The notes below the pieces were generated by a model. It was not told where the DNA came from, did no database searches, and worked only from the letters and a program-made list of their open reading frames with translations. Position numbers and translations under genes: made by a program. Shown here one piece after another: positions 1 through 42,599 of a DNA stretch of 42,599 nucleotides (positions are counted from its first letter, which is position 1; every line of letters starts with the position of its first letter). This stretch comes from Myxococcales bacterium. GTDB lineage: Bacteria; Myxococcota; Myxococcia; Myxococcales; Anaeromyxobacteraceae. The stretch spans positions 1 to 42,599 of the forward strand of contig JBBQEB010000012.1 of NCBI GenBank assembly GCA_038320275.1, in the 5' to 3' direction.

Positions 1-2
1 GA

Positions 3-830
3 TTCCTTTATGGGGACAGCGTTTACGAGGTCGTCCGAACCTACCGGCTGCGCCCCTTCGAGCTCGGAGCACACCTGGACAGGCTGGAGCGCTCCGCGGC
101 CATCCTGGCGCTTCCGCTGCCCTGGGGCGCGGCGCGGATCCGGGAGGAGCTCGCGCGCACCCTGGCGGCCTCGCTCGGCGCCGATGCGCCCGACCCAGAG
201 GCGGCGCCCTGGAACGCCGGCGAGCGCTCCCTGCGCATCGTCATGACCCGCGGCGCGGGAGAGCTCGGCCTCGATCCCGCTCTCGCGAGTCAGCCGCGCG
301 CCATCCTGATCGCGTCGCCGCTCCGAGGACCTCCGGCCTCCGCGTACCGGGAAGGGGTCGGCTGCCGGCTCGCGAGGGTGCCCCAGCGCTCGTCGGACGC
401 CGCGGCCGCGGGCGCGAAGACGGGGGCGCACCTCACCAACGTGCTCGCCGTCGCGGAGGCGAGGGAGGCGGGCGCGCACGAGGCGATCCTGCTCGACCGC
501 GAGGGGTTCGTGACCGAGGGGGCGTCGTCGAACGTCTTCGCGGTCCGGCGCGGGCGCCTTTCGACCCCGCCGCTCGCGGGCGGGATCCTGGCGGGCGTCA
601 CGCGCGCGCTCACCCTCGAGCTCGCCGGGGAGGCGGGGATCGCCGCGGGGGAGGAGGCGCTGCGACCGGAGGGTCTCGCCTCGGCCGACGAGCTCTTCAT
701 CACCTCCACCGCCCGCGAGATCCTCCCCGTCACGCAGCTCGACGGAAGGCCCGTCGGGCAAGGGGCGGTCGGGCCCGTGACCGCCAGGTTGCACGCGCTC
801 TACCGCGCCCGGGCTGGCGGGTCGGCGTGA
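3..830 (+). CDS. Class IV PLP-dependent aminotransferase (IlvE/D-amino-acid aminotransferase/PabC family), 5'-truncated
   Basis: Frame open from position 3 (FLYGDSVYEVVRTY...HLDRLERSA) and continuous with ORF 243-830; PLP Lys in GAKTG, EGASSNVF, ILAGVTR, ELFITST motifs. Confidence 0.9.
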   Translation, partial: FLYGDSVYEVVRTYRLRPFELGAHLDRLERSAAILALPLPWGAARIREELARTLAASLGADAPDPEAAPWNAGERSLRIVMTRGAGELGLDPALASQPRAILIASPLRGPPASAYREGVGCRLARVPQRSSDAAAAGAKTGAHLTNVLAVAEAREAGAHEAILLDREGFVTEGASSNVFAVRRGRLSTPPLAGGILAGVTRALTLELAGEAGIAAGEEALRPEGLASADELFITSTAREILPVTQLDGRPVGQGAVGPVTARLHALYRARAGGSA

Positions 831-2620
831 GAAGCGCCTACCTCGCGGTGGCGGTGGTCGCGGCCGTCGTCGGGGCGCGATGGCCAGCTGGAGTGATCGC
901 GAACGCGAACGCGACCCCGACCGCGACCGCGACCCCGACATGGACCCCGACATCGACCGCGACCGCGACCTCCAACTCGACCGCAACCTCGAACGCAATC
1001 GAGGCCTCGAGCGCAGTCGCCAGAGAGGCCGGGACCGCGACTGCCAGCCGACCCGCCCCGGGGGGCGCGGACCTCGATGACCCTCTCGAGCTCCTCTGGT
1101 CGCACCGGATCCGGCTCTCTCCGGGTGGCGGGCCGCTCGTGACCGTCCGCGTTGCCGAGGGGCAGGGCGAGATCACGTTCCGCAGCCGCTCGCGCGCGCG
1201 GCTTCTCCCCCGGGGGGGACCTCCCGTCGAGGTACCCGCCGGCGAGAGCTTCCGGGTGCACGTGGAGAGCTCCACCCCCGCCGCGATAGCCACCCTACCG
1301 CTCCTCGGCGAGGCGAAGCTGGGCGAGCGGAGCCGCCTCTCGGCAACCCGGCGGCACTGGACCGAGCAGGGAGTGTCCGTGGGGGAACGATGGTCAGGCG
1401 CTGCTTACGGCGCCGGTGGCCGGGTGATCGACACCCGGCGTGCGCTGCTGGTCGCGGAGGGGCAGGGCAGCGCCGGGCGAGGCGCCGCGAGCGGCGGCGG
1501 AGCGCTTCCGGAGCCCTTCGCCGAGGTCCGGGCGCGCCCCACCGGCACGCTGGCCGTCTTCGATGCGGAGGGCAACCGGGTTGCATCCGCGGACGCGCTC
1601 GTGACGGTCGAGCCCGGGAGCGGGGCTGGCGTGGTGGTGCTCGGGGTGGAGCACGACGCGGGTTCGGCCGCGCACGGGTTCGAGGACCGCGCCTACCCGG
1701 GGCAGCTTCACCTCACGCTCGACGCGGGTGGGCGGCTGGCCGCCGTCGTCGAGGCGCCGCTGGAGGACTTGCTGCGAGGGCTCGTCCCGAGCGAGATCCC
1801 CTCCCGGTCGCCGCGCGAGGCGCTCGCAGCGCAGGCCGTGACCGCGCGTTCCAACGTGCTCGCGCAGCTCGGGACGCGACATCGGGGCGACCCGTACCTC
1901 CTCTGTGCCGAAGTTCACTGTCAGGCTTACCGGGGTGAGGGGGCGCGGACTGCCGCGACGGACGCTGCCGTGCGCGCCACCGCGGGGGAGGCGCTGTTCG
2001 GTCGCAGCGGTGGCCGCGAGCTCGTCGACGCCGTCTACTCGGCCATGTGCGGCGGGCACGGCGAGGACAACGACGCGGTCTGGCCGGTGCTCCCGGAGGC
2101 GAGCTTGCGCGGTCGCCCCGACATGCCGCCCGGAGTCGCCCGCGAGCTCTGGGGCGGGCTCGCATCGGAAGACCGCCTGCGGCCCTTCCTGCGCGCATCG
2201 CCGCCCGCCTGGTGCGGCAGGGCCTCCGGCGCGCCGCGGGACCGCTTCCGGTGGGAGCGGCGCTTCTCCCCGGCCGAGCTGGACGAGGCCCTCTCCTCGC
2301 TGGCGGTGGGGCGCACCCTCGAGCTGGGTATCACGCGCCGGGGCATCTCCGGTCGCGCGCGCGCCCTCACCGTCACCGGCGATCGCGGGAAGGCCGTGGT
2401 GGGGGGCGAGCTGCGCATCCGCAAGCTCCTGCGGAACCTGCCCAGCGCCATGTTCGTCATCGACCGGGAAGGCGATGCGACCGTCCTGCGGGGCGGGGGC
2501 TGGGGCCACGGGGTGGGCATGTGCCAGTGGGGAGCCATCGGGCGGGCGGAGGCCGGGCAGTCCCACGGCGAGATCCTCGCGGCCTACTACGGAGGAGCGG
2601 AGCTGTCGCGCGCTTACTGA
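827..2620 (+). CDS. SpoIID/LytB-domain protein (exported lytic transglycosylase-like) with Thr/Ala/Pro-rich linker
   Basis: GTGA overlap with upstream stop; signal-like N-terminus; LRGLVPSEIP (catalytic Glu), EALAAQAVTARS, HCQAYRG, YSAMCGG, GGGWGHGVGMCQWGA, EILAAYY. Confidence 0.9.
   Translation: MRSAYLAVAVVAAVVGARWPAGVIANANATPTATATPTWTPTSTATATSNSTATSNAIEASSAVAREAGTATASRPAPGGADLDDPLELLWSHRIRLSPGGGPLVTVRVAEGQGEITFRSRSRARLLPRGGPPVEVPAGESFRVHVESSTPAAIATLPLLGEAKLGERSRLSATRRHWTEQGVSVGERWSGAAYGAGGRVIDTRRALLVAEGQGSAGRGAASGGGALPEPFAEVRARPTGTLAVFDAEGNRVASADALVTVEPGSGAGVVVLGVEHDAGSAAHGFEDRAYPGQLHLTLDAGGRLAAVVEAPLEDLLRGLVPSEIPSRSPREALAAQAVTARSNVLAQLGTRHRGDPYLLCAEVHCQAYRGEGARTAATDAAVRATAGEALFGRSGGRELVDAVYSAMCGGHGEDNDAVWPVLPEASLRGRPDMPPGVARELWGGLASEDRLRPFLRASPPAWCGRASGAPRDRFRWERRFSPAELDEALSSLAVGRTLELGITRRGISGRARALTVTGDRGKAVVGGELRIRKLLRNLPSAMFVIDREGDATVLRGGGWGHGVGMCQWGAIGRAEAGQSHGEILAAYYGGAELSRAY
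899..1000 (+). repeat. Degenerate hexamer tandem repeat (NCGACC-like x17) encoding an A/T/P/S linker
   Basis: gcgaac gcgaac gcgacc ccgacc gcgacc gcgacc ccgaca ... gcaatc; translates ANANATPTATATPTWTPTSTATATSNSTATSNAI. Confidence 0.85.
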
Positions 2621-2895
2621 TCAGGTGGAGGCTTCGGCGGGGGAGGGTCCGCGCTGCGCAGGCCGAGACCCTTCCGGAGAGGGCGCGCCCTGAGGGCCAT
2701 CGCCGAGGTCGCGGCGGTGACGAGCGCGAGCACCCCCAGCACGCCCCAGAGTACCGACCAGCCGGGAGTGGCAAAGGCCCCCGCGGGCTGTGCCGCCGAG
2801 GCACGCCGCGCCGTCTCGGCACGGACCAGCAGGACCGCTCCGGACACGCTCAGGAGGACGACGCGCAGGAGGAGCCGCGATCGGGTGAGTCGCAT
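2614..2895 (-). CDS. Small hypothetical membrane protein (2 TM, Pro-rich tail)
   Basis: ATG at 2895: MRLTRSRLLLRVVLLSVSGAVLLV...WSVLWGVLGVLALVTAATSAMAL; fills the gap between neighbouring genes. Confidence 0.6.
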   Translation of the reverse strand: MRLTRSRLLLRVVLLSVSGAVLLVRAETARRASAAQPAGAFATPGWSVLWGVLGVLALVTAATSAMALRARPLRKGLGLRSADPPPPKPPPDQ

Positions 2896-3163
2896 CCCGC
2901 CGTGAATGGCGGCAAGCGCCCCCCGCGGCACGTCATTCGGGATGCCGTCGCCAGCGGAGGCGGCGCCCGGGCCTGCGCACGGAGGTCTGGCGTACGGTAC
3001 ACTTGGGCACGTGCAGGGCCGGTCGTGAGAACGCATGTTCCTCCTGGGTGGAAATCCGTTCGGACGAGAGGCGAGGCCGTGGGCTTGACAGAGGCAATCG
3101 CGGCCAGATGCCCTTGATGGGCGAGTGTCCGCCCTTCATGGGCTGCATCGGGGAGAAGCTGTG

Positions 3164-4645
<1,482 letters not shown>

Positions 4646-4679
4646 GACCACCGGGAGCGCGCGGAAGCCCCGGATGCGC

Positions 4680-4720
4680 GAAGCCCCCTCTGCAGCCGGG
4701 TGGGCCGCGAAGGGGGCTTC
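4680..4720. terminator. Stem-loop between convergent genes (possible bidirectional terminator)
   Basis: GAAGCCCCCT (4680-4689) pairs perfectly with AGGGGGCTTC (4711-4720); no strong U tract. Confidence 0.5.
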
Positions 4721-4742
4721 TCCACTCCCGCGGGGGGCGAAC

Positions 4743-4952
4743 CTACTGGACGGCGCGCACCGGCGAGGTTCCGCTCGCGTCCGCGGCCTGCGTCGCCTCC
4801 GAGGCGCTCGGCGGGATGCGTCCGCTCACGTAGAAGAGCGTCGATCCGAGCGCGAGCAACACCATGGGCTCGACCAACGGACCTGAGAAGTAATGACAAA
4901 TGCCTCCGCCTACTGCGAAGAGGCCCCCCGTCCACGCCGCTGCCCTGAACAT
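4743..4952 (-). CDS. Small (69 aa) hydrophobic membrane protein, divergent from the polysaccharide operon
   Basis: AGGAGG SD (4961-4966, minus strand) 8 nt before ATG; MFRAAAWTGGLFAVGGGICHYFSGPLVEPMVLLALGSTLFYVSGR... Confidence 0.65.
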   Translation of the reverse strand: MFRAAAWTGGLFAVGGGICHYFSGPLVEPMVLLALGSTLFYVSGRIPPSASEATQAADASGTSPVRAVQ

Positions 4953-5177
4953 TGACCCACCCTCCTGGTGCCACCCTCGACACACGGAGAAGGTTCGTTC
5001 GATGGGCTCCAAGGTCAACGCCGCGGTATATCCGCTGGAGAGGAACGGGAAAGGTCAGAGTAGGAAGATCTTTTCAAGCTCGGCTGGCCCCAAGGCGGGC
5101 GGTTGATCTCCGAGCACATCGCCGCATGTTCCCCTTACGGCTCGCCTGGCAGCCAGATCCCCTGGCGCCTGCTTCCG

Positions 5178-5193
5178 TGGCATGAAGCGTGCG
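5178..5193 (+). promoter_or_regulatory. Putative sigma54 (-24/-12) promoter of the polysaccharide operon
   Basis: TGGCATGAAGCGTGCG: GG-N10-GC spacing with TGGCA-G and TGC matches, about 70 nt upstream of the first gene; sigma54 activator gene nearby. Confidence 0.65.
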
Positions 5194-5260
5194 TAGGGCA
5201 TGCCCGCGGGCAGCGCCGACGCGCGGTGCCCGGCGTGAACCCGCAGGAGAACCGACTCCC

Positions 5261-5824
5261 ATGAGAAAGACCCTCTCCATCGCGTTCCTCGCACTTGCGT
5301 GCGCGAGCACCACGAAAGGAGACCGCGTGGCCTCCCGGCCCCCCACGGAGTACCGGATCGGGCGCGAGGATGTCCTCGAGATCGTGGTGTGGCACGAGCC
5401 CGAGCTCACCCGGGTGATGCCGGTTCGGCCCGACGGCCTCATCTCCTTGCCGCTGGTGGGCGAGGTCGAGGCGGCCGGCAAGACCCCGGCCGAGCTCCGC
5501 GCGACCCTCACCAAGGCCCTGCAGCCCTATGTGAAGGACGCTGCGGTTGCGGTCCTCCTCCGCGAGATCAACGGGCCTCGCTTCTCCGTCATGGGCGAGG
5601 TGCCCAGGGCAGGGACCTTCCCCCTGCGCGGCGCCGTGTCGGTCACCCAGGCGCTCGCGACCGCGGGAGGTCTGGGCGAGTACGCCGGCGGCGAGGTGGT
5701 CTGGCTCCGTCAGAAGGCCGAGGGGAAGACCGAGAAGGTGCGGCTGTCCGTGAAGGAGCTGCTGGAAGGCGACGCCGAGGGATCGCTGTGGCTCGCACCG
5801 GGCGACGTCCTTTACGTGCCTTGA
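5261..5824 (+). CDS. wza: Short OPX/Wza-family polysaccharide export lipoprotein (ExoA/FdgA-like)
   Basis: AGGAGA SD; lipobox LALAC; YRIGREDVLEIVVW, VRPDGLISLPLVGEV (PES motif), SLBB domain VMGEV...LAPGDVLYVP; no C-terminal membrane helix. Confidence 0.9.
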   Translation: MRKTLSIAFLALACASTTKGDRVASRPPTEYRIGREDVLEIVVWHEPELTRVMPVRPDGLISLPLVGEVEAAGKTPAELRATLTKALQPYVKDAAVAVLLREINGPRFSVMGEVPRAGTFPLRGAVSVTQALATAGGLGEYAGGEVVWLRQKAEGKTEKVRLSVKELLEGDAEGSLWLAPGDVLYVP

Positions 5825-5893
5825 TCCAGCGAACCGGCCATGGTGAGCGAGGCATGCCCGGCGGTTCGCGGGCCACGGGAGACAGCGCCGGGG

Positions 5894-7006
5894 ATGCGAG
5901 GGCGGAAGGGTGCGAGGCTCGCGCTCGCCATCGCGGCGCTCTGCGCGGTCGAGCCAGCCGGCGCGAGCGTGCAGGTGGATCCCATCGCTCGCCTGACGCT
6001 CGAGGGCGGCTACGACTCCAACATCCTCTATGACGGCAGAGGTGACCGCCTCGGCCGCGTCTCCCCTGACCTGGGCCTCTCGCTGCGCGATCACACCTGG
6101 GCCGCGGCGCTCTCCGCGGGAGGCGATCTCCTCGACTATGGAGGGCGGAGCGGCGCGCCGGTGTGGAACCAGCGGGGACGCCTCCTCCTGCGAGCCGCCC
6201 CCGAGCGGCGCCTGGCCATCGACCTCGACACGAGCGCCACCTACGTCAACGATCCGGTGGGCCTCGCTCGGCTCGCCATCATCGGGCGCAACTCCGCTGC
6301 GCTGCTCGTGCGGGGAGATGCGCGCGTGGCCTGGCGCGCGGAGCGCGACTGGAAGGCTTCCGCGACCTACCATGAGGCGCTGGTGCGCTTCGGCGATGGC
6401 ACGGGCGCGGCAGCGCACACGCCAGGGGTCGAGCTGGTCGAGATCCTCGGGCAGCATCTCGAGGCGGGAGGAGCGTTCAAGACCGACTTCTTCCAGGGCT
6501 TCGACCCGGCGACTCGGAGCGCCAGGGCCTACGAGGCCTCGGCGGTGGTGCGCGCCAGACTGAGTCGCCGGCTCACCGTCCAAGCGGACGGCGGACCGGC
6601 CTTGTGGACGAGCGGTGGCAGTACCAGCTTGCTCCCGCAGGCGGGGGTCGAGCTCCTCGCCGCCAGCCGGGAAGGGGATGCGCGGCTGTCCCTGCGGCAC
6701 GGAGTAGGGCTGGGTCTTCTCGCGACGCCGGGTCTCGCCGACACGGCGGAAGGCGCTTTCACCTGGAAGGTTGGCCGATCGTTGCAGCTTCACGCGGACG
6801 GTGGCCTCTGGCGGAGCGGCGAGATCCCCTGGGGGCGAAATGGGGCCACCGGGTACGGAGTGCAGGGCGAGGTGGGTTGGAGGTTCACCAAGGAATTGCT
6901 CGTGGGGCTGGGCGCGTCGCGGTTCGCCCGCGCAGACGTCGCGTCCAGTCTGTACGACCGAAACATCGTCGGGCTCCGCGTCGCCTGGGAGCTCCGTCAC
7001 CGGTAG
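5894..7006 (+). CDS. Outer-membrane beta-barrel polysaccharide translocon (ExoB/Wzp-like)
   Basis: Signal peptide (alternative start 5840); LEGGYDSN; many amphipathic strands; C-terminal VGLRVAWEL; lies between OPX and co-polymerase. Confidence 0.7.
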   Translation: MRGRKGARLALAIAALCAVEPAGASVQVDPIARLTLEGGYDSNILYDGRGDRLGRVSPDLGLSLRDHTWAAALSAGGDLLDYGGRSGAPVWNQRGRLLLRAAPERRLAIDLDTSATYVNDPVGLARLAIIGRNSAALLVRGDARVAWRAERDWKASATYHEALVRFGDGTGAAAHTPGVELVEILGQHLEAGGAFKTDFFQGFDPATRSARAYEASAVVRARLSRRLTVQADGGPALWTSGGSTSLLPQAGVELLAASREGDARLSLRHGVGLGLLATPGLADTAEGAFTWKVGRSLQLHADGGLWRSGEIPWGRNGATGYGVQGEVGWRFTKELLVGLGASRFARADVASSLYDRNIVGLRVAWELRHR

Positions 7007-7017
7007 GGGGAGTCCAC

Positions 7018-8391
7018 ATGGAAAAGACGTATACGCTTCGTGAAATGTTCGCCGCGCTGTACCGCCGGCGCTGGCTCGCTCTCGGCATCGGCGCGGCCGT
7101 GCTGGTCGCCTCGACGGCGACCATCTTCGCCCTGCCCAACGAGTACCGCTCCGAGTCGGTCACGCAGATCGAGCCCCACCAGCTCCCGCACGACTTCTTC
7201 CCCGCCTCGGTGACCTCCTTCGAGGACCGCATGCGGACCTTGAAGCACGGGCTCCTCGCGAGGCCGATCCTGGAGCGCGTGCTGCAGCAGACCGACTTCT
7301 ACCCGAAGTGGAAGGCCGATCCCGACGAGGCCATCGAGAAGCTGCGCCGGAACGTCGAGGTGCGGCTCGAGGGCGAGCTGGCCGGTGGCCCGCCCTCGCT
7401 CCTCTTCGTGGTCGACGTGCGCGGCCCCGATCGCAACAAGGTCGCGCAGGCCGCCGAGATCATCCCCCAGACCTACGCCGAGATGACGCGGCAGGTGATG
7501 CAGACGCAGGCCAACAACGTCCGCGTCACGCTGACGAAGCAGCTCGACGACATGAGCACGCGGCTCGGCGCCGAGGAGGAGAAGCTCATCGCCTTCAAGT
7601 CGAAGTACGCCACGGAGGTGCCTGAGGCGGCGGAGGCGAACCTGCGCGCCGCCGGTGGCCTCACGGCTCAGCTCGACGCCCACCTCGCCGCCCTCGGGGA
7701 TGCGCAGCGGCGCCGATCGGCGGTGCTCGCGACCATTCCCGAGGTGAACAGCGCCCCGGGCCTCACCATCGGCAATGCAGAGGATGTCCTGCGCCGCCTG
7801 GAGGCCGCACGGGCTGCTTACGGCAATGATCATCCGGACGTGAAGCGGCTCGAGCGCCAGTACCGCGACGCGACCTCGCGAAACGAGACCGAGCAGGGCC
7901 GCTTCCAGAAGGACCGCCTGCAGGCGCAGCTCGCCCGCATCGACGCGGAGGTCAAGGACCACCAGGCGGCCATGAAGGATCTCCAGGGCCAGCTCGCGGG
8001 CTACCAGAAGCGCGTCGATCAGGCCCCGCATCGCGGGGAGCAGTATCGCGTCCTCTCCCGCGACTACGAGACGCTCCGTGCCAAGTACACCACCACGTTG
8101 GCGCGCGTCTCCGACGCCCAGGCCGCCGAGTCGCTGCTCGCGGCCGACGCCTCGACCCTCTTCCGCATGGTGCAGCCCGCGGTGGCGGCCTCCAAGCCGG
8201 CCGGCCCCAACCGCCTGAACCTGTTCCTGGTCGCCCTGGCGGCGTCCCTCGGCGCCTCGCTCCTCGCGGCGGCAGCGGCCGAGTACTTCGACACCTCGCT
8301 GCGCGGCGCGCAGGATGCCACAGACTTCGGCGTCCCCGTCCTCGCCACCATTCCACGCATCGGCCTCCGCCGCGTCGGCGGCCAGGGCTAG
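7018..8391 (+). CDS. Polysaccharide co-polymerase (Wzc/GumC-type PCP, ExoC-like)
   Basis: N-terminal RRRWL+TM, PNEYRSE, long coiled coil, LSRDYETLR, PAGPNRL+TM, EYFDTS, GVPVLATIP. Confidence 0.9.
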   Translation: MEKTYTLREMFAALYRRRWLALGIGAAVLVASTATIFALPNEYRSESVTQIEPHQLPHDFFPASVTSFEDRMRTLKHGLLARPILERVLQQTDFYPKWKADPDEAIEKLRRNVEVRLEGELAGGPPSLLFVVDVRGPDRNKVAQAAEIIPQTYAEMTRQVMQTQANNVRVTLTKQLDDMSTRLGAEEEKLIAFKSKYATEVPEAAEANLRAAGGLTAQLDAHLAALGDAQRRRSAVLATIPEVNSAPGLTIGNAEDVLRRLEAARAAYGNDHPDVKRLERQYRDATSRNETEQGRFQKDRLQAQLARIDAEVKDHQAAMKDLQGQLAGYQKRVDQAPHRGEQYRVLSRDYETLRAKYTTTLARVSDAQAAESLLAADASTLFRMVQPAVAASKPAGPNRLNLFLVALAASLGASLLAAAAAEYFDTSLRGAQDATDFGVPVLATIPRIGLRRVGGQG

Positions 8392-8419
8392 AGCGCACGT
8401 CGCCATGAGGAGAATCTCC

Positions 8420-9121
8420 ATGACCGTTCCCGCCGAGACCCTGGGCCCCGTCGCCCACAACTACGAAGAGGCGAAGATGACCGACCTCGCCGCCATGGCG
8501 TCGCCCGATTCCGTGGCCGCCGAGCAGTACCGGATGCTTCTCGCCCGCCTCGACCGCGCCTCCGCGGTGAAGCCGCTCCGCACGGTGGCCATCACCTCCT
8601 GCGCGCGCGGTGAGGGGCGGAGCACGACCGCCATGAACCTCGCGCTGACCGTGGCCAGGGAGGGGCGCGAGGTCGCGCTCGTGGAGTGCGACCTCAAGCG
8701 GCCCAGCCTGGGGGCCATGTTCGAGCTGGCCCAGCGCCCGGGCATGGCCGAGGTGGTGGAAGGCAAGGCCGACCTGCCGCAGGCGCTCACCCGCGTGAAC
8801 GGGGTGACGCTCCTCCTCGCGGGAGAGTCGCGCGACCCGGCCGCTTCCATGCGCAGCCCGCGGTTCGCGAGCACCCTCGACAGCCTGCGGTCCTCGTTCC
8901 CGCTGGTGATCCTCGACCTCCCGCCGGCGCTCGCCATGTCCGACGGCGGCCGCCTCGCCGCCGCGGCCGATGGCGTGGTGCTCGTGGTCCGGGCGGGCGT
9001 GACGCCGCGCGACCTCGTCCGCATGACGGTCGAGTCACTCTCGGGCCGCTTGCTGGGGCTCGTGCTGAACGGGGTCGACGAGCCGGGGTACGCTCGCTAC
9101 CTCGAGTCCAACGTCGCCTGA
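8420..9121 (+). CDS. CpsD/CapB-family bacterial tyrosine kinase domain (ExoD-like), atypical Walker A
   Basis: GAGGAG SD; AAEQYRML, ITSCARGEGRST, VECDLKRP, VILDLPP, ADGVVLVVRAG, LGLVLNG. Confidence 0.88.
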   Translation: MTVPAETLGPVAHNYEEAKMTDLAAMASPDSVAAEQYRMLLARLDRASAVKPLRTVAITSCARGEGRSTTAMNLALTVAREGREVALVECDLKRPSLGAMFELAQRPGMAEVVEGKADLPQALTRVNGVTLLLAGESRDPAASMRSPRFASTLDSLRSSFPLVILDLPPALAMSDGGRLAAAADGVVLVVRAGVTPRDLVRMTVESLSGRLLGLVLNGVDEPGYARYLESNVA

Positions 9122-9136
9122 GGTCGCCGTGAGCCC

Positions 9137-9161
9137 TCCCGGTGGGTTCTGCCCACCGGGA
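9137..9161 (+). promoter_or_regulatory. Intercistronic perfect hairpin
   Basis: TCCCGGTGGG-TTCTG-CCCACCGGGA, 10-bp stem in the gap between kinase and sugar transferase. Confidence 0.5.
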
Positions 9162-9212
9162 CGTTCAGAGACCAAGGTCTCGGGTAGCACACCATCGGTC
9201 GTAGGAGAGTTC

Positions 9213-10601
9213 GTGGTCCGCGTTTTCAATCACTGGTTCTCGGGTCGGAAGGCGGCGTTCTTCGTCGCGGAGGAGAGCGCGCTCATCCTGGCGGTGCTCG
9301 CCGGGATGTCCCTCGGACCCGTGGCCCATCCGCTCGTCCGCGCCGACCACGCCTTCGGGGCCGCCTTCGTGCGCGCCATCATCGCCGCCATGGCCTTCGC
9401 CGGCGCGCTGTACTTCGGCGATCTGTACGATCTCCGCTCGGCCGCACGCGATCGCAATGACGGCCGGCGCCTGCTCCGCGCTCTGGGCGTCGCGGTGGGG
9501 ATGCTGGCAATCGCCTATCTCATCCTTCCCCTGGTGGTTCCCCTCGGGTGGATCCCCCGCAAGTCGCTCGTACTGGCGGCGGCGGGAGGTGCCCTGGCCG
9601 TCATCGCCGTCCGGGCCGCCATGCCAGCGGTGATCGGCTCTCCGACCCGCGTCCTCTTCGTGGGCACCGGCTCCCGGGCACGCCAGCTCGCGCACTCGCT
9701 GGAAACGGAGGCGGACGGCCTGTTCCAGGTCGTCGGATTCGCGGAGCCGGGGGGCTTCTCCCAGACGGGCGATCCGGCGGTGCCCTTCGTCGGGAGCGTC
9801 GATCAGCTCGCCCGGCGGCTGCGCGCCGAGGTGGTGGTGGTGGCGGTGGAGGATCGGCGGGTGGGGCTGCCGGTCGATGCGCTCCTCGCGTGCCGCACCC
9901 GCGGCATGCACGTCATGAGCGACGTCTCCTTCGCCGAGGCCACCCTGAAGCGCATCCCACTGGAGCTCATCCGGCCGAGCGCTCTCATCTTCGACGAGGG
10001 CTTCCGTCACTCCCCCATCACCCGCGCGGGAAAGCGCGGCCTCGACACCCTCCTCGCGATCGCCATGCTGGTCGCCACCGCCCCGCTCATGGTGCTGACC
10101 GCGATCGCCATCGCGGTCTCGGACGGCCGCCCGATCTTCTACTCGCAGGAGCGCACGGGCGCGATGGGGCGCCCGTACTGCATCTGGAAGTTCAGGACGA
10201 TGCGCCGCGACGCCGAGAAGATGGGCGCGGTCTGGGCCACCGAGCGAGATCCACGCATCCTCAAGGTCGGCAAGATCCTGCGAAAGAGCCGGCTCGACGA
10301 GCTGCCCCAGCTCTGGAACGTCCTGCGCGGCGAGATGAGCTTCGTGGGTCCGCGCCCCGAGCGCCCGGTGTTCCTCGAGGAGCTCAAGAAGCGCTGGCCG
10401 CTCTTCACCTTGCGCGAGCTCGTGAAGCCGGGGCTCACCGGCTGGGCCCAGCTCAAGTACGGGTACAGCTCCACCCTCGAGCAGCAGGCCCGCAAGCTCG
10501 AGTACGACCTCTACTACATCAAGAACACCAGCTTCTTCCTCGACTTCGTCTGCCTCTTCCACACCGCCAAGATCGTCCTCACGGGGAAGGGCGCGAAGTG
10601 A
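9213..10601 (+). CDS. Initiating polyprenyl-phosphate hexose-1-phosphate transferase (ExoE/WcaJ/WbaP-like)
   Basis: AGGAGA SD, GTG start; 4 N-terminal TM; KRGLD, IFYSQER, IWKFRTM, LRKSRLDELPQLWNVLRGEMSFVGPRPE, KPGLTGWAQ, KLEYDLYYI. Confidence 0.95.
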   Translation: MVRVFNHWFSGRKAAFFVAEESALILAVLAGMSLGPVAHPLVRADHAFGAAFVRAIIAAMAFAGALYFGDLYDLRSAARDRNDGRRLLRALGVAVGMLAIAYLILPLVVPLGWIPRKSLVLAAAGGALAVIAVRAAMPAVIGSPTRVLFVGTGSRARQLAHSLETEADGLFQVVGFAEPGGFSQTGDPAVPFVGSVDQLARRLRAEVVVVAVEDRRVGLPVDALLACRTRGMHVMSDVSFAEATLKRIPLELIRPSALIFDEGFRHSPITRAGKRGLDTLLAIAMLVATAPLMVLTAIAIAVSDGRPIFYSQERTGAMGRPYCIWKFRTMRRDAEKMGAVWATERDPRILKVGKILRKSRLDELPQLWNVLRGEMSFVGPRPERPVFLEELKKRWPLFTLRELVKPGLTGWAQLKYGYSSTLEQQARKLEYDLYYIKNTSFFLDFVCLFHTAKIVLTGKGAK

Positions 10602-10771
10602 TCCACGTGGCCGAGCGCGCTCCGGCCGCGGCCGTCGAGCCCGCCCGGACCCGCATCGCGGTGCTTGCTGGGCCCGGTCCGCTCACGGCGCTCTTCCAGC
10701 AACGCTTCGCGGGAGAGGGCGGGCTCGCCGGGCACACCGTGGGCATGCCTCCCGGCGGCGAGAGGGACTGA
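10598..10771 (+). pseudogene. Internally deleted YvcK/GlmR (UPF0052, ExoF-like) remnant, 57 codons
   Basis: GTGA-coupled to previous stop; RTRIAVL joined to PLTALFQQRFAGEGGLAGHTVG, matching the YvcK LFQxRF...LxGHxxGN motif; GGGTG loop and C-terminal ~200 aa absent. Confidence 0.7.
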
Positions 10772-10840
10772 AGCGATGCGCCGAGGCGGGGTGCCGAGGG
10801 GGTGCGGTCGGGAAGCGCTCGCCTTCGCGGAGGGCGCAGC

Positions 10841-11974
10841 ATGAGCCTTGCGCTCTCCCGCGGTCCCGCGTCCGTGGAGCGGCCGTCCTGCACCGTGCAG
10901 GAGGTGCAGGGGAGGTCGGGCTTTGCCGGCCTCCGCGACGAGTGGGACGCGTTGCTGGCGCGCGGCCCCGTCGACCAGCCGTTCACGCGCCACGCCTACC
11001 TCGCCGCCTGGCTCGACGCCTTCGCGCCGGACGCGCGCCTGCGCGTGCTCGTGGCGCGCGGGCCGAGCGGCCGTGCCGCCGCCATGGCGCCCCTCATCGA
11101 GGAGCGGCGCGCCGGCGTGGTGACGCTCGGCTCCCCCTCCAATGACCATTCTTCGCGCTGCGGTTGGGCGCTGGGCGAGGACCCGGAGGCCGGCGTGGGG
11201 GCGCTCTGGGCGCACCTGCGCGACCGCATGCGCTGGGACGTGCTCGTGCTGCGCGACGTGGTCCGTGACGAGCCGACCTCCGCGCTCGTGGAGGAGCACG
11301 CCCGGGCCGACCGCCACCTCACGGGGCGCTGGGAGTCGCTCCGGACCCCGTATCTCACGCTCGGTGAACAGCCGCGCGAGGAGCTCGTCTCGTCGAAGTT
11401 CCTCGCCAACCTCAGGCGGCGGATGCGCCGCCTGGGAGAGCTGGGAGCCGTCTCGTACCGGCGGGTGGATGGAGGAACCGAAGCGGTGGACACCTTCCTG
11501 GACGCCTTCTTTGCGCTGGAGGCGGCGGGATGGAAGGGCGAGCGCGGCACAGCCATCGCGAAGGACCCGGCGCTCGTCGCCTTCTATCGCGGCGTGGCGC
11601 ACGCGGCCGCGCGGGAGGGCTGGCTGGCGCTGCGCGCCCTGGAGCTCGACGGCAAGCCCATCGCCATGCACTTTGGCCTCCGTCACCGCGGGATCTACTC
11701 GCTGCCGAAGCCCGCGTACGACGAGGCGCACGGCAACCTCTCCCCCGGCCAGCTCCTCTTTCGCGAGGTCCTCGCCGAGTGCGAGGCTCGCCGGCTCTCC
11801 CAGCTCGACTTCCTCGGACCCGACATGCCCTGGAAGCGCGACTGGGAGCCCAGCTTCCGGATACACGACTGGCTGTACGTCTACCGGCCCGGGCTCGCCG
11901 GGACGGCGCTCCACGCCGTGAAGCACCGCTTGCGACCCTTGGCCAAGGAGGTGATGGCGTGGTGGAGACGGTGA
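10841..11974 (+). CDS. GNAT (CelD/BcsL, Acetyltransf_6-type) acyltransferase, ExoG-like
   Basis: GGAGGG SD; EWDALL...PF...AAW; NLRRRMRRL, EAAGWKGERG, AYDEAHGNLSPGQLL, LDFLGPDMPWKRDW. Confidence 0.85.
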   Translation: MSLALSRGPASVERPSCTVQEVQGRSGFAGLRDEWDALLARGPVDQPFTRHAYLAAWLDAFAPDARLRVLVARGPSGRAAAMAPLIEERRAGVVTLGSPSNDHSSRCGWALGEDPEAGVGALWAHLRDRMRWDVLVLRDVVRDEPTSALVEEHARADRHLTGRWESLRTPYLTLGEQPREELVSSKFLANLRRRMRRLGELGAVSYRRVDGGTEAVDTFLDAFFALEAAGWKGERGTAIAKDPALVAFYRGVAHAAAREGWLALRALELDGKPIAMHFGLRHRGIYSLPKPAYDEAHGNLSPGQLLFREVLAECEARRLSQLDFLGPDMPWKRDWEPSFRIHDWLYVYRPGLAGTALHAVKHRLRPLAKEVMAWWRR

Positions 11975-13143
11975 TGAAGGCCCAAGGAGCGCCCGATCGC
12001 GCCGCGCAGCGCCAGCTCCGGCGGGTGGTGACGGCGCTGCCCACGCTGGACCCGCGCATGCTCGCGCCCCGGCTGGGCGGAGCCGCTGCGCCGTTTCCGC
12101 TCGGGGCGGGCGAGGTGCGCCGCTATTACTTCGCGCGCAACGGCGTCTATTCCGGCGCGCGGATGCTCGGCCTGTCGGGCCGCGAGGTTCTCGTCCCCGC
12201 TTACCACCACGGCGTCGAGGTGGAGGCGCTCGAGGCGGCCGGCGCGATCCCCCGCTTCGTCCGGGTCGACGCCCGCATGCGGCTCGACCTCGAGGCTCTG
12301 GAGCGGAGCATCGGCCCGCGGACGGGCGCCGTTTACGTCATCCACTACCTGGGCTTCCCGCAGCCCATGGCCGACATCACCGGCCTCGCCGCGCGGCACG
12401 GGCTTCCCGTCATCGAGGACTGCGCGCTGTCGCTCCTGTCCCGCGACGGCGGGGTCCCGCTCGGCTCGCGGGGCGACCTGGGCGTCTTCTGCCTGTACAA
12501 GACCCTGCCGGTGCCGAATGGTGGGATGCTCTCCCTCAACAGACCGCTCGACGTCCCCGCGGCGAGGAGGCGAGCCCCCCTGGCCAGCACGCTCTCGCAC
12601 GCCGCGGGGAGCATGCTCGCGTACACCGCGCTCCGGTTCGGGGCGGCGGGGGAGGTGGTTCGCGAGACGGTCCGGCAAACGGGGCGTACCGTGCGCAGCG
12701 TCACCGGGGTGCACGCGCTCTCCACCGGCACCACGCACTTCGATCCCAGCACCGCCGACGTGGGGATGAGCGGGCTCACCCGGCTCATCCTCCGGAACCT
12801 CGACTACGAAGCCATCGTCGAGGCCCGGCGGCGGAACTGGTTCTTCCTGTTCTCGCGGCTGCGCGATGCGGCGCCGCCCGTTCAGGTGGAGCTTCCCCCG
12901 GGCGCCTGCCCGCTGTTCTATCCCCTGCTGTGCAAGGACAAGGACGCGGTGGGGGCTCGCCTCGCCGCGGACGGAATCGAGACGGTGGATTTCTGGCGCG
13001 AGGGCCACCCTGCTTGCGATCCCGGAGCGTTTCCGGAGGTCGCGGCACTGCGGCGCCAGGTGCTCGAGATCCCGCTCCATCAGGACCTCTCCGCGGAGGA
13101 CATGGCCTACGTCGCCGCGGCCGTGCGGGAGGCGCTGGAATGA
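11974..13143 (+). CDS. DegT/DnrJ/EryC1/StrS-family PLP sugar aminotransferase, ExoH-like
   Basis: TGATG overlap; VLVPAY, IHYLGFPQ, VIEDCAL, FCLYKTLPVPNGG, LEIPLHQDL. Confidence 0.85.
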   Translation: MKAQGAPDRAAQRQLRRVVTALPTLDPRMLAPRLGGAAAPFPLGAGEVRRYYFARNGVYSGARMLGLSGREVLVPAYHHGVEVEALEAAGAIPRFVRVDARMRLDLEALERSIGPRTGAVYVIHYLGFPQPMADITGLAARHGLPVIEDCALSLLSRDGGVPLGSRGDLGVFCLYKTLPVPNGGMLSLNRPLDVPAARRRAPLASTLSHAAGSMLAYTALRFGAAGEVVRETVRQTGRTVRSVTGVHALSTGTTHFDPSTADVGMSGLTRLILRNLDYEAIVEARRRNWFFLFSRLRDAAPPVQVELPPGACPLFYPLLCKDKDAVGARLAADGIETVDFWREGHPACDPGAFPEVAALRRQVLEIPLHQDLSAEDMAYVAAAVREALE

Positions 13144-14423
13144 GCGGTGCTCCGCCCGCGGAGCGCACCGCCGCGCCCGTCTCGATCCGAGTCGTGGAGA
13201 GCGACGATCCGGCGCGCCTGGCACAGCTCCGGAACGAGTGGGCGGAGCTCTACGTCCAGGCGGGCTCGCCCAATCCCTTCCTGACCTGGGAATGGCAGTA
13301 CACCTTCTGGAGGGTCTTCGCGCAGCGGCGCGCTCTCTGGATCCTGGAGGCCCGCGACCGCGGCGAGCGGCTGGTGGGGCTCCTCATCTTTTCGGCGCGC
13401 GGATCGCTGGGCCAACCGCGCCGCTGGACGCTGCTCACGAACGGGCTCACCGGTACCGACGCGCTCGACGTCCTGGCGGTTCCGGGCTTCCTCTCCTCCG
13501 TCCGGGAGGCGTTCGCGTATGCCATCGCGAATGCGCTTCCGCGCTGGGACCAGCTCGAACTGGAAGACCTCCCGTTTGGGAGTGCCACGGTGGTGGCCCT
13601 GAGGAACGCGCTGGCGCCGCGAGGCGTTCACGCCTCGGTCGAACCGCGCTTCATCTGCCCGGGCTTCGCGCTGCGGGGGAGCTACGCCGAGCACCTGGCG
13701 TCCTTTCGCCGGAAGGACAACTACCTGCGCCGGCGGAGGTGGCTGGAGAAACAGCCCTCCTACCGGGTCGAGGTCATCGACTCGCCGGGGGAGGCCCGCG
13801 CGGCCATGGAGGACTTCCTCCGCCTGCACCACCTCCGATGGGACGCAGAAGGGGGCTCCGCGGGCATCCCGCGGGGTCTCACCGAGGATTTTCACCTCGA
13901 CGTGGCGCCCCTCCTGGCACAGCGCGGCTGGCTGCGGCTGTATCGCCTGATGATGGGCGACACGTCGATCGCGGCCGTGTACGGCATCGAGACGGGGGGT
14001 CGCTTCTACTACTATCAGTCTGGTATGGATCCCGCTTGGTCCAACCGCAGCCCGGGCCTCGTGCTCATCGGAAAGACGGTCGAGGACGCGTATGCACGGC
14101 GGCTCACCGACTACGACTTCTTGCGCGGCACCGAGCCACACAAGCTCGACTGGGCCACGGACCGCCGCGAGACGTGCGCGCTCCGGCTGCGCGCACCGGG
14201 CCTGCGGAATGACGCCGGAGCAGCGGCGCAGGAAGTGTTCAGGGCAGCGCGTCAGGCCGCCAGGTCCATCGCGCCCGAAGGGGTGTGGAGCACCTTGCAG
14301 AGGGTGCGACGTCAGGTGACGGTGAACGGCCTTTCGGGCCTGAGCCTGAACGGGCCCCCTCCCGGAGCAGCGCCGCGCGCCGAGAAGCAGCAGGTTTCAC
14401 AGGACGGACCGAAGGAGAGGTGA
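13140..14423 (+). CDS. GNAT (CelD/BcsL-type) acyltransferase, ExoI-like
   Basis: ATGA overlap; NPFLTWEW, FLRLHHLRW, YYYQSGMDP...SPGLVL, YDFLRGTEPHKLDW. Confidence 0.85.
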   Translation: MSGAPPAERTAAPVSIRVVESDDPARLAQLRNEWAELYVQAGSPNPFLTWEWQYTFWRVFAQRRALWILEARDRGERLVGLLIFSARGSLGQPRRWTLLTNGLTGTDALDVLAVPGFLSSVREAFAYAIANALPRWDQLELEDLPFGSATVVALRNALAPRGVHASVEPRFICPGFALRGSYAEHLASFRRKDNYLRRRRWLEKQPSYRVEVIDSPGEARAAMEDFLRLHHLRWDAEGGSAGIPRGLTEDFHLDVAPLLAQRGWLRLYRLMMGDTSIAAVYGIETGGRFYYYQSGMDPAWSNRSPGLVLIGKTVEDAYARRLTDYDFLRGTEPHKLDWATDRRETCALRLRAPGLRNDAGAAAQEVFRAARQAARSIAPEGVWSTLQRVRRQVTVNGLSGLSLNGPPPGAAPRAEKQQVSQDGPKER

Positions 14424-14427
14424 GCCG

Positions 14428-15654
14428 ATGAAGGCGGTGCAGGCGGACAACAGCGCCAAGTGGATCGTGCGACGCGCGGCGAAGACCGCCGTCGCCGGCG
14501 CGCTGTGTGCCGCCGGCGCACGCTGGGCCGTCCGGGCCATCGCGCGCCGCGCAGCCGGCGGCGCCCGCGTCGTCATCCTCTCGTATCACCGGCCCACGCC
14601 CGATTTCGGGGCGGACTCGCGCGCCGGACTCCCTTCGATGCTGGTCTCCACCGAGACCCTGAGGCTCCAGATCGCGCAGCTCGCCCGCCAGCGGGAGATC
14701 CTGTCGCTCGACGAGGCCTGCCGCCGCCTGTCGCGCGAGCCCTCCCGGCGGCCGCCCAAGGGGGAGCCTGACGCAGCCGTCATCACCTTCGACGACGGAT
14801 ACGTCGATGTCTACCGGGAGGCGCTCCCGGTCCTGCGCGACCTGCGGGTTCCAGCTGCCGTGTACGTTCCCACAGGTTTCGTGGGCACCGCCCGGCGGCT
14901 CCTGCACGATCGGCTCTTCTCCGCGCTCGCCGAGCTCGATCGCCGGCACGTCCACCCGCACGAAGCAGGGCTCCCCGTCGAACCGCAGAGAATCTTCGAC
15001 GCGAGCGCTGGCAAGACGTCGGCCGACACCTTGAACGCCCTCATCGGCACCGTCGATCACGAGCGGTTGGGAGAATTCACGACGGCCCTCGAGCACCGCC
15101 TGGGGATGCACGAGACCGATCTCCCGGACGGAACGCGCGTCCTGACCTGGGACGAGCTCCGGGCGCTGAAGGCGGGCGAGGTCGATGTGGGTGGCCATAC
15201 CGTTCATCACGCCATGCTCGCCAACATTCCCCGCGCGCGCGTCGAAGCCGAAGTGCGCGGCTGCCGGGACGACATCGCTTCCCACCTGGGCGACCCGCCG
15301 CGCCACTTCGCCTATCCCAACGGCTACTACACGCCGACTGCCCAGCGCGTCCTCGCAGCCTGCGGGTTCGTCTCGGCGGTCACCACCGAAGACGTCGAGA
15401 ACCGCTGCGGAGGCGACCTCCTCAGCCTGAAGCGGAAGACGGTGTGGGAGAACAGCACCCTCGGGCCGATCCGGTACAACAGCGCCGTCGCCGCCGTGTA
15501 CATCGACAACGTCTTTGGCGTGCTGGGCTTGAAGAAGTCGCACTCCGGGGAGCGCCCGGACCTCGACGAGGCGCTGGTAGGCGGTGCGCAGCCAGCGGCC
15601 GCGCAGCTATCTCCGAAGGCGACCGAAGTCGAGCAGGAACGCGTCGCCGGCTGA
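14428..15654 (+). CDS. Polysaccharide deacetylase (CE4/NodB), ExoL-like
   Basis: ILSYHR, ITFDDGY, LTWDEL, VGGHTVHH, FAYPNG. Confidence 0.9.
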   Translation: MKAVQADNSAKWIVRRAAKTAVAGALCAAGARWAVRAIARRAAGGARVVILSYHRPTPDFGADSRAGLPSMLVSTETLRLQIAQLARQREILSLDEACRRLSREPSRRPPKGEPDAAVITFDDGYVDVYREALPVLRDLRVPAAVYVPTGFVGTARRLLHDRLFSALAELDRRHVHPHEAGLPVEPQRIFDASAGKTSADTLNALIGTVDHERLGEFTTALEHRLGMHETDLPDGTRVLTWDELRALKAGEVDVGGHTVHHAMLANIPRARVEAEVRGCRDDIASHLGDPPRHFAYPNGYYTPTAQRVLAACGFVSAVTTEDVENRCGGDLLSLKRKTVWENSTLGPIRYNSAVAAVYIDNVFGVLGLKKSHSGERPDLDEALVGGAQPAAAQLSPKATEVEQERVAG

Positions 15655-15719
15655 CCCAGGCGGGAGGCCGCGCCGGGCGCTCGTCGCCACCGGCTAGCAC
15701 GCTTGGCGCGAGCGGCACG

Positions 15720-16796
15720 ATGCGCATCGCCCTCATCGGCAACCTTCCGCCACCGCCCGGAGGCGTGGCCACGCACGTCGCCGGGCTCGCGAGCGCCCTC
15801 CGCGAGCGCGGCGCCGAAGTGATCGTGCTCGATCTCGGGTCGATCCGGGCTTCGGGACCGGGCGCGCTTCCGGCCCGTGGTCCGCGGCGGTACGCCCGCG
15901 CGCTCGCCACCATCGCGCCGCGCCGTGCACTCGTTCACGTCCATACGAGCGGTGCAAACTGGAAGAGCTGGGCGGTCGCCGGCGTGGCAGCGCTTGCCCG
16001 AGTGCCGGGGGCGCCCCGCCCCGTTCTGACGCTCCACTCCGGCCTCTTGCCCGGATACCTCTCCGGAGGGGCGGCCAGGCGCAGGCTGGCGCGGGGCACA
16101 TGCGCCCTCTTTGGGCGCGTCTTCGCGGTGAGCGAGGGGATCGCGTCTGCCCTCCACGGCGCTGGCGTGGCGCGCGAGCTCGTGGCAGTGCTCCCGGCCT
16201 ACCTCTCGGGCTCCCCCGTGGTGGGAACGCTCCCGGACGGCGTCCCCGCGTTCAGGGCGTCCAGCCGGCCGCTCTTCTGCGCGGCAATCGCCCCGGGTCC
16301 GACCTACGGAGAGGATCTGCTCGTCGAGGCCTTCTCTCGGGTACGGAGGGATCGGCCGCGCGCGGGGCTCGTCCTCTTTGGCCCGGGGTCGGGTCGCGAG
16401 TCCGGCAGGCGGGAAGACGGCGTGCTGCGACTGGGGCCGCTTCCGCATTCAGCGGCCCTGGCGGTCGTGGAGGCTTCCGATGCCTTCCTCCGGCCCACCC
16501 GCCAGGACGGCGACGCCATCAGCGTGCGGGAGGCGCTCGCCCTGGCCCGCCCGGTCGTGGCGAGCGACTCCGTGCCCCGGCCGGTGGAATGCAGCCTCTT
16601 TTGCAGCGGTGATTCCATGGATCTGGCGCGGGCCATGCTAGAAGCTGCGGAGGTGAGGACGGATCCACTGAAGTGCAGGGACCCCCAGCCGGGACCCGTC
16701 GACACTCTCCTGGCAACCTACCAGGCGCTCGAGGAGAGGCGACCCATAGCGAGCCATTCCGAGCGGGCGGGCGAGCATCCATGTTCCCGTCGGTGA
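15720..16796 (+). CDS. GT-B glycosyltransferase (GT4-like), ExoO-like position
   Basis: MRIALIG..PPPPGGVATHV, VHVH, LTLHSG, SDAFLRPTRQDGDAISVREALALARPVVASD. Confidence 0.85.
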   Translation: MRIALIGNLPPPPGGVATHVAGLASALRERGAEVIVLDLGSIRASGPGALPARGPRRYARALATIAPRRALVHVHTSGANWKSWAVAGVAALARVPGAPRPVLTLHSGLLPGYLSGGAARRRLARGTCALFGRVFAVSEGIASALHGAGVARELVAVLPAYLSGSPVVGTLPDGVPAFRASSRPLFCAAIAPGPTYGEDLLVEAFSRVRRDRPRAGLVLFGPGSGRESGRREDGVLRLGPLPHSAALAVVEASDAFLRPTRQDGDAISVREALALARPVVASDSVPRPVECSLFCSGDSMDLARAMLEAAEVRTDPLKCRDPQPGPVDTLLATYQALEERRPIASHSERAGEHPCSRR

Positions 16797-17953
16797 CGCG
16801 CGCTCTCCAGGGACGGGACATCGTCTGCTTCAGCAACGACTGGGACGGCGATCCGCTGTCCAAGACCCACATCATGCGCGTGCTGGCGCGGGACAACCGC
16901 GTCCTGTGGGTGAACTCGCTCGGAAATCGCGCCCCCCACGCCACCCGTCAGGACGCCCGCCGCGCCGCGACGAAGCTCCGCCAGGTGGCGACGGGTCTCC
17001 GGGAGGTGGAGCCGGGGCTCCACGTCCTCGCGCCCCTCTATCTGCCAGCCTATGGCAAGCGCACCGCCCGCGCCGTGAACGGAGTCCTGGTGCGCTACCA
17101 GGTCCTCCGCGCGATGCGCAGGCTCGGCTTCCAGCGGCCCATCTCCTGGTCCTTCCTTCCCAGCGCCGCTCCGGTGGTGGGGACGCTCGGCGAGGAGCTC
17201 GTGGTCTATCACGTGGTGGACGAGTTCTCGGCCTTCAGCGACGCGAGCGAGCACGTGCCCGAGATGGAGGCCGAGCTGCTGGCCAGGGCCGATCTGGTGG
17301 TCGCGAGCTCCGCGCCCCTGGCGGAGGCGAAGGCCAAGCTGAACCCCACGACCTTCCTCGTCCGGCACGGGGTCGACCACGCCCATTTCGCAAAGGCGGT
17401 CGACCCCGCCACCCCGGTGGCGGACGCCATCCGGGCCTTGCCCCGCCCCGTCATCGGTTTCGTCGGCCTGATCGCCGACTGGATCGACCTCGAGCTGGTG
17501 CGCCGGGTGGCGGACGCCTATCCAGAGGCCTCGGTCGTCCTGCTGGGCGGAGTCATCACCTCGCTGGCCCCGCTCCACGGCGCACCCAACGTGCATGTCC
17601 TCGGCCGGAAGCCGTACGCCTCGTTGCCGGGGTACCTGCGCGGCTTCGACGTCGCGCTCACGCCCTTTCGCCTGAACGAGCTGGCACGGAACGCGAACCC
17701 CTTGAAGGCGCGCGAGTACGTCGCGGCCGGGCTGCCCAACGTGTGCACCGACCTCCCGGAGCTCCGCGCCATCCCGGGCTGCACGGTGGCGCGCACGCAA
17801 GAGGAGTTCGTGGCGGCCGTGGGGCGCGCGCTCGCCGATGGCGGGCCGAGCGCGGAGCGCTCCGCGCTGGTGCGCGCCGAGAGCTGGGAAGCGCGGGTGG
17901 ACGAGATCCGCGGCCACGTCGAGGCGCTGCTCGCGCGCCGGGCCGCCGCATGA
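16781..17953 (+). CDS. GT-B glycosyltransferase (GT4/TuaH-like), ExoP-like position
   Basis: DIVCFSNDW, VYHVVDEF, VRHGVD, PVIGFVGLIADWID, FDVALTPF, NPLKAREYVAAGLP. Confidence 0.88.
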   Translation: MFPSVTRALQGRDIVCFSNDWDGDPLSKTHIMRVLARDNRVLWVNSLGNRAPHATRQDARRAATKLRQVATGLREVEPGLHVLAPLYLPAYGKRTARAVNGVLVRYQVLRAMRRLGFQRPISWSFLPSAAPVVGTLGEELVVYHVVDEFSAFSDASEHVPEMEAELLARADLVVASSAPLAEAKAKLNPTTFLVRHGVDHAHFAKAVDPATPVADAIRALPRPVIGFVGLIADWIDLELVRRVADAYPEASVVLLGGVITSLAPLHGAPNVHVLGRKPYASLPGYLRGFDVALTPFRLNELARNANPLKAREYVAAGLPNVCTDLPELRAIPGCTVARTQEEFVAAVGRALADGGPSAERSALVRAESWEARVDEIRGHVEALLARRAAA

Positions 17954-17963
17954 GGAGGAAGCG

Positions 17964-19265
17964 ATGATGCAAGCCGACATGGGGATGACCCTGGCGCCGG
18001 AGCCGATCCAGGTACGCAGCGCAGGGATGGCAGAGGCCTCCGATCGCTGGGGACGGCTCGCCTTCGCGGCGGCCCTCGCCTTCGTGGCGAACCTCTACGC
18101 GAGCCCGGTCTTCTTCTGGCCCGGCGTCTTCGAGCCGCTGCGGCTCGGCGTCGTGACCTCGGGCCTGTGCGCCTTCGCGGTGCTCATGCGCAGGCTCACC
18201 TCGGGAGAGCGCCTCCGGGTGGGAGGCTTCCCGGTGGCTTTTCTCTTCGCCTACGCGGCGGTGATCCCGCTCTCGATGGCGTGGACCATCTCGCCCGACC
18301 GGACGCTCGAGGCGGTGTCCGACATCGCGAAGCTCCTCCTCGTCGCCGTGGCGCTGGTGAACGCGCTCGATACGCCGGGGCGCCTCCACAGCTTCCTTCT
18401 GGTGGGGGCCCTGGCCACGCTGGCGCCGTCGCTGGGCGCCATCAGCCGCTGGGTCCACGGCGAGCGGCTGGTGGACGGCTACCGTACGGCGTGGGAGGGC
18501 AACTACGCCGACCCGAACCGCCTCGCCATGGGGCTCGTGCTCTTCCTCCCCGCCGCGATGACCTGCATCGCCAAGGCGCGCCGCCTGTGGCTGAAGGCGC
18601 TCCTCGCCTTCGCGGCGGTGGCCAGCATCGCCGCCATCGTGCTCACCCACTCGCGCTCCGGGGCCGTCGGCTTGGTCCTCGCCATCCTCTTCGTGCTCCT
18701 GCGCGGGCGCTCGCTGGGCCGCGGGCTCGTCCTGGGCGCGCTGGTCGCCGCGGCCCTGGGCGTGCTCGCCCCGCGGAGCTTCTGGACGCGCTCGGAGAGC
18801 ATCGCCAACTACGGGGAGGACGTCTCCTTCGCACACCGCGAGCGCGCCTGGAGCATGCTCCAGGTCATCGCGTCCGAGCGCCCCTTCACCGGGGTCGGTG
18901 CCGGGGCCTTCATCGACGCGTGGGACCGCTTCGCGCCGCTCTCCGCCGGCGGAGAGCACCTCATCGCGCACAACATCCTCATGGAGATCCAGGGTGAGCT
19001 GGGGGCGATCGCGCTGGCGCTCTTCGGGGTGTACAGCCTTTGGCTCACGGTGAGGCTCTTCAGGGCCGGCTCCTCCGGGGATTCCGGCGGCGGGGTCGAG
19101 GCGCGAGCGATCTTCGCGGGCCTCAGTGGCTACCTCGTCTGCGAGCTGGTGAACGGCTACACCCGCGCCTTCGGGCTGTACTGCGGTTTCGGCATGGGCA
19201 TGGCGGCCATCGCCCTCTCGCGCGTGCGGTCACAGATGGCGGCCGCGGAAAAGAAGCTGGCATGA
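17964..19265 (+). CDS. wzy: Wzy polymerase / O-antigen-ligase-like membrane protein (ExoJ-like)
   Basis: GAGGAGG SD; ~10 TM segments; YADPNRLA, THSRSG, RPFTGVGAGAF, AHNILMEIQGELG (Wzy_C). Confidence 0.8.
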   Translation: MMQADMGMTLAPEPIQVRSAGMAEASDRWGRLAFAAALAFVANLYASPVFFWPGVFEPLRLGVVTSGLCAFAVLMRRLTSGERLRVGGFPVAFLFAYAAVIPLSMAWTISPDRTLEAVSDIAKLLLVAVALVNALDTPGRLHSFLLVGALATLAPSLGAISRWVHGERLVDGYRTAWEGNYADPNRLAMGLVLFLPAAMTCIAKARRLWLKALLAFAAVASIAAIVLTHSRSGAVGLVLAILFVLLRGRSLGRGLVLGALVAAALGVLAPRSFWTRSESIANYGEDVSFAHRERAWSMLQVIASERPFTGVGAGAFIDAWDRFAPLSAGGEHLIAHNILMEIQGELGAIALALFGVYSLWLTVRLFRAGSSGDSGGGVEARAIFAGLSGYLVCELVNGYTRAFGLYCGFGMGMAAIALSRVRSQMAAAEKKLA

Positions 19266-20428
19266 GACCCCGCGCCCTGGCCGCGCCCGCCCCGGTCCGC
19301 GTCCTCATCATCCAGAACCGATTCCGCCTGGGCGGTCAGGAAGGCCAGACGCTGCTGCACCTGTCGTCCGTGGACTGGAGCTCCTGGGAGCCGGTGGTGG
19401 TCTGCCTCCAGCGAGAGGGAGAGTACCTGGCCGCGGTGGAGGATCTCGCCGATCTCGAGTCGCTCGACGTGCGCAAGATGGCCCGCCTCGGGACGCTGTG
19501 GAGCGTCGCGAAGCTGGCCCGGCGCATCCGGGCGGAGCGGATCGCTCTCGTCCACGCGCAGGATTTCTACTCGAACGTGCTGGGGTTCCTGGCGGCCCGG
19601 CTCGCCGGCGTCCCCAACATCGTGACGCGGGTCGATCTCGGCCACGTGTTCAACCCGGTCCAGCGCGCGGCGCTCACCGCCGTCTCGCGAGCGTCCACCC
19701 GGGTGCTGGTGAACGCCCTCGCCATCCGCGACCAGTGCATCTCCGAGGGCGTGCACCCGGACCGGATCGCGGTCGTGCGCAACGGCGTCGACCTGACGGC
19801 GTTCGACGCCGCCGCCACGCGTTCCCCGGTACCGCCGGTCCCCGCGCTCGACCACCCGGCCGTGGTTTCGGTCGCCAACATGCACCATCCGGTGAAGGGG
19901 CAGGTCGATCTCCTGGAAGCGATGCGGGAGGTGGTGCGCGCGGTGCCCGATGCGCGCCTGGTCCTGGTGGGCGATGGCGTGCGCCGCCCCATGCTGGAGG
20001 CGCTCGCGAAGGATCTTCGTCTCGAAGACCACTGCGCCTTCCTCGGCCACCGGCGCGACGTTCCGGCCATCCTGGCCCGAGCGGCGGTGGCGGTCTCGGC
20101 GAGCCACGCGGAGGGCATCTCGAACGCCATCCTCGAGGCGATGGCGGCGCGCAAGCCGGTGGTGGCCACCGCGGTCGGGGGCAGCCCGGAGCTGGTCCGC
20201 GACGGCGTCAACGGACGACTCGTTCCGCCCGGCGCGCCGGCCCAGCTCGCGGGCAGGTTGCGGGAGCTCCTGCAGAACAGGGGCACGGCGAGACGCCTGG
20301 GCGAGGCAGGGCGCGAGCTGGTGGAGCGCGAGTTCGGGCTCGACGCGATGCGGCTCAGCTACGATGCCCTCTACCGCGGCGTCGTCGCGGAATCGGAGGG
20401 CAGGCTCTCGCGTCTGATGCTGACCTGA
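19262..20428 (+). CDS. GT4 glycosyltransferase (ExoK-like)
   Basis: ATGA overlap; LGGQE, VHAQ, VVRNGVD, KGQVDL, LVGDG, FLGHRRDV, SHAEGISNAILEAMAARKPVVATAVGG. Confidence 0.92.
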   Translation: MRPRALAAPAPVRVLIIQNRFRLGGQEGQTLLHLSSVDWSSWEPVVVCLQREGEYLAAVEDLADLESLDVRKMARLGTLWSVAKLARRIRAERIALVHAQDFYSNVLGFLAARLAGVPNIVTRVDLGHVFNPVQRAALTAVSRASTRVLVNALAIRDQCISEGVHPDRIAVVRNGVDLTAFDAAATRSPVPPVPALDHPAVVSVANMHHPVKGQVDLLEAMREVVRAVPDARLVLVGDGVRRPMLEALAKDLRLEDHCAFLGHRRDVPAILARAAVAVSASHAEGISNAILEAMAARKPVVATAVGGSPELVRDGVNGRLVPPGAPAQLAGRLRELLQNRGTARRLGEAGRELVEREFGLDAMRLSYDALYRGVVAESEGRLSRLMLT

Positions 20429-20433
20429 TCGAC

Positions 20434-20501
20434 GGTCGCCGGTAGCAGTCGTATTCGAAGGCGCCGGTCGCGGTCGTAGTCGCGGTCGTACTCGCGTTCG
20501 C
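20434..20501 (-). repeat. Intergenic degenerate hexamer repeat, same unit as 899-1000 on the opposite strand
   Basis: 20466-20501 ggtcgc ggtcgt agtcgc ggtcgt actcgc gttcgc plus degenerate units at 20434-20458. Confidence 0.7.
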
Positions 20502-20573
20502 GCACCGTCCGCGCTCGACACGAGGTCGCTCCAACCCGGGTGACCGGCCGCAAGCGAGCTCGCCCCAAGATGA

Positions 20574-20607
20574 GAGCGCCACCCCTCCGCGCGGAAAGGT
20601 GGCGCTC
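20574..20607. terminator. Hairpin downstream of sdhB between convergent operons
   Basis: GAGCGCCACC (20574-20583) / GGTGGCGCTC (20598-20607) perfect 10-bp stem with inner TCCG/CGGA. Confidence 0.55.
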
Positions 20608-20638
20608 GACGTCGCAGAGTCTGGCAGCGGGCCTCGAA

Positions 20639-21457
20639 TCAGGCGCTGCCGGTCGCCCCCTTCTGATCGCGCTTCACCATCACGGCCTTGAAGAAGTCCT
20701 TGTTCATCTTCCGGATGACCTCGAGCGAGACGTGCGCCGGGCACACGGCTTCGCACTCGCCGATGAGCGTGCAGTGGCCGAAGCCCTCCGCCGTGTTCTG
20801 CTGCACCATGGCGAGGGTGCGCTCGTAGCGCTCGGGCTGACCCTGCGGCAGCACGTTGAGGTGTGTCAGCTTGGCCCCGGTGAAGAGCGCGGCCGAGGCG
20901 TTGGGGCAGGCGGCGACGCACGCTGCGCAGCCGATGCACGCGGCAGCCTCCATCGCGCGATCGGCGGCCTCCTTGGACACCAGGATCGAGTTGGCCTCGG
21001 GCGCGCTGCCCGTGCGGGTGGAGATGAAGCCGCCCGACTGGATGATGCGGTCGAAGGCGGTCCGGTTGACCACCAGATCCTTCATGATGGGGAACGCCTT
21101 GGCCCGCCACGGCTCGAGGGTGAGCGAATCCCCGTCCTTGAAGTGGCGCATGTGGAGCTGGCACACCGTGCCGCCGTGCACCGGGCCGTGCGGCGAGCCG
21201 TTCACGAGGAAGCCGCACATCCCGCAGATGCCCTCGCGGCAGTCGGAGTCGAAGGCCACCGGCTCCTCGCCCTTGATGATGAGGTCCTGGTTGAGGACGT
21301 CCAGCATCTCGAGAAAGGACATGTGCTCGTTCGCGACCACCTGGTACCGGACGAACCGGCCGGTGTCCTCGGCGTTCCTCTGCCGCCACACGTCGAGGGT
21401 GAGCTTCATGTCGCCGTGGGCGGCCGCGCCGCCGTTCGAGTGTCCGTTCGCGCTCAC
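20639..21457 (-). CDS. sdhB: Succinate dehydrogenase/fumarate reductase iron-sulfur subunit
   Basis: GTG overlapping sdhA stop (alternative ATG 21409); [45 protein letters not shown]. Confidence 0.95.
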
Positions 21458-23364
21458 TTGTAGCTCCGGGTCGCTAGCTTGATGTTCTCGTACACCAGGG
21501 GCTCCTTGTGGAGCTCCGGCGTCTCGCCGCCCTTCCAGCCCCAGGCCGCCACGTACGCGTAGTCGGCGTCGTTGCGCTCGGCCTCGCCGTCGGCCGTCTG
21601 GTACTCCGTCCGGAAGTGCCCGCCGCAGGACTCGTTCCGCTGGAGCGCGTCGAAGCACATGAGCTGCGCCAGCTCGAAGAAGTCGCCGACGCGGTTCGCC
21701 TTCTCGAGCTCCTGGTTCAGGTCGTTGGAGGCGCCCAGCACCTTCACGTTCTTCCAGTACTCTTCCTGCAGCGTCGGGATCTTCGTGAGAGCGCGCTCCA
21801 GGCTCTCCTTGGAGCGCGCCATCCCGCACTCATCCCAGAGGATCGTGCCCAGTTCGCGCCAGTAGGAGTCCACCGTGCGCGTGCCCTTCGCGCTCAGCAG
21901 CTTGTCGAGGCGCGTCTTCACCTCGCGCTCGGCATCCTTGAAGGACGCGTGGTTGGTGTCGGACTTGGCGATCCCGCCCGAGGCGAGATAGTTGCCCACC
22001 GTGAGCGGCAGGATGAAGTAGCCGTCGGCGAGCCCCTGCATGAGCGCCGAAGCGCCGAGCCGGTTCGCGCCGTGGTCGGAGAAGTTCGCCTCACCCCCCA
22101 CGAACAGCCCGGGGATGTTGCTCATGAGGTCGTAGTCCACCCACAGTCCACCCATGGTGTAGTGGACCGCCGGGTAGATGCGCATCGGCACCTGGTACGG
22201 GTTCTCGCCGGTGATGCGCTCGTACATCTCGAAGAGGTTTCCGTACCGCTCGGCGATGACGTTCTGGCCGAGCCGCTTGATGGCGTCTGCGAAGTCGAGA
22301 TAAACGCCAAGCCCGCCGGGACCGACGCCGCGCCCCTCGTCACAGGCGTACTTCGCCTGCCGCGACGAGACGTCGCGCGGGGCGAGGTTGCCGTACGACG
22401 GGTAGACGCGCTCGAGGTAATAGTCGCGCTCGCCCTCGGGGATCTGGTCGGGGGCCCGGTGGTCGCCAGCCTTCTTCGGCACCCAGACCCGCCCGTCGTT
22501 GCGGAGTGACTCGGACATGAGCGTCAGCTTCGACTGGTAGTCGCCCGACTTCGGGATGCAGGTGGGGTGGATCTGCGTGTAGCAGGGGTTGGCGAAGTAC
22601 GCGCCCCGCCGGTGCGCCCGCCAGATGGCGGAGGCGTTGCAGCCCTTGGCATTGGTGGAGAGGTAGAAGACGTTCCCGTAGCCGCCGGTGGCGAGCACCA
22701 CCGCATCGCCGATGAACGACTCGAGCGCGCCGGTCTCGAGGTTGCGGGTGACGATGCCTCGCGCGCGCCCGTCGATGACGACGAGGTCGAGCATCTCGTG
22801 GCGAGCGAACATCTTCACCGTGCCCGCCGCCACCTGGTGCTCGAGGGCCTGGTAGGCGCCGAGGAGGAGCTGCTGGCCGGTCTGGCCCCGGGCGTAGAAG
22901 GTGCGGGAGACCTGCGCGCCTCCGAAGGACCGGTTCGCCAGCGTGCCGCCGTACTCTCGCCCGAAGGGAACGCCCTGGGCGGCGCACTGGTCGATGATGT
23001 CGACCGAAACCTCGGCCAGGCGGTGGACGTTGGCCTCGCGGGAGCGGAAGTCGCCGCCCTTGATGGTGTCGTAGAACAGGCGGTACACCGAGTCGCCGTC
23101 GTTCTGGTAGTTCTTGGCGGCGTTGATGCCGCCCTGCGCGGCGATGGAGTGCGCGCGGCGCGGGGAGTCCTGGTAGCAGAAGTTGAGGACGTTGTAGCCG
23201 AGCTCGCCCATGCTGGCGGCAGCCGCCCCGCCGGCGAGGCCCGTCCCCACCATGATGACCGTGTACTTCCTCTTGTTGGAGGGGTTCACGAGCTTCATGT
23301 GGTCCTTCCGCTCGGTCCACTTCTTCTCGAGCGGTCCAGCCGGGGTATTCGATTCGAGGGCCAT
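21454..23364 (-). CDS. sdhA: Succinate dehydrogenase/fumarate reductase flavoprotein subunit
   Basis: [21 protein letters not shown] (covalent FAD His), [40 protein letters not shown]. Confidence 0.97.
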
Positions 23365-23371
23365 GGCGCTC

Positions 23372-24073
23372 CTAGCCGTGAAGGACGCCCGTGAGGACTG
23401 CCACGGGGACGGAGATGTTGGCGAGCGCGATGAGCGTCGCGGCGAGCGCCGCGAACCGCTTCACGTTCGCCGTGTAGCGCGGGTGGGAGAGGCCGAGGGA
23501 GCCGAACATCGAGTACACCCCGTGCCAGAGGTGGAAGCCCAGGGCGACCATGGCGGCGATGTAGAGCAGCGCCGGGATGGGATGGGAGAAGCCGGTGACC
23601 ACGTTGTTGCCCGGGTCGAGCTCGACGTACCGCCCGGCGTGCGCGACCCCGACCGTGAGGTCGAGCACGTGATAGACGATGAAGAGCAGGATGAGCACGC
23701 CGGTGATGATCATCGTGCGCGAGGGAAGGGTCGCCTGGATGACCTCCTTGCGCTGGTAGGCGATGGGTCTGGCCTCCCGCTTCATGAACCAGAGCTGGAT
23801 GCCGGCGACGGCGTGCACCAGCGCGGCCGCGATGAGGACGGTCCGCGCCACCCACAGCAGTCCCTCGCTGGAGTGAAGCAGCTTGGCGTAGCGGTTGATG
23901 ACCTCCGAGCCCGCGTACACCTGCATGTTCCCCAGCAGATGGGCGACCACGTAAAGGAAGAGCACGATCCCGGAGAGCGCCATCAGCACCTTCTTGCCGA
24001 CGTTGCTCGCCCAAAGGAGTGAGAAGCGGGATGGGCCGGGACCGATGACCACGTCCTTCGTCGTGACGCTCAT
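23372..24073 (-). CDS. sdhC: Succinate dehydrogenase cytochrome b558 subunit (single 5-TM, dihaem-type anchor)
   Basis: [41 protein letters not shown]; four conserved His; GGAG SD. Confidence 0.92.
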
Positions 24074-24417
24074 GCGCGGAGCTCCATACCGTGTGGCGCC
24101 GTACTCTGGGTGCGACCCGGACGCCGTGGGACGCACACGGAACCACAAACGGAGGCGGGCGGGAAGGTCCCGCTACCGCCCCATTGGGTCTCTCGCCAAA
24201 GAGTGAAGAATTCCGCGGTGCGTCACCCGCTCCAGACGCCCGGACCGCGCTCACCGGTCGAGCACTCGGAGCCGACCGGTCGAAGCCACCACGGAACCGA
24301 TCGTCAGCTTCGGCGAGGAGGCGTCTTCGGGTCGCACGCGCGCCAGCCCCGGGGCCGCCGGCGAGCCCGCTCCCGGGCCGGTCGCGCCTCGTCCAGCCTC
24401 GACGTATACCTTTCGAC

Positions 24418-24999
24418 ATGCAAAGCGTTTGCGTCTTCTGCGGATCGTCGGACGGGGCAAGACCCGCCTATCGCGAGGTAGCGCGCGGGCTCGGCATGGA
24501 AGTGGCTCGCCGGGGCCTCGCGCTCGTGTACGGTGGCGCGAGCGTCGGGCTCATGGGCGCGGTGGCGGACGGTGCGCTCGAGGCGGGGGGCGAGGTGGTG
24601 GGCGTGCTCCCCCAGGCGCTGCAGGCGAAGGAGCTCGCGCACCCGCGCCTCACCCGCCTGGAGGTGGTCGGGTCGATGCACGAGCGCAAGGCGCGCATGG
24701 CCGAGCTGTCCGACGGGTTCATCGCCTTGCCGGGCGGCATGGGGACGCTCGAGGAGCTGGCCGAGATCCTGACCTGGGCGCAGCTCGGACTGCACCGGAA
24801 GGCGGTGGGGCTGCTCGACGCACAGGGGTACTGGTCGCCGCTCGTCGCGTTCTTCGACCATGCAGTAGCGGAGCGGTTCATCCGGCCCGAGCACCGCGCC
24901 ATGCTGCGCGTCGCGGCCGAGCCCGGAGCGCTCCTCGATGACCTGGCGGCGTACGTGCCGGCCGCTGCGCCGAAGTGGATCGAGCGCGGGGAGAGCTAG
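24418..24999 (+). CDS. LOG-family (TIGR00730) nucleotide phosphoribohydrolase
   Basis: [38 protein letters not shown]. Confidence 0.93.
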
Positions 25000-25394
25000 G
25001 GATTCGAAGCGGGCACGCCCTCGGACGGGGGCCCCAGGAACGTCAGGACGGTGCGCACGACGTCGTCGAGCTCGAACGGCTTCTCGAGCCAGCCCTCGGC
25101 CCCGATCTCCTCCGCGCGCTGGCGCGCGTTCTCCGCGGCGGTGACCACCACGATGGGCGCGGCGTGCCCGTAGCGCCCGCGGAACTCGCGCGCGAACTCC
25201 CAGCCGTTCATGACCGGCATCCGCATGTCGAGGAAGATGAGCCCGGGCATCGACTCGCTCACGCGGCGCAGGGCCAGCGCGCCATCGGCCGCCGTCCGGA
25301 CGAGATACCCGGCCTCGGACACGATCATCTCCACCAGCGCGGCGAGATCGCCGTCGTCCTCCACCACCAGGACGCCCGCCTCGGGAGACGTCAT
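24996..25394 (-). CDS. Single-domain response regulator (CheY-like)
   Basis: [36 protein letters not shown]-coupled to kinase. Confidence 0.92.
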
Positions 25395-26737
25395 GACGGC
25401 CCCTTTGCCAGCGGGATGGAGAACGAGAAGGTGGAGCCCGCGCCAGGCGCGCTCTCGAACCAGATCCGGCCGCCATGCCTCGCCACGATCTCGCGGCTCA
25501 CGTCGAGCCCGACCCCCAGCCCGCCGTAGTCCTCGGCCGTGCCCGCATGCGCCCGGTAATAGCGCTCGAACACGCGCGCCTGCCGCTCTTGCGGGATGCC
25601 CACCCCATGATCCCGCACCGACACGATGGCCTCGCTGTCGCCGCGGGTGAGCGCGGCCTCCACCACCTCCCCCTCCGGCGAGAACCGGAGCGCGTTCTCG
25701 ACGAGGTTCACCACCACCGCCTGGATGCGCTGGCGATCCGCGAGCACCTGCGCCTGGGCCTTCGCGGTGAAGGTGATGCGGCGCCCGGCCGCCTGGGACC
25801 GCAGCGTGCCCAGGACCTCCTCCAGCAGCGCGGCGAGATCGAGCCATTCCCGGCGGAGGTCTCCGCTCCCCAGGCGGAACCGGGAGACCTCGAGGAGCTG
25901 TCCCACCATGCGCGCCATGCGGTCGATCTGGCGGGCGATGACGTCGAGCCCGGGCCCGTCGCCCTGGCCGCGCTTGCGCATGAGCTGCGCGTAGGCTTTC
26001 ACCACGGCCAGGGGCGTCTTGAACTCGTGCGCGGCAGTGGCCAGGAACTCCTCCCGCATCTCCTCGAACCGCTTCACCTCGCTGATGTCGCGGATCACCG
26101 CGACGGCGAGGCGGGGTGCCTCGCGAGGATGCGCCCGCACCGGCGCCGACGAGATGGCGAGGTAGCGCTCCGCGCCGTCGAACGCGCGCATGCGGGTCTC
26201 GTGTCCGGTCACGATCTCCCCGCGCAGGGCGCGCGCGGTGGCGCTCTCCTCCCACGACGGTGCCTGGCCATCGCCCACCGGGAGGGATACGCGCGCGAGC
26301 AGCTCCGGCATCGGACGGAGGAGCTCCCGCCGGTGGGCCGCGCCGTAGAGGACCACCGCCGCCGCGTTGACGTCCACCACCTGGCCGGAGCGATCGGTGA
26401 CCACCACGGCGTCCGCCATCGCCTCCAGCACCGTGCGGACCTCGACCTCACGCACCGTGCGCTCGGAGAGGTTGCGCCGCATGAGGACGTACAGCACCAG
26501 CGCGCTCACGACGACGAAGGCGACGGCCTTCCCGGTCTGGAGGTCGGGGCGGCGGGCCGGCTCCCGGACGAAGATCGCGAGACCGGCGTCCGAGAAGAGG
26601 ATCCACGCGATGCCGCCGGCGGCGTACAGCAGCACGATCCGGAGTGGCGTGACGAGCCGGCGGAGCCGCGGGGCCGGGCCGGAGGGCGGCTCGAGGCCGG
26701 GTGCGAATCCCCTTGGGCGCTGGGGCTCGGTTTCCAC
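25391..26737 (-). CDS. Membrane PAS-domain sensor histidine kinase
   Basis: 2 N-terminal TM; PAS (DAVVVTD...VNAAA); H-box AAHEFKTPL; NLVENALRFS; DHGVGIP; GLGVGL; GSTFSF. Confidence 0.93.
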   Translation of the reverse strand: METEPQRPRGFAPGLEPPSGPAPRLRRLVTPLRIVLLYAAGGIAWILFSDAGLAIFVREPARRPDLQTGKAVAFVVVSALVLYVLMRRNLSERTVREVEVRTVLEAMADAVVVTDRSGQVVDVNAAAVVLYGAAHRRELLRPMPELLARVSLPVGDGQAPSWEESATARALRGEIVTGHETRMRAFDGAERYLAISSAPVRAHPREAPRLAVAVIRDISEVKRFEEMREEFLATAAHEFKTPLAVVKAYAQLMRKRGQGDGPGLDVIARQIDRMARMVGQLLEVSRFRLGSGDLRREWLDLAALLEEVLGTLRSQAAGRRITFTAKAQAQVLADRQRIQAVVVNLVENALRFSPEGEVVEAALTRGDSEAIVSVRDHGVGIPQERQARVFERYYRAHAGTAEDYGGLGVGLDVSREIVARHGGRIWFESAPGAGSTFSFSIPLAKGPS

Positions 26738-26820
26738 GCCCCAAGGGTTTACCGCGTTCAGGTTCCGCCGCGTCAGGCCCTGGGCAGGGGGCCTTGGCCC
26801 CTTCGACGCGCGGGCGCGCG

Positions 26821-26829
26821 TGCTATAAC
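26821..26829 (+). promoter_or_regulatory. Extended -10-like box upstream of lpxB
   Basis: TGCTATAAC ending 9 nt before the TTG start; no SD. Confidence 0.5.
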
Positions 26830-26838
26830 CCGCGCGCC

Positions 26839-27975
26839 TTGGCCCCCGAGATCCTCGTCGTCGCCACCGAGGCGAGCGCCGACCTGCACGCTTCGCGCGC
26901 GCTGGAGGAGCTGCGGCGCCTCCGGCCCGACGTGAAGGCGTACGGCATGGGCGGGGCCTGCCTGCGCGCGGCGGGCCTGGAGGCCCTCCACCACGCGGAG
27001 GAGATGTCGGTGATGGGCTTCGCGGAGGTCGTTCCGAAGATCCCCGTCATCCTGCGCATCCTGCGATCCCTCGGCGCGGCCGCGGAGGCCCGGCGCCCGG
27101 CGGTGGCGCTGCTCGTCGATTCTCCCGACTTCAACCTGCGGCTCGCGAAGCGGCTGAAGCGCCTCGGGATCGCGGTGGTCTACTACGTGTCCCCCACCGT
27201 CTGGGCCTGGCGCCGGCGCCGCGTCAAGACCATCGCGCGCGTGGTCGACCGGATGCTGTGCATCCTCCCCTTCGAGGAGCGCTTCTACGCCGGCACCGGA
27301 GTGTCCGCCCGGTTCGTGGGTCACCCGCTCGCGGAGCGCCCCATGGCGGGCCCGGTGGCGTCCTACCGGGCCGCGCTCGGGCTTCCCGCCGGGCGCACCA
27401 CCGTTGCGCTCCTGCCGGGGAGCCGGCGCTCCGAGGTGAAGCGCATGTTCCCGGGAATGCTCGATGCGGCTGAGCGCATCCGGGCGCGCCACCCGGACGC
27501 CCAGTTCGTGGTCCCGGTGGCCTCCACGCTGGGCCGCGGCGTCCTCGAGCCTTACCTCGCGAGCCACGCCGGGCTCGAGGTGCGCCTTGCACCGGAGGGC
27601 GCCGAGGCCGCCGTGGGCGCCTCCGATGCCGCGCTGGTGAAGAGCGGGACCTCCGTGCTGGAGGCGGCGCTCATGCTCCGTCCCATGGTGGTGGTGTACC
27701 GCCTCTCCTGGCTGAGCTACTTCATCGGGCGCCTGTTCATCCACATCGCCCACTTCGCCCTGGTGAACCTCCTCGCCGGGAGGGGGCTCGTGCCGGAGCT
27801 CCTGCAGCGCGAGGCGAGTCCCGCCCGGATGGCCGACGAGATCGAGCGGCTCCTGGCGGCCGGCCCGGCCCGCGACGAGCAGCTCCGCGGGCTCGCCGAG
27901 GTGCGCGCCTCCCTGGGCGAGCCCGGGGCGCCCCGCCGCGTGGCCGAGGAGCTCGCGGCCTTCCTTCCGCCATGA
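26839..27975 (+). CDS. lpxB: Lipid-A-disaccharide synthase
   Basis: EASADLH, SVMGFAEV, VDSPDFNLRL, YYVSPTVWAWR, ILPFE, FVGHPL, LLPGSRRSE, KSGTSVLE, VPELLQ. Confidence 0.95.
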   Translation: MAPEILVVATEASADLHASRALEELRRLRPDVKAYGMGGACLRAAGLEALHHAEEMSVMGFAEVVPKIPVILRILRSLGAAAEARRPAVALLVDSPDFNLRLAKRLKRLGIAVVYYVSPTVWAWRRRRVKTIARVVDRMLCILPFEERFYAGTGVSARFVGHPLAERPMAGPVASYRAALGLPAGRTTVALLPGSRRSEVKRMFPGMLDAAERIRARHPDAQFVVPVASTLGRGVLEPYLASHAGLEVRLAPEGAEAAVGASDAALVKSGTSVLEAALMLRPMVVVYRLSWLSYFIGRLFIHIAHFALVNLLAGRGLVPELLQREASPARMADEIERLLAAGPARDEQLRGLAEVRASLGEPGAPRRVAEELAAFLPP

Positions 27976-28709
27976 CCATGTCCGCCACGCAGACCCGCAG
28001 GGCGCTCGTCTGCCTCCCCACCTACGACGAGCGGGAGAACGTCGAGCCCATCACCCAGGCGATCCTGGCCGCCTCGCCCGAGGTCGACGTCCTCGTCATC
28101 GACGACAACTCTCCCGACGGGACGGGGCGCATCGCAGACGCCATCGCCGCTCGCGAGCCCCGCGTCCAGGTCCTTCACAGGGCTGGCAAGCAGGGGCTCG
28201 GCAAGGCCTACCTCGCCGGCTTCGCCTGGGCCCTGGCCCGCCCGTACCAGCTCGTCCTCGAGATGGACGCCGACTTCTCCCACAACCCGGCCTACCTGCC
28301 GGCGCTCCTCGACGGCGCCCGCAGCGCCGATCTGGTGCTCGGCTCGCGCAACGTGAGGGGAGGGGGCACCGTCAACTGGGGCGTCGGCCGCAAGCTCCTG
28401 TCTCGCGGCGGTTCGCTCTACGCGCGGACCGTTCTCGGAATCCGCATCCGCGACCTCACCGGCGGGTTCAAGTGCTTCCGCAGGGAGGTGCTGGAAGCGA
28501 TCGATCTCGGCAGCGTGGAATGTTCCGGCTACGCCTTCCAGATCGAGCTGACCTACCGGGCCCTGCGCAGGGGTTTCCGCGTCGCCGAGGTCCCCATCGT
28601 CTTCGAGGACCGCCGGGTCGGCCACTCCAAGATGTCGCGCCGCATCGTCCTGGAGGCCGTCGGCAAGGTCTGGTCCATCCGGAGCAGCCCCTTCGGCGGA
28701 GCGGCCTGA
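27972..28709 (+). CDS. Polyprenol-monophosphomannose synthase-like GT2 (Ppm1/DPM1 family)
   Basis: LPTYDEREN, IDDNSPDGTG, GLGKAY, EMDADFSH, VLGSR, DLTGGFKCFR, GYAFQIE, EVPIVFEDRRVGHSKM. Confidence 0.92.
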   Translation: MTMSATQTRRALVCLPTYDERENVEPITQAILAASPEVDVLVIDDNSPDGTGRIADAIAAREPRVQVLHRAGKQGLGKAYLAGFAWALARPYQLVLEMDADFSHNPAYLPALLDGARSADLVLGSRNVRGGGTVNWGVGRKLLSRGGSLYARTVLGIRIRDLTGGFKCFRREVLEAIDLGSVECSGYAFQIELTYRALRRGFRVAEVPIVFEDRRVGHSKMSRRIVLEAVGKVWSIRSSPFGGAA

Positions 28710-29359
28710 TGCAGGAGATCCTCAGCTTCGCCTTCGTCTCCTTCTCGGCCGTCTTCGTGGTGGTGGACCCGTTCGCCGGCGTCCCTTTCTTCATGTCCAT
28801 GACGGCGGCCGACAGCGCGGAGCGCAAGCGCGAGACGGCGCGCCGGGCGGCCACCGCGGCCTGGCTCGTCCTCACCTTCTTCGCCATGTCGGGGGCCGTG
28901 GTCTTCAAGGTGCTCGGGATCACGCTCGCGGCCTTCAAGATCGCGGGCGGGGTGCTCCTCCTCATCATGGCGGTGGACATGCTTCGCTCGCGTCCCTCCG
29001 AGGCGCGCATCACCGCGGGCGAGGTGGAGTCGGGGCGCGTGAAGGAGGACATCGCGATCGTCCCGCTCGCCATGCCGCTCCTCGCTGGCCCCGGCTCCAT
29101 CGCCACCGTGGTCGTGCTGATGGGGCGGGCGCGCTCCGCCCAGCTCTGGCACGTGCTGGTGGTGCTCGTCGCCATCGCGATCACTGCCGCGCTCTCCTAC
29201 GTCATCTTCGCCGCAGCCTCCCGGGTGGACCGCGTGCTCGGCAAGACCGGGCTCAACATCCTCGAGCGCGCCTCCGGCCTCCTGCTCGCAGCCATCGCCA
29301 TCCAGTTCATGATCGACGGGCTGGGAGAGGCGGTTCCTGGCATGCTGCACAGGGTGTAG
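28709..29359 (+). CDS. marC: MarC (UPF0056) family membrane protein
   Basis: TGATG overlap; VVDPFAGVP, FKIAGGVLL, IAIVPLAMPLLAGPGSI, GLLLAAIAIQF. Confidence 0.92.
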   Translation: MQEILSFAFVSFSAVFVVVDPFAGVPFFMSMTAADSAERKRETARRAATAAWLVLTFFAMSGAVVFKVLGITLAAFKIAGGVLLLIMAVDMLRSRPSEARITAGEVESGRVKEDIAIVPLAMPLLAGPGSIATVVVLMGRARSAQLWHVLVVLVAIAITAALSYVIFAAASRVDRVLGKTGLNILERASGLLLAAIAIQFMIDGLGEAVPGMLHRV

Positions 29360-29401
29360 CGCCCACCGCGGCGCGAGAGGGCGCATCGTCCCCCTTCGGC
29401 C

Positions 29402-30442
29402 ATGAACGTCACGCCACTCCTCGGAACGCCGGATCGTGCGCGGGCGCGCCGCTTCCTCGCGTCGCAGGGCCTCCGGTTCGAGGAGCCGCTCGACGATCTG
29501 GTGGGCGCCTTCGCGCCCGGCGGCGACCTCGCCGGGGTGGGCGCGCGCGCCGGCGCGGTGCTGAAGATGATCGCTCTCGTCCCGGCGGAGCGCGACGGGA
29601 GCCTCCTCGGGACGATCGTGACCGCGCTCGTCGGGCGGGCGCTCACCGCGGGCGTGGAGGGGCTCTTCGTCTTCACGCGGCCCGAGCACGCACCCTCCTT
29701 CGAGATGCTCAACTTCGAGCTCCTCGCCGCGAGCGGACCGGCGGCCCTGCTCGAGTACGGCGGCGGCTTCGGACGGTGGCTGGCCTCGGCCCGGGCGGCG
29801 CTGGGGAAGCCGCCCCCGCTGCCGGGCCGGTCCGGAGCGGTGGTGGTGAATTGCAATCCGTTCACCCTCGGTCACCGCTACCTCGTCGCGTCGGCCGCGG
29901 CGCGGGTGGAGCGGCTGGTGGTCCTCCTGGTGGAGGAGGACCGCTCGGCGTTCCCCTTCGAGGTGCGCCTGAGGCTCGTCCGCCGAGGCACGGCCGACCT
30001 CCCCAACGTTCGCGTCCTCGCCACCGGCCCTTATGCAGTGAGCGCGGTGACCTTCCCGGCCTACTTCCTGCGCGCGGGGGAGCGGGCCGCGGAACTGCAG
30101 GGGGAGCTCGACGCGGCCCTCTTCGCGCGCCGCATCGCGCCGGGGCTCGGCCTGTGGGCGCGCTACGTCGGGGACGAGCCGTTCGACCCCACCACGCGCG
30201 CCTACAACGCCGTTCTCCGCCGGGTGCTGCCGCCCGGCGGGGTGGAGCTCGTGGAGGAGCACCGGCTGGCCGCGGCCGGCCAGCCCATCAGCGCCTCGCG
30301 AGTGCGGGAGCTCCTGGCGCGGGGCCCGCCCGACCGCGCCACCCTCGCGGCGCTCGTCCCGCCCACCACATTGGAGTATCTCCTGTCGGGCGAGGCGCGT
30401 CCGGTGCTGGAGCGCCTGCGCGAGGTGGAGGGGCGGCGATGA
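29402..30442 (+). CDS. citC: [Citrate (pro-3S)-lyase] ligase
   Basis: N-terminal GNAT-like region; VNCNPFTLGHRYL, EEDRSAFPF, SAVTFPAYFL, RYVGDEPF, ISASRVR. Confidence 0.92.
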   Translation: MNVTPLLGTPDRARARRFLASQGLRFEEPLDDLVGAFAPGGDLAGVGARAGAVLKMIALVPAERDGSLLGTIVTALVGRALTAGVEGLFVFTRPEHAPSFEMLNFELLAASGPAALLEYGGGFGRWLASARAALGKPPPLPGRSGAVVVNCNPFTLGHRYLVASAAARVERLVVLLVEEDRSAFPFEVRLRLVRRGTADLPNVRVLATGPYAVSAVTFPAYFLRAGERAAELQGELDAALFARRIAPGLGLWARYVGDEPFDPTTRAYNAVLRRVLPPGGVELVEEHRLAAAGQPISASRVRELLARGPPDRATLAALVPPTTLEYLLSGEARPVLERLREVEGRR

Positions 30443-30708
30443 AGATCGGCAAGAAGGCGCAGGCGGGGACGATGCAGTCGAGCGACCTCATGGTCTTCGT
30501 GGAGCCGGCGCCGGAGCTCACGGTGGAGATCGCTTCCACGGTGAAGGCGCAGTTCGAGGACCTCATCCGGGAGCGCATCGGAGAGGTCCTGGCGCGGAAC
30601 GGCGTCACCGCCGGGCGGGTGCGCGTCACCGACCGCGGCGCGCTCGACTACGCCATCGAAGCGCGGCTCGAGACGGCCCTGGCGCGCGCCGGCGGTGGGG
30701 AGGGGTGA
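30439..30708 (+). CDS. citD: Citrate lyase acyl carrier protein (gamma subunit)
   Basis: ATGA overlap; MKIGKKAQAGTMQSSD (prosthetic-group Ser), QF..LI, DRGALDYAIEARLETA. Confidence 0.93.
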   Translation: MKIGKKAQAGTMQSSDLMVFVEPAPELTVEIASTVKAQFEDLIRERIGEVLARNGVTAGRVRVTDRGALDYAIEARLETALARAGGGEG

Positions 30709-30709
30709 G

Positions 30710-31186
30710 ATGGAGGGCTTCTGGTACACCGAGGCGGAGGGCGGGCGCCGTTTCCTCGTCAAGATCGCGCCGGGCGAGAGCCTCCGTCGGCGCCTCGCCG
30801 ACTGGGCCGGCGCGGCCGGTGTGAAGCGGGCGGTGCTCGTGTCCGCGGTCGGCTCCCTGCGCGACCTCGAGTTCCGCGGGATTAAGACCGGCGCCAAGCT
30901 CCCGCTCACGCCCGCGCGCCTCCAGGTCCACAAGGTGGAAGGCCCGCTGGAGCTCCTGGCGCTGTCGGGCAACGTCATGCCGGGCGCGGAGGGCGCCCCC
31001 GACTGCCACTTGCACGTGATGGCCAGCCGCGCCTCGGGCGAGGTGGTGGGTGGGCACCTGTTCGACGGGACGGTCTTCGCCAACTGCGAGATCGTCCTCA
31101 CCGAGATCGTGGCCGAGGGGGTCTCGCGCCACACCTCCGCTACGGGCGGCGTGGAGACCATGTTCATCCCGGACCGCCAGCCATGA
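30710..31186 (+). CDS. PPC/DUF296-domain protein with His triad
   Basis: KIAPGESL, SAVGSL, GPLELLALSGN, HLHVMASRASGEVVGGHL, CEIVL; 1 nt after citD stop and ATGA-coupled to citE. Confidence 0.88.
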   Translation: MEGFWYTEAEGGRRFLVKIAPGESLRRRLADWAGAAGVKRAVLVSAVGSLRDLEFRGIKTGAKLPLTPARLQVHKVEGPLELLALSGNVMPGAEGAPDCHLHVMASRASGEVVGGHLFDGTVFANCEIVLTEIVAEGVSRHTSATGGVETMFIPDRQP

Positions 31187-32097
31187 CCGCGGCCCGGCTC
31201 CGCAGGTCGCTCCTCTACGTGCCGGGCAACATGCCCTCCATGCTGCAGAACATCCCGGTCTTCCGCGCCGACTCCATCATCATCGACCTGGAGGATGCGG
31301 TGCCGGTCACGGAGAAGGACGCTGCGCGCAGGCTCGTGCGCCGCTTTCTCGACCGCCATCCGCAGCGCGACAAGGAGATCCTGGTCCGCATCAACGCGCT
31401 CGACACCGCCTGGGGCCACGACGATCTGCGCGAGGTGCTGCCGGCCCTCCCGGACGGCATCCGCCTCCCCAAGGCGGACAGCCCCGAGATCGTGGAGCGG
31501 CTCGACACGCTCCTCACGGAGCACGAGGAGGGGCTGGGGATCCCGGTGGGGCGGTTCTGCGTCCTCCCGTCCATCGAGAGCGCAGCGGGCGTGATCGCCT
31601 CCATCGACATCGCGCGGGCCTCGAGCCGTCTCATCGGCCTCGCCTTCGGGGCGGAGGACTACACGGCCAGCATGGAGATCGAGCGGTCGAAGACCGGCGA
31701 GGAGCTCCTGAACGCCCGCGCCCGGATCGTCTGGGCGGCCAAGGCGGCGGGCATCCAGGCCATCGACACCATCTACGCCGACGTGGCGGACATGGAAGGC
31801 TTCCGCCGCGAAACGGAGCTCGTGAAGGCCCTCGGCTACACCGGCAAGTCGCTCGTGAACCCGCGCCAGATCGAGATCGTGCACGAGGTGTTCGCGCCGA
31901 AGGAGGAGGAGGTCGCCTGGGCGCTCCAGGTGGTGGACGCCATCCAGCGCGCCCGCGCCATGGGCACCGGGGTCATCGCGCTCCGCGGCAAGATGGTGGA
32001 CGCACCGGTCGTGAAGCGCGCGCTGCGCACGCTCCGCACCGCGCACGCGCAGGGGCTCCTCGACACGGCGCCCGACGAGGAGGCCATCCTTGGCTAG
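31183..32097 (+). CDS. citE: Citrate lyase beta subunit (citryl-ACP lyase)
   Basis: RRSLLYVPGN, IIDLEDAV, VRINA, RLPKA, IESAAG, FGAEDY, GKSLVNPRQI, GKMVDAPV. Confidence 0.93.
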   Translation: MTAARLRRSLLYVPGNMPSMLQNIPVFRADSIIIDLEDAVPVTEKDAARRLVRRFLDRHPQRDKEILVRINALDTAWGHDDLREVLPALPDGIRLPKADSPEIVERLDTLLTEHEEGLGIPVGRFCVLPSIESAAGVIASIDIARASSRLIGLAFGAEDYTASMEIERSKTGEELLNARARIVWAAKAAGIQAIDTIYADVADMEGFRRETELVKALGYTGKSLVNPRQIEIVHEVFAPKEEEVAWALQVVDAIQRARAMGTGVIALRGKMVDAPVVKRALRTLRTAHAQGLLDTAPDEEAILG

Positions 32098-33628
32098 GAA
32101 CAGCCTGGGGAGGGAGCTCCCCGACGCCTGGAACGGCCGGCCCGTGCTCCCGTACGCGGGCCCCTTCGCGCGCCGCCCCACCGGCGACCGCGCCAGCTCA
32201 CCCCTCCGCCGCGTGGATCCCGGCGACGAGAAGCTGCTCCGCGACCTGCAGGAGGCGGTGGAGGCCTCGGGCCTGCGCGATGGCGGCACCATCTCCACGC
32301 ACCACCACCTTAGGAACGGCGACGACCTCCTCAATCACGTGGTCCGCGTGCTCGACCTGGTGGGGTTGAAGGACATCACCATCGCCTCGAGCTCGATCCA
32401 CCCCGTGCATGCGGAGCTCGCCGACGCGATCCGGTCCGGCGTCGTGTCGCGGATCGAGTGCGGCGTGAACGGGCTCGTGGGCGAGCTCGTCACGAAGGGC
32501 GAGCTCCGCTGCCCGATCACCGTCCGATCCCACGGCGGCCGCGCCCGCTCGCTCCTCACCGGCGAGGTGCCGGTGGACGTCGCTTTCATCGCGGCGCCCT
32601 GCTGCGACGTCTACGGCAACATGAACGGGCTGCACGGCCCCTCCGCCTTCGGAAGCCTGGGCTACGCCTTCACGGACGCGCAGGTCGCCCGCACGGTGGT
32701 GGCGGTGACCGACAACCTCGTGCCCTATCCGGCAACGCCGGTGAGCATCCCGCAGCACCTGGTGGACTTCGTGGTGCCGGTGCAGCGGCTCGGGGATCCG
32801 GGAAAGATCGTCTCCACCACCACGCGCGTGACCACCGATCCGGTGGGGCTGCAGATCGCGAGGTACGCGGCGCAGGTGATCGAGGCCTCCGGGCTCCTCG
32901 TGGACGGCTTCTCCTTCCAGACCGGGAGCGGCGGCATCTCGCTCGCCGTGGCCGAGAACGTCCGCAACCTCATGCGCCGGGGGAAGGTCCAAGGGAGCTT
33001 CGGCTGCGGTGGCATCACCGGGGCGTTCGTGGACATGCTGGAGGAGGGGCTGTTCCGGTCGCTCTTCGACGTACAGTGCTTCGATCTGCGGGCGGTGGAG
33101 TCGATCCGGAAGAACGCCGCCCACCTCGAGATGAGCGCCGACCTCTACGCGAACCCCTTCAACGCCGGCCCGGTGGTGAACCGGCTCGATTGCGTGATCC
33201 TGGGCGCCACCGAGGTGGACGTGAACTTCAACGTCAACGCGAACACCGAGTCGAACGGTCTCCTCCTGCACAACACCGGCGGCCACAGCGACACGGCGGC
33301 GGGCGCCAAGCTCGCCATCATCGTGGCGCCCTCCATGCGGGGACGGCTCCCCATCGTCCGGGATGAGGTGACGACCATCACCACGCCGGGCGAGACCGTG
33401 GACGTGATCGTCACGGAGCGCGGCATCGCCGTGAACGAGCGCCACCCCGAGCTGGCCGCGGAATTGCGGCGCAGGAAAGCGCCGGTGAAGGACGTCCGCG
33501 AGCTGCAGCGCGAGATCACCGCGGTGACCGGTACGCCGCGCGCCATCCGCCGGACGGACGAGGTGGTGGCGCTCATCGAGTACCGGGACGGGACGATCAT
33601 CGATGCCGTCCGGCGCGTCGAGAGCTGA
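32090..33628 (+). CDS. citF: Citrate lyase alpha subunit (citrate:acetyl-ACP transferase)
   Basis: TTG start with GAGGAGG SD; ISTHHHLRNGD, RSHGGRAR, GSLGY, FQTGSGG, GGITG, DVQCFD, LGATEVD, GGHSDTA, TTPGETVD, IEYRDG. Confidence 0.96.
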   Translation: MARNSLGRELPDAWNGRPVLPYAGPFARRPTGDRASSPLRRVDPGDEKLLRDLQEAVEASGLRDGGTISTHHHLRNGDDLLNHVVRVLDLVGLKDITIASSSIHPVHAELADAIRSGVVSRIECGVNGLVGELVTKGELRCPITVRSHGGRARSLLTGEVPVDVAFIAAPCCDVYGNMNGLHGPSAFGSLGYAFTDAQVARTVVAVTDNLVPYPATPVSIPQHLVDFVVPVQRLGDPGKIVSTTTRVTTDPVGLQIARYAAQVIEASGLLVDGFSFQTGSGGISLAVAENVRNLMRRGKVQGSFGCGGITGAFVDMLEEGLFRSLFDVQCFDLRAVESIRKNAAHLEMSADLYANPFNAGPVVNRLDCVILGATEVDVNFNVNANTESNGLLLHNTGGHSDTAAGAKLAIIVAPSMRGRLPIVRDEVTTITTPGETVDVIVTERGIAVNERHPELAAELRRRKAPVKDVRELQREITAVTGTPRAIRRTDEVVALIEYRDGTIIDAVRRVES

Positions 33629-34166
33629 GCTGCTGGCCGCCCGCGACGCGCGGCAGGCGGCGATCGACCGGGCCGTGGCAAGGCTGCGCGCGGGCGGGGA
33701 GGGCGAGCTCGGCGCCGTGCAGCCCGCGGCGCCCGGGTCATCGATCGTCGCCATGTCGCTCGCGATCCCGGGCGAGGAGAAGACGCCGCCCGGCGCGTTC
33801 GAGCTCTTCGCCTGGGCGTCCCGGCGGGTGCGCCTGGCGCTGCCGGGGGGCGCGGTGATCCACGCTGGGCGCGACGCGCTGGGGCCCTTCGAGCTCTTCG
33901 CGGGGGCGGCGACGCCGGTCCGCGCCAAGCTCGCCTGCGTCGCGGTGGAGAGCGCGGATGCCGCGGCCCGGCTCGCCGACCTCGACGTGCTGGCGCCCGA
34001 TGGGCGGCCTCTCGACCGCGCTGCCCTGGGGCTCCCGCCCCGCGCCTGCCTGCTCTGCGGGGAGCCCGCGCGCGAGTGCATCGGAGCTCGTCGGCACGGG
34101 ACCGCGGAGCTGGCCAGCGCCGCGCGCGAGCTCCTGGCAGGCTTCGAGGGCTTCGCCCGCGCGTGA
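33603..34166 (+). CDS. citX: Apo-citrate lyase phosphoribosyl-dephospho-CoA transferase
   Basis: ELLAARDARQ, SLAIPGEEK, KLACVAVE, RLADLDV, PRACLLCGEPARECIGARRH. Confidence 0.88.
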   Translation: MPSGASRAELLAARDARQAAIDRAVARLRAGGEGELGAVQPAAPGSSIVAMSLAIPGEEKTPPGAFELFAWASRRVRLALPGGAVIHAGRDALGPFELFAGAATPVRAKLACVAVESADAAARLADLDVLAPDGRPLDRAALGLPPRACLLCGEPARECIGARRHGTAELASAARELLAGFEGFARA

Positions 34167-34218
34167 GCTCCACGACGGCAGGCGACCCCACCCTCACCAG
34201 ACCCCCTGGAGGACGCGC

Positions 34219-35124
34219 GTGACCCGCGCTGCGCAGGACGGACCCCTTCTGTGCCTCGCCGGATGCCTGGCGCGCGGGCTCGTCGAGGAGCTCCACCTCA
34301 CCCCCAAGCCCGGGCTCGTGGACAGGCTGGACGCAGGCTCTCACCCGGACCTCACGCTCGAGCTCATGGAACGCTCGATCGAGCTCCTGCGCGCCGCGTG
34401 GAACGGGATGACGCAGGCGCTGTGCGAGGGAGCCGGGCTCGATGCGCTGGTCGCGCTCGGCCGCGCCGCCGAGGCTCGCATGGACCGCGAGCTCGGCACC
34501 AACACGCACCGCGGAGCGCTCTTCCTGGGCGGCCTCCTCCTCGGCGCGAGGCACCGGGCGGGGGTGGACGACGAGGGCCCGCTGCGCGAGGCGCTGGCCG
34601 CGCTCGCGGGCGAGCGCTTCGGGCATCCCGCCAGGACGGAGCGCTCCGCGCCCGCCTCTTCGGATGCGCAGGGCAGACCTGCTCCGGCCCGCGCGCTGGG
34701 CGAGGGGACGCGGAGCGCGGTCTGGCCCGCCACGCACGGCGCTGCCGCGCGCGCTCGGCACCGGGTGGGCGGCATCGTGCGCGAGGCCCTGGATGGCTTC
34801 CCCTCGCTCTTCCAGGCGGCGCTCCCGGCCTGGCGCGCCGAGCGGGCCAGGGGCGGTGACGAGCGGCGCGCCGCGTTCGCCGCCCTCGCCGCGCTCATGG
34901 GCACCGTGGAGGACACCACCTCCCTGCACCGCTGCGGGGCCCCTGGTCTCGCCCGGCTCCGGCGGGACGGCGCCGAGCTCGCCCGCATCCTGGAGGACGG
35001 CGGCGCGCCGGAGCCGTTCCTGACCGAGATGAACGACCTCTACCGCGAGCTCGGACTCACCATGGGAGGCGTCGCGGATCTCCTCGGGCTCACCCTGGGG
35101 TGGGTGGCGTACCGCGGCGCGTGA
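34219..35124 (+). CDS. citG: Triphosphoribosyl-dephospho-CoA synthase, with a 33-aa insertion
   Basis: GGAGGA SD before GTG; ELHLTPKPGLVD, GSHPDL, NTHRGALF, THG, GGIVREA..GFP, EDTTSLHRCG, TMGGVADLL. Confidence 0.92.
   Translation: MTRAAQDGPLLCLAGCLARGLVEELHLTPKPGLVDRLDAGSHPDLTLELMERSIELLRAAWNGMTQALCEGAGLDALVALGRAAEARMDRELGTNTHRGALFLGGLLLGARHRAGVDDEGPLREALAALAGERFGHPARTERSAPASSDAQGRPAPARALGEGTRSAVWPATHGAAARARHRVGGIVREALDGFPSLFQAALPAWRAERARGGDERRAAFAALAALMGTVEDTTSLHRCGAPGLARLRRDGAELARILEDGGAPEPFLTEMNDLYRELGLTMGGVADLLGLTLGWVAYRGA
34627..34732. mobile_element. MITE/REP-like palindromic in-frame insertion in citG
   Basis: CCCGCCA direct repeats at 34627-34633 and 34726-34732 (99 nt apart); inverted repeat GCGCTCCGCG (34641-34650) / CGCGGAGCGC (34709-34718). 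Confidence 0.65.
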
Positions 35125-35757
35125 TCAGGCGTCGCCCCGATCCCAGCGGTACTCCATGCGCCGCGCCGCGGCGAGCGCGACCTCCTCGTGGGACAGCCGC
35201 TGCACCAGGTGGAGCGCCATGTCGGTGCCGGCGGAGATGCCGGCGCTCGTCACGACGCGCCCGTCATCGACCCAGCGCGCCCGCCGGTTCCAGCGGACGT
35301 CGCTCGGGCACACCGAGACCACCCAGTCGAAGGCGCGCCGGTTGGTGGTGGCCTCCCGGCCGGACAGGAGCCCGGCCGCGCCCAGCAGCGCCGCGCCCGT
35401 GCACACGGAGGCCGTCAGCTCGGCCTCCGCGGAACGGGCGCGGAGGAACTCGAGCAGCGCCCCGTTCCGGACCTCGAGGCGCGTGCCGACCCCTCCCGGC
35501 ACGAGGAGCACGTCGAGGCGAGGGCAGGAGCCGAGGTCGAAGTCGGGCACCACCCGCGGCCCTCCGCGCATCGGCACCTCCCCGCGGCTCTCGGCGACGG
35601 CGATCACCCTGAAGAGGGGCGTCCCCGGGGGAGGTCCGCCGGCAGCCGCGGCCGGCTCTCCTGGAGCCTCCGCGACGGCGAACACCTCCACCGGCCCGAA
35701 CGCGTCCAGCGGCTCGAAGCCCGGAAAGAGGACGAGACCCACGGTGCGTACGTTCAT
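35125..35757 (-). CDS. DJ-1/PfpI-family protein (InhA/isonitrile hydratase-like subgroup)
   Basis: LFPGFEPLDAFGP, DVLLVPGG, SVCTGA (nucleophile Cys), ATT, RWVDDG, TSAGISAGTDM. Confidence 0.9.
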   Translation of the reverse strand: MNVRTVGLVLFPGFEPLDAFGPVEVFAVAEAPGEPAAAAGGPPPGTPLFRVIAVAESRGEVPMRGGPRVVPDFDLGSCPRLDVLLVPGGVGTRLEVRNGALLEFLRARSAEAELTASVCTGAALLGAAGLLSGREATTNRRAFDWVVSVCPSDVRWNRRARWVDDGRVVTSAGISAGTDMALHLVQRLSHEEVALAAARRMEYRWDRGDA

Positions 35758-35894
35758 GCCCTCTGCGTAACGCGCCGCGGCTCACGGGGCACGAGCCCGC
35801 CCGGCGGCACGCCCCGTCACCGATCGCTTGTGGCGGACCCCGGGTGGAGTGGGCCATGCTCTCCAAGCACACCCCAGCACGACGAGGACGCGCC

Positions 35895-37610
35895 ATGAGA
35901 TCGACCGAGACCTTCCGCCGCGCGCGCGACTTCCTGCTCGCCCACCGCGAGGACTACGACACGGCCTACCGCGACTTCCGCTGGCCCGCCCTCGACAGGT
36001 TCAACTGGGCGCTGGACTGGTTCGACGTCCATGCCGAGGGCAACCGGCGGACGGCCCTGCACCTCGTGGAGGAGGACGGCTCCGAGGTGAAGATCTCCTA
36101 CGCGGAGCTCGCCGAGCGGTCGAACCAGGTGGCGGTCTTCCTGCGGCGGCGAGGCGTCGAGCGCGGCCAGCGCATTCTCATGATGCTCGACAACTCTCCG
36201 CCCATCTGGGAGGTCATGCTGGGCGCCATGAAGCTGGGGGCGGTGGTGATCCCGGCGACCTCGCTCCTCACCCCGGACGACCTGCGGGATCGGCTCGAGC
36301 GGGGGGGCGTGCGCCACGTGGTGACCGACTCCGCGGGCGCGCAGAAGCTGGGCGCCCTGGGGGGCTCGTACACGAGGACCGTGGTGGGCGAGCCGGTCGC
36401 AGGCTGGACGCCCTACGCGCAGGTCTACGAGATGCCCAGCGCCTTCCTCTCCAAGTCGGAGACGCACGCGAACGACCCGGTGCTCCTCTACTTCACCTCG
36501 GGCACGACCGCCCAACCCAAGCTCGTGATGCACACGCAGACGAGCTACCCCATCGGCCACCTCTCGACGATGTACTGGATCGGGCTGCGCGAAGGCGACG
36601 TGCACATGAACATCTCGTCGCCGGGCTGGGCCAAGCACGCGTGGTCCAACTTCTTCGCGCCCTTCAACGCCGGCGCGACCGTCTTCGTGCACAACTACGC
36701 GCGCTTCCAGGCGCAGCGGACGCTGCGGATCCTCGCCGAGCACGAGATCACCACGCTTTGCGCGCCCCCCACGGTCTGGCGGTTTCTCATCCTGGAGGAC
36801 CTCGCGAAACATCCGGTGAAGCTCCGGGAGGCCCTGTCGGCCGGCGAGCCGCTCAACCCCGAGGTCATCGAACGGGTGCAGCAGGCCTGGGGGGTGACCA
36901 TCCGCGACGGCTACGGACAGACGGAGACCACCGCGCAGATCGGCAACACGCCGGGCCAGCCGCTGAAGCCCGGTTCCATGGGGAGGCCGCTGCCCGGCTA
37001 CCGGATCGCCCTCCTCGACGCCGAGGGGCGCGAGGCGGACGAGGGCGAGATCTCCCTGGCGCTCGATCCCCGGCCCGCCGGGCTCATGAAGGGCTACGCC
37101 GGCGACCCGGACCTGAACGACTTCACCACGCGCGGGGGCCACTACCGGACGGGAGACGTCGCCCGCCGCGATGCGGACGGCTACATCACGTACGTGGGGC
37201 GGTCCGACGACGTGTTCAAGAGCTCGGACTACCGCATCAGCCCCTTCGAGCTGGAGAGCGCGCTCATCGAGCACGAGGCCGTGGCGGAGGCGGCCGTGGT
37301 GCCGAGCCCCGATCCGCTGCGGGGGCTGGTCCCGAAGGCCTTCGTCATCCTTCGGCCCGGGCAAGAGCCCTCCCGCGAGCTCGCGCTCGAGCTCTTCCGG
37401 TTCGTGCGCGGCCGGCTCGCGCCCTACAAGCGGATCCGGCGCATCGAGTTCTCGGAGCTGCCCAAGACCATCTCGGGCAAGATCCGGCGCGTCCAGCTCC
37501 GCGCCATCGAAGGAGAAAGGCCGGATCCGACCCGGCGCCGCCCGGCCGAGTTCTGGCAGGACGACTTCCCGGAGCTCAAGGACCCGGCTCGAGGCTCTCC
37601 GGCAGAATAG
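35895..37610 (+). CDS. AMP-forming short/medium-chain acyl-CoA synthetase
   Basis: GAGG SD; FNWALDWFD, YFTSGTTAQPK, SAGEPLNP, DGYGQTET, YRTGD, GRSDDVFK, LPKTISGKIRR. Confidence 0.93.
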   Translation: MRSTETFRRARDFLLAHREDYDTAYRDFRWPALDRFNWALDWFDVHAEGNRRTALHLVEEDGSEVKISYAELAERSNQVAVFLRRRGVERGQRILMMLDNSPPIWEVMLGAMKLGAVVIPATSLLTPDDLRDRLERGGVRHVVTDSAGAQKLGALGGSYTRTVVGEPVAGWTPYAQVYEMPSAFLSKSETHANDPVLLYFTSGTTAQPKLVMHTQTSYPIGHLSTMYWIGLREGDVHMNISSPGWAKHAWSNFFAPFNAGATVFVHNYARFQAQRTLRILAEHEITTLCAPPTVWRFLILEDLAKHPVKLREALSAGEPLNPEVIERVQQAWGVTIRDGYGQTETTAQIGNTPGQPLKPGSMGRPLPGYRIALLDAEGREADEGEISLALDPRPAGLMKGYAGDPDLNDFTTRGGHYRTGDVARRDADGYITYVGRSDDVFKSSDYRISPFELESALIEHEAVAEAAVVPSPDPLRGLVPKAFVILRPGQEPSRELALELFRFVRGRLAPYKRIRRIEFSELPKTISGKIRRVQLRAIEGERPDPTRRRPAEFWQDDFPELKDPARGSPAE

Positions 37611-37652
37611 TCCCTGAACGGCAGAGCTTGAATCGGAACCCTCCGACGATCA

Positions 37653-37730
37653 CGCCGGAGGCTCGGAGCAGGGCCAGCGCCGCTCAGGCACCTGCGAGCG
37701 GGCAGGGCGCGGCCCTCCTCCGACCCGGCG
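37653..37730. other. Long imperfect intergenic hairpin
   Basis: Nested pairs CGCCGG/CCGGCG, TCGGAG/CTCCGA, AGGGCC/GGCCCT, GCGC/GCGC, CGCTC/GAGCG. Confidence 0.55.
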
Positions 37731-37860
37731 CCGCACCCTCCCGAGGCGGACCGCGAACCGCCAGGGCGCCGCCCCGCCGTGATAAAGGGTCAGCCCGGAC
37801 GATCAGCGCCGGCCCTCGCGCCGGCCAGGCGGAGCCCCCGTTTCCGGGAGAGCGTCACCC

Positions 37861-39933
37861 ATGGCGAGCCCTCGCACCACCCGTACCTTCTGCATCACCG
37901 GGGCCGACGGTTCCGGGAAGACAGCGCTCGTCGAGGCCTTGCTCCGCGTCGCGGACGCCCGGCGGGCAAGTCCCGGCGGCTCCACCTCCCGCCTCGATGC
38001 CGAGCCGGAGGAGAAGAAGCGCAACTTCACCCTCTCCCTTCATCCGGAGACCTTCTGGGAAGCCGGCCGCATCTTCAACGTCATCGACACGCCTGGCTTC
38101 GCGGCGTTCCTGGCGGAGGTCGATTGGGCCCTGCGCGTCACCGATGGCGCGCTGCTCGTCGTCTCGGCAGCCACCGGCGCGCACAACCACGCCGAGCGGC
38201 ACTTCGATCTGGTGGCGGCTTCCGGACTTCCTGCGCTCGGCGTGATCGGGCGGGTCGACCACGAGCGGGCCGACTTCCCGAGCGCGGTGGCCTCCGTCGA
38301 GAGCTCCCTCAAGGTGAAGCCCATTCCCCTCCAGCTGCCCATCGGGTCCGGGGCCGGGCTGCGCGGGCTGGTGGACGTGCTCGCCATGAAGGCCCACGTC
38401 GCCGGAAAAGCCTTCGGCACGTGGACGGAGGAGGAGGTCCCTTCCGAGCTGCGGGCCATGGCGGAGGCCGCTCGCACGGCCGCGGTCGAGGCGGCGGCGG
38501 AGTCGGACGACGAGCTGCTCGGCAAGTATCTGGAAGGCACTCCGCTCACGGAGGACGAGATCTTCCGGGGGCTGGCGAAGGGCGCTCGAGGGGGTCAGTT
38601 CCTGCCGATCGCGCTGGCCGCGCCCAAGCTGGGCGTCGGGGTCCGGGAGCTGCTGGAGCTCGTGACGAGGCTCCTGCCCGGGCCCGAGGAGCGAACGCGG
38701 ACGGGCAAGGATCTGCACGGGACCGAGGTGGAGGTGGAGCCGCTCGCGAGCGGGCCTCTCGTCGCGCAGGTGTTCCGCACCACCATCGACCACTTCGCTG
38801 GACGCGTCGATTACGCCCGCATCTTCCGGGGCACGCTGCGCCCCGACGCGGTGCTCATGAACCCGCGGACGCGCAGCGAGGAGCGCATCGCCCACTTCTT
38901 CGAGACGGACGGAGCCCAGAACGACGAGGTGAAGGAGGCGGGCCCGGGCGAGCTGGTGGTGCTCATGAAGCTGAAGGACGCGCACACCGGCGACACCCTC
39001 TGCGACAGCGGGTCGCCGGTGCAGCTCCCGCCGTTCCCCCCGCCCAACCGCCCGGTCGCCTTCGCGGTGCACACAAGGAACGCCGACGACAAGGCGGCGG
39101 CCGCCCTCCACAAGCTCATCGAGGAGGACCCGTCGCTCGAGCTGACGCGCTCGCCGGAGACCGGCGAGATGCTGCTCAAGGGCATGGGGCAGGCGCACAT
39201 CGAGGTCACCGTGGAGCGCGTGAAGCGCAAGCACGGCGTCGAGATGACGCTCGGACCGCCCACCCCCGCCTATCTCGAGACGGTGACGGTGGCCGCCAAG
39301 GCGCAGGGGAAATTCAAGCGTCAGACCGGCGGGCACGGTCAGTACGGCGACGCCCACGTCGAGATCGTCCCGGCGCCGCGCGGCGCGGGCTTCACGTTCG
39401 AGGACGCCATCGTGGGCGGCGTCGTGCCACGGCAATTCATCCCCTCGGTGGAGAAGGGCATCCGCAACGCGCTGCACGCGGGGCCACTCGCGGGCTACCC
39501 GGTGGTGGACTTCACGGCGCGGCTCGTCTTCGGCAGCTACCACGACGTCGACTCGTCCGACATGGCCTTCCAGGTGGCGGGGTCGATGGCGTTCAAGAAG
39601 GCCGTGTTGGAAGCGCGGCCCATCCTGCTCGAGCCGGTCATGAGGCTCGAGGTGCGGGTGCCGGAGGAGTACGTGGGGGCGGTCCTCGGAGACCTGAACA
39701 GCCGCCGCGCCAAGGTGCAGGGCATGGAGCCGGTCGCGCGCGGCGTGCTCGTGCGCGCCCTCTGCCCGCATGCGGAGGCCACCAGCTACGACGCCGAGCT
39801 GCGCTCGCTCACGCAGGGCGTCGGTTACTTCACCATGGAGCAATCGCACTACGACCCGGTGCCCCCCCCGATCGCGCAGAAGATCGTGGAGCGGCGGCGC
39901 GCCGAAGGGAAGGTGAAGGGAGTCGAGGAGTAG
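37861..39933 (+). CDS. Elongation factor G paralog (EF-G2-like), divergent GTPase motifs
   Basis: GADGSGKT, DTPGF, EEDPSL, GMGQAHIE, KRQTGGHGQYG, GGVVPRQFIPSVEKG, GSYHDVDSSDMAF, LLEPVM, LRSLTQG. Confidence 0.92.
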   Translation: MASPRTTRTFCITGADGSGKTALVEALLRVADARRASPGGSTSRLDAEPEEKKRNFTLSLHPETFWEAGRIFNVIDTPGFAAFLAEVDWALRVTDGALLVVSAATGAHNHAERHFDLVAASGLPALGVIGRVDHERADFPSAVASVESSLKVKPIPLQLPIGSGAGLRGLVDVLAMKAHVAGKAFGTWTEEEVPSELRAMAEAARTAAVEAAAESDDELLGKYLEGTPLTEDEIFRGLAKGARGGQFLPIALAAPKLGVGVRELLELVTRLLPGPEERTRTGKDLHGTEVEVEPLASGPLVAQVFRTTIDHFAGRVDYARIFRGTLRPDAVLMNPRTRSEERIAHFFETDGAQNDEVKEAGPGELVVLMKLKDAHTGDTLCDSGSPVQLPPFPPPNRPVAFAVHTRNADDKAAAALHKLIEEDPSLELTRSPETGEMLLKGMGQAHIEVTVERVKRKHGVEMTLGPPTPAYLETVTVAAKAQGKFKRQTGGHGQYGDAHVEIVPAPRGAGFTFEDAIVGGVVPRQFIPSVEKGIRNALHAGPLAGYPVVDFTARLVFGSYHDVDSSDMAFQVAGSMAFKKAVLEARPILLEPVMRLEVRVPEEYVGAVLGDLNSRRAKVQGMEPVARGVLVRALCPHAEATSYDAELRSLTQGVGYFTMEQSHYDPVPPPIAQKIVERRRAEGKVKGVEE

Positions 39934-39989
39934 CGAGCCGGCCCCGGCATCTGCCCCTCGCCCCGCCGGTGTCGTAGGATGCGCCCGTC

Positions 39990-41867
39990 TTGGGCGCCTA
40001 CCTCAGACTCCTTCGCTTCGCAGCCCCGTACCGCGCGCGCTTCGCGGGCGCGCTGGCGTGCATGGTGGTGCTGGCGCTCTCCACCGCTGCCTACGTGAAC
40101 CTGCTCGGGCCGGTGCTCGAGTTCCTGTTCACCGGCCGGGCGCAGGCCATCGGCAGCCTGGGCAGGTTCCTGCCGTCCTTCCTCGACGTGAACGCGTGGC
40201 TGGCGCGGGTCGACCGCGAGCACGTCCTCGCCGTCCTGCCGGTCGTGATCGTGGGCGTGGCGGTGGTGAAGGGGGTCGCCTACTTCGGCCAGTTCTACCT
40301 CATGGGCATGGTGTCCCAGCGCGTGATCGCCGATCTCCGCACGTCGCTCTTCGACCACCTGCTCGGCCTCTCGCCCGCCTTCTACGGCAACCGGCACTCC
40401 GGCGACCTCATGAGCCGGTTCTCGGCCGACGTGCAGTCGGTGGAGACGGCCGTGTCGACGGCGGTGGCGAGCTACATGCGGGATGGGCTCACCATCGTCG
40501 TCATGCTGGTGAACTGCTTCGTGCTCGACTGGCGGCTGTCGCTCATGGCCTTCGTGGCGGTCCCGGCGACGCTCCTGCCCATCGTCCGCTTCGCGAAGCG
40601 CCTCAAGCGCGTGACCCAGCAGTCGCAGTCCGCGCTCGGCCGGATCTCCGAGATGGTGCAGGAGACCCTCTCCGGAATGAGGGTGGTGCAGGCCTTCGGG
40701 ATGGAGCGGTACGAGTCGGAGCGGTTCAAGGAGGAGAACCGCCGCTGGCTCGCGATCATGCGGAAGAGCTTCCTCGTGCGCGCCTTCACCTCGCCGCTCA
40801 TGGAGGTGATGGCCGCCGCCGGGCTGTCGCTGGCCATCTGGTGGGTGGGCGGCAGGATCGTCCGCGGCGAGCTCGAGGCGGGAAAGTTCTTCTCGTTCGT
40901 GGCGGCGGTCATGCTGCTCTACACGCCGGTGAAGCAGCTCGGCCGGGTGGGACAGATCGCGATGCAGGGCAGTGCCTCCGCCGAGCGCATCTTCGAGATC
41001 CTCGACGCGCGCACCTCGGTGCCGGACGCGGGCACGGGCGCCCTCACGCCCTTCGCCCGGGAGATCCGCTTCGAGGGCGTCTCCTTCTCGTACGGCGACG
41101 TGCCGGTGCTGCGCGAGGTCTCCTTCGTCGTGAGGAAAGGAGAGGTGGTGGCGCTGGTCGGGTCGTCCGGTGGGGGCAAGACCACCCTCGCGAACCTCCT
41201 GCCCCGATTCTGGGACGTCACGTCGGGGCGGATCACGGTGGACGGCATCGACGTGCGCGAGGTGACGCTCGCCTCGCTGCGGGCGCAGCTCGCGCTGGTG
41301 GGCCAGGAGACGCTCCTCTTCAACGACTCGGTGCGCGCCAACATCGCCTACGGCCGGCCAGGGCTGCGCCAGGAGGAGGTGGAGACGGCGGCCCGCATGG
41401 CCCATGCGCACGCCTTCATCGAGGCGATGCCGAAAGGATACGAGACCATCATCGGCGAGCGCGGCGCGCTGCTCTCCGGAGGCCAGCGCCAGAGGCTCGC
41501 CATCGCCCGCGCCTTCCTCAAGGATGCGCCCATCCTCCTCCTGGACGAGGCCACCAGCGCGCTCGACGCCGAGAGCGAGCGCGAGGTGCAGCGCGCCCTG
41601 GAGGCGCTCATGGGGCGCGGCACGGGCGGCGCCCGGACCACCCTCGTCATCGCGCATCGGCTCTCCACGGTCCGGAACGCCGACCGCATCGTGGTGCTGT
41701 CCGGGGGACGGGTGGCGGAGATGGGACACCACGACGAGCTCCTCGCGCGAGGCGGCGAGTACGCCCGCCTCCATCGAATCTTCGAGGGCGAAGGTGAAGG
41801 CGCGGGCCAGGGCGGCGCAGAGGGCGACCGCGCCGCGCGCCGCTCGGCCGCGGCGGCGGCGGGTTAG
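39990..41867 (+). CDS. msbA: Lipid A flippase ABC transporter (MsbA-type)
   Basis: TTG start; 6 TM; DLRTSLFDHL, GDLMSRF, GSSGGGKT, LFNDSVRANI, LSGGQRQR, LLLDEATSALD, IAHRLST; directly upstream of waaA. Confidence 0.88.
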   Translation: MGAYLRLLRFAAPYRARFAGALACMVVLALSTAAYVNLLGPVLEFLFTGRAQAIGSLGRFLPSFLDVNAWLARVDREHVLAVLPVVIVGVAVVKGVAYFGQFYLMGMVSQRVIADLRTSLFDHLLGLSPAFYGNRHSGDLMSRFSADVQSVETAVSTAVASYMRDGLTIVVMLVNCFVLDWRLSLMAFVAVPATLLPIVRFAKRLKRVTQQSQSALGRISEMVQETLSGMRVVQAFGMERYESERFKEENRRWLAIMRKSFLVRAFTSPLMEVMAAAGLSLAIWWVGGRIVRGELEAGKFFSFVAAVMLLYTPVKQLGRVGQIAMQGSASAERIFEILDARTSVPDAGTGALTPFAREIRFEGVSFSYGDVPVLREVSFVVRKGEVVALVGSSGGGKTTLANLLPRFWDVTSGRITVDGIDVREVTLASLRAQLALVGQETLLFNDSVRANIAYGRPGLRQEEVETAARMAHAHAFIEAMPKGYETIIGERGALLSGGQRQRLAIARAFLKDAPILLLDEATSALDAESEREVQRALEALMGRGTGGARTTLVIAHRLSTVRNADRIVVLSGGRVAEMGHHDELLARGGEYARLHRIFEGEGEGAGQGGAEGDRAARRSAAAAAG

Positions 41868-41869
41868 CC

Positions 41870-42599
41870 TTGTACGTCCTCTACGCGCTCGCGAGCTGGC
41901 TCGCGTTCCTCGTCCTCTTCCCGGCGCTGCTCTTCCACCCCAAGCTGCGCCACGGGCTGCCCTTCCGGCTCGGGATCTACCGGCGCTCCTTCGACCGCGG
42001 GCGCGGCAGCCCGCGCGTGTGGCTGCACGGCGCGAGCGCGGGCGATCTCCTCTCCCTGCAGCCCATGATGAAGGAGCTGAAGCGCCGCCTGCCCGGGTGC
42101 TGCATCATCGTCACCACCATCACCAACAGCGGCCTCGCCATGGCGCGCAAGAAGCTGGCCGAGGCGGACGTGGTCCTGTACGCGCCCTATGATCTGCCGC
42201 TCGCCACCCGCCGCGCCGTCCGGCAGCTCGCGCCCGATCTCCTGGTGCTGGAGTACACCGAGATCTGGCCCAGCCTCATCCGGGCGGCGCGCGCATCGGG
42301 GGCGCGCATCGCCCTCACCAACGGGCGCTTCAACCCGGACAAGCTCTCGCGTTACCGGCTCTTCTTCCGGCTCATCGGGAATCCGCTGGCCGCGCTCGAC
42401 CTGTTCCTCATGCGCTCCGACGAGGAGGCCGAGCGGGTGCTCGCGCTGGGCGCCGCGCCGGATCGGGTGTGGGTCACCGGCAACACCAAGTTCGACGCAC
42501 TGGTCCCCGACGCGCGCCCGGAGCGCGCAGAGGCGCTGCGGCAGGAGATGGGGCTCCCCTCCGGCGCGCCCGTCTTCATGGCGGGCTCGACGCACGAGG
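41870..42599 (+). CDS. waaA: 3-deoxy-D-manno-octulosonic-acid (Kdo) transferase, 3'-truncated; missing from the supplied ORF track
   Basis: TTG start: MYVLYALASW...VWLHGASAGD, TTITNSG, YAPYDLP, EYTEIWP, NGR, TGNTKFD, AGSTHE at window end. Confidence 0.92.
   Translation, partial: MYVLYALASWLAFLVLFPALLFHPKLRHGLPFRLGIYRRSFDRGRGSPRVWLHGASAGDLLSLQPMMKELKRRLPGCCIIVTTITNSGLAMARKKLAEADVVLYAPYDLPLATRRAVRQLAPDLLVLEYTEIWPSLIRAARASGARIALTNGRFNPDKLSRYRLFFRLIGNPLAALDLFLMRSDEEAERVLALGAAPDRVWVTGNTKFDALVPDARPERAEALRQEMGLPSGAPVFMAGSTHE

Follow-up and report, generated by a model that had tools for sequence, protein, structure and literature searches.

The window carries a citrate lyase operon with an additional gene

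The DNA considered here, which we call the window, is a stretch of 42,599 nucleotides from a Myxococcales bacterium of the family Anaeromyxobacteraceae. It contains a citrate lyase operon in which a gene for a PPC/DUF296 protein lies between citD and citE (Table 1). A preliminary description of this DNA had noted the placement, and we confirm it: the frame opens with an ATG after a 1-nt gap from the end of citD (30708), encodes 158 residues, and its stop codon overlaps the ATG of citE at 31183. Its GC content at third codon positions (0.94) is similar to that of citD, citE and citF, and codon bias, homologues and fold together rule out a spurious or shadow reading frame. The gene is the sole PF03479 match in the window's genome.

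Table 1. Genes and features of the citrate lyase operon, in positions of the window.
Feature	Position	Strand	Evidence and remarks
citC, citrate lyase ligase (acyl carrier acetylation)	29402..30442	+	PF08218 189 bits; TIGR00124 225 bits, under cut-off
citD, acyl carrier protein	30439..30708	+	TIGR01608 80.8 bits, above cut-off
PPC/DUF296 gene, 158 aa	30710..31186	+	PF03479 85 bits; model pLDDT 87, PPC fold
PPC signature loop, residues 58-70	30881..30919	+	candidate binding loop; I58, G61, A62, P65, R70 invariant 98/98
His100, His102, His116, putative metal triad	31007..31057	+	intact in window copy; dispensable in one lineage
citE, citryl-ACP lyase (beta subunit), proposed partner	31183..32097	+	TIGR01588 339 bits, under cut-off; PF03328 214 bits
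CitE residues 104-116, acidic stretch, candidate docking site	31492..31530	+	putative surface helix; conservation specific to the clade with the PPC gene
citF, citrate:acetyl-ACP transferase (alpha subunit)	32090..33628	+	TIGR01584 601 bits, above cut-off
citX, holo-ACP synthase	33603..34166	+	PF03802 98 bits
citG, triphosphoribosyl-dephospho-CoA synthase	34264..35124	+	PF01874 174 bits from residue 103 of ORF 33958-35124; coordinates start at the domain match, start codon not fixed

About 5 kb upstream of citC, genes for a succinate dehydrogenase/fumarate reductase flavoprotein and a cytochrome b occupy the reverse strand (21454-24148). On the other side of the operon (35125-37610), a DJ-1/PfpI gene on the reverse strand converges with citG and is followed by an AMP-binding acyl-CoA synthetase gene on the forward strand; neither is among the frequent neighbours of homologous operons. 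Beyond them, positions 37861-39933 (+) encode a 690-residue protein with altered GTPase motifs which, judging by eye, we take to resemble a divergent elongation factor G paralogue.

Fold and conserved residues of the PPC protein

The protein matches PF03479 (PCC) at 85.2 bits (cut-off 25) over positions 1-115 of the 117 in the profile, and Pfam gives no other family, in agreement with the earlier statement that it has neither an AT-hook nor a helix-turn-helix. An NCBIfam search gave no match, and a search of the ESM Atlas returned generic PCC clusters only. Its nearest named relatives are from Anaeromyxobacteraceae, and database names for the subfamily read "PPC domain-containing DNA-binding protein". 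The HxH...GGH pattern previously reported is present as His100 and His102 (in CHLHV) and His116 (in GGH).

An AlphaFold model of the protein (pLDDT 87) superimposes on the PPC structure 2dt4 with Z 19.0 and rmsd 2.8 over 143 aligned residues (Foldseek E 1.5e-10). The stated kinship of DUF296 with acetolactate decarboxylase (ALDC) and PTD012/C11orf54 is also seen, although it is weaker than that to PPC proteins: 4bt2 gives Z 8.7 and rmsd 3.7 over 115 residues, and 1xcr gives Z 5.0 and rmsd 4.6 over 130. Profile comparison with one ALDC sequence had a probability of 3.6%, too weak for residue mapping; of the candidate equivalents of the second-shell catalytic Arg and Glu, R56, matched by manual alignment only to an arginine just ahead of this region in ALDC, is kept in 56 of 97 copies, and E81 in 89 of 97.

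Twenty positions are invariant across all 98 subfamily sequences, triad-less members included, and no histidine of the triad is among them. They include a loop (I58, G61, A62, P65, R70) that is poorly modelled (pLDDT 58 at residues 61-70), the pair C126-E127, and the C-terminal residues E132, G137, R140, S143 and G147. Of 56 members, 55 have a net charge of zero or below.

The gene is co-inherited with one clade of citrate lyases

Five of 60 related genomes have a close homologue (60-68% identity), each time in the order citC-citD-PPC-citE-citF, while six other genomes among the 60 give weak PPC matches, none adjoining cit genes. A scan of GTDB genomes with three motifs, two of them His-containing patterns, found 109 relatives, and 80 loci were listed from the genomes of 78 records. 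The PPC gene is directly 5' of citE in every one of the 80 loci listed and directly 3' of citD in 79; locus L076 keeps PPC-citE-F-X-G without citC or citD upstream. The hosts span six phyla (Myxococcota, Thermodesulfobacteriota, Deferribacterota, Pseudomonadota, Acidobacteriota and Eisenbacteria). The five relatives and the uniform placement in the listed loci rule out a one-off insertion, so that the association, which the preliminary description had allowed might be a singular event, proves recurrent.

For the converse test, genomes were searched with CitF alone and the operons were then inspected for the PPC gene. CitF was found in 13/301 Myxococcota genomes, 6/301 genomes of the Geomonas phylum, 5/401 genomes of the Propionivibrio order and 25/133 Holophagales genomes. 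Within the CitF clade of the window, 29 of 30 operons from this search carry the PPC gene. In the exception, G008 (L113:7343-9293), the 5' part of citC abuts residue 69 of citF, and citD, PPC and citE are absent, which is a deletion or misassembly. Operons of other CitF clades gave no PPC match in the stretches fetched; two of these were cut by contig ends, and a search of both genomes likewise gave no PPC match. On a FastTree phylogeny of 64 selected CitF sequences, presence and absence of the PPC gene require a single change, separating 44 from 20 rows with local support 100. As a control, 80 metagenomic loci of the nearest sister group of PPC proteins were examined; none has cit genes nearby, and many are short stretches. 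Thus, we conclude that the PPC gene is strictly co-inherited with one citrate lyase clade, and that a functional link to citrate lyase is strongly supported.

A published operon fits this picture. The available text of PMC2996986 lists seven locus tags and six named genes for the cit cluster of G. bemidjiensis, a count that fits an unnamed seventh gene, and proposes a role for the cluster in a reverse TCA cycle. That citD, citE and citF are contiguous in classical operons, as the preliminary description held, is seen in L111, L134-L136, L242-L244, L246 and L247.

Several operons deserve separate mention. In G1177 (L244, L267), a classical citrate lyase operon and a PPC-type operon occur in one genome. 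One record has two operon copies with identical PPC proteins (L090 and L093). In the set L021, L024 and L029, a second record has two different copies, one of them protein-identical to a copy from another bin, a pattern that points to carry-over during binning. Four Myxococcota operons (L114:6696-10729, L115:1574-9000, L116:403-3364 and L117:6751-9533) combine a fused CitD-CitE of ∼400 residues with citF; they belong to a separate CitF clade, have no citC, citX or citG match nearby, and may encode enzymes that act on a different acid. Two of them adjoin an isocitrate/isopropylmalate dehydrogenase, one of these also aconitase and PrpD. As for the sister PPC group (L162-L241), its triad is intact, and in 19-21 of the 80 loci it lies beside an aldehyde:ferredoxin oxidoreductase and a ThiS/MoaD protein; other neighbours are a glycerate kinase-like MOFRL protein with a ThDP enzyme, or ilvC with ilvD. 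These sister proteins are better candidates than the cit subfamily for true 2-hydroxy/keto acid enzymes.

The metal triad is lost in Holophagales while the gene is kept

The first 81 loci comprised 75 with an intact triad (HHH), five in which His116 is Gln (HHQ) and one in which the triad is wholly changed. Since two of the three scan motifs contain histidines, the order of the changed case, Holophagales, was searched separately. The PPC gene is present in 20 of 133 Holophagales genomes, always as citD-PPC-citE. Nineteen of these copies are intact, and all nineteen lack both His100 and His116, with His102 kept in six; position 100 holds Q, E or R, and position 116 holds R in 15, Q in three and A in one. 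The twentieth copy (G1190) has indels across the entire operon. Over 97 copies the tally is 73 HHH, five HHQ and 19 lost.

In a quick tree, the 19 triad-less copies branch as a single clade (support 99) from within the triad-intact copies, apart from the five HHQ copies, which make up another clade (support 98). Two further triad-less subfamily members, P0136 and P0144, fall outside the Holophagales clade on long branches and come without genomic context.

By simple pairwise counts on related genomes, median dN/dS in Holophagales is 0.27 for the PPC gene, 0.18 for citD and 0.14 for citE, and PPC dN relative to citE is 2.0, against 1.1, 1.5 and 2.3 in three triad-intact groups. Purifying selection and the integrity of 19 of 20 copies rule out a decaying pseudogene. 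Outside Holophagales, 73 of 78 copies, that of the window among them, keep all three histidines, which indicates selection on the metal site in most lineages. We conclude that retention of the PPC gene is independent of the zinc triad. Lineage-wide loss of the triad with the gene kept makes a protein that acts on a partner more probable than a separate zinc enzyme.

Oxaloacetate disposal and the decarboxylase reading

The preliminary description read the protein as a zinc-dependent oxaloacetate decarboxylase, pointing to its fold and to the absence of oad, citM, mae and mdh genes from the window. Both fold relatives, ALDC and C11orf54, are beta-keto acid decarboxylases with a His3-Zn site in the available text of PMC12337341, and decarboxylase chemistry of this fold appears also in that of PMC12435205. 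The statement about the window stands for the contig, on which searches of the whole genome found no match for OadA-like proteins, malic enzyme, MDH or CitMHS, but not for the genome, which elsewhere encodes MDH (in icd-mdh-sucC, C293), malic enzyme (C27) and CitMHS-family transporters, together with citrate synthase (C3). That this 91%-complete genome has only a full-length pyruvate carboxylase (C106) and no OadB match speaks for the decarboxylase reading.

Across genomes, the expected complementarity is not seen. In 50 genomes, a subset of those behind the 80 loci listed, OadA scores above cut-off in only five, which favours a decarboxylase; yet an OadA-like protein above 620 bits, a label that may cover both decarboxylating and carboxylating proteins, is present in 19, of which 18 are triad-intact; one of these 18, G352, has adjacent oadA and oadB. 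OadB-family genes occur in 21 of 69 genomes, and an MDH/LDH-family gene in 49 of 50. Profiling of the PPC gene against oad, proposed earlier as a check, thus gave no exclusion: co-occurrence in 18 of 47 triad-intact genomes means that the gene is not simply a substitute where oad is missing. We conclude that it is neither required for oxaloacetate disposal nor exclusive with oad.

Among operon neighbours, monomeric isocitrate dehydrogenase (∼12 loci) and a CitMHS transporter (8 loci) recur. No oad or malic-enzyme cluster is present in the 90 neighbour clusters that occur most often, which were identified by reading their sequences and, for a subset, in Pfam. Decarboxylation of oxaloacetate would oppose the reverse TCA cycle to which the dehydrogenase and the proposal in the available text of PMC2996986 point.

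As a conserved role, then, zinc-dependent decarboxylation does not survive: the triad was lost in Holophagales while the gene stayed under selection, His116 was independently replaced by Gln in five copies, the R56 match to ALDC is kept in little more than half of the copies, and OadA-like proteins co-occur with intact triads. A narrower version would confine catalysis to triad-intact lineages, possibly in a CitE-bound form, with catalysis lost and binding kept in Holophagales. The 73 intact triads, including that of the window, suit it, as does the stand-alone OadA/5S-like protein found in 18 of 20 triad-less genomes. We nevertheless regard even this version as unlikely.

Less likely readings: an acetyl-CitD deacetylase or a DNA-binding regulator

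The preliminary description also offered the acetyl-CitD deacetylase (EC 3.1.2.16) as an alternative, and this, or another factor acting on the carrier so as to switch the lyase off, seems to us a little less likely again. Such an enzyme reportedly occurs in Rhodopseudomonas gelatinosa and R. palustris. The purified deacetylase is reportedly ∼14 kDa in native form with subunits of ∼7 kDa, a size that does not fit a chain of 158 residues. Adjacency to citD in 79 of the 80 listed loci speaks for the proposal, although L076 separates the two genes; and an off switch would be useful, given the citrate synthase in the genome and the lack of a conserved regulator flanking PPC-type operons among the frequent neighbours. 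Hydrolysis by a zinc-bound water would require the triad that Holophagales lack. The invariant Cys126 and Glu127 (97/97) could be enlisted instead, but a Cys-Glu at the same place in unrelated PPC proteins such as AF0104 makes the pair non-specific. Weak esterase activity is described for the related C11orf54 in the available text of PMC12337341.

A transcriptional regulator of the cit operon, which the database names suggest, is very unlikely: one precedent was found in LmiA of E. coli O157, a stand-alone DUF296 protein whose promoter binding is reported from EMSA, ChIP and footprinting in the available text of PMC7667037, so that a DNA-binding module may not be required, and no conserved regulator flanks the operon; but Pfam detects no DNA-binding domain in the window protein, net charge is almost never positive, and a mid-operon position abutting two enzyme genes, together with a CitE fusion, better suits a stoichiometric partner.

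CitE as the candidate partner

The PPC-CitE fusion was the only one found among 7999 longer-protein candidates scored. It is a single cluster of two metagenomic sequences that differ at one residue, and its junction lacks the conserved PPC C-terminal motif, as a frameshift would give; the junction may therefore stem from one.

Clade-specific conserved positions of CitE (36 versus 13 sequences) cluster at 105-118 and 254-265, and in an acidic stretch they include E105, L111, T112, E113 and E116. Conservation over 104-116 is 0.905 against a CitE mean of 0.813, with a net charge of -4 to -8 over 101-119; six other 13-residue windows are better conserved, and the sequences used for comparison diverge more.

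Prediction of a complex of three PPC chains with CitE, the sole partner scored, reached 0.53 against 0.21 for the best of three controls, which lends weak support to binding. The runs agree in at least 84% of contacts and the partner has a pLDDT of at least 89, with no interface given. In calibration, 116 of 157 solved complexes and 2 of 215 mismatches passed the mark; scores of 0.60 or less account for 18 of the 157 solved complexes and both passing mismatches, so that a result in the 0.53 band is more often wrong than right unless there is a good prior. An analysis of mutual information between proteins, over 56 rows, showed no partner signal that could be interpreted.

A proposed accessory subunit of citrate lyase

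Our preferred reading makes the PPC protein an accessory subunit of citrate lyase. Probably trimeric, it would dock on CitE and act there either as a scaffold or as a regulator that senses a ligand; we judge the prospects of this reading to be about even. A structural subunit had been the third option of the preliminary description, and it fits the evidence best, although physical binding to CitE is the part that the complex prediction supports weakly. Fixed placement 5' of citE, co-inheritance and retention after loss of the triad argue for it, and the PPC-CitE fusion, the clade-specific acidic stretch of CitE and the L076 operon, where PPC stays with citE but not with citD, point indirectly to CitE. 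Since other citrate lyase clades do without the gene, it is not needed for the basic chemistry. Against a subunit role stand the selection on the metal site in most lineages, the intact triad of the window copy, and the possibility that the stand-alone OadA-like proteins of triad-less genomes replace a lost decarboxylase activity.

By analogy with prokaryotic PPC proteins, which the available text of PMC4209074 describes as trimeric, with plant PPC domains mediating protein-protein binding, the protein would form the usual trimer. We infer that its basic conserved loop 58-70, with R13 and R140, might face the acidic stretch 104-116 of CitE. So docked, it could serve as a scaffold, or as a regulator that takes up an anionic metabolite in its former active-site pocket. 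In most lineages the ligand would be held by zinc; in Holophagales, the arginine found in place of His116 in 15 of 19 copies could substitute for the metal cation. Such control might prevent futile cycling in cells that have both citrate lyase and citrate synthase.

More tentatively, and with less expectation that it holds in full, we propose a citrate lyase of four components. In it, a trimer of the PPC protein would cap CitE and use a repurposed zinc pocket to sense a carboxylate metabolite, and the family would be caught in an ongoing transition from enzyme to pseudoenzyme. In the boldest version of this proposal, triad-intact forms would also decarboxylate oxaloacetate handed to them directly from CitE. 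Either version, if true, would supply a specific metabolic function for a subfamily of bacterial DUF296 proteins that currently carries the label DNA-binding.

The PPC-bearing citrate lyase is a real, conserved variant, and apparently an undescribed one. Literature searches for the DUF296/PPC domain with citrate lyase, citD or citE, which left most subscription journals uncovered, found no description. The main text of PMC2996986 names Gbem_3862 alone of Gbem_3858-3862 and does not contain "DUF296"; three of its 15 supplementary files, outside our coverage, could name the gene. Widespread in bacteria and represented by solved structures, DUF296 proteins are as a routine annotated as DNA-binding, for which the literature searched offers little direct evidence. 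With one fixed metabolic context, natural active-site knock-outs and cultured hosts (Geomonas, Citrifermentans, Anaeromyxobacter oryzae and Propionivibrio dicarboxylicus), the function of this subfamily is directly testable. The gene also sets apart a clade of citrate lyases from anaerobes, for which two questions arise: whether flux runs towards citrate fermentation or reverse TCA, and how futile cycling is controlled.

Comparison with known systems

All six genes of classical citrate lyase (citCDEFXG, EC 4.1.3.6) are present here in the usual order; the difference is that, throughout one CitF clade, a further gene, PPC, separates citD from citE. PPC-type operons have no conserved transporter, regulator or oad genes beside them, whereas the classical-type L134 has a 2-HCT transporter. 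In a betaproteobacterial genome (G839, L136:2558-10147), a classical cit operon is directly followed by genes for a genuine acetolactate decarboxylase and a ThDP acetolactate synthase-like protein.

The prokaryotic PPC/DUF296 structures (AF0104 2H6L, PH0802 2DT4, 2HX0, 3HTN and 3HWU) have the same fold (Z 15.5-19.0) and HxH...GGH in common with the window protein at 17-29% identity. Unlike other PPC proteins, the cit subfamily is tight (44-78% identity to the window copy); it has an invariant loop and a C-terminal motif peculiar to it, keeps to a fixed cit context and includes a branch without the triad. Acetolactate decarboxylase (PF03306) and C11orf54/BKGD (DUF1907) share the superfamily fold and His triad, and the part of ALDC that the window model covers is approximately its C-terminal half (4bt2 residues 101-253); in contrast to both, the window protein is a single small domain at 10-17% identity, with a triad that is dispensable in one lineage.

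LmiA, which consists of DUF296 only, is like the window protein in standing alone and having three histidines, a likeness by description in the available part of its report, where it is a promoter-binding activator from an island with ABC transporter genes. The PPC domain of plant AHL proteins, in the available descriptions, forms trimers and puts the same domain to protein-binding use; the window protein has no AT-hook, and its probable partner is a metabolic enzyme, whereas the partners of AHL proteins are transcription factors.
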